Assembly: GCA_033442325.1 (NCBI GenBank)
Contig: JAWQFM010000025.1
Location: 33,425 to 97,424 of the forward strand
From: Salpingoeca rosetta
Taxonomy: Eukaryota; Protista; Choanoflagellata
Length of the DNA: 64,000 nucleotides
Reading direction: 5' to 3'
The position numbers were made by a program, and so were the translations under genes. This document shows, piece by piece, positions 1 through 64,000 of this stretch (the stretch's first letter is position 1; every line of letters starts with the position of its first letter). Below the pieces are notes generated by a model. It did not search any database. It was given only the letters and a program-made list of their open reading frames with translations, and was not told where the DNA came from.

Positions 1-2327
1 ACGGCCACCATCGTCATCGCTGATGGAGCAGAAAGAGGAGATGAAGTGGGGAAGAGTGGTGGGCACGGGCCGTGTCCTTCCTTGTCTTCATCGGTGCAGC
101 CCCAAACACGGTGCACCGCGCACAGGCACACGCAGGGTCATCATCACAGCAACAGCAACAGCAGCAGCGACAGCGAGCCTGCCTGCGTGTATGCCTGTGA
201 GGCAAGAAGAAACCAACCAGAGACGAACAACAACGATCGGTGATGGTGAGGACAGGAAAGGAGGGACACAAGGGACCACGCATGGGAATATGCAGCATGT
301 TGTGGGCGGGTACACCAGATGCACACAAGAACGACGAAGCAAGCGCCCAACAAGCAAGCAACCAGGCACACGATATCACATCCACCGTATCCACCACTGC
401 TGCAATACCTGTGTTGGCCGCTGTCTCGATCACGCCTCAACCGCTGCACATCACATGGGGAAGGCCGATGATGATGATGACACAGAGCAAAGGGGATTGG
501 TTGGGAAATGAGGAATGAAATTCGGTTGGGGAACCCCGCACAACGTCCGCCTGCAGCCACACACACACACACACACGCACATTTGAGTTGTGTGATTGAT
601 TCACGTGAGACACACGTCAGTGCAACCACCCCACAGCCAATGACTGCTCTGATGTGTTGGCATGCATCTGTAGATGCGTGTACGTGCGCGTACGTGCGTG
701 CGTTTGTGTACTACCACCCCATCACCGCACACACACAGCGCCAACGTTTCACCTTGCGCCTTCTTTTCTGGCACATTTGTGTGTGCGTGTATCGCCCTGC
801 TCGTGTCATGAGGACTTGGGAAGAGAACGGCCACCGTCCTGTGCAAATCACATGCATGTGCACATGCGCAAGCACAAAGAACCAAATCAGCAAGAATGAC
901 ACCACGCAGTGAGCCAGCATGGCAGAAACAAACCACATCCACCTCCTTTGTCACATTCACATCACCCACATCATCACCTGTGCACGCACATGTCACATCC
1001 CCAAACACAGATACACACCACCACAAGCAGCACACCTGCGCATGCGTGTGTGCATGTGCCGTCTACATCCACCACAAATCACTCACCAGCAGCGTCGTCA
1101 CGCGAGGCAACGGCACATCGACGCACATCACACCCTGTACGTATATGCGTGTGAAGAAAGAGGTGAGTTGTCACAGAATCCGGCTGTCAACGACATCAAC
1201 ACCCATTGCCAGCGCCAGCAGACCCAACAACGACATCCAACCAGCAATTCACAATCACACACATATACATGCTGTTGTTCACACCCAACACATCACACAC
1301 CACCCACATCACCACCACCACCACCATTCATCTCACCTCCACATCTATGGCCGCAGCCGCTGCTGTTGGTGACCAATGGCGACGAGGAGGTGGAGATAGA
1401 CGAGAGGCAGAGGGCCAGTTCATCCACAATGCAGCCACACATCAGCAGCTGCTGTTGTTGCTGCTGGTGGTGGAAACGGTGAAAACAAACGGCCCCTTGC
1501 CACGTCGTGTCCTTTGCTCGCTCGCTCGGCTGCTTGGTTGGTCGGTTGGATGCAGACGGAATGCATGGGCCTGTGTCCAAATCAATCGAAAAACAGGAGA
1601 GAAGAAGAAGAAAAGACACATGAGTGGACAGAACAGACAAGGAAAGAGGGAGGCGAAGAAGGGAACACAGCATGTCAACCAACGCACACACACACACACA
1701 CATATATCAGTCGCCCTTCTAACCTTCATCACTCATCATTGTCATCGTCGTTGGTTCCATCGCTTCATGCGCCTCCTCAACGCTGTGAATTGTGTGTGTG
1801 CACGGTCACAAGATGGGAAGAATGCAGCGGGCGTGAGGTTGACAGCGAAGCATCATCAACCACACGCCAGCCCCATCAACCACGCGCACTGACACACATC
1901 CACACGCACACATGTTGTCTCCACTCATCCCACCATCATGCATGCACACGCACATTGCTCACCTCTTCATGAGAGCGAGTGACATGTGCAATGTCTGCCT
2001 CACGCCAGATTGGGGCTGGTGGCGGCTGTGCAGTCGATGGCGGCTGTGCGGTCGATGGCGATGATGGTGATGACGATGACAGCGGAGCTGTGGTGGAAGA
2101 GAAGAAAGGAGAGAGAAATGGGGAAGGTTGATGTTGATGATGATGATTATGTGGCATTCATGGCGGCGGCTTTCCCTTCCTCTGATGTGGCCCTGGTGCC
2201 CATGTAACCAACACACAACGACAAGACACAACGACATCATCACACACAACACACAGGTATGGCATGTGAGCACAGCAGACGTGTTCACCTCCCTGCCCCT
2301 CCTCTGCTTTCCTCCTCCTCGCCCCAC

Positions 2328-2394
<67 letters not shown>

Positions 2395-4371
2395 GCACAT
2401 GACTGCGTCACTGTGGTTGGATGTGCCCCCCCCACGACCATGGACGTGTGTGTCCACAGCTGCTCCTCCCAATCCATCATGTGTGCACCCGCCCATCATC
2501 CTCCAACGATCCTCAGGCAGCCATCCCCTGCATACACACACACACACATGACATGTGAGTTGCACAGCGACACTGCTACGAGATACAACAGCAGCAGCAA
2601 CACCGTGCACACAGCAGCAACACCAACACATGCGCCATGTGCCAGCCAAAGCATGCATGATGGGCTCACCTTGCTAACGCATATGGGAACACTGCATGAG
2701 CACAGCAGCGGCAGCTGAATCGGGGTGGTTGCACCAGCAGCAGCCGGCATGCGAGCCCGTGGATGGGAACAGAACACGCAGAGCAAGCCATTATGTCAGC
2801 ACAGCAGAAAGTGTGATTGACATCACACGCACCACGTGTACGTGTGTGTGTGTGTGTGTGTGTGACCATCATCCCCCATCAACCCCTTTCTCTTGTTCGC
2901 TTCACCCCACCCATCACTACCACCATCACTATCAGCTCATCACACACCCAACCAAACACCGATCCCCACCCACATACCATGTGTGAAGCGAGTGCAGCTG
3001 GCACGCGTGTCAAGTATGCTCGACATTTCCCTCATCCTGCTGCCTGGAAGTGTGCATCACCTGCAAGTGTGTTTGTGTGCGAGCACCAGCATGGTGAGTG
3101 AGTGGGAGGGAAAGAGGGAGCATGGATATGTGCGCAGCCACACCGCTGCTGCTGTCACTGCTAATGCTGTGCATGCATGTGTGTGAAGAAGAAAGGGAAG
3201 AGAGAGAAAACAGAAAACAAAAGGGAAGGAATAAGACATGCTGCACCCCATCCATCCCTCTTCCTCACACCACCACCACACACCATCGTCCTCTGTCACC
3301 AGCCAGCCACACCACACCACACCACACCACACTCACCCAGCATCCCCCACCACACATCATCCCATCCATCCATTCATCCAACACACTCCTCCGTTTTCCC
3401 TCTTCTTCTCGCCCTCACCTGCTGCTGCTGGTGGTTCCAACCGAAAATGCAACTTGTGCTGTCGCCACCTGTTCCCAGCAGCAACCGCCAGCAGCAGTGG
3501 GCGATGGGTTGGTTGGCTGGTTGGTTGGTTGGTTGGCTGGTTGGTTGGTTGGGGAATGTGTTCAGCAGCAAGTGATGGTGGTGCATTCTCTGCCGCTGCT
3601 GCATCGGCGGTAGAGGGTGTGTTGGCTGCTGCTGTTGTTGTTGTGATGGCCGCCAGGGAGGGCGAGAAAGAGAGGGAAAGACGAACAGTGACTGCAAGGT
3701 GGAGAATGTGCAGGGGTGCAGGCAGTTGTGTGTGTGAGAACGAAGAGAGACAGCGCACCAAGCAAGGCAAAACAGGCAGCCACACCACACACATGCATGC
3801 GCAATGATGTGGAGCAACAAGGGGAGACAGGAGCAACAAAGACAACGAGCACAAACACGCACACTGGTGCGGTGTTCACCACACTCACACACATACATGT
3901 ACAGTGATGCACTCACGTTGTTCATCGCTTGCTTGCTTGCTTTGTGGTGTGGTGTGAGCTGCTGCTGCTGCTTCCACAGCCGCACAAGCGTGGCTGGACG
4001 GTCAGTCACATGGCAGCGCCCGTCTGTTCATCCCACCAGAGCAGTGGTGGTTGGTGCAGGAGGGGGTGACAGCTGCTGGCTCAAGGGCCCTATGTGTGGC
4101 GACAGCAAAAAGAAGGAAGGGGAAACGAGCAAGGGAGGAAGGTGGTGGTGGTGTTGAGGATGAGAGGAAAGGGTGTGGGCAAGAAAATGAGGAGGCGGTG
4201 ATGATGGCGTGTGGGTGGGTGGAGAAGACAACCCGCACGCCGACACACACACACACACACACACACCTGCCTGGGTGATGCAGTGGTTCGATCACCATTC
4301 ATCCGTCAGCATGTAGTCATTGTTGGTTGGTTGGTGGGAGTTGCCCACTGGCTCGCGCATCAGCCAGCACC

Positions 4372-4404
<33 letters not shown>

Positions 4405-4528
4405 AATACATTCATCTGCACGCACCACAAACAAACAAGCAACAACGGCAGCAGTGAGTAGCCTGTCACAGACAGACACAGAAAGAAGAAAGACAGGAGG
4501 AGGAGGATGAGCAGAAACACAACACCGT

Positions 4529-4580
<52 letters not shown>

Positions 4581-5157
4581 TGGCTGTGATGGTGGTTGAT
4601 GTCATTTCCCCCCCCCCCTCTGTCATGTGTGTGCTGCTCACTGGTTGAGAGGAAGCATGATCCATTCTCAGGGCTGCCCCTGCACGACGGTGGCTGCTGG
4701 CAGTTGTTCTGTCACCACACAACGGTGAGTGTGTGTGTGTGAGAGTGTGCATTGGTGTGTGCCACACGCAGTGGTGTGTGTTGGTTGTGATCCAATCACT
4801 CATGCACGGATGGATGGATCGATGGTGGTCCACATGTGTGTGTGGCTGTGTGTGCACGATGACAGCGTGCGCTGTGTTGTTGTTGTTGATGGTGGTGGTG
4901 GTGGTGGTTGCTGTGCGCAGTGTGCAAGGGGAAGAAGGGGAAGAGGAGGAGCACGAAGTGGGAGGAAGAAGTGGGAGCACTCCATCTCACCCTCACCTGT
5001 CGATGGATGGGTCATTCATGTGGTCGTTGGTTGGTTGGTTGGTTGGTTGGTTGTGCGTGGTTCATCACAGGAGAAGGAAATGGACAACGATGGAAGGAAG
5101 GAAAGAAGGATGGAAGGGAGAAGGGGAGGAGAGAGACGGTGTGCACACCCTCCCTGC

Positions 5158-5207
<50 letters not shown>

Positions 5208-5600
5208 GTGCGTCAGCGAGGACGACGAAGGGAAGGAAAGGAAGGAAGAGAAGGAACGTGGCACGCACAACCACCAATGTGTGTGTGTGTGTGCACGAAC
5301 CAATGACACATCCCCCACCTCACTCCACCTCACCTCATCTCACCTGCCTGTCAGCGATGACGACGACCATGATCACCATCACCATTCCCACCACCATCAC
5401 ACACACACCAGCTGCTCAGCAGAAGAAGAAGAATGAAGCAACGGCGAGTGGATTGGTTGGTTGGTTGGTTGGAAAGCAGAATCGGTTGTTTGCTCGTTTC
5501 TGCTTGCTGCTGCTGGTTTTTGGTGTGTGTGCGATTTTCCTCTTCTTCTTGCTTGCTTGCTGGCTCTGCGTTGATAAATTGCTTGCCTTTCACCGCTCTC

Positions 5601-5719
5601 GGCAACGCTCATACCAACGGGATCACGCCCGCTCTCGTCCGATCGCGGAAGCTAAGCCCGTTTGGGCCCGTTCAGTACTGCCGTGGGTGACCAGGCGGGA
5701 ATCACGGGTGATGTTGCTA
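5601..5719 (+). rRNA. 5S rRNA: 5S ribosomal RNA gene (solitary copy)
   Basis: GGCAACGCTCATACC...CTCGTCCGATCGCGGAAGCTAAGC...AGTACT...GGGTGACC...GGGAAT...GGGTGATGTTGCT follows the eukaryotic 5S consensus, including box A (AGCTAAGC). Stems are preserved (GGCAAC/GTTGCT, CCAACGGG/CCCGTTTGG). About 119 nt, followed by a T-run. Confidence 0.95.
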
Positions 5720-5725
5720 TCTTCC

Positions 5726-5733
5726 TTTTTTTT
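5726..5733 (+). terminator. RNA polymerase III oligo-T terminator of the 5S gene
   Basis: T8 run a few nt downstream of the 5S 3' end. Confidence 0.75.
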
Positions 5734-5952
5734 CTCTCTTCATATGGGGTGCTGTAGCTGCTGTGGCGCTTGCTGTCTCTCCTTCACTTCCCTCTTCTCT
5801 CTTGTCTTAGCTTGTTGCTTGGTTCGGTTTACTTCTTCTTCTTCTTCTTCTTTGCTTGCTGACTGAGTTGCTTCAACTTGGGGGTGACGAGGTGGTGGCG
5901 TGTGTTGGCTCATCTCCCTCTCTCTTGTTGCTTGACTGTAGCGTTGCTTTGC

Positions 5953-5990
<38 letters not shown>

Positions 5991-6400
5991 TTGCCTGACA
6001 TCGTGTCTTCTCAACGCGTTTACTTCCATGTACTGACGCAGAGGAATCACACACAGGTGGGCTGAACTAATGAACTAGTGACAGAGCTGATCTTGGTTAC
6101 GCTGTTAAGACATCTTCGTCCTCTCCTCATCCTCCTCATCCTCATCATCACACGCAAACACATCACATGGGGGCATTGTCCTTGGCCGTCTTTCGTCGGT
6201 GGGCGAGGGGTGTTGCACCATACAGACTCCTGCATCACATCGTGTGGCGTGTCATTGGGCGTGTCGGACGCCAGCCCTTCCACTTGCATCTTCCCCCTGC
6301 GAGCATTTGTGTGTGTGTGTGTGCCCATGAAGGTGTTGGTGGTGGCAGCGAGATGTTGTGAGGTGACCGTGCTGATTCGCACCCCTTCACACGATCCCCT

Positions 6401-8331
<1,931 letters not shown>

Positions 8332-8429
8332 GCACACACCTACCTGTGTCAGTACCGTGGATCGACGAGGAGGAATGTGATGGACGAGCCAGGGCATGCG
8401 ACACAGCAAGTCGTTGCCAGCCAGCACTC

Positions 8430-8960
8430 ACCACCGTACCACTTCTAGGAACGAACAGGATTGTTGCGTCCACCGCGCTTGCGGCTGGATCAACGATGAG
8501 GATGGATGGCGAGTTGCATGGAATGCCGTGGCAGGAAAAGGTCATTGTCCACAGCCATGCCGCTGCTCCACTTGCATCCGCCGTGTAGCAGTTCATCAAG
8601 CGTGCTTGTGTCTGCTGTGTTCGTGCTGCGATCAGTGGTCAGACCCGTAGAGGAGGGTGTTGTGAGACAGCCAGCACGCCGTCTGCAGTGCCCACATGGC
8701 TCAACCGGTTTGCAGACTGTTGATGGTGGTCGTGTCAACCACTGCTGTTGTTGCTGCTGCTGTCACTGCTGTCACTGCTGTTGTTGATGGGCTGATGATG
8801 AGCACAGAGGTGGTGGGAGTTGCGTCAAAAGGAGGGATGCCGTAGCTGAGGCCGTTGCTGGCGACGACGCCACCTAACCCCAATCGCAGTTGCCAGTGCC
8901 CTTGCCGAGTGCATCTTGGATGCTGTTGCCAGACGGTGGGCTGATTGACAGTGTTTGTGG
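8430..8960 (-). pseudogene. Degenerate copy of the GGVLAxNG beta-propeller repeat family (paralogue of 39722-40912 and 55516-56817)
   Basis: Fragments in shifting frames: LGKGTGNCDWG / GGVVASNGLSYGIPPFDATPTTSVLIISPST / GCKWSSGMAVDNDLF / HGIPCNSPSILIVDPAASAVDATI, matching the repeat consensus of the intact paralogues. Confidence 0.75.
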
Positions 8961-9399
8961 CTTGTCACACATGTGTATGCAACGGGCCAAGAAGGAGACT
9001 TGTTTATGGTTGTTCGCTGCTTGCTGGCTGGCTTGCCGTGCACTTGTCGTGCTTTTGTCCCGGTCGCAAGCAGCACAGCAGTTGTTACCCCCTTCCCTTT
9101 CGTTCCTCCACGCAGAGCACTGCTCCATCAAGCCGTTCGCCCCTGCCTGTGCGTATCTGTGCGTGTGTGTGTCTGTGCGTCCATCACACAGCAGTGAACC
9201 CCTTTCAACAACAAAGCAGAAAGTGCTGACTCGGCACAATTCTGTTTGTGTTTGTGTTTTGTGGGGAAGAAGGCAAGAAGGAAGATGCGTGCAACGGCAG
9301 TGACAGTGCTGCTGTGGTTGGTTGGTGGCAGTGTGCTGTGTGCTGTGGTGCTGCTGCTCAGCCGCCGTGGCGAGCGTCGTCTCCATTGCACCAAGATCA

Positions 9400-9513
<114 letters not shown>

Positions 9514-9599
9514 CGACTTGCATGCCCATCCCCTCGTCCCATCGCTGCGCTCACCTACCAACACCTCTCCCCCCCCCTCCACATACACACACACTCGCA

Positions 9600-9782
9600 C
9601 AGACCGCGCTGACAATCAAGACGTTTGCGTTTGCTGGCAACATGGCGCAGACATCCATGACGTGTGATGCGTGTGCCACGCTTCTGCTACACCTTCAACT
9701 TTTCCCCTCAAGCGCCGTTGAGTACGGCTACCAATGCTTCTTCTGCGAACACCCAAGCTGAATTCCACCGCGCAGTCTCGGC

Positions 9783-9822
<40 letters not shown>

Positions 9823-10206
9823 TGTGTGTCTGTGTGTGTCTGTGTCTGTGTGTGTGTGTGTCTGTGTGTGTGTCTGTGTCTGTGTGTGTGTGTGTGTGTC
9901 TGTAACGCTTTAATGTGTGCTAATATAATTCTCACCACCTCCCCCCCAACACTCGGAAGACCATAATCTCTCCATATGCATTAGTATGTTCTATGGATAT
10001 AAATAATCTCCCCGATAAACATTACATAAAAAACAACCNNNNNNNNNNNNNNNNNNNNNNNNNNNNNNNNNNNNNNNNNNNNNNNNNNNNNNNNNNNNNN
10101 NNNNNNNNNNNNNNNNNNNNNNNNNNNNNNNNNNNNNNNNNNNNNNNNNNNNNNNNNNNNNNNNNNNNNNNNNNNNNNNNNNNNNNNNNNNNNNNNNNNN
10201 NNNNNN

Positions 10207-10255
<49 letters not shown>

Positions 10256-11434
10256 TGCTATGTCGGCTGCTTCTTGATCAAAGCTCCTGTCGCTCATTCC
10301 CTCCCTCCTCGTCCCCCACCGGTCTTTCGCTTCCAGGTCATATCCACGGAGATGCGCGCCTTCAACAATCTCAACTGGCACAGGGGTGGCGGCGTCTTGC
10401 AGACGATCGGACTCACAGGTGCCCCCTTCATCACGTGTTGCTGATGCTGGTGCACACACCACACCCATGCGATCACTCTAGAACAGTCGCACGCATTGCC
10501 CCCAACCCCAACCCCCTTCACACTCACACTCACTCACACACTCACTTTGCAGGCCCACGCCCTCGCCTTCACTGCACCCCTCTCTACCTCTGAGATCCCT
10601 TCTTGAGCGGCGATTGCGCTGTTGCTTACGTGGCCGGCTGCCAGGATGGCTCGGACAGGAAGTACGAAGAAAATGACAGCAGGTACGTGCACGCATCCAA
10701 CCTCACACATGTGTGTATGTAAATGCGCACAACCGTGTCAGCGACGCTGCGTCATTTGCACCCGTGGTCGCGGTCGTGTCATTTACACTGCTGTCACCAC
10801 TCCATCGCGTTTTGTAGGTCTCAAACACGTTGACGCGTACTCGGTTGAGACAAACCGCATGGGATTCAACGGGAACATCTCCACCTTTGATCTCTGGGAC
10901 ACCGAGGTGTGCATGTGTGTGTGTGTATGTATGTGTGTGTGTGTGTCAGCTCGTGTACTTCCCATCAGAAGTTCTTGTCAGTTCGTCCACGCCACCATGC
11001 CTGCGCCATCTCTCTCACCTTCCACCTCCTAACCCCTAACCCACTCCTCTCTGCCATGTGTCTCATGTGCAGTGCAAGCACGGGCACTCACTGCCATGTG
11101 CTCGTTCGCCAGCATCAAATGTGTGTCATCGTGTGCGAACGCGATGCTGCTAAATGACGTCGTGCGCGGACAGTGGAAGCGTGACATAGTGACAGTTGGA
11201 ACAGACTGCAGTGCGATTTGCAAACATGGTCAACGCCAACAAGTACGCCCGCGACCCCGTCGACGCCGTCGCGAAGACGCTGAACCGCGGCGCGGATATG
11301 GAGCTCGGGGAGACATACTTCACCACAACCGGCTACTTGGGGCAGGCTGTGCAGCACAACCGCATGACAATCAACACGGTGCACAACAACACCGTGCGGC
11401 GGGTCCTCAAGGATAGCTCCATCACGAGCCAACG
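9600..11434 (+). pseudogene. WSC-domain + glycoside hydrolase family 3 (beta-xylosidase/glucosidase-like) remnant, truncated and frameshifted, spanning a gap
   Basis: WSC-like SMTCDACA...AVEYGYQCFFC. GH3 motifs VISTEMRAFNN...GLT, DPFLSGDCAVAYVAGCQ, LKHVDAYSVETNRMGFNGNISTFDLWDT, AMCSFASIKCVSSCAN..LLNDVVRGQW...TDCSAI, then a frameshift at ~11219 into ANMVNANKY...GADMELG. The WGR..ETPGE segment and the C-terminal domain are missing. Confidence 0.8.
10038..10206. other. Assembly gap (N)
   Basis: Run of N. Confidence 1.
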
Positions 11435-11454
11435 GTATGTTTACATGTGTTGGC

Positions 11455-11528
<74 letters not shown>

Positions 11529-11682
11529 CGTGCGTGTGTGTGTGCACGCTTGTCCTCAAAGTCTCCGATTAGTTTTGTGCCTCTGAGAAGATGAAGCGGT
11601 GCACGGTTCCTCAATACTCACAACCGTGTTGTCATTGCCTCTCATGCCATCCTCCCCTCCACCCCCACGCCCTCCCCTCCAG

Positions 11683-14440
11683 GCATCGATGAGTGCACGG
11701 CCTGCGGACGCAACCCTCACCTCCAATAACGGCCGCTGCATCAGCGAGTGCCCCGACGGCGGGCATGAGCTCGGCAACGGGTGTGCCGAATGCCAACTCC
11801 ACGCGTGTGCCAAGTGCCACACCACCAGACGCCACCGACTGCCTCCTCTGCCACGGCAACCTCACCAGTCGTGCATTGCCCATTGCCCTCTCAACTACTA
11901 CGCCAAGGACCACCGCTGCGTGCCATGCACCACGTGCGGCATGGGTACCTGGGCCTCCACCCCATGCTCCTTGTCCTCTGACGCCGTCTGCTCCCCCCTG
12001 AACCGAGTGCAAGCCGGGCCAGAAGGAGTTTGTCTCTGGCAACGCCGTGCGCGACCGTGCATGCGTGAGCTGCACCCTTTGGCATGGAGTACCAGCCGCC
12101 GCCGGACCGCGCCTCGTGCTTACCCACCAGTGCGTGCGAGGAGCCCTTCATCGAGACCATCCCGCCCACGCTCACCACAGACTGCCTGTGCTCCTGCGAC
12201 ACACTCACCTGCAACAAGCTCATCACGCAGCTGTTTGAGGAGATGGTGTGCGCCGAGCCCATGGACGAGCAGCTCGACGTCGTGCTTGACGTGTGCTGCT
12301 CCGGCCAGGGCGAGGATGGCATCCGCGACACCATTCGCCAGATGGATGCCGACGAGGCACGCCGCTCCTGCACAGGCTGCACAGACACGTGCGAGTGCAG
12401 CGCAGGCTTCATCCTTGTCTACGACGCCGACTCGGCCGACTGTCGGCCGTGCGACAGCGTGACGGAGTTCTCCCCATCCATTGGCGGCAGCAGGTGCGAG
12501 CCTACTGAGGAGTGCGAGCGCGGCCAGGAGGAGGTTGCCGCGCCAACCCGCTGCTCCTCGGACCGCGTGTGCCGCGACTGCCCGGCCGGCACCATCGACG
12601 AGGACAGTGACGGCTCCGCGGGTTGCCAGCCAGATATGCCCCGCCGGCCACTGCACGGAGGCGGGCTCCCACGGCTCCTGCTCCACCTTCACTTGCCGCG
12701 CAGGTACGCGCGACCATCATGACAGCGACCCCGCCACCCCATGCAAGGACGTCACAGAGTGCGCGTCCGGGTTTGAGGAGGTGCAAGCCATGACACTCCT
12801 CATCAGCGACCGTGTCTGCGACGAGTGCCCGGAGGGCACGTACAAGGCTGTCTGGCCAGGGCGTGCCCTGTCTCCCCGTCACCACGTGCGACGCCGGCGA
12901 GGAGGAGACGGTCAAACCCACCCCCACGAGCGACCGCGTGTGCGGCCAGTGCGAACTTGGCGCCACCTTCAAGCCCGTCGACGGCCAGGCCGAGTCGTGC
13001 CGCCCCGTCACGCAGTGCGGTCCAGATGAGGAAGAGATATTCGCTTTGTGAACCCACGCGCCAGCGCGAACGTCTCTGCCGCAAGTGCGTCCAGGACACG
13101 TGCGTGCCCGTGTCGCGTTGCGCTGCCTCAGAGTACATGTCCACGCATGGCCGTGAGCAAGTGCGAGTTTGGCACGTTCCAGAAGCCAGGCGCCCACGCT
13201 CGACTCTGACCGCGAGTGCGCGCTGGAGTGCTCCGAGTGCCCCAGCGGCCGCTTCGAGATTCGCGCCTGCTCCACGCTGGAGAACGTGCAGTGCGCTGGC
13301 TGCTCTGCGTGACCGCCGAACACATACATCCTGCGCGCCTGCAACTCAGAGAACGACGTGTCGTGCCAGCAGTGCAGCATGTGCTCCGATGAGCAGTACC
13401 GCAGCGCGCCATGCACCGCCACCAGCAACGACACGGGAAAGTGCACGACGCTCGACGTGTGCGACTAGGACCAGTTTGAGCTCTTCCCCACCGCCACGCC
13501 AACCGCGGACCGCATCTGCTGCGACCTGACCCAGTGCAACCCGTCGACGGAGTGCGAGCGCACCACCTGTGCCACCTCATCACCAAGTGCGACCCTGGCG
13601 AGCAGCGCATCCGCGCCCACCTCCACCTCCAACACCAAGTGCGAGCTGTGCCCCATCGGCACCATCGACCACGACGGCAACCCGCTCACCGCCTGCCAGC
13701 CGTGCCTCCTACGGCCACTATGTGCCTGCGGGATCCATCGGCTCCTGCGAGCAGTTCCTGTGCCCAGCCGGCACCGCCAACCTGGACCGCAACGCTAGCA
13801 CGCTGTGCACGCCGTGCCAGGTTGGCGTGGACTTTGCCGCCCTCTCTCTGGTCAGCGCGATTGCACACCTGTGGCGGAGTGCAACCTTGGCTACGAGGAG
13901 GTCGTGCGCCCTACTATGCGCCCCACCATCAACACGGACCACCAGTGCCGCCGCTGCATCGAGGGCCTGTTCTACTGCGACGGCAACATGGACTTCTGCA
14001 CGCGCGGATGTCGCCCTGCGAGCCTGGCTCCTTTGCGACGGCTGCGCACACCATCAGCACTCACCGCGAGTGCCAGATGGCCCGCACGTGCCCCAACAAC
14101 ACCACGTTCATCTCGCGCCCGCTCACGCCCACGCTGCAGAAATACAGGCATCTGCTCGCCGTAAATGCAGTGTCTGTCCAACGAGTACGAGCTCGTTGAC
14201 ACGCAGTCGCGCCGCGAGGCGTTTGAGGCCGCGCTGGTGCAGTCCATCAACATGACGCAGGACGCGTCGCAGATTCATTCTGCGCATCGACGTGCGCCAG
14301 GGCTCCGTCATCGCCACCGTCGCTTCCCTCAACGAGGACATTACGGTGTGCCTCTTCAGCTTGTTCGTCTCTGGCGACATCACTGATATGGGCTCCACCG
14401 CATCGCAGTGCGAGGCCGACGCGTTCCTGGAACCTCGTCT
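11683..14440 (+). pseudogene. Cys-rich repeat surface-protein remnant (furin-like and TNFR-Cys/ephrin-receptor-like repeats) with many frameshifts
   Basis: Repeated Cys motifs (CISECPDG, CxPxTxC..G.EE...PT.TSDRVC, CP.GT.DHD.DP.T.C) that switch frame many times, with in-frame stops. Confidence 0.75.
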
Positions 14441-16993
14441 CTTTGGTTGCACGGGTGCACACGCAATCCCACCCATCACACACACCAACTGCTGGAGCCT
14501 CTCACGCACGCACGCACACACGCGCACGCACGCACGCACACACGCGCACGCACGCACGCTTGCGATTACACGTGGACGCCGCATTGCCCCACCAGGACAT
14601 CCACAGCAGGCATCATCATTGCACTTGATCGAGTGCTGTCAGCACTTGCCACCTTCACCTCCCACATCTTCATCATCATCCCAGCACTGCTGCAACCACC
14701 ACCACCAACGACAGCAAACTGCTCAAGGTATCGGATGCAGTTGACTCTTAGACCACCACGGCGTTGTTGGAAATGACCCTAACCCGGCGGCAGTGGTGGT
14801 GGTGGTTGTGGTAGTGCACGCCATGGTAACAGCACCGACAGCTGATGTGGTGGTGGTGGTGGTGGTGGTGTTTGCATTCCTCGCTGGTTCCAGCAACAGC
14901 AAGGAGGTGGCCATCGTGATTCTGGTGGGCACGCATGTGCTGGCTGTTGTTGGTGTCATGACTGGCAACAGCAGTTGTTGCGATGGGCGGAAACAGCGAT
15001 GAAGAAGGAGGTGCATGTATGTGGGGTGCATGGCACGCAGTCACCCTTCCTTTCTGTGTGGTTGGCTGTGCAATTGGAGTGTGCGCACACCGATGACGGC
15101 CATGTCGTGACGGCTGCCAATCAAATCACTTCCCACCTGAGAAACCACCGCATCTTGGCTGGTGCACGCGTGCGCCTCTTTCTTCCATCAGGCCGGCCAT
15201 CGACAGAGCAGCGTTGCAGTGTGTCATGCGGTGTTTGATGATGTGTCACTGTTGTTGCCATTGCGTTGGCTGTTTGTTCACATGCACGCCGTGCATACTC
15301 AATTTCCTTCCCTCCTCCCTGCCTTCCTTTCTTCTTGCTGTTCTCTGCTCTGCCACTCTCCCTTGTCAGTGTTGTGTGTTTGGTTGCTGGTTGCCGTGTT
15401 GTGGTGGTTCCACTTTGCTTGTTCAATCGTTTCCCAACAGTACAGTGGGACAGAGCCAAGACATGAAGAAACGACAGCAACCCTCACACGGGCACACACG
15501 CAACACCAACACGCACATCCAAGCAAGAGAGGAAAGCAGAAACAGAACACAACACAGCTCAAGACAACAGCCACATGGCATGGTGCCACTTGCAGTGCAG
15601 CCAAACAACCAAGTACAAGGCGGTCTGCACCAACAACAACAACAAGGGCGCAGTCATCCACCATCCCTGTCAAACTCGTCACACACGCAATGTGTGTCAA
15701 GGGAGGCAACCACTGCAGGGGCAAAGAAGACACACAAAGCGGGTCAGTCCACGGCGCTATTGTTGTTGTTGCTGTACTTGAACGCCTCGCACCAGTGCTT
15801 CAAGCACGTCCCTCCAGTGTCAGCTGCACTTGGTTGCCATCGTTGTCAGCTGGTGGTGCTGTTGTCGTGTGCACCGTGTCTCGCGGATGACCTGTGTGAT
15901 GAAGCAGCACGCATCCAGCACCACCACGACGGTGTCAGAGGGAAAGAAGTCGACGCTGCCGCGCACATCCATCAAGCTTGCTTGTGTGGTTCACAACACA
16001 AATCCACGCACGTGCAAGGCAGTATCAGCAAGAGTGAGTGAGGGAGGTGTGTGTGTGGGTGTGGGTGTGCATCACAGCAGGTGAAGTGGAGAACGCGCAT
16101 GAAGGAGCTGCCAGCAAGTCATCACATGGAAGCAAACCATCATCAGCCGCAACACACACGCGTGGATTCACTCACAAGCAAGGATGCCGCTGCCACTTGC
16201 CACTGCCATGGCCTCCTCATGCATCGACGATGCCGTCGCCAGCCAGTCCGCTAGCCATCCAGCTATCAGTCAGGAAGGGAGTGTCCAACATCGTGTGGGG
16301 GCAGCAGGCCAAGGAGGATCTTGCACGGTTCTTCTCGTGTGCTTCACACCACCACTTCCTCCTCCTTGTCACTCTCATCCCATGCTGGTGCTGGTGCTGC
16401 TGTGTTGGCGAGCAAAGAGGGGGAGATGGTCATTCCTTCTGGTTGCCACCACGTCGGCGAGCGTAGCCACTGCCGCTGATCCATGCATGGAGTGCAATGG
16501 TGGCTGATGGTTGGTTGGTTGAGTGTGGTTGGTTGAGTGAGATGAAGGAAGGATGGAACACGGGCTGAGGTGGAGGAAGGAGGAAGGAAGGAAGGGAAAT
16601 GGTGCTGTGGGTGGTGGAGGTAGCAAGAAGCAAGAACAAGGGAAAAACAAACAAAGGAGAAGGACAGCTGGCTGGCTGCTTTGTGGAGGAAGATATGCAC
16701 ACTTCTGCACGTGGCACGGAGCAGCAGCACTCTCACCAGAGCAGAGAAGAGAGAGGAGGGGAGAGGGGAGAGGAGAGAAGCAGAAGAGAAGGGAAGAAGC
16801 ACCAAGCACTGCAAGAAGCAGGCGTCTGTGTGGGTTGTTTGGTTTGTGGTGTGTCCTCTCCAACTCCATTTCTGCGTCGTTCCAGTCACAACCCACAGCA
16901 GAGGTCACAGCACCCCAGCCAAACAAGCAACAAGCAAGCAACAGAAGAGAGCAGAGAGGGAGGAGGAGAACAGACAAGGAGGAGACAGGGCAG

Positions 16994-19900
16994 ATGGGTG
17001 ACACCCACAGCAAGGCAGAGGGAGAGGAGAGGGCGAGGGAGGAGGTGGAGGCCTTGCTGGCACAGACGAAGCTGAGGGGTGAGGTGAAGGACAAGATCAG
17101 GGCCATCGCCAACAACACGGGTGGGGATAAAGTGAGGTGAGTGCATTACCAGAACGCCACATTGCCCTGTTGGAGTACAAAGCGCACTCTGCATGTACCG
17201 CTCTCTGCTTGCCTTGCTGCTGAGGGTTTTTGTGTGGCGCAACCACGATAGCCATGGTGGTCTGTGACTTGTTTGCCTGCTTGTCTCTTGTTCTTGGCGC
17301 ACATTGAATGGCAGCTTTTGGCGGGATCGCCTCGGCGTCAGTGGGGCGAAGGCATTGGCAGAGGCGCTCAAGGACAACACCTGTCTCAGAGTGCTCAAGT
17401 TCGTACCGTGGTGATTGAGCTGCGCGTGGCATGCAGTTCTGGTGGGGCTGCTTCATGCTGGTTGTTGGCCGCCCCCTTCTCCTCTTTGCGTGCTCGTGGC
17501 ATGTGTTTTAACCGCCCCCTTTCGGTCTTGGCAGCCTGTGGGACAACGTCATCGGTAATGAGGGCACTGTGGCGTTGGCAAAGATGCTGAAGCACAACAC
17601 GACCTTGACATCACTCGAGTGAGTGTGGACACATGCATGTGTGGATGGAAATGGGCTGCGTCACTGTCGTTGTGTAATGCCCTGTGATTCGCGAATGCCC
17701 GTGTATGGGGGTGGGTTCAAGGACAATGCTTCCACCCACCCACAGCCACGCACATGCACTCACCCTTCCTTGTCCATGTGGCATCATCGCCTTGTGTGGC
17801 ATCATACCATTTTGACAGCCTGAAAAGCAGCCGCATCGGTCCTGTGGGCGCTGTGGCGTTGGCAAAGATGCTGAAGCACAACACGACCATGGCAACACTC
17901 ATGTGAGTGTGGACACATGCATGTGTGGATGGAAATGGGCTGCGTCACTGCCGTTGCACAATGCCCTGTGTTGTGGGTGTGGGAATGTGCGTGTGTGGTA
18001 GGTTGGGTTGGACGACTGTGTTACCGCCCACAACCACGCACACGCTCTCATTCCCTCTTCCTCACCCATGTGACAACATCACCCTGCGTGGCATCATCCC
18101 TTCTCGACAGCCTGGACAACAATGATATCGGTTCTGAGGGTGCTGTGGCGTTGGCAAAGATGCTGAAGCACAACACGACCATGGCAACACTCATGTGAGT
18201 GTGGACACATGCATGTGTGGATGGAAATGGGCTGCGTCACTGTCGTTGTGTAATGCCCTATGATTCACGAATGCCCGTGTATGGGGGTGGGTTCAAGGAC
18301 AATGCTTCCACCCACCCACAGCCACGCACGTGCACTCACCCTTCCTTGTCCATGTGGCATCATCGCCCTGTGTGGCATCATACCATTTTGACAGCCTGAA
18401 AAGCAGCCGCATCGGTCCTGTGGGCGCTGTGGCGTTGGCAAAGACACTGCAGCACAACACGACCATAACATCACTCGAGTGAGTGTGGACACATGCATGT
18501 GTGGATGGAAATGGGCTGCGTCACTATGATTCGCGAATGCCCGTGTATGGGGGTGGGTTCGAGGACAATGCTTCCACCCACCCACAGCCACGCACATGCA
18601 CTCACCCTTCCTTGTCCATGTGGCATCATCGCCTTGTGTGGCATCATACCATTTTGACAGCCTGAAAAGCAACCGCATCGGTCCTGGGGGTGCTGTGGCG
18701 TTGGCAAAGATGCTGAAGCACAACACGGCCATGACGACACTCATGTGAGTGTGGACACATGCATGTATGGATGGAAATGGGCTGCCTCACGTTGCACGTT
18801 AATGGCGTGCCGTGGGTGTGCGAATACACATGCGTGGTGGGGTGGGTTCAAGGACAATGCTTCCATCCACCCACAGCCACGTACACGCACTCACTCACTC
18901 TTCCTCACCCATGTGGCATCATCGCCCTGCGTGGCATCATCCCTTCTCGACAGCCTGGACAACAATGATATCGGTTCTGAGGGTGCTGTGGCGTTGGCAA
19001 AGATGCTGAAGCACAACACGACCTTGACATCACTCGAGTGAGTGTGGACACGTGCATGTGTGGATGGAAATGGGCTGCGTCACTGTCGTTGTGTAATGCC
19101 CTGTGATTCGCGAATGCCCGTGTATGGGGGTGGGTTCAAGGACAATGCTTCCACCCACCCACAGCCACGCACATGCACTCACCCTTCCTTGTCCATGTGG
19201 CATCATCGCCTTGTGTGGCATCGTACCATTTTGACAGCCTGAAAAGCAGCCGCATCGGTCCTGTGGGCGCTGTGGCGTTGGCAAAGATGCTGAAGCACAA
19301 CACGGCCATGACGACACTCGAGTGAGTGTGAACACACATGCACATATGGATGGGAATGCGCTACTTCGCTACCGTTGCACCTTGTCACGTGTTGTGGGTG
19401 TGCGAATGCACATGTGTGGTTGGTGATCTCAACGACAATGCTTCCATCCACCCACAGCCACGTACACGCACTCACTCACTCTTCCTCACCCATGTGGCAT
19501 CATCGCCCTGCGTGGCATCATCCCTTCTCGACAGCCTGGACAACAATGATATCGGTTCTGAGGGTGCTGTGGCGTTGGCAAAGATGCTGAAGCACAACAC
19601 GACCATAACATCACTCGAGTGAGTGTGGACACATGCATGTGGATGGAAATGGGCTGCGTTTCTGCAATTGCACTTTTATCCCGTGCTGTGATGTGTGTGT
19701 GCGCATGCATGTGTGTGGTGGGGTGGGTTCAACGACTGTGTTGCCACCCACAGCGATCATCACGCACTCGCGCACTCTTCCTCGCCCATGTGGCATCATC
19801 GCCCTGTGTGGCATCATGCCATCTTGACAGGCTGTACAACAACAATATCGGCAATAAGGGCGCTGTGGCGTTGGCAAAGATGCTGAAGCACAACACGACC

Positions 19901-22900
19901 ATGACAACGCTCAAGTACCTTAAGTACGCGTATGTGGGCACATGCATAACAATCGATAGAGAGGGAAAATGCGCGGCGTCACTGCCGTGCTATCATTGCT
20001 GCCGTCCGGACATGTTGCAAACAAGTAGGGCGTATTCCTACTAACTCAAAGCTATCCTGTTCTTCCTGTTGCCAACTTACCTGTTGTTCCATCTCATCTA
20101 ACAGCGTTTCCCACAATCATATCACGGAGCCTGGCATGGTGAATGTGCTGAAGCAGCTGCAAGGCATGGATGCCCAAGCCAAGATTCGGTGAGGTCTCGT
20201 GTGCTTGCGACCTTGCTCCACCCACACGTACCAGCTCAACTTCAGGCGACGCTCTTTCATCTCACATTCCCTCTTTACCGCATCACAGGCTGTTCGAGTT
20301 CAAGCTCGAGTCCTCCACCTCCGTCGCCCGCACACTGGCCACGCTCCGCACCAAGCGCCCGGACATCAACGTCGTGTTCAGCAAGTGGTGAGTTCTCACA
20401 GCAGTAGAGTGGAGTGACAGGCTTGTTCTTACTTTAAAACCCCTCCCCACCCCATCTTCTTTCCACCCTTCACGCTGCAGCCTTCTTCTCCTCAGGTATT
20501 TCGAAACAGAGGACGAGTTCGACTCTTCCGCCAAAGCTGCCTACCAAGACCAGCTCGATCTCCTGAAGCTGCTTGAGACAGGCTCCGTTCCTCTGGAGAC
20601 AGCAAAAGTGTTTGTGTGCGGCGATTACGGCATCGGCAAGACGACGATGATCAAGTCGCTGGACAGTGATGATCATGAACCCCAAAGTCAGGCAGAGCAG
20701 CCACCCAACGACCCAGATCGGCCGGATGAGCGCACACCTGGCATCCGCGTGTGTGACATGAAGCTTCAAGACACCACAAGCCAAGGCAACGAAGGTGGCA
20801 ACGCTGCATCTCTTCGCGTGTACGATTTCGGCGGGCAGCTCGCATATAACGCCATCCACACGCTGATGATGTCGGACCGCTTCGCTGCCTTTGTCGTCTG
20901 CGTCGACCTCTCCCAACCAGAACAGCACGTGAAGGATCGCGCCAGCTACTGGCTGCAGTTCATCTGCACGCGACTGAAGCAGGGCATTGCGGCTGCCACA
21001 GCAACGGCAGGCGTTGATGCCATGGAAGAGGTGAAGCCGCGCGTCGTCATCGTGGGCACCAAAAGGGATATTGCTCGCAAGATAGGGCTTGTTGGAGCAC
21101 ATTGGCAGCCCACTTGGAGCACAGCGATGATCGCATACCTGCAGCACACCTTCGGCCACATCATCGACATCCAAGACAGCCTCATATCTCTCAACTGCCA
21201 TCAGGGAGGGGATGCGGGCTTTGATCAGCTGCAAGCCCACTTGGTCCAGCACTGGCGGTGGCTGAAATCACTCGAGATGCTGGTGCCAAAGGTGGTGGGG
21301 ATTGTTGGCCCGAGCATTGAGTCCGCTCGGCAACAACACCCAAGTTGGACGGTGTCTGAACTCCTGGAGTACATCCGACGCAGTAGCAGTGATGAATTCG
21401 CCCCCACGTCTGCATTGGACGAAGGCGTATTCCATCGCATTCTCAGGTGCGGTTGTCTGGCGGAGAGTGAGGGAGGACTTGTTGCCTGCTTCAGCCTCGA
21501 TGTGTTCCTTTGACTGCGTTGTTCGCTGCACCTCACACTCAAGCACATTCCTTGTTCACAGATACCTCCACTCCCGCGGTGATCTTCTCTGGTACTCTAA
21601 TACGCCATCTTTGGCCAACCACGTCTTCGTTTCCCCAAACTGGCTCTTGCACGATGTGATGGGCAAGGCGTTGCAGCCAGAGGGCGTGGCTTGTGGAGGC
21701 CTCCGACCAGAGAACGGGGTTGTCACCTTCAGTGATATCGAAGCATCTTTCCGCGGCATCGCCAGCGCTGACCTCGTCATCAACGTGCTGCAACACGCCC
21801 TCCTTTGCTTTGAGCTGCCACCTGCTGACGATGGCCAACGACGATTCATGCTGCCGAGTCGCGTGGAGCGCTTGGTTGGCGTTGGTGACGCCTGGCCACA
21901 TGACGAGTGGCCTCTTTATGCCGGGCGGCGCATGGTGGTTGAGGACGAAGCATTGGCTCTTTGGCGCTCCCGCCTGGGTTCTTCCCGCACGTGCAAACAC
22001 GACTCCACGAGTCGTTTGGAACTACACTGCAAGTGTGGCAAAACGCCTTCTTCTGCCAGCGCGATGGCGTGCAATGCCTTGGGCTGCTCCGAGGCGGCCG
22101 TGAAGTTGACGTGTGGGTCCGAGCACTCGCTGGCGCCGAGTGCAACGCCTGGAGCTGCATGACGCAGGTGAGGACTCGTGAAAACTTATGAGCGTGGGTG
22201 CCATGTTCCTGTGTCTTTGTGGATTGATGCCTTTGCCGAACACAGCTGCTTGAACCATTAGCCATCTGGTGTACTCATCCACTTGCTTGTTTCTTGTTTG
22301 TTCTCCTGCCATGCCGCCGCAGGTCTTCGATTTGCTGCAGGAAGAGGCGCATGGCATCGACCACGTAATCCTTGTGCTCAGTGCCAATCACTTGAAGCAG
22401 CACAAGCAGTATCCAGCCGGGTATGACATTACTTCGCTCCACAACAAGCGTGCGAGCGATATTGTGACGTCCACCCACCACAGACCAGGCTGCTCCGTCA
22501 TGGAACGTGTTGGGGATCTGCTTGTGCACAATCCCGTCCTGACAGCACCCTGGCACCAATCTGGCCACGAGTGGCACCATGCTGCCTGGCGGCTCGACGA
22601 CAGCTTTGACCGCCAGTTGCAGTGGACTGGGCCTGGCAATCATGACGTGTACTCTGCGCCACTGCCAGCCGACACCGACTTGTATCGGTGGATAGAGAAC
22701 CAGATGGGACTGGGCCTCACCCTGTCACGCGTGGAGGTGACCAAGTCCACCACAATGCTGCGGGCGTTCAAAGCGCAAGTGGAGCGGTCGGCGACGCGCC
22801 GTGGCAGTGCAAACCCGTCCAACCCCTTCAACAAGGACTTTGGGGCTGGTGATCCGGACAAGCGCGCCATGCTCGACCGACTTAAGACGCAGTTTGCAGA

Positions 22901-23459
22901 AACACCCGGTGACGTGAACCACGTCAGCGTGCTGATTGGTTTCCACGGGTGTGCTGAAGACGTGGCTGACAACATCACGGCCACGGGCACCACCAACCTC
23001 AGCAGTCCAGAGGATCCAGGTTTCTTCGGCGCTGGTATCTACCTCACACCGCAAGCTAACTATGCTGCCGGGTACTCGACACGCCTGCTCACTGGCCACT
23101 GGCGTGCACCCAACACAGACGGGGAGCACTTGATGCTCCTCTGCGCTGTCAGTGTCGGCCTGGCGTACCCCGTCACCAGGAGGGCGGACTACACTGGGAA
23201 GATGCCGCCCCTCTGGGACGCCACAAACAACATGCTCATCCCAACATGTGATTTCTTTGGTAAGCCCTTGCACAGAGGATGCGACACCCACTATGCGCAG
23301 GTGACGAAAAGCATGCATTACCAAGCCACCCCCACACCTGGCACCCTTGGCTTTGAGGAGTACGTCGTGTCGCAGGAGGCACAGGTCCTCCCGTTTGCCA
23401 AGGTGTTTGTGAATGTTGACATGAACGCGTATTTGTCGCACTTGTCGACCCTGCCATGA
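16994..23459 (+). CDS. LRR-ROC-COR (Roco) protein with C-terminal PARP-like ADP-ribosyltransferase domain; one apparent frameshift at ~21953-21960
   Basis: Exons: 16994-17136, 17315-17398, 17535-17618, 17819-17902, 18111-18194, 18395-18478, 18661-18744, 18954-19037, 19238-19321, 19535-19618, 19831-19914 (or 19923), 20105-20188, 20289-20387, 20496-21446, 21562-22167, 22323-23459; splice phases are consistent. 28-aa RI-type LRRs. ROC motifs GDYGIGKTT, ERTPGI, DFGGQ, TKRD. COR-like YLHSRGDLLWY...VFVSPNWL...LPPGFFP. ART motifs FHG, GFFGAGIYLT, EEYVV. Confidence 0.85.
17535..19914 (+). repeat. Tandem array of ~266-297-nt intron+exon units, each encoding one LRR
   Basis: Nine 84-nt exons share the core CTGTGGCGTTGGCAAAGATGCTGAAGCACAACACG (one variant). 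They are separated by homologous phase-2 introns of 200, 208, 200, 182, 209, 200, 213 and 212 nt, each beginning GTGAGTGTG. Confidence 0.95.
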
Positions 23460-23772
23460 ACACAAGAGTGTAGATGTTCACAAGTGTGCCTGTTGTGTTG
23501 ACAGCTTTTGTTTTGGCCGATTGTGTTTTGTGTGCTTTGTGTTTTGTGTGTGTGTGTGTGTTTGTTTGCGTGTATGTGTGTGTGTGAGCGTGTGTATTTG
23601 TGCGTGCTTTTCAAGTTGGCTTTGTTCTTTTTCAATCGTTCCTTCCTGCTTAGCGCCTTATCTCAGCCAATCATACAGTTCTCTCCCGTGACACAGACTG
23701 AGGAAACGGTTGTCCTGTTACAAGTGAAACGTTCATTCGCATCAAGTCCACGATTGAGTGAAAAAGCGACTC

Positions 23773-23957
23773 GACACAACACAACACCACACAACACAAC
23801 ACAACACAACACAACACAACACAACACAACACAACACAACACAACACAACACAACAATACACAACACAACACAACACAACACAACACAACACAACAATAC
23901 ACAACACACCACACCACACCACACCACACCACAACACAACACAACACAACACAACAC
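23773..23957 (+). repeat. (CACAA)n pentanucleotide microsatellite
   Basis: Direct inspection; lies between the convergent Roco and monooxygenase genes. Confidence 0.95.
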
Positions 23958-24017
23958 ACGGTAACTCGCAGCGCGCAACCCCTCCCCCTTGCTTGAATCC
24001 CCCCCCCCTTCCTCGAA

Positions 24018-25394
24018 TCAAGCGAGAGCGCGGACCAGGCGCCACACCCCACATGCAACACCGGCCACAAGCGCAGCGAGTGTTGTGGTAGCTGTGACGG
24101 CAGAGACGCGCGGGTGGACGACGGCGAAACGGAAGACCGCAAACGTTGTATCGCGCAGGAAGAGGCCGGTCTTGGACGTGGTGTGGAGCACCTGGATGGT
24201 ACTGCGTTGTCGCTGCACAACCTTGTTCCACTTCGGAGCTGTTTGCTCGAAGAACTGCAGCAGGACGCATGGTATGTCGTGTGGCACTCCAAAACCTTCG
24301 TGTGGTGTGAGTGCATCCGAGAGCATGTCTGCGAGCTGAACGGCGTCAACCAGTGCCATGTTGGCACCGGCTCCAGCAAACGGGCTGACGGGGTGGCTTG
24401 CATCGCCTATGAAGACAACGCGGCCTTGCGGGGGGATGCACATGCCGTCGCGACACGTGATCACACTTGCGGAAGGTGCAAGCAGCGCCTTGGCGATCAG
24501 CGGCTGCAGCTCATCACCGTACTCCGTCGCAGCGTCCAGTGCACGGGCCAGGAGCGCCTTGTCATGTTGCAGGGCGTCGCGTCGACACCTCGTGGTGTGT
24601 GAAGTGGGGAGAGCAAGGCCGACCAAGACGCGGTTGTTGCCCTCATCAGCAATAAACACGGACGTGCCTCTGCGGCCGCACACGCTGCCATGTCTGCGGC
24701 GAAGCGCAGAAGGGAGGGCTGCATCGGTGTCATCAACGTCCACCGTGGCACCAACAATGATGGTGTCGAGGAAGTTCGGTGTCCAGGTCGGCACAAGGAT
24801 ACGACGCACCACAGAACCCACGCCATCTGCCGCCACAAGCACGTCACCTCGAAGTATTGGGCCATCCGCCAACGTTACCTCCACACAATGCTGTGTGGTT
24901 GATGTCACGCCACTCTCGCCGCGGTGGTCCTTGAGATCAATCTGTTGTAATCCGGTCACCTCTGCACCAAACCGCACGTCTGCGCCGAGTGCTTGAGCTC
25001 GCTTTAGCAGCGCTTGCCAGAGGACGAATCGGTTGATGCGGATGCCACCACCTGCGTTGCTGAACACCTCATCCGAAGCAAGCACCTTGCGCACTTGCCG
25101 GTCCACCACCTCAGCCACAATGAAGCCCTGTGAGCCTGTTGCTGACGCACGCAATTCCTCCTCCTGCCCAAGGCGTGCGACCGCACGGATACCACCCACA
25201 TCTGCGCGCAACGACAGCGAGTGGCTCAGTTGTGTCTTCATTGCCTCTGCGGATGATGCCCGCTCCAACACTACCACCCGTGTGCCGTGTGCCTCCTGAT
25301 GGGTGTTCTGTGTGCTCTTTTCTTCAAGAAGCGTGCAGGCAAACGCGAGGCCGCCGATGCCACCCCCAGCGACAAGGATCGTGACCATGGTCAT
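24018..25394 (-). CDS. FAD-dependent monooxygenase (UbiH/salicylate hydroxylase/TetX-like), intronless, 458 aa
   Basis: ILVAGGGIGGLA (GxGxxG), DVLVAADGVGSVVRR (DG motif), FIGDASHPVSPFAGAGANMALVDA (GD motif); hydrophobic C-terminal tail. Confidence 0.92.
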   Translation of the reverse strand: MTMVTILVAGGGIGGLAFACTLLEEKSTQNTHQEAHGTRVVVLERASSAEAMKTQLSHSLSLRADVGGIRAVARLGQEEELRASATGSQGFIVAEVVDRQVRKVLASDEVFSNAGGGIRINRFVLWQALLKRAQALGADVRFGAEVTGLQQIDLKDHRGESGVTSTTQHCVEVTLADGPILRGDVLVAADGVGSVVRRILVPTWTPNFLDTIIVGATVDVDDTDAALPSALRRRHGSVCGRRGTSVFIADEGNNRVLVGLALPTSHTTRCRRDALQHDKALLARALDAATEYGDELQPLIAKALLAPSASVITCRDGMCIPPQGRVVFIGDASHPVSPFAGAGANMALVDAVQLADMLSDALTPHEGFGVPHDIPCVLLQFFEQTAPKWNKVVQRQRSTIQVLHTTSKTGLFLRDTTFAVFRFAVVHPRVSAVTATTTLAALVAGVACGVWRLVRALA

Positions 25395-25689
25395 GAGCGT
25401 CGACGGTTGTCTGTTGTTTGTCTTGCTTGCTGGCTGACTCGCCTGCCTTACTCTCCCTTGCTGCTTGGTTGGAGGGAGGGAGGGCCAGTTGCTTGACTGC
25501 TTGCAGGGAGTTGCACTGTGGTCCTATCTAATATGGTCTGCTGGTGTTGCTCGTCGTCTTCGCTGGCGAAACTGCAGAAAATTAGTTGAAATTGTTCACA
25601 AATTCTCCACAGTGGAGTTGCCAAGGCCGACACCAAGCGAGCGAGAGAGTGAGACAACAGACAACAAAAGCACACCGCACACCGCACAC

Positions 25690-25907
25690 ATGTCGCACTA
25701 CAGCTCACCGTCCCGACAAGGGGCGGAGTCTGCGTCCAATCCATTCACAGCCACGTCCGAGGATGACATTGAATCTTACAGGCAACGCATGGTGGAGGAG
25801 AAGCACCTGGTATGTTGATGTTCGTGAGTGTTTGCGTGTGTGTGTGTTTGCGTGACTGTTGGTGTGTACTTGTGTTTCATGTGTGTGTGTTTGCGTGTGC
25901 GTTTGTT

Positions 25908-25947
<40 letters not shown>

Positions 25948-25963
25948 ACACACACACACACAT

Positions 25964-26023
<60 letters not shown>

Positions 26024-26348
26024 ACACGCACACACACACTCTCCACCTCTCCCCCTCACGATGATCAAATTACCACAACAGGAGCGGGAGCGGCAGAAGC
26101 AGCTGCCGTTGCATCAGAGAGGAAAAGCCGTGTTGCGACACCCGCGCCTGGCGCTGCGGGAAGAGCTGGACAACGATGACGATGACGACGACGGCCCGCA
26201 GTCCCTCAAGGATTTGTCAGAGCAGCGCCGCAAGGACCGCCTCGGCGAAGCATTGGATCAGCTCGCCATCACCACCAGAGGTTTGTCCTTTGTGTGCGTG
26301 TGTGTGTGTGTGCGTGCGTGTGCGCATGTTTGTTTGTGTGCGTGCGTG

Positions 26349-26389
<41 letters not shown>

Positions 26390-27497
26390 ATGTTTGTTTG
26401 TGTGCGTGTGTGTATGTGTGTGTGTGTGTGTGCGCGTGCGCGCGTGCTTATGTGTGTGTTCTCTTTCGTGCCATTTCTTCCTCACCTCCCCGTCGCCCAT
26501 GTGCCACTCACTCACCCCTACTTCTACCCACCTTGTTCTAACGGCAGACCGGCGCGTGGAGCAGCAGCAGCTGAGCGACTACGTGTCGAAGAAACGTGAG
26601 CTGTTCTTGATCAAGTACTCGCTGGATGTCAAGCGGGACGAAATGCACAAACTCGAACAGAAGGCCCGCGAAGAGGAGCAGAAAGTTGAGGTGTGTACAT
26701 GTGTGTATATGTATGTGTGTGTGTGCGTGTACGTGGGCGAGGGCTTCCTTCACTGCCGTTGTCCTTGCTCGTGTGGAATACGCTATGGCTTTGCTCGTGT
26801 GGACTGCGCTATTCCTTCTTGTATGTCAGGGTGAGACGTGATCGCGCCACTTGCTTGCACCCCATCCCGCCCTCAACACCACTATGTGCAACCACCTCTA
26901 CCCCCTCCCTCCTTACGTCCCCCTTCCCCCCCCCCCAAAACAACAGGAAGCGGAGAAGTGGCTCGAGGCAGACGCGACCAAGTTTGATCAGTTCCTTCGC
27001 GAGAACGACCGGCGCGCGGTGGAGGCGATCAAGCACGCGGAGGCGGCGTCGCACCGCAAGCAGGAGCGCGCAGCAGAGATCAAGAAGATCCAGGTCGGGA
27101 CATGAGGCGTGTGCGTGTGCAGTGTGCGTGTGTGCGTGTGCATATGTGTGTGTGTGTGTGTGTGCATGCAGTGTGTGTGCAGTGTGCGTGTGTGTGTGTG
27201 TTTGTCGTGCGTGTGTGCGTGTATATGTGTGTGTGCGTGTGTGTGTTTGTGTGTGTGTGTGTGTATTGGGGATCTTCACCCTTTACTGTATGTCTCATCA
27301 CCTCTCACCAAGCACCACTCTCCCTCCCTTTCTTCTCCGTGTTCTCTGTGATGCAGGCGGAGGTGATGGCGCTGAGCAGCGACGTGACGAAACAGGGCGA
27401 CAAAATTGCAGAACTCCGCGCATTCAGAGACTTCTTAGAGGAGCTCTCCCCGGAGGTGGGGCGTGACACCTGTGTGAGAACGCGTACGAATGTGTTA

Positions 27498-27534
<37 letters not shown>

Positions 27535-28835
27535 TGAGTGAGTGTACGTGTGTACGTGTGTCTGTGTCTGTGTCTGTGCCCGTCTCTCTGTCCCTCACCC
27601 CTCCCCCCCCCACACACACCACCCCATCCTCCCCCCCTTCCAGGACTGGGCGTCGTCGTTGGCGAAGAAGAGGAACGATGCTCGCCGCGCCATCCTGAAG
27701 GCGTCTNNNNNNNNNNNNNNNNNNNNNNNNNNNNNNNNNNNNNNNNNNNNNNNNNNNNNNNNNNNNNNNNNNNNNNNNNNNNNNNNNNNNNNNNNNNNNN
27801 NNNNNNNNNNNNNNNNNNNNNNNNNNNNNNNNNNNNNNNNNNNNNNNNNNNNNNNNNNNNNNNNNNNNNNNNNNNNNNNNNNNNNNNNNNNNNNNNNNNN
27901 NNNNNNNNNNNNNNNNNNNNNNNNNNNNNNNNNNNNNNNNNNNNNNNNNNNNNNNNNNNNNNNNNNNNNNNNNNNNNNNNNNNNNNNNNNNNNNNNNNNN
28001 NNNNNNNNNNNNNNNNNNNNNNNNNNNNNNNNNNNNNNNNNNNNNNNNNNNNNNNNNNNNNNNNNNNNNNNNNNNNNNNNNNNNNNNNNNNNNNNNNNNN
28101 NNNNNNNNNNNNNNNNNNNNNNNNNNNNNNNNNNNNNNNNNNNNNNNNNNNNNNNNNNNNNNNNNNNNNNNNNNNNNNNNNNNNNNNNNNNNNNNNNNNN
28201 NNNNNNNNNNNNNNNNNNNNNNNNNNNNNNNNNNNNNNNNNNNNNNNNNNNNNNNNNNNNNNNNNNNNNNNNNNNNNNNNNNNNNNNNNNNNNNNNNNNN
28301 NNNNNNNNNNNNNNNNNNNNNNNNNNNNNNNNNNNNNNNNNNNNNNNNNNNNNNNNNNNNNNNNNNNNNNNNNNNNNNNNNNNNNNNNNNNNNNNNNNNN
28401 NNNNNNNNNNNNNNNNNNNNNNNNNNNNNNNNNNNNNNNNNNNNNNNNNNNNNNNNNNNNNNNNNNNNNNNNNNNNNNNNNNNNNNNNNNNNNNNNNNNN
28501 NNNNNNNNNNNNNNNNNNNNNNNNNNNNNNNNNNNNNNNNNNNNNNNNNNNNNNNNNNNNNNNNNNNNNNNNNNNNNNNNNNNNNNNNNNNNNNNNNNNN
28601 NNNNNNNNNNNNNNNNNNNNNNNNNNNNNNAGTCTGCTCCAGCAACCACAACACACACACATGCACTTACACACACACGCACACTCATACATGCACTCAC
28701 ACATGCACTCACGCACACTCATACATGCACTCACACATGCACTCACACACACACATGCACTCACACACATGCACTTACACACACACGCACACTCATACAT
28801 GCACTCACACATGCGCTCACACACTCACACATGCA

Positions 28836-28929
<94 letters not shown>

Positions 28930-29722
28930 CACACACACCCGCACACACGCACGCACACACGCACGCACACACACACACAATCCCCCCACACACGATGCCC
29001 CCCCCCCCTCAACACACACTCTCCCCCTTTTCCCCACAGGAGACGGAGGAAGCGCTGCAGGACCTGAAGGAGCGGCTGGCGCACGAGGAGCGCTCGCTGC
29101 AGTCCGAACGGACGGCCGTGGAGACGCAACTCGACGAGCTGGAGACGCACATCGCCAACGAGCTGGAGGAGGCGAGGGCGCTCAAGGACAAGTGCCGGTT
29201 CTTCTCGTCCGCGTCCGGGGATGAGCAGGAACAGGAACTCACAGACTTTGACCAGAAGTAAGCAGTGGCGGCCGCGTGTGCGCATGTGTACATGTGTACA
29301 TGTGTGTGTGTGCATGTGTACATGTGTGTGCGTGCTATTTTGCACGCAACACTCCCTTACACCCACTTTCCCTTCCACCCTCCTCACCTCCACCACACAC
29401 CTTCTCTCAAACACACACCCCTCGCCCTCCTCCCCTCCCATCCTTTCACAGGGTCGGGGACGTGTACCACGCGTGCATCGGGGAGAACGAGGCCGGCATC
29501 AGCACGCTGCAGATGCTGACCAACATCGAGAACAAGCTGGAGGAGCTCTTTGAGAAGATGCAACGCATGCCCCCAGACCAGCTCGCAGCAGCAGAGAAGG
29601 TGCGAAGGAGCATGTGTGTATGTCTGTGCGTGTGTGTGCGTGAATGTATTTGTGTGTGTGTGCATGCATTTGTGTGTGTGTGTGTGCGTTGCAGTGATTG
29701 CGCACAGTTATTCAACCATTCG

Positions 29723-29809
<87 letters not shown>

Positions 29810-30042
29810 AGGCCAAGGACAAGGCACGGCGGCACCGGCTGCGCGAGGAGAAGTTGCAGGCGCAGAAGAAGCACCAGGAGGAGCGGTTACGGCGGGCGCA
29901 GCAGCGGGCCAACGACGCGCCGAAGAAGAGGACGGGGAAGAAGCTTATGTTCCGCTCTGCGCCGCCGGAGAAGCCAAAGAAGCAGGTCAAGCGACACGTG
30001 CAGACGGTTGAAGAGGAGGAGAAGCAAATCTACTTCTCATGA
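25690..30042 (+). CDS. CFAP100: Cilia- and flagella-associated coiled-coil protein CFAP100/CCDC37-38 family (DUF4200), multi-exon, interrupted by a gap
   Basis: SNPF N-terminus; [23 protein letters not shown]; [29 protein letters not shown]; [17 protein letters not shown]; [11 protein letters not shown]...[15 protein letters not shown]...[10 protein letters not shown]. Confidence 0.85.
27707..28630. other. Assembly gap (N)
   Basis: Run of N. Confidence 1.
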
Positions 30043-30427
30043 CGGAATGGCGGAGGAAGACTGTGAGCGAGAGAGAGAGACAGTGTGTGTGTGTGTGTGT
30101 GTGTGTGTGTTCATGTGAGTGTGTGTGTTTATGTGAGTGAGAGTGTGTGTTTGTGTGCACGTGTTTGTACATGGTGTATGTGTTTGTTTTGACTTTGTTG
30201 TTGCAGCAGCACGTCCCATCTTATCCCACCATCACCATCATGTACCATCCCCAACATCCTCAAATAAAAAAAATGTTGACTGCTATTCACCATGTCATCC
30301 ACTATTTTTCGTCAATTCTGTGGCTGAGAAAGACAAAGGCGCAGCAGTCAAAGACGACGCTTCATCCCATCGCAAACACCACTCCCCTCCCTTCCCACTC
30401 TTCCCTCTCTCCGACAGACAACCAGCC

Positions 30428-32000
30428 ATGGCGTTCATGCAGAAGTTCAACAACCTCAAGAACAAGGCGTGAGTAGACGAAGGCGTCGTGTTGTTGTCCT
30501 CTGTGTGTGTGCATTGTTGCTTTGCTGGACACGAGCAGAGACAAAACACAATTAGCAACAGAAGCATGCACGCACTGAACCAACAGCTCTTAACATGCGT
30601 TCGTTTGTCTGTTTGTGTTGCGTTGCATGGTTGTGGTGTTCATGTCATTGGCAGGGTTGACCTCGCCATGAACTACAGCGAGATTGAGGTCAAGGTTCGC
30701 CAGGCCACAGATGGCAACGAGCCATGGGGCCCCCACGGCACCCTCATGTCGGAACTCTCCCAGGTGTGTGTGTGCATTGTGGTGTGTGTGCGTGCGTGTG
30801 TATTGGTGTGTGTGTGTGTACGTGTGTTGCTGTCGCTGCGTTCACTGTGCGCATGCGTTGTTTCGTTTACTGCGCATGCGTTGTTGGCTCACTGTGCGCA
30901 TACGTTGTTTCGTTCACCGCGCGCGTCCCCTTCTCACCACTGCATCCCCCCCCCCACACGTAACAGGCTACGTACAGCTACGAGGACTACCCTGAGGTGA
31001 TGGGCATGCTGTGGCGCCGCATCCTCAAGGACCGCGAGGGCAAGAACTGGCGTCAAATCTACAAGGTGCGTGTGTGTGTGTGTGCGTGTGCGTGTGTGCG
31101 TGTGTGCGTGTGTGTTTGCATTCGCGTTTGCGTGTGCATTCGCGTTTACATTTGCATTCGCGTTTGCGTTTTTTCTCGCACACCGTCACTCGCCTTCCCC
31201 CCCCCCCTCATCGCTTCCCTCACCAACAAAACCCCCCCCCCCACACCCACCAACCACTGCAGGGCCTGCTGCTGCTGCACTACCTGATCCGCAACGGCAC
31301 GACGCGTGTTGTGGACAGCGCGCGCGACCACGTGTATGACCTGCGGCAGCTGGAGCGGTTCAAGTACATTGACGAGAAGGGCAAGGACCAGGGCATCAAC
31401 GTCGCCCACAAGGCCAAGGAGATTTGCGACCTGCTCGCGGACGACGAGATGCTGCACGCGGAGCGGAAGAAGGCGCGCAAGACCCGCGACAAGTTCAAGG
31501 GCATCGGCTCGTCCTCCGTATCCTACCACCCAGGGGTGAGGCAAAGCAGTGCCGGAGCGAGGGGAGGCGATGGTGGCGAGGGGTGAAGCAAGATGCGGCT
31601 GAGGCAGCACGGGCTTGTCTGCAATGGAGTGATGTGTCCATAACTACTCGCATACATGCGCGTGTGCGTTGTGTCAACTCGTGTTGACACTCTTTCTGGT
31701 TGACGCCCTGTGCGGTGCCTGCGTGCACCATCTTACCCCCCACCACGCCTGCACCTGCAACCCCCTCCACCACCACCACCACCTGCAGGGCATGTCTGGT
31801 GGGCGGCGGTTTGACGACATGGCGCCGACGCGCAGATACGACGACATGGGCGGCAGCCGCAGGTGGGGGTGCCGGCACTGGCATATGGCGTCACGGCGTG
31901 GTGTAACGATTCCTGAATGCGTTCGAGTGTCTGCTTCATGGGGTTCTTCAACACGAACCCCTTTCCCAATACACACACACTCACTCACACACACACACAC

Positions 32001-32068
<68 letters not shown>

Positions 32069-32828
32069 GGTCGCGGTTCCGGGACATTGACAGCGACGAA
32101 GAGGCGGACGATGCGCGCGTCGACCAGTCGTCGTCGTCGTCGTCACGCGGCGATCAGTACAGCGCACGCGTGGCCAAGCACAGGGAGGAAAACAAGCTCA
32201 ACACGAAAAAGGGCGGCGACGGCGATGACGACGACTTTGCCGCGCTCAGGGGGTGCGTGTGTGTGTGTGTGTATCGTGTGTATGTCTTGTATGCGTGCGT
32301 GTGTCTTGTTTGTGTATTTGTGTATTTGTGTGTTTGCATCTCCATGTGTATGTGTTTGCATCTCTGCGTGTGTTGCTGTGTTTCCGTCTGTGCACGTGCA
32401 TGTGTATGTATGTGCTCAGTATCACGACGCAATCGTTCCCGCAATCCCCTCTCCCCACACGTAACCCCTCCCTCACACCTCCCTTCCCCTCTCTGTCTCT
32501 CTCAACCATTACACAGCGCCAAGAAGGAGGAGCCGAAGCAAGCAGGTAATCGCACGCTGTCATGACTCGTACCCCCTGACACCCGCACCACACACTACCA
32601 CACACCACACATCACCACCCTATCACCTCGTCCTCACGTCATAGCCTCCCCCCCCTCTCTTCCCCGTCCAATCCCCACGTCCCATCAGGCGGGCTAGTTG
32701 ACCTTCTGGGCGATGACACCACGACAACGACGAACAGCAACAGCAACCCAGACGACTTTGGTGCAGACTTCAACCCGCGTGGCGCAACAGCAGCAGCCAC
32801 AACCACAAAGGCAGACGGTAAGCGCTGT

Positions 32829-32871
<43 letters not shown>

Positions 32872-33524
32872 TGACGATGATGATGCTGAAGATGCTGCTG
32901 CTATTGGAGGTGGTCGCGTCGTGTGCTCTAGCACAACACTCCTTCGTCATGCTCATCACACCTCTCACCTCACCTCACCTCACCTCACCTCACCTCCCCT
33001 CACCTCACCTTGTCTCCCTCACCTCACCTCACCTCACCTCACCTCACCTCACCTCACCTCACCTCACCTCACCTCACCTCACCTCACCTCACCTCACCTC
33101 ACCTCACCTCACCTTGTCTCCCTCTCCCCATAACACCCTGCAGACTTTGGTGCCTTCAGCTCCCCCTCCACTGCCGGCAACACGGACTTTGCCAACTTTG
33201 CATCCGCGTACGTGTCACTGTTGTCCTCGTCCCTCGTGCAATTCTCCTCCTCATGTGCCCTCACCCACACACCCCGGTTTCCACACATCCCCCCCCCCCT
33301 CTTCCTCATCCACACTTTAGGCCCACCGCCTCAGACGACTTTGGCGCATTCACAGCCCCGGCACCAGCAGCTCCTCAGCCCACCACCTCCAATGCACAGC
33401 AGCAGCAGTCGAGTGGTGGCGGTGATTTGCTCGGTGATCTGTTTGGCGCCTCCTCGTCGTCATCATCGTCCACCATGGCTCCAACACAGCAGCACCAGGT
33501 GCAATGCATCTGTTCGTGTGCGTG

Positions 33525-33608
<84 letters not shown>

Positions 33609-33991
33609 CAACGTGCACGCATCGTGTGTGTGCGCACGTGCGTTGTTTTGTTTTGGTTTGTTTTTTCCCCTGGTGCTCATTGGACCACTCGACCCCCTCA
33701 CGCATCCACCCATCCACCCTTCTACCAGACGGCTTCTCTGATGGACATGGGGTCGATGATGACACCAACCACCGCCACCGCCACCACCACCACTGCACCA
33801 TCAACAACTGCTACAACGACCGCGACTACCACCAGCAGCAAGTCCGCTGCATCCAAGCCGAACTTTGGTCGCCTGAAGATTGACCTCGACAACCTCTCCC
33901 TCGCTTCCAAGGAGGAGGTGTGTGTGTGTGTGTGTGTATGTGTGTGTGTGTGTGTGTGTACGTGTGTGTGTGTGTGGATGCGCTTTTGTGA

Positions 33992-34027
<36 letters not shown>

Positions 34028-34718
34028 ATGCGCTTTTGTGAATGTGCGTGCGCGCGCCTGCGTGCCCCTGTGCCTCTGTGCACCGTTGTCCGCACGCGTA
34101 CCTTCATTCATTCACCCCCAATGCCTCATCACGCCTCCCCTCCTCCCCCACTACAGCCCAAGAAGCCCGTCACGCCTCCCCTCCTCCCCCACTACAGCCC
34201 AAGAAGCCCGCCACCTCCGGCAGCGTCTTTGGCGAACCATCAAAGCCGCAGCAAGGTCAGCCGACAACACCTGCAACTTGCAACCACTTCGCTCGCACCA
34301 TGCAGAGACACACACTCTACAACACAACACCACTACACACCACTACACAACACAACACAACAAACACGACACTACACCACTACACACCACTACACAACAC
34401 TCCACTACACAACACTCCACATCTCATCAACCCCCGGCCCCCTATCCTCCTCCAGGCTCCCAGAGCATGCCACTGCAGCAGCAACCAGGCATGATGATGA
34501 TGGGCGGCGGCATGCAAGGAATGGCACCACAACAGCCACCACAGCCGCAACAGCCCATGATGTCTGGCATACTCAACACCGATGCACCCACAGCAGCGGC
34601 AACAGCCCATGATGGGCATGCCATATGGGCAACAGCCCGCCACAGCAACCCATGATGGGAATGCCCTATGGTCAGCAGCCGTCGCCACAGCACATGGGGC
34701 ATTGGTATGGGGCTACCC
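30428..34718 (+). CDS. CLINT1: ENTH-domain clathrin adaptor, epsinR/CLINT1-like; 3' end lies in a gap
   Basis: [47 protein letters not shown]...[19 protein letters not shown]...[11 protein letters not shown]...ERKKARK. DFxxF and DLL motifs, KIDLDNLSL, and a Met/Gln-rich tail. Confidence 0.9.
32964..33113 (+). repeat. (CTCAC)n microsatellite in an epsinR intron
   Basis: Direct inspection. Confidence 0.9.
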
Positions 34719-34818
34719 NNNNNNNNNNNNNNNNNNNNNNNNNNNNNNNNNNNNNNNNNNNNNNNNNNNNNNNNNNNNNNNNNNNNNNNNNNNNNNNNNN
34801 NNNNNNNNNNNNNNNNNN
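34719..34818. other. Assembly gap (N)
   Basis: Run of 100 N. Confidence 1.
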
Positions 34819-34905
34819 ATCATGTGTACATTCTACAAACAGTACAGCTAAGATTATACGGCTTGTACCCACCTGCTGTCCGAACTCTCAGTGGCGCCCA
34901 CAGGT

Positions 34906-34927
34906 ATGCTCGAACAACAACAACACC

Positions 34928-34974
<47 letters not shown>

Positions 34975-37221
34975 CCCTACCACCACCAACAACAACCCTA
35001 CCACCACCAACAACAACAACCCTACCACCAACAACAACAACCCTACCACCACCAGCAACAACCCTCCCAAGCACATGCGCAACAGCGACCGATGTTTGCG
35101 TCGCACGATCCCGCGGGTGCATCGCGTGCGTCCGTGCTGCATACAAGTTTGATGCTGCAGGATGGAGACATTGTTGCAGCAGCGCGCAACCCAAAGTACA
35201 AGCACGCGTTCAGCCACGACCAGCAGACGTCTGTCGTCAACAGCTCCAAGCGGCCGTCCGTGTTCCACTTTCTCTGGTCAGGCTGGGGTCTGTTCCTGCT
35301 CATTCTGGCGGAGCTGATCATGGTCAACGTGATCATCTGGCCCTGGTGGATCATCGACGAAGGCAAGGACGTGCGGGACCTCTTCTTCAAGGCGCTGCGC
35401 GCGCAGGACGCCTCGTTTTGGATCGGCTTTGCCTTCTGCACCATGGCCTGCACGTGCATGGGGATCATCGTGCTGTTCGCCTTTGCGCGGCGCCGCATCA
35501 GCGTGCCCAAGACGCCGGTGCAGATCCTGTCGGGCCTGCTTGGTGGCCTCCCGCGCGGCGCCATCATGGTCTCCTACACCACCCGCGACCCAGACATGTG
35601 CCACCCAGACATCCCACGCAAGGTCGCCCGCACGCTGCCGTGCCGCTGGCTGGACCAGGACTCCCTGCTCCCCGGCATCCCGCTGCGCATCGCGTGCCAG
35701 CAGGCGGCGGAGACGTGCGAGATGGGCATCATGTTCGTGTGCCAGGCGTACCTGCTGAGCCCCGTGTGCCGCGCCGAGTTTCGCGAGCTCATTGGCAACG
35801 ACATCCACGGCACTGGCGGCAAGAAGCGCAACATCATCTTCATCCTCCCAGACGTCGTGCCCCTGCTCGACAACGAAGAGTGGCAATGGGGCAATCGTGG
35901 CCTTGTTGATAACGGTGTTGGTCATGGTGTTGGTCATGGTGTTGGTCATGGTGTTGATGGCGCTATTGATGGTACCATTGATCATGGTGATGGCGGCGAC
36001 CGGGAGGTGAAGGAGATCCTGCAGTTTCTGCGTCGCATTCGCAAGTGCACACCGGAGCCCATCCGTGCCGAGCGCACGCACGAGCGCAGCAGTCTTCACT
36101 GCCGCCGCAACGGGCATGCCATGGCGCACAGCTTCCGCTTCTCCTCCACACAACCGGGCGAATCATCCACAGATGACGCAGAGGAACCTTACAACACGCC
36201 TACACACCCTGCCACCGCAGCAGCTACTGCTGCCGCCACACCATCATCAACAACAACAACAACAACAACAGCAACAACAATAACACCACCACCACCAAGA
36301 ACAACACAGTCCACTGGTTCAGCTGCTACATCAGCACACCGCAGCACAGCCGCAACATCACCAACCTCCACCACCGCCACCACCACGACGCAGACGGTGA
36401 TTGCGCTGACGCCGCGCGACCGGGAGCTGATGAAACACGACCCGGCGTGGGCGGTGCTGCAGGCGTTCCAGCAGGCCGGCACGCTCACGTGGCTCGGGCA
36501 GCGGCACACCCCGTACTTCTTTGCAGAGTGGCGAGCAACGGCCTCCATGCTGTTGAGCGAGCCCAACGGCTGGACGGCATGGGGCGTCATGGCGCTCATT
36601 GCATGGCTCGTGCCCATCATCTGCGGTGTTGCAGGCGCATTTTACACGCACACGCAGGCGCGCATCGGCGTGGCCATCGTGTACCTGCTGGTGCTCGTCC
36701 CCGTGTGCGCGCTCCTGCTCATCATGTTCCGCGGGCTGGTGGGCGCCGTGCTGCCACGACCCGCACTCAAGGGCCCCGCGTCACTGCTCGTCGTGCTGTG
36801 GAAGCTCGGTATCATCAACCGCATCAACGTCGACACGGGCGGCATCCACCGCCGCTTTGTTGACGAGTTGGCACGGATTGGCGTTGTCAACCTCAACTTC
36901 AACCCAAAGCGCGACCACCACCTCCGCTTTGCTGACGCCGCCTCTGTCGTGCGCGGCGAGACGCACCTCCCCGATGATGAGCTGGAGAACGCGTTCCTCA
37001 TGCTGTGGCGTGATGCAACCTTCTCGGACTTTGCGCAGCTGCCCAAGAACCTGCAGTCCTCGTGGGTGCACCCGACAGCGGGCACGCTCGCCTACTCCAT
37101 CATGTGCTCCATGATGGTGTTGTTTGCGCTCGATCACCGCGCCCTGCACGGCACCATTGCAGGCGTGAACCTCTCCTCAAAGCCAACCACCAAGTCCCTC
37201 GGCGGCAACATCGACAAGTGA
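34906..37221 (+). CDS. Multi-pass membrane protein with an internal TIR (TIR_2-like) domain and polyQ N-terminus; true start may lie upstream or in the gap
   Basis: About 770-aa intronless ORF. Two hydrophobic helices, then IMVSY...RKVARTLPCRWLDQDSLLPG...IMFVCQAYLLSPVCRAEF...NIIFILP (35560-35850), which fits the TIR_2 pattern FISY/WxD/PG/YLxSxWCxxE. A Thr-rich linker and further hydrophobic helices follow. Confidence 0.75.
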
Positions 37222-37291
37222 TGTGTTGCGTTGCGCGCGGGTGTGTGTGGGGGAGGGGGTGGCTTGGGAGGGGCTTGGAATGGGGAGAAAC

Positions 37292-37402
37292 GGAGATGGG
37301 CAAACGACAAGAAGGAACGATGGGAAGAAGAGGAGATGGGCAAACGACAAGAAGGAACGATGGGAAGAAGAGGAGATGGGCAAACGACAAGAAGGAACGA
37401 TG
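37292..37402 (+). repeat. 40-nt tandem repeat, ~2.8 copies, downstream of the TIR gene stop
   Basis: GGAGATGGGCAAACGACAAGAAGGAACGATGGGAAGAAGA repeated with period 40. Confidence 0.9.
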
Positions 37403-37733
37403 TGGAGAAGCGTGACTGTTTCCGTGTTGACATTGAACATTGTTTTTGATTTTTTGTCTGCTGTGTTCACCTGCTTTGTGTCCGTTGTTATTGCTGCCTT
37501 CCGTGCGTTACTGCGTTACTTGCTGATCCATCAGCTTGCTTGCTTGCTTGTACACAGCACAGCACAAGAGGACAAGAAGTGACATGAACACGTGATGTGA
37601 AGCCATTACACACAGCACACACACACACACACACACACGCACACACACAATGAACACCACAACAGCAACAACACGTGTTTTGGCCGCCACACCCACGTAT
37701 TTTCCACTGAGCGTGGTGGTCCTTCCTGCAAAG

Positions 37734-38603
37734 ATGAAGCGCTGCTGCTGGCCGTCTGCTGTGCTCCCCACCTACTTGCTGGTGGTGCTGCTCCTCGCCC
37801 TTGCAGCATCGGGGGAAGTGATTCCGCGATGCGGAGACCGCCAGCTGTCGCAGGAAGAGGTTGAGGCGCAAAGTGGTATTGTCGAAGCAAGCGCTGCCAA
37901 GCGACAGGCCCTGATGCAGAGCACAAGCAAGCGCACAGTGCTGCACGCCTTTCAGCAACAACAGCGAGCACGCGCCGTGAACGACTACCTGGACACGTAC
38001 ACGCTACTGACGCTGGACATCCCCATCAACTACTACGTGGTGCACCATGAGGACGGCACGGGATATGTGGAGGAGGCGATGCTTGAGGCGCAGACGGCCG
38101 TGATGAACGACCGCTTTGCCAGCCCCATCGACACGGGCCTGCGGTTCCACACCAACGCCACCGTGTACATCAACGACACGTCGCTTGCCATGCTGTGTGG
38201 CCACCGCCGCCAGTTCATCGCCGCGCGCTACGTCATCTTGGATGGCCGTGATCCCGCCGAGTCCCTTAACGTGCTGGTGTGCCGCAGCCGACGGTTCCTT
38301 GGCGTCGCCGTGTTTCCCTGGGAGGCGCCGGAGGACGATGCCTTACAGTCCATCAACCTGCACCCGGGCTCTCTGCCCGGCGGGTATGTGGCCGACTTTA
38401 ACGAGGGTGATACGCTCGTACACGAGGCCGGGCACTACTTTGGGCTGTTCCACGTGTTTGAGGGCACGACGTGCTCGCGTCGGCGGGGCGATTTCATTCG
38501 CGACACCGCCGCGCAAAAGTACCCGACGTCCGGCTGCCCCTCCCCCGAGGAGAGCGCGGACACTTGCCCGCACCGCCGCGGCCATGACAACGTCAGTGGT
38601 TGT

Positions 38604-38650
<47 letters not shown>

Positions 38651-39546
38651 TGTGCATGCGTGTGCGTGTGTCTGTGCATGCGTGTGTGTGTGTGCGTGTG
38701 CGTGTGCATGCGTGTGTGTGTGTGTGCATGCGTGATGCATGTATGTGCGTTGACGGCCATGCAAAGCCCTTTGCATCACTCACATGCATCCTGACGCTGC
38801 ATTGCATCACAGATCCACAACTACATGTACGCTGACAAGGGATCGTGTACACTCGTTGTTTTGTGACGCAATGCTTGCCGCAAGCACTATCTGTCTGGTG
38901 CACACTGTTTGATTCATCGCCCCTTTCATCATGCGTCTGTCTCGCGTTTTCACCTCTGATCACATCACCCCTTCCTCACGTCCACTCTCTCCTTCGCCTT
39001 CCTGTCTCCTCTCCTTGACCCGCTTCTTCTTTGCGCTGCAGGGACTATTCGACAGATGCGTGCATCGATCGCTTTACGCGATGGCAGGTCGTGTACATGC
39101 GCTACTACACGGAATACTTTCGCCCGCGCCTCTCGAATGCGGCACTAGTCGTTGAGGCCAGCAGTGCCACGTGCACTGACCTCGGGTGGCAGCCCGCTGA
39201 CGGCGTCGTTGGCGCCAATGGCCGCGGCGTGTGCGCAGAGTCACGCGTCGGCAGCGGCGATCAGTGCTTGACGGGCGATTGGTTTGATGCCTTCTTCCAC
39301 TGCCAGAGCATCGGCGCGCGCATGTGCACATCGGACGAGCTGATGAGCATGGACAACAAGGGCGACATTGGGCGGTGCCGTGGCCTGCTGCGCAACCGCC
39401 TCGTGTGGACGACCAACTTCTGCAGCCGCGCCCGCCGCGCTGTTGTTCGTCTTCGTCGGCGGCGACCACCCAAGATGGAGTGCAGGCCCCCCGAACGCCA
39501 GGCCGGCACCATCCTCTGCTGCGCTGACGACACGGACACCAGATGA
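37734..39546 (+). CDS. Secreted zinc metalloprotease, M43 (pappalysin/ulilysin) family, with a C-terminal Cys-rich module
   Basis: Signal peptide; RCG cysteine-switch-like motif; EGDTLVHEAGHYFGLFHVF zinc motif; Met-turn IHNYMDYS..C...FT rebuilt from exons ending at 38591, 38813-38826 and 39042-39546; C-terminal CTDLGW...GARMCT..EL...CCAD module. Alternative ATG at 37650. Confidence 0.9.
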
Positions 39547-39554
39547 CACGAGCA

Positions 39555-39615
<61 letters not shown>

Positions 39616-39721
39616 GTGCGTGTGTGCGAGCATGTGTGTGTGTGTTCGTGCAGCCAGTCGTCGTCAGCAAAAAAAGAAAACAACGCCCACTTTTTGTTTG
39701 CACGCGACAACCACCACGACG

Positions 39722-40912
39722 ATGATGAAGGTGCAGGTGCTGCTTGTGCTTGCGCTGTGTGTGAGCTGGTGTGCCGGCCATGCTGTGATTGAGGAGGACG
39801 CGCTTGGCGCGCTGCACATCAACACAAGCTCTCCGTCGTCGCAGCCGGTGTATGTGAACGGGGTTGATGTGTCTGGCATGCAGAGCACCATCCGTGATCT
39901 CGAGGCAAGAACGCAGGCGCTGCAGCAACAGCTGTGCACACTCCACCCACCCGCGGCGGACGTCACAAGCATCACGGTGCCCACGGGGACAGCCAAGTGG
40001 GTTGGCGGCGTGTTGGCGCCCAACGGCCTCATCTACGGCATCCCTTACGCCATATACGTTGTCTTGATCATCAACCCGACGACGAACACGGTCGACACCA
40101 CGTCCATCACGGGCTTGCCCTTCACCGGCTGGTGGGAAGGCGTGCTGGCGCCCAACGGGCTCATCTACGGCATTCCACACCAGGCAAGCGGCGTCCTCAT
40201 CATCAACCCCAACGACAACACGGTAGACACAACCACGATCAGCGATGTCGGCCTGGGCGGCGGCGACAAGTGGGCAGGCGGCGTTCTCGCAGACAATGGC
40301 CGCATCTACTGCGCGCCGTACTCGGCTTCTTTCATGCTGATCATCGACACAGCCACCAACACGGCGGACACGACATCCATTCGCAACATCAACGCCATCA
40401 GCTACGCCTGGTACCAGGGCGTTGCAGCGCCAAACGGCCTCCTGTACTTCCTGCAGGTCCGCGCGCAAGGCATCCTCATCGTCGACCCCGCCACCAACAC
40501 GGTCGACACGTCCACGCTGGCAAACGTGCAGATCGGGCCGTCCCGCGGCGTGGTGCTCTCTCGGGCCACTGGGCTCATCTACGGTGTGCCAGACACGTCC
40601 TCGCGCGTGGTCGTCCTCGATCCAACCACGAACAGCGTGGACGGCAACGCGGTGCAGGGCCTCCCCACCGACAACAGCTATTGGCTTGGCGGCGCGGTGG
40701 CGGCCAGCGGAAAGCTGGTGTTCATCCCCGCCGCTAGCTCGTCTGTCTTGTTCCTCGACCCGCTCACCAACGCCACAGACATGACCAGCATCAGGGGTCT
40801 CGGCACGGGCAACTACAAGTGGTGGGGTGGCGTCGCGGCGCCCAATGGTCGCATTTACGCCATCCCATATCATGCAAACAACGTGCTCATCATCGACGCA
40901 GGCGCCTGCTGA
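39722..40912 (+). CDS. Secreted beta-propeller repeat protein (signal peptide, short coiled coil, ~7 repeats of ~44 aa), intronless
   Basis: MMKVQVLLVLALCVSWCAG signal; repeats W.GGVLAPNGLIYGIP....VLIIDP.TNT.DTT.I. Confidence 0.88.
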   Translation: MMKVQVLLVLALCVSWCAGHAVIEEDALGALHINTSSPSSQPVYVNGVDVSGMQSTIRDLEARTQALQQQLCTLHPPAADVTSITVPTGTAKWVGGVLAPNGLIYGIPYAIYVVLIINPTTNTVDTTSITGLPFTGWWEGVLAPNGLIYGIPHQASGVLIINPNDNTVDTTTISDVGLGGGDKWAGGVLADNGRIYCAPYSASFMLIIDTATNTADTTSIRNINAISYAWYQGVAAPNGLLYFLQVRAQGILIVDPATNTVDTSTLANVQIGPSRGVVLSRATGLIYGVPDTSSRVVVLDPTTNSVDGNAVQGLPTDNSYWLGGAVAASGKLVFIPAASSSVLFLDPLTNATDMTSIRGLGTGNYKWWGGVAAPNGRIYAIPYHANNVLIIDAGAC

Positions 40913-40925
40913 AGGGGAGTCAGGT

Positions 40926-41003
<78 letters not shown>

Positions 41004-41167
41004 TGTCTGTCTTGTTGCTGAGGCTACACGTCAGACTAGTTCATTGTCGTCACTCAAATAGATTGAAAGCCTTATGAAAGCACGCAAGCGTTCGCACACA
41101 CAGACACCAACACACACAGACACACACACACACACCCCCCCCCCCCACACACACACACCCTATCCCA

Positions 41168-46923
<5,756 letters not shown>

Positions 46924-47657
46924 GGTGGCGGTCTGTATCAAAGGTCAACCTTTCACTGTTGCCAAGGTGCGTGGTCCTGGATGTGAACGCTTCTTTCCCT
47001 CGCTTCTTCTTTTCCTTGGTCTTCCTCTCCTGCGTCTACTTCACGGCTACAACTCGTTGCTCCTGTGATGGCGTGCATGTCTTTTCTGTTCTGCACTCAA
47101 TCAAACCTGCATGGTGCCATGATGCATGTGCGCGTGCGTGAAAAAGTGTGTGTGTGTGTGTGTGTGCATGCGTGTGATAGTCAGTGACGTGAGATGAATG
47201 GGATAAATGCGATGAGTGAAAGAAGAGAAGGGGAGCAAACAGTGTAATGCAACAAAACCTCATGCCACTGCACGCTTACAGCCACTGGCATACATGGCCT
47301 GTTACGCTCACTTACTCCCACCATCAGCACAATCACGCGCACATGCACGATCCACCACCAACTCCATCATCAGCACAGCTTCTGTTCCATAACCGCTCAT
47401 GCAATTTGCAACGCATCAGCTCCTACTTCGCCACCGCAATTTGCAACCAACGCGCAAGAACACAATATTTTTTTTTATTCTGTCGCCCTGCGCTTCTTGT
47501 CGTGTTTTGTTCCGCTCGCATCTCCACGATCAGCAGCGCGCGTTCGTCGTCGTTGATGGCTGATGGTTGTTGATGCTCGCCGTTGCTTGCTTGCTCCCCG
47601 CAGTGATCTTTGCGCTGAGCTGACGCGCTAACCAACCAACCAACCAACCAACTAACC

Positions 47658-48717
47658 ATGGACGAGGAGGGTACAGGCCAGCCACTGGCCAAACGCGCGC
47701 ACTTGACAAAGCCAGTGGCAGCGTCGTCGCAGTCGCAGTCGCAGTCGCAGCCGGATGTGCCATCGCCCGTGAAGACGCGCCCAAACTGGACGCTGGACGG
47801 CACGAGCGGCTGGCTGCTGGACACCAAGAGCGCCGTGTACATGGACCCGGAGTCGCGCATGTTCTTCAAGCTGGACGCGGCCGCGGGCAGCCTGGAGCCG
47901 TGCAGCTCGCCACCGGAGACGGGGCCCTCGGAGGCGCTGGTCAAGCGCGCGCTCGACTTCAAGGCGCAGTCCAAGCAGCAGAGGCCGGAGCAGACGCCCA
48001 GCAACACCAGCACCCGCGGCAGTGGCAGTGGCAGTGGCAGTGGTGGCAACACCAACACCAACACCGACACCAACAGCAACAGTGGTAGCACAGCAAAGCC
48101 GGCACTGCTGCGTTACAGTCCACAGACACGGAGAACGACGATGCAGAGACGACACGCGACGTGCCGANNNNNNNNNNNNNNNNNNNNNNNNNNNNNNNNN
48201 NNNNNNNNNNNNNNNNNNNNNNNNNNNNNNNNNNNNNNNNNNNNNNNNNNNNNNNNNNNNNNNNNNNAAAACCTCAGCAGTGTGTTATTGTGTGCGTATG
48301 TGAGTGTGTATGCTGTGTTAGAAACAGGCGCGTGTTTTTCGGCGCGTGCGCGCCATCCTGCCTACCTCTTCTATCTTCTCCGCTCATCTTGTGTTTGTTC
48401 TTCTTTTCTCCCAATTTGCACGCATCAGCAACATCATGGGCGCTTTCAACCACGGCGGTCCCCTCAGCAACGTCGATGCCGACACTGCCGGTAATCGACA
48501 AGAAGCAGTGATGGATGTGCACATGCAAAAGCGTGTGCATGTGGATGTGGTGCGTGCAGGTGCTGTGGATGTTGTGGATTGCGATGATTGGATCAAGGCG
48601 GTAATCCTCGCGCACGTGTCTGCATGCTGATGGTGCAGAATCGTTCCGTGATCTGAGCACATACCAGGAGCAGATCAAGCAGGTGAGCACGCTGTGTGTA
48701 TGTGTGTGCGTGTGCGT

Positions 48718-48797
<80 letters not shown>

Positions 48798-49358
48798 GCG
48801 TGCGTGTGCGTGTGCGTGTGTGTGGGTGTGTTTGCGTGGAACCTGTTGATTGCCACGCTCCCTCTGCATGGTTTAATTCACCACAATTAACCCAAATTAC
48901 CATCACCATCAATACGACGTCAGCTGGAAGTGCTGCTGCGCGCAAGTCCCGGTGACGAGCAGATTCTCGCAACCATCAACGGCCTCAAGGTACGGGGCAG
49001 AGAGTTGGAGGGAGGACGTGGGGATGGGACGTGCAGTGTGATGTGTGCAGTGTGGACAGGCGAATACTTGCACCCACTCACTCACTCACTCACACACTCA
49101 CTCACACACTCACTCTCACTCACTCTCACTCACACACTCTCTCACTCACCCACGCAGGAGATTACGCGCCTGTTGGAGGCAAAGGTTCACGAGGGTCACG
49201 AGCTGGACATGGCCTACCTGCAGACCGTTTTGAAATGCGTCAAGGACGGGTTTAAATGCACGGACAAAAACTTTGTCGGCCTGGCGAAACGCAAGAAAAT
49301 GAAGGCCGGATCAACCGCACTCGTCGCCATTGTCAACGGTGACAGCAAGTTAGTTGGG

Positions 49359-49406
<48 letters not shown>

Positions 49407-49775
49407 TGTCTGTCTGTGTCTGTCTGTGTCTGTGTGTGTCTGTGTCTGTGTGTGTTTGTATGACTGTGCGTGTGTCTGTGTGCGTGTGTGTCTGTGTGTA
49501 TGTGTGTGTATATATGTGTGTGTATATATGTGTGTGTCTGTGTGTGCGGGTGTACGGAGGAAGGCGGTGCCTGCCCCAATCCTCATCACTCCATCTCCAC
49601 CCCATCAGGTACAATGCGCACGTGGTTGTTGCCAATTTGGGCGATTGCCGCGCTGTTCTCTGCAGAGACGGACGTGCTGTTCCGCTCAGCGTTGACCACA
49701 AACCAAGCAGACGAGGTGTGCAGTTGTGTGTATGCGTGCCTGTTTGTCTGTCTGTGTGTGTCTGTCTGTGTGTGT

Positions 49776-49807
<32 letters not shown>

Positions 49808-50381
49808 CTGCCAGCTGTCTGTCTATGTCTTTGTGTGTAATGATGTGATGTAGTCTGCCTGACCGGATCTCCCACATTCTTCCGCAATTTGCTGCTGTCG
49901 ACGATTGCCCCTCACACACCATTGCAATTAATTGTCGTGCTCAGACGAAGCGAAGAGAATCAAGGAGGCCGGCGGCCGTGTCGTCGAGGTGAGAACCGAC
50001 AAGTGGAAGAGCTGAACGTGTGTTTATGTTACACCCACACGCTGTTCCGCTCACACCCTCTCAACCCACCTTTACACACCCCTCACTCTCCACCACCACC
50101 ACCACCACCACCACCACCCCTCACTCTCCACCACCACCACCACCACCACCACCACCATCGCCGCTGCTGCTGCCATCAGGTGTACGGGATCTCGCGCGCG
50201 ACGACGCAACACCGCGACCGCTACGGCGGAGCGCCGCCGCTCATGCTCGCCGTCTCCCGCTCGTTTGGCGACTACACGCTCAAGGTGGTGGTGGTGGTGG
50301 TGGTGGTGGTGTGAAGGATGGGGTTGGTAGATGCTGTGCTGCAGAGGGAGGGGAAAGTCGAGGTGCAGAGAGAGAGAGAGA

Positions 50382-50418
<37 letters not shown>

Positions 50419-51596
50419 GGAGGGGGAGAGCTAGACGGCAGAAAGACATAGACAGAGACGCACAGTCAAATCCACACACACACACTCACACACACACTCA
50501 CACTCACACACACACACACACACACTCACACACACACACGCACACTCACACACACACACACACTACACTCACACGACTGCGGAGGGCAAATCTAGAGTGG
50601 GTGGAGCTCTATACACGAAGATGGCGCTAGAATTAAAGGCGTTGGTATTCTCCTAGCGGATATGGCCTTTCTATGGTGACTTAGCCTCTGAACCCTGCCT
50701 GCCCATGCGAAACGTAGAAGAGGCTTCGGTCCCCGGACACTCCAAGTTTGTGGTTAAGACCTGGCCGGCGAGCGCAGATATAGGGCTGAAGTGATGTTCT
50801 ACAAAACCCGCACCGTAGTAGCTTCTATGAGAAAGGGGTACACCAATTTCCGATGCAACGTCCCCATGAGGTTCCAACGACCAGGCTGATACAAGGACGC
50901 ACACTCACACACACACACACACACACTCACACACTCACACACTCACGCTCACACACTCACACATGTAAACACACACACACACACGCACACGCACACACGC
51001 ACACACGTATAGGTGCCGCATCCGATTGTAAGCTACCAGCCCGAGACGCGAATTGAGCGCGTTGGGCCGAACGACTACTTCCTCCTCCTCGCCTGCGACG
51101 GCGTGTGGGACGTCCTCTCAAACCAGGAGGCAATCAACATTGCCAAGGAACACTACACAAAGCCAGACGAAGGTGTGTGTGTGTGCGTGTGTGTGTGTGT
51201 CTGTCTGTCTGTCTATCTGTCTGACGTTTGCATGCAAACATATCCTGAAGCTTGAATGCTGACACTTTATCGCAATCCCCCCCCCCCTTCCACATACACT
51301 CATGCACACACATGCACACACATGCACACACAGCTGCGCGCGCTGTGATCCAGGCTGCGTACGACAAGCGGAGCAACGACAACCTGACGGCGATGGTGAT
51401 TGAGTTTGCCTGGAACGACATGCACGCAGCAAAGGACCAGACAAACGGGAAAACGAGCAGCAGCAGTGGTGGTGGCGGTGGTGGTGGTGAGAGCTCTGCG
51501 CCGGCGAGCGACGGGGCGGCGAAAGGAAAGGAGGGCGGTGGTGGTGCTGATGATGATGATGATGACGATATTGATGACATGTTCGGTGGGCAGTGA
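47658..51596 (+). CDS. PP2C/PPM protein phosphatase with an N-terminal OCRE-like domain, multi-exon, spanning a gap
   Basis: [81 protein letters not shown]-terminal octamer-spaced aromatic repeats [27 protein letters not shown]. Confidence 0.88.
48168..48267. other. Assembly gap (N)
   Basis: Run of 100 N. Confidence 1.
50575..50897. other. Compositionally foreign ~320-nt segment embedded in a (CA)n tract of a PP2C intron
   Basis: High-complexity sequence, ~52% GC, ~20 TA dinucleotides by hand count (about the random expectation) in a strongly TA-poor context; sharp boundaries with CA repeats on both sides. Confidence 0.8.
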
Positions 51597-51606
51597 GCGA
51601 GGGAGA

Positions 51607-51666
<60 letters not shown>

Positions 51667-51686
51667 ACATGTGTGTGATTGAAACC

Positions 51687-51726
<40 letters not shown>

Positions 51727-52118
51727 CGTACCGCTTGTGGTTACAGTGTGCAGATTGCTCTTCTTTCTGCCTTGTTCAACTTTTGTGATTAAACACACGG
51801 CTTTGTATTGATGCGAACAATCGTAACGACGTGCATGAAAGAAAGTGTAAAAGCAACATGTTGGCTGGTGCAAATGCAAACGGGAACACTGAAACACTGA
51901 AACACATGGTTGCATGAGAGCGGGCACAACAGATGCCCCGCCAGCAGAGGGCATCTTGTTGCAAGGCAACGTTGATCAAGGAAAAGAACGCGGGAAGCAA
52001 AGAGGAAGCAGGGAATGTATGTACAAGAAGGGTGAACTGACAGAGGAAGCAAAGTGGAACCGAGACTAGAGGGGACGTGAATAAATCACAAGGGTCGAAG
52101 GATCGACAGCACACAGGG

Positions 52119-52243
<125 letters not shown>

Positions 52244-52291
52244 TGCGTCCACTATCTCTCTCTCTCTCGCTCACTCAATCTCTCGCTCACT

Positions 52292-52322
<31 letters not shown>

Positions 52323-52433
52323 TCACTCACTCACTCACTCACTCACACACTCACTCACTCAATCACACACTCACTCACTCCTCACATACGCACACACACA
52401 CACTCTCTCTCTCCCTCACTGCTGCCAGCTCAG

Positions 52434-55275
52434 TCAATCGACGAGCTCAGCTAGCCATTCCCGGGCAGCTTTGGTGCTGGCGTGATTGGGACCAACCGTG
52501 GCTGTCCAGATGTCGACAGTGTGTTGAATCAGCTCCCTGGCACGTGCAGTGTCGCCTTTGTTCTTGTACAGGACACCCACAGTCAGATATGCGGCTGCTG
52601 TGGAGGGGTGCAGCTCGCCCAACGCCTCCACCTTGACGTGCAGGCTTCGCTCATAGTAGTGGATGGCGCGGTCTGCCTCACCCTTGCTGTTGAACACCTG
52701 ACCCAAGTTGGCGCATGTTGTTGCCACCTGCGCGTGTGTCTTCCCCAACGTGTCCTCGTAGGTGTGCAGCGCCTTGTTGAAGCACTCAATTGCGCGATCA
52801 TACTCACCCTTCTTGGAGCACGCCACGCCAAGCTCGGCGTACGCGGTGGCTGTGGAGGGGTGTTTCTCGCCCAATGCCTCGACCTTGATCCGCAGGCTCT
52901 GCTGGCAGTGCTCAATGGCACGATCGTACTCTCCTTTGCCGGTGTACGCCTGGCCAAGGGCGAGCAACGCCATTGCAGTGTCCGGATGCCTCTCACCAAC
53001 CGTATCCATCCTGATGCGCAGGCACGTCTGGCAATACGCGAGCGCGCGATCAAAGTCGCCCTTGCCGTTGTACATCTGGCCGAGGCTGAGCAGCGTGGCT
53101 GCTGTGGCCGGGTGGCTGTCGCCCAGCACAGCCTGCCGGATTTGCAGGCACTTCTCGTAGCACTCAATGGCCCGAGCAGATGCGCCCTTCCTGTTGTACA
53201 CAGTGCCCAGGCCATGGTATGCCGCAGCTGTGGAGGGATGCTTCTCGCCCATTGCTTTCACACCAATGTTCAGCGCCTTGTTGAAGCACTCAATCGCACG
53301 GTCATACTTGCCGCTGTTGTAGAGCACCACACCAAGCTCGTTGAAGGTGCTCGCTGTGCTTGGGTGCAGCTCGCCCAGCGTATCCACCTGAATGCGCAGG
53401 CCCTCGCCATAATACTCCGCAGCGCGTCCATACTCGCCTTTCCTGTTGTAAGTCTGAGCAAGACAATTGTACAGGGTGCCTGTTTCTGGGTGCCTCTCGC
53501 CCAATGCCGCCGACGTAATCTGGAGGCTTTGCCTGAACAACTGGATGGCGCGATCGTACTCGCCCTTGGCGCTGTGCACCTGGCCAAGGGAGGCCTGCGT
53601 GGTGGCTGTGGAGGGATGCGTCTTGCCCACCGTGCCCAGCTTGATCTGCAGGCTCTGTTCGTAGCAGTGGATTGCGCGATCGTATTCCCCTTTCCTGCTG
53701 TGCACTTGGCCGAGCTCGTGGAATGTGGCTGCTGTGGATGGGTCTTTGTCGCCCAATGTGTCCAACTTGATCTGCAGGATTTTCTCGAAACACTCAATGG
53801 CTCTGTCGTGCTCGCCCTTGTTCTTGAACACCTGGCCAATCGCGCCGTAAGCAGCGATAACGTTCTCGTGCGTTGGCCCATAGTCTCTCAAGCACGCGTC
53901 CAGCGCTCGCTCGAGCAGCGGCAACGCGTGATCAAAGTCACCAGCCTTCAACAGGGATGCACCAACGTAGTAGCAGAGGCGCGCAAACTGGGGCGTATCA
54001 GCCTGCTCGTCATCAGCTGGCTCCACAAAGGAGAGCATCTCTGAGAAGCACCAGTTCCGCATCTGGTCCTTGACCACCTTGTTCAAGTGTAGGAAGCCAA
54101 CGCCGTCCTCGATTGCCTTGAAGATCATCTCCTTGTCCTTGGGGTCCCAGGCGTCTGCCCGCTCGGCCTGCACGCGCACCATTGCGTCTGTTACGGCCTC
54201 GTGATCCTCCAGCACGGCCTCCTTCAGCGCGTCTCGCTGTGCGTTCGGCAGCCGGATGGTGAGTTGCACGTCTTCCTGACTTGCGCTGCAGAAGATCTCC
54301 CACAGGCACCATGCCCGTGTCAGCGGCACGGGGTCGTGCCACGGTGTCAACACCAGCAGCACATGGCCAATCGCAGCAATGGACTTCTTGAACGTTGTGC
54401 TCCACCTGCAGTTGGGGTTGGGGGGGGGGGTTGGGGCAAGGACGGGAGGTTGAGGGCATGGGTTGCAGAGGTGACAGGTGGAAGTGAACAACGAACACAC
54501 ACAGACACACATGTATACACGCACACACGAACGCACACACACACACACGTACACACACACACACAAACGCACACACACACACACACACACACACAAACGC
54601 ACACACACAGGTACAGACACAAGCTCCATACCACTCTTGAGGAAGGTTGGCTGTGATGTCCGTGTTCTGGTTGTTGATGAAGAGATCGAACCAGAAGAAC
54701 ACTTGCGCTTCGTCTTCGCCGTCGTCCTCGCCTTGCTCGCCTGCAAACTCCAGGAGGGTGCCAATCACGTCCACGATCTTGTAGCGCCACGCGTGCGACA
54801 CAAACACGGTCGCCTTCCTGCCCACGTGCTGTGAATCCATGACGTCGACATACGCACACTGCTTCGCCTTGGTGCGTGGGATCACCACGCTGTCGCACGC
54901 CTCTTTGGTGGTCATCTCCTGGTACGTGTCTGGGTGTGCTGCCTTGAGATCGGCAAGGAACTGGCGCAGCCCAGCAGGCGACACGCCTTCCTTGCGAATC
55001 GCATGTTCGTCCTCGGCAGAAACAGTAGTTGAAGTGGTCGGTGCTGGATGCGCTTGGTATTGTGTCACGCCCTTTGCGTCTTCGCCATCGTCGCCTTGCT
55101 GCTCTTCTTCGCTGGTAGGCGGCTGTTGTGGCTTCGCGGTGCTTGACACTGGCGTCTCATTCACCACGTCAACAGCGGCCGTTGAAGCGGCGAGCTCGCC
55201 TCCTTTCTGTCGTGCTTCGGCTGGCTCTGGGTCGCGAGTGGTGGACGAGGAGTGGCGGCGACAGCAGGAGAACAT
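52434..55275 (-). CDS. TIR/HET-like N-terminal domain + 12 TPR repeats of 42 aa (kinesin-light-chain/NPHP3-type), ~871 aa
   Basis: Exons 55275-54632 and 54405-52434 (phase-2 intron inside a Trp codon). Motifs [31 protein letters not shown]; repeats of type [12 protein letters not shown]...L.I....LGE.HPST. Confidence 0.9.
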
Positions 55276-55515
55276 CGTGGATGTAGAGAAGTAAATGATG
55301 ATGTACATGATTTTCGGCAATGCGGCGGTGCCAGCTTCATGCTTTCCCACACTTCCACACAAAAGCTCCAAAGCCTCAAAGCCACACCCCTCCCCCTCAA
55401 ACCGACGGACGACACATGACATCACGAAGACCAACACCAACCACAGCACATCGCCACTTCACCGCAAGCAACCACATCACAGCACCAGCAAGCACTCTAG
55501 TACCAACCAGCAGTG

Positions 55516-56817
55516 ATGGCGGCGCGTGCTTCTCCAAGTCCAACTGCGAAAAGGACGGCCCACATAAGCATCCTCCTCATCCTTCCCTTGCTCTCCGTGT
55601 TGCTGTTTCTCTGCGTGTGCGCTTGCATGGCGCAGGTGGTGTTGGAGGAAGACGAGGGCGGTGCCTTCCACATCAACACTAGCGACCCCGTGCAACACCC
55701 TGTGTTTGTAAACGGCATGGACGTGGCTAAAATGCTCGACCTGGTGCAGACGCAACAGAGCGTGATCGAGACCCAGCAAGGGATGTTGCGTGACCATCAG
55801 TCAACCATCAGGACGCTGCAGGGTCAGAACACCGCGCTCACGCGCAGGATCTGCGCCGCCCATGACGTGGCCCCGTTTGGTGACACAACAACGGTTGCGG
55901 GGCTTGGCACTTTCCCGCACAAGTGGCTCGGCGGAGCTGCCGGTCCCAACGGCTTGATCTTCGGCACCCCGCACGACTCAACGGCGGTCCTGATCATCGA
56001 CCCGGTCACCCACGCCGTGGACATGACCACCATGGCGGGCCTGGGTCAAGGGGGGCGCAAGTGGGGCGGTGCCGTGCTTGCCAACAACGGACACATCTAC
56101 TGCTTCCCTCACGGCGAAACGTCCGTGCTCATCATCGACCCCTCCACCAACACAACTGACAAGACAAGCATGGCCAGCGTCGGCAAGCAGTGGATCAGCG
56201 GTGCGCTGGCGCCAAACGGCGCCATCTACGCCATGCCCTGGTCATCGTCTTCGGTGCTCATCATTGACCCCGGCACCAACACGGCAGACACAACAACCAT
56301 CGGTGGCCTCACCGGGAGCTGGTTCGGCGCCGCCGTCGCTGCCAATGGGCGGGTGTACTCGGCTCCCTTCTCTGCCACAGCCGTGCTCATCATCGACCCT
56401 GCGACGAACACCGCTGACACGACGAGCATTGCCGGGTTTGGCGCCGCAAACAAGTGGCATGGAACTGTGCTTGCAGACAACGGCCTCATCTACGGCATCC
56501 CTTCCAGCTCAACTTCTGTCCTCATCATTGACCCTGCTGAGGACACCGTCGACACGAGCACCATCACCAACCTCGATGGCTCGTCCAAGTGGGCCGGTGG
56601 CGTGATGGTGACGAGCACGCACATCATTGGCGTGCCCTTTGCCTCTTCGTCTGTGCTCCTGATTGACACGAAGACCAACATGGCAGACACGACCACCCTC
56701 ACAGCTCCAGGCACTGGCGAGAAGTGGTATGGTGGTGTTGTGGACGCTGCCAACCGCCTCTTCTGCATTCCCTGGCGCGCCGGCTCGAGCCTCATTGTGG
56801 ATGCTGGGTGTGGATGA
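55516..56817 (+). CDS. Secreted or membrane-anchored beta-propeller repeat protein, paralogue of 39722-40912, intronless
   Basis: Hydrophobic N-terminus, EEDEGGAFHINT...PVFVNGMDV, coiled coil, 7 repeats KW.G.VLA.NG.IY..P....VLIIDP.TNT.D, shared C-terminus IVDAGC. Confidence 0.88.
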   Translation: MAARASPSPTAKRTAHISILLILPLLSVLLFLCVCACMAQVVLEEDEGGAFHINTSDPVQHPVFVNGMDVAKMLDLVQTQQSVIETQQGMLRDHQSTIRTLQGQNTALTRRICAAHDVAPFGDTTTVAGLGTFPHKWLGGAAGPNGLIFGTPHDSTAVLIIDPVTHAVDMTTMAGLGQGGRKWGGAVLANNGHIYCFPHGETSVLIIDPSTNTTDKTSMASVGKQWISGALAPNGAIYAMPWSSSSVLIIDPGTNTADTTTIGGLTGSWFGAAVAANGRVYSAPFSATAVLIIDPATNTADTTSIAGFGAANKWHGTVLADNGLIYGIPSSSTSVLIIDPAEDTVDTSTITNLDGSSKWAGGVMVTSTHIIGVPFASSSVLLIDTKTNMADTTTLTAPGTGEKWYGGVVDAANRLFCIPWRAGSSLIVDAGCG

Positions 56818-56833
56818 GTGTGATGTGGTGAAG

Positions 56834-56980
56834 TGTTGTGTTGTGTTGTGTTGTGTTGTTGTGTTGTGTTGTGTTGTGTTGTGTTGTGTTGTGTTGTTGT
56901 GTTGTGTTGTGTTGTGTTGTGTTGTGTTGTGTTGTGTTGTGTTGTGTTGTGTTGTGTTGTGTTGTGTTGTGTTGTGTTGT
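56834..56980 (+). repeat. (GTTGT)n microsatellite
   Basis: Direct inspection; just downstream of the propeller gene stop. Confidence 0.9.
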
Positions 56981-57289
56981 GTATGTTCCTTTGCTCGTTC
57001 CAGCGCACTGTTCTATCAGGCGCTGACATCAGCAGAAAACGAGAAAAATCAAAACAAGCCCAAAACAACAACAAAAAACAACAAAAGAGGGGGGCGTGTG
57101 GGTGTTTCGCATTTGCATGTGTCCTCTTGCTGCCACTTCCTCTCTTCCTCTCTTGCTCCCGCCTGCTCTCGCCTGCTCTCCTTCTCTCCTTCTCTCTCTC
57201 TCCTTCTGTCCATCGTTCAGCGACGACCACATCCCTCTCCCACACGCACCCCCTTCGACCCGACAACTTGCTTTTGCTTCTTTGCCGAC

Positions 57290-57940
57290 ATGGCTGCTGT
57301 GTTGTATGCCGTGGTTGCCGAGGGCGCCCGCCCTCTGGCAGAACACTGTGAGCCTGGCACAGTGGATGCGGCGTCGCTTGTGCCGTCCGCGTTGGACCAG
57401 CTGCAACGTCTGCCACGAAACCAATCCCAAGGCTCAGTGGTGCTCGAGCAGGACGGTGTCCCAAGGTGCTGGGGCTGGTTTCTCATGTGAAGAGAAGGGA
57501 AGGAGTGCAGGATTCCAGGGAGCGAACCACGCGCAACTCATGCATTCTAAACGCGCCTGCAATGTCTGGTTGTGTGTGGCCATGCGTATTCCTTGTGTCC
57601 GATCTCTCCAACCTTGCGCGACTGATCTCCAGCTACCATGCATGCGTCATGTCTCTCCTCGCTCTCAGGTACAAGAAGAAGCACCTTTTCTTTCTTCGTC
57701 AGGACAACTTCACGTTTGCGTGTGTCACAGAGCGAGGCTTTGGTAGGTGCAGATGCTGCGAGAGGAGACAAGCGCTGCTCTTGGATTCCTGCGCGAAAGC
57801 TAGAGGGCTGCCTTCGTATTCTCTCGTTGTGTTTGTTGTTGTGCTTGTGGCACATGTTGTGCATTGCTTGGTGTACTATCCCTTGCTTCTCGTAGTAAGG
57901 TAGAAGCAGGCACACGAGCGCGCGCCGCACACACACACAC

Positions 57941-58004
<64 letters not shown>

Positions 58005-64000: not shown

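Follow-up and report, generated by a model that had tools for sequence, protein, structure and literature searches.

Within the window, the 64,000-nucleotide stretch of Salpingoeca rosetta DNA analysed here, an open reading frame on the + strand starts at 34891, with its first ATG at 34906, and ends at 37221, encoding a protein of 771 aa counted from that ATG. From the N to the C terminus, the parts are a polyQ tail, a predicted membrane hairpin, a TIR domain, a second predicted hairpin and a C-terminal alpha/beta domain. The features are the following (residue numbers of the model are those of the AlphaFold model).

34906..37221, +, complete coding sequence of 771 aa with its stop codon, apparently in one exon (ORF list, upstream stop, collinearity of homologues, RNA reads)
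34906..35085, +, polyQ and His-Pro-rich low-complexity N-terminus, aa 1-60 (translation); specific to S. rosetta, absent from the homologues P0001 and P0002
35281..35352, +, predicted membrane helix 1, aa 126-149 (Kyte-Doolittle hydropathy; model helix 27-50, pLDDT ~90)
35410..35487, +, predicted membrane helix 2, aa 169-194 (hydropathy; model helix 70-95)
35488..35550, +, basic juxtamembrane stretch with a short helix, aa 195-215 (alignment consensus; model helix 105-113)
35551..36060, +, first part of the TIR domain, betaA to alphaD, aa 216-385 (Pfam TIR_2 at aa 220-321, PDB profile matches, model, structure alignment)
35776..35778, +, E291 codon, corresponding in position to the catalytic Glu of TIR domains (aligned to Roq1 E86 and L6 E135, the Glu of WCLMEL)
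36061..36381, +, disordered insert rich in Thr, Ala, Ser and Pro, aa 386-492 (pLDDT 31-37), in the alphaD-betaE loop of the TIR
36382..36504, +, second part of the TIR domain, betaE and alphaE, aa 493-533 (model strand 397-401, helices 404-434)
36505..36570, +, pre-membrane helix with the motif TP..F..WRATA, aa 534-555 (model helix 444-450; family alignment)
36571..36630, +, predicted membrane helix 3, aa 556-575 (hydropathy; model helix 457-476)
36652..36732, +, predicted membrane helix 4, aa 583-609 (hydropathy; model helix 484-510)
36739..37155, +, C-terminal alpha/beta domain, aa 612-750, modelled with a flavodoxin-like fold (pLDDT 84)

Gene integrity and transcription

An in-frame TAA is located about 57 nt upstream of the first ATG, and no internal stop interrupts the 771 codons. 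Reads from stranded RNA-seq, whose first mates map to the minus strand, cover the gene from 35053 to 37041, including the insert, at a low depth of ~1-5x in a quarter of each run; at this depth no splice joints were seen across the gene. As the homologues lack both the GVGH and the Thr-rich stretch, these might have contained hidden introns; this was rejected because read depth there resembled that of the flanks and no joints were seen. Given the low depth, a minor spliced form of the gene may exist. The transcript-derived homologues P0001 and P0002 are collinear with the protein along its length at 36-41% identity, and full-length collinearity was obtained with homologues from independent transcript assemblies and from other choanoflagellates.

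As an alternative to one functional gene, the reading frame might be a pseudogene, an ORF that arose by chance in GC-rich sequence, or two genes joined by mis-assembly beside an N gap. An assembly gap of 100 N is indeed found 88 nt upstream of the ORF, the exact 771-aa product is absent from a collection of 15 billion proteins, though annotated S. rosetta paralogues are present there, and the RNA depth is low. However, a uninterrupted frame of this length, full-length collinear homologues in independent assemblies and in other choanoflagellates, correct-strand reads over both halves and the insert, and an AlphaFold model that is confident in every folded part argue against an artefact, so that this explanation is largely refuted and carries hardly any weight. 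A real, weakly transcribed and apparently intronless gene at 34906-37221 is strongly supported.

The TIR domain and the predicted membrane layout

The original prediction had placed a TIR-like block at 35560-35850. The domain and its motifs are present: IMVSY at aa 220-224 (from 35563), WLDQDSLLPG at aa 248-257 and SPVCRAE, which contains E291. Pfam TIR_2 (PF13676) matched the protein with an E-value of 1.6e-5 and 25.8 bits, just under the curated cut-off of 28 bits, and the same stretch scored 29.7 bits in a six-frame scan of the genome; two orthologues reached 20.2 and 24.1 bits and two paralogues 36.6 and 37.6 bits. Homology to TIR domains was settled by comparing a 43-sequence family profile with the PDB, which matched 59 sequences, all of them TIR or SEFIR, the best being PdTIR (4.6e-8), Cat1 (6.2e-8) and Roq1 (1.4e-7). 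In the model, strands at aa 220-223, 246-247, 273-278, 308-313 and 496-500 with helices between them form a predicted flavodoxin-like TIR fold, which aligned to whole TIR domains with Z-scores of 10-12.2 and an rmsd of 2.6-3.8. For AbTir, 130 of 134 residues were matched at an rmsd of 2.6; the SARM1 TIR (561-700) and the related nucleoside hydrolase DNPH1 were also among the structural matches.

The predicted extent of the block had to be revised. Known TIR structures align past the insert up to model residue ~431 (VIA-align, model 116-431), and the domain extends over aa ~216-533 (35551-36504). Likewise, the Thr-rich stretch that had been taken for a linker is present at aa 386-492, but it is located inside the TIR. 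This insert (28 T, 18 A and 15 S in 107 residues) is specific to S. rosetta and absent from the homologues, with an RNA depth like that of its flanks. A short disordered loop of GVGH repeats (aa 336-357) is found in the first part of the domain. On profile matches and modelled fold together, the assignment of aa ~216-533 as a TIR domain is firm.

Membrane topology was derived from hydropathy and from an AlphaFold model made from 27 sequences (pLDDT 76.7, pTM 0.76 overall). Low complexity at aa 1-60 and two membrane helices ahead of the TIR agree with the original prediction. Of the further helices it had proposed after the TIR, those at aa 556-575 and 583-609 were recovered, but in the model aa 724-745 is a helix buried within the globular C-terminal domain, and therefore four membrane helices are predicted and not five. 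Directly after helix 2 follows RRRxxxxK (4 K/R, 0 D/E), which by the positive-inside rule argues for a cytosolic TIR. The same segment, aa 195-215, carries the motif PK...L..L..G.P.G in the family alignment consensus, and P536 and W542 of the pre-membrane helix are nearly invariant in the 27-sequence alignment. The predicted extracytosolic loops comprise only ~19 and ~7 residues and thus leave no room for an ectodomain; a Pfam scan of the 771-aa protein yielded no domain besides TIR_2, and hence no LRR, Ig, ARM or SAM match. Hydropathy and model strongly support a four-pass protein made of two helical hairpins with almost nothing exposed beyond the membrane, in which the N-terminus, the TIR between helices 2 and 3 and the C-terminal domain would all be cytosolic. 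The earlier proposal of a TIR embedded in a multi-pass membrane protein that has no LRR or Ig ectodomain thus holds.

The C-terminal domain is kept in the core family. Pfam and PDB searches gave no sequence relatives of this domain, and its fold matches are generic (receiver, B12-binding and TIR-like; Z of at most 6.4, Foldseek E of at least 0.016, Atlas TM 0.41-0.53). Language-model neighbours scored 0.79, which is the noise level, and hhalign against the TIR of the same family gave a probability of 0.4% with no profile similarity. A second TIR was consequently rejected as a claim and kept as a lead.

Toll-like receptors, including the choanoflagellate TLRs and 'Kinase TLRs' (Richter et al. 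2018, PMC6040629), are also membrane proteins with a cytosolic TIR. In contrast to these, the S. rosetta protein lacks a signal peptide and an LRR ectodomain and has four predicted membrane helices in place of one, an internal instead of a C-terminal TIR and an additional C-terminal alpha/beta domain. On this architecture (no LRR, four helices, internal TIR) TLR identity was rejected, in line with the non-TLR assignment made from the DNA, for which the lack of an Ig match also speaks. The whole TIR of SARM1 matches the model at a Z-score of ~11 and shares the catalytic Glu, and the S. rosetta protein is a candidate NAD+ consumer as well. SARM1, however, contains ARM repeats and tandem SAM domains, which are missing here, it is peripheral and associated with mitochondria whereas the S. 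rosetta protein is predicted to be integral in the membrane, and it has a Trp four residues ahead of the Glu that the S. rosetta protein does not have. SARM1 identity was rejected as no ARM or SAM match was obtained. A scan with PADLOC and NCBIfam defence models (Thoeris ThsB, Pycsar/CBASS, SPARTA) gave no match for the S. rosetta protein and two relatives, and one paralogue showed a marginal SAVED_TIR match (E 0.0025); a bacterial-defence TIR was rejected on architecture as well.

Conserved residues and the protist family

An exhaustive search of 1.84 billion protein representatives detected 68 relatives; a word-indexed protein search was productive with aa 110-345 only and yielded nothing new with the whole protein or the 27-sequence profile, most likely as low-complexity words took up the candidate lists. 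Source labels were available for 28 of the 68, all of which come from choanoflagellates or other protists (at least seven choanoflagellates, Rhodelphis, Pterocystis and a Tara Oceans eukaryotic scaffold). Among 46 long relatives, membrane segments flank the TIR on both sides in 33, and none is devoid of any helix. The family signature S-Y ... W-L-D ... P-G ... Y-x-x-S-x-x-C-x-x-E, followed by the TP..F..W pre-membrane helix, is completely present in the S. rosetta protein. The S. rosetta genome contains four family paralogues at an E-value of 5e-30 or better, the next TIR following at 2e-11. Sequence comparison thus strongly supports a small, conserved protist family with the layout hairpin-TIR-hairpin. 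This layout was not found in any survey of choanoflagellate or eukaryotic TIRs, the four-pass arrangement is not listed in the survey of TIR architectures by Richter et al. 2018 (PMC6040629), and a literature search found no description of it, in accordance with the original view of an uncharacterised architecture. In the accessible portion of the supplements of the 2026 TIR preprint, the paralogues F2UQV6 and F2UPP0 were not found.

E291 is invariant (43 of 43 relatives) and aligns with the catalytic Glu of the plant TIR NADases Roq1 (E86) and L6 (E135), positions at which catalytic mutants are known; the proposed retention of this Glu was therefore borne out. S223, the Ser of betaA, and Y224, D250, G257, Y282, S285 and C288 are likewise invariant in the 43 sequences, at a mean column identity of 19%. 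G257 belongs to the L-P-G motif of the BB loop and aligns with the Gly of K-R-G in Roq1; in AbTir the corresponding Gly is needed, as the G174A variant is inactive (Manik et al.). Enzymatic plant and bacterial TIRs are the best sequence-profile matches of the family and share the fold of the model (Roq1, L6, RPP1, RUN1, AbTir, PdTIR and Cat1, Z 10-12). Their signature F/W-x-D ... L-x-x-G ... A ... Y-x-x-S-x-x-C-x-x-E includes the catalytic Glu and BB-loop Gly also found in the S. rosetta protein. In contrast to them, the S. rosetta TIR is predicted to form an internal loop of a four-pass protein, anchored at both ends, it carries the 107-residue disordered insert in its alphaD-betaE loop, and it has no NB-ARC/LRR, coiled-coil or CARF partner domain.

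A further difference concerns the position in alphaC four residues before the Glu. Where Roq1 (W82), L6 (W131) and AbTir (W204) have Trp, the S. rosetta protein has V287 and the family N, I, A or V (24 N, 6 I, 6 A, 3 V and 4 others, among which P, M and S occur once each); an aromatic residue occurs in 0 of 43 relatives. All surveyed cyclase TIRs have an aromatic residue at the AbTir W204 position, which is less conserved in producers of ADPR only; it is needed for cyclisation of ADPR, and L6 W131A and ROQ1 W82A are left without any NADase activity (Manik et al.). In flax M, cell death still occurred with W146A. The lack of an aromatic residue throughout the family favours plain NAD+ hydrolysis over cyclisation, provided that the TIR is active, and the expected product would be linear ADP-ribose plus nicotinamide and not a cyclic ADPR isomer, as we infer from the alignment.

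The inactivity of L6 W131A and ROQ1 W82A could also mean that the family has no NADase activity at all. The TIR would then be a non-catalytic scaffold, a membrane-resident adaptor that nucleates assemblies with soluble S. rosetta TIR proteins, comparable to TLR/MyD88-type signalling but devoid of an ectodomain. Possible partners are numerous, with at least 38 TIR_2 loci in the genome by six-frame scan, and the scaffold TIRs of MyD88, TLR6, IL-18Rbeta and MAL reach Z-scores of 9.9-11.7 against the model, similar to those of enzymatic TIRs. Moreover, the alignment shows this Glu in TLR1 and TLR6 too, so the Glu alone is weak evidence of an enzyme. On the other hand, the invariance of E291, G257 and S223 in so divergent a family is hard to explain unless they line a catalytic or ligand-binding pocket, the closest sequence matches are enzymatic, and even TLR TIRs, TLR4 included, make cADPR according to a 2026 preprint. 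We therefore regard a purely structural role as doubtful, and on the conserved residues the TIR is most likely a NAD+-cleaving enzyme.

Active TIRs of related kind are on record. According to the preprint of Hurieva et al. 2026 (10.64898/2026.04.20.719644), a membrane-spanning TIR protein of Arabidopsis makes cADPR, and TIRs of S. rosetta and other protists are catalytically active. The S. rosetta TIR assayed there is F2UB80 (1352 aa), a different gene. The Arabidopsis protein, compared by its description only, is likewise a eukaryotic non-TLR but belongs to another lineage.

Possible mode of action and meaning

Taken together, we estimate a probability of about 50% that the locus encodes a real four-pass member of a conserved protist family whose TIR is a membrane-tethered NAD+-cleaving enzyme. 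Tethered in this way, the TIR would become active once copies cluster side by side in the plane of the membrane, two TIRs forming a composite active site as in other TIR enzymes, and NAD+ would be consumed. The hairpins would serve as anchor and clustering device and the C-terminal flavodoxin-like domain as a regulatory or sensing module, with cell-autonomous stress or immune signalling as the likely role. Activation by clustering and the function given to the C-terminal domain are pure inference.

The output of the protein might also be a different one. The TIR might act on another substrate (as a 2',3'-cNMP synthetase, in decapping of NAD-RNA or in base exchange), or the four helices might form a bundle that acts as a pore or membrane-disrupting effector for which the TIR only provides oligomerisation. 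Alternative activities of these kinds have been documented for TIR domains, the family motif S-x-N-C-x-x-E, with N or an aliphatic residue instead of Trp, suggests an altered pocket, and both the membrane helices and the TP..F..W motif are conserved family-wide. Conserved polar residues are scarce in the helices, though (helices 2-3 have none, helix 1 a single Glu and a single Asn), so that a pore is not suggested, and neither bacterial membrane effectors nor defence models were matched. Such an output appears improbable to us.

If the preferred reading of a membrane-tethered NAD+-cleaving TIR is correct, the family would constitute a membrane-delimited source of NAD+-derived signals. S. rosetta possesses the ADPR-gated channel-enzyme TRPM2 (PMC6461439, PMC11479946). 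Clustering of the protein might be triggered by damage, by infection or by a ligand that the C-terminal domain recognises, the TIR might then turn NAD+ into ADPR at the membrane, and ADPR might open TRPM2, resulting in Ca2+ signalling or cell death. In this scenario, the family would be a pre-animal, membrane-embedded ADP-ribose generator. The TRPM2 link is speculation, and we consider this complete chain a long shot; if true, it would place a TIR-ADPR-Ca2+ axis in the closest relatives of animals.

Judged from sequence, the family combines a TIR that retains its catalytic Glu with a predicted multi-pass membrane protein devoid of an ectodomain, and it extends over at least seven choanoflagellates as well as distant protists. 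Since the alphaC aromatic is missing family-wide, the family, if active, represents a natural test of what this residue contributes, and as S. rosetta is genetically tractable, the gene is open to knockout and assay. TIR domains are common to the innate immunity of bacteria, plants and animals, and the family bears on how enzymatic and scaffold roles of TIRs were spread before animals arose.

The TIR gene, its transcript and its neighbours

The frame encoding the 771-aa protein is open from 34891 on the plus strand, with the first ATG at 34906, the stop codon at 37219-37221 and an in-frame TAA approximately 57 nt 5' of the ATG. The features listed in the original prediction were all found where claimed, namely the polyQ stretch, IMVSY (35563), WLDQDSLLPG, SPVCRAE (Glu codon 35776-35778), the stretch rich in Thr and the hydrophobic helices that follow. 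An assembly gap of 100 N (34719-34818) lies 88 nt 5' of the start codon, interrupting the reference where the promoter and 5' UTR would lie.

Three stranded S. rosetta RNA-seq runs gave reads on 35053-37041, including the low-complexity stretches, at a low depth of roughly 1-5x (a quarter of each run was read). For almost all of them the first mate was on the minus strand, a pattern that most stranded libraries give for plus-strand RNA; no splice joints were reported at this depth. In a small run, which may be RNA or DNA, contigs were collinear with the genome and broke only at repeats. P0001 (588 aa) and P0002 (575 aa), full-length homologues derived from short transcript-like contigs, are 35-40% identical to the 771-aa protein across its length and lack the polyQ, GVGH and Thr-rich stretches, with no other parts missing. 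The exact 771-aa product is absent from a collection of 15 billion proteins in which the annotated paralogues are present.

Two further ORFs follow downstream:

37650-38735 (+): Peptidase_M43 (pappalysin-type) zinc-protease match (E = 2.4e-7), running into a (GT)n microsatellite
39368-40912 (+): repeat-protein ORF with G-V-L-A-P-N-G-x-I-Y units, matching DUF5074 and DUF6923

The first probably represents a single exon within a spliced gene, and the second looks like a beta-propeller-type repeat protein; neither provides a functional hint. A long opposite-strand ORF overlapping the latter is probably spurious. Long (GT)n/(CA)n microsatellites at 33500-34100, 38600-38800 and 39480-39600 flank the genes and, on either strand, give rise to spurious ORFs of Cys-Val or His-Thr repeats.

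Membrane hairpins, TIR fold and C-terminal domain

Hydropathy and the AlphaFold model (aa 100-771; pLDDT 76.7, pTM 0.76, 27 sequences) agree on four membrane helices, paired by short loops into two hairpins. Two disordered segments are listed with them:

aa 126-149: membrane helix 1
aa 169-194: membrane helix 2
aa 336-357: disordered GVGH-repeat loop between betaD and alphaD (AlphaFold model)
107 residues in the alphaD-betaE loop of the TIR: Thr/Ala/Ser-rich insertion (pLDDT 31-37)
aa 556-575: membrane helix 3
aa 583-609: membrane helix 4

The stretch after helix 2 contains four K/R and no acidic residues, which by the positive-inside rule places the N-terminus, the TIR and the C-terminus in the cytosol.

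Pfam TIR_2 matched aa 220-321 with E = 1.6e-5 and 25.8 bits (cut-off 28), and reached 29.7 bits at the same place in a six-frame scan of the 55.4-Mb genome; P0001 and P0002 matched it independently, and two S. rosetta paralogues exceeded the cut-off. When profile A3, built from 43 family TIRs, was run against the PDB, all 59 sequences matched were TIR or related SEFIR domains, the best being PdTIR (4.6e-8), Cat1 (6.2e-8), Roq1 (1.4e-7) and L6 (2.9e-6). Foldseek with the model likewise placed TIR domains on top with probability 1.0; the weak E-values are explained by the length of the query and the interruption of the TIR. Re-alignment with VIA-align gave Z of 10-12.2 to whole TIR domains, including RPPT-TIR (154 residues aligned), AbTir (130/134, rmsd 2.6), RUN1, RPP1, SARM1 561-700, TLR6 and MyD88, with a further match to the nucleoside hydrolase DNPH1. 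Since the TIR matches cover model residues 116-431, across the Thr-rich stretch, the TIR comprises about aa 216-533, and what had been taken for a Thr-rich linker between domains is an insertion inside the TIR. With the domain map corrected in this way and four helices predicted, the reading as a non-TLR, membrane-embedded TIR is supported.

The C-terminal alpha/beta domain (aa 612-750) modelled alone with a pLDDT of 84. The hydrophobic segment aa 724-745 was modelled as its long core helix and not as a fifth membrane helix. Sequence searches with this domain yielded no signal, and its structural neighbours were generic flavodoxin-like folds (receiver domains, the methylmalonyl-CoA mutase B12-binding domain, MTH538 and TIRAP; Z 5-6.4), so that we call it, from the model, a flavodoxin-like domain of unknown family. 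Foldseek also matched PdTIR (probability 0.9, E = 0.03), and four of ten Atlas rows were bacterial TIR families (TM 0.46-0.53). That the domain is a second, degenerate TIR is no more than a lead. In the relative P0032 (270 aa), the C-terminal domain profile matched twice in succession with partial overlap (profile 1-101 and 52-149), which may reflect duplication, or else a large insertion, within the domain.

A conserved protein family

The 1.84 billion representatives searched exhaustively with a profile contained 68 relatives at E 1e-3 or better (49 at 1e-10 or better), nearly all with S-x-x-C-x-x-E. Among the 46 relatives of at least 350 aa, hydrophobic helices lie on both sides of the TIR in 33 and on one side in 13, and none lacks them; in about half, the TIR profile begins no more than a few residues away from the upstream helix. 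The TP..F..WRATA motif just before helix 3 is nearly invariant across the family. Conservation is also wide in the region from betaE through helices 3-4 to where the C-terminal domain begins, so that the family represents a single conserved protein of several parts and no chance domain fusion.

Members were found in the choanoflagellates Mylnosiga fluctuans, Salpingoeca macrocollata, S. urceolata, Diaphanoeca grandis, Hartaetosiga balthica and S. rosetta, in Rhodelphis limneticus and the centrohelid Pterocystis, in one MMETSP transcript and on a Tara Oceans scaffold with eukaryotic neighbours (ING, SGF29). Animal, plant, fungal or bacterial labels occurred in none of the 28 clusters looked up (of 68). 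On environmental contig L021, a separate 354-aa TIR_2 protein (5316-6380, minus strand) lies ~1.7 kb from member P0022, and the two may represent a TIR gene pair. On another, L020:1-7817, at least four tandem copies of a ~1.77-kb unit are arrayed immediately 5' of member P0093.

The S. rosetta genome encodes four members (E 5e-30 or better), clearly separated from the next TIR (2e-11). Besides the gene studied here, on C25, these are paralogues of the same TIR subfamily:

C34:55479-55847 (L013)
C5:1602257-1602562 (L012)
C33:227599-227955 (L014)

Annotated S. rosetta proteins exist for the C34 and C33 paralogues (PTSG_10286 and PTSG_13047, respectively), named just 'TIR domain-containing protein' in UniProt. 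Exons of these loci encode them at 99.5-100% identity, which confirms the species of the genome. Both genes are multi-exon, and the C25 copy is apparently intronless. The PTSG_10286 model begins at the TIR and may lack upstream membrane-helix exons.

The putative catalytic site and its predicted product

Profile alignments place E291 opposite the Glu in W-C-x-x-E-L, which corresponds to Roq1 E86 (by our own count on the alignment) and the Glu of L6 WCLMEL; ROQ1 E86A and L6 E135A are listed catalytic-site mutants. The original placing of the Glu at the catalytic position is thus borne out by the alignments. At a mean column identity of 19%, S223, Y224, D250, G257, Y282, S285, C288 and E291 are invariant in the 43 family TIRs, and G257 aligns with the BB-loop Gly, whose AbTir equivalent, G174, is essential. 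Nevertheless, the Glu alone fails to divide 'enzymatic' from 'TLR-like' TIRs, since TLR1 and TLR6 share it in the alignment and TLR TIRs, including TLR4, are reported in a 2026 preprint to synthesize cADPR.

Four residues before the Glu, corresponding to AbTir W204, L6 W131 and Roq1 W82, the 771-aa protein has V287 and the family N (24), I (6), A (6), V (3) or others (4), never an aromatic residue. In the survey of Manik et al., every cyclase TIR had an aromatic residue here and conservation was weaker in ADPR-only producers; the same authors saw cyclisation reduced in AbTir W204A and activity lost in L6 W131A and ROQ1 W82A. The W146A variant of flax M still caused cell death. The family-wide loss of this alphaC residue predicts ADPR rather than cyclic ADPR, or no activity. 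A TIR that is non-catalytic or has an altered substrate is a serious alternative; we consider an enzymatic TIR plausible but unproven, at about even odds. If active, the family would, on our reading, hydrolyse NAD+ to linear ADPR rather than cyclise it.

We found no description of the hairpin-TIR-hairpin architecture in literature searches, consistent with the original view that it is not a characterised one. The choanoflagellate survey of Richter et al. (PMC6040629) describes LRR-TM-TIR receptors, Kinase TLRs, Kinase TIRs, SARM1 and soluble Ank/Arm/SH2-TIR proteins, and the multi-pass form is absent from it. Active TIRs have been reported from S. rosetta (F2UB80, a different gene from that of the 771-aa protein), from further protists and from an Arabidopsis protein that spans the membrane (Hurieva et al. 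2026 preprint, 10.64898/2026.04.20.719644), which we regard as a precedent for catalytic protist TIRs and membrane-bound TIRs, not for this family. The loss of the alphaC aromatic residue across the family provides a specific, testable prediction on the product. As an ADPR-gated TRPM2 chanzyme is known in S. rosetta (PMC6461439, PMC11479946), one may speculate that ADPR made locally by the TIR feeds this channel.
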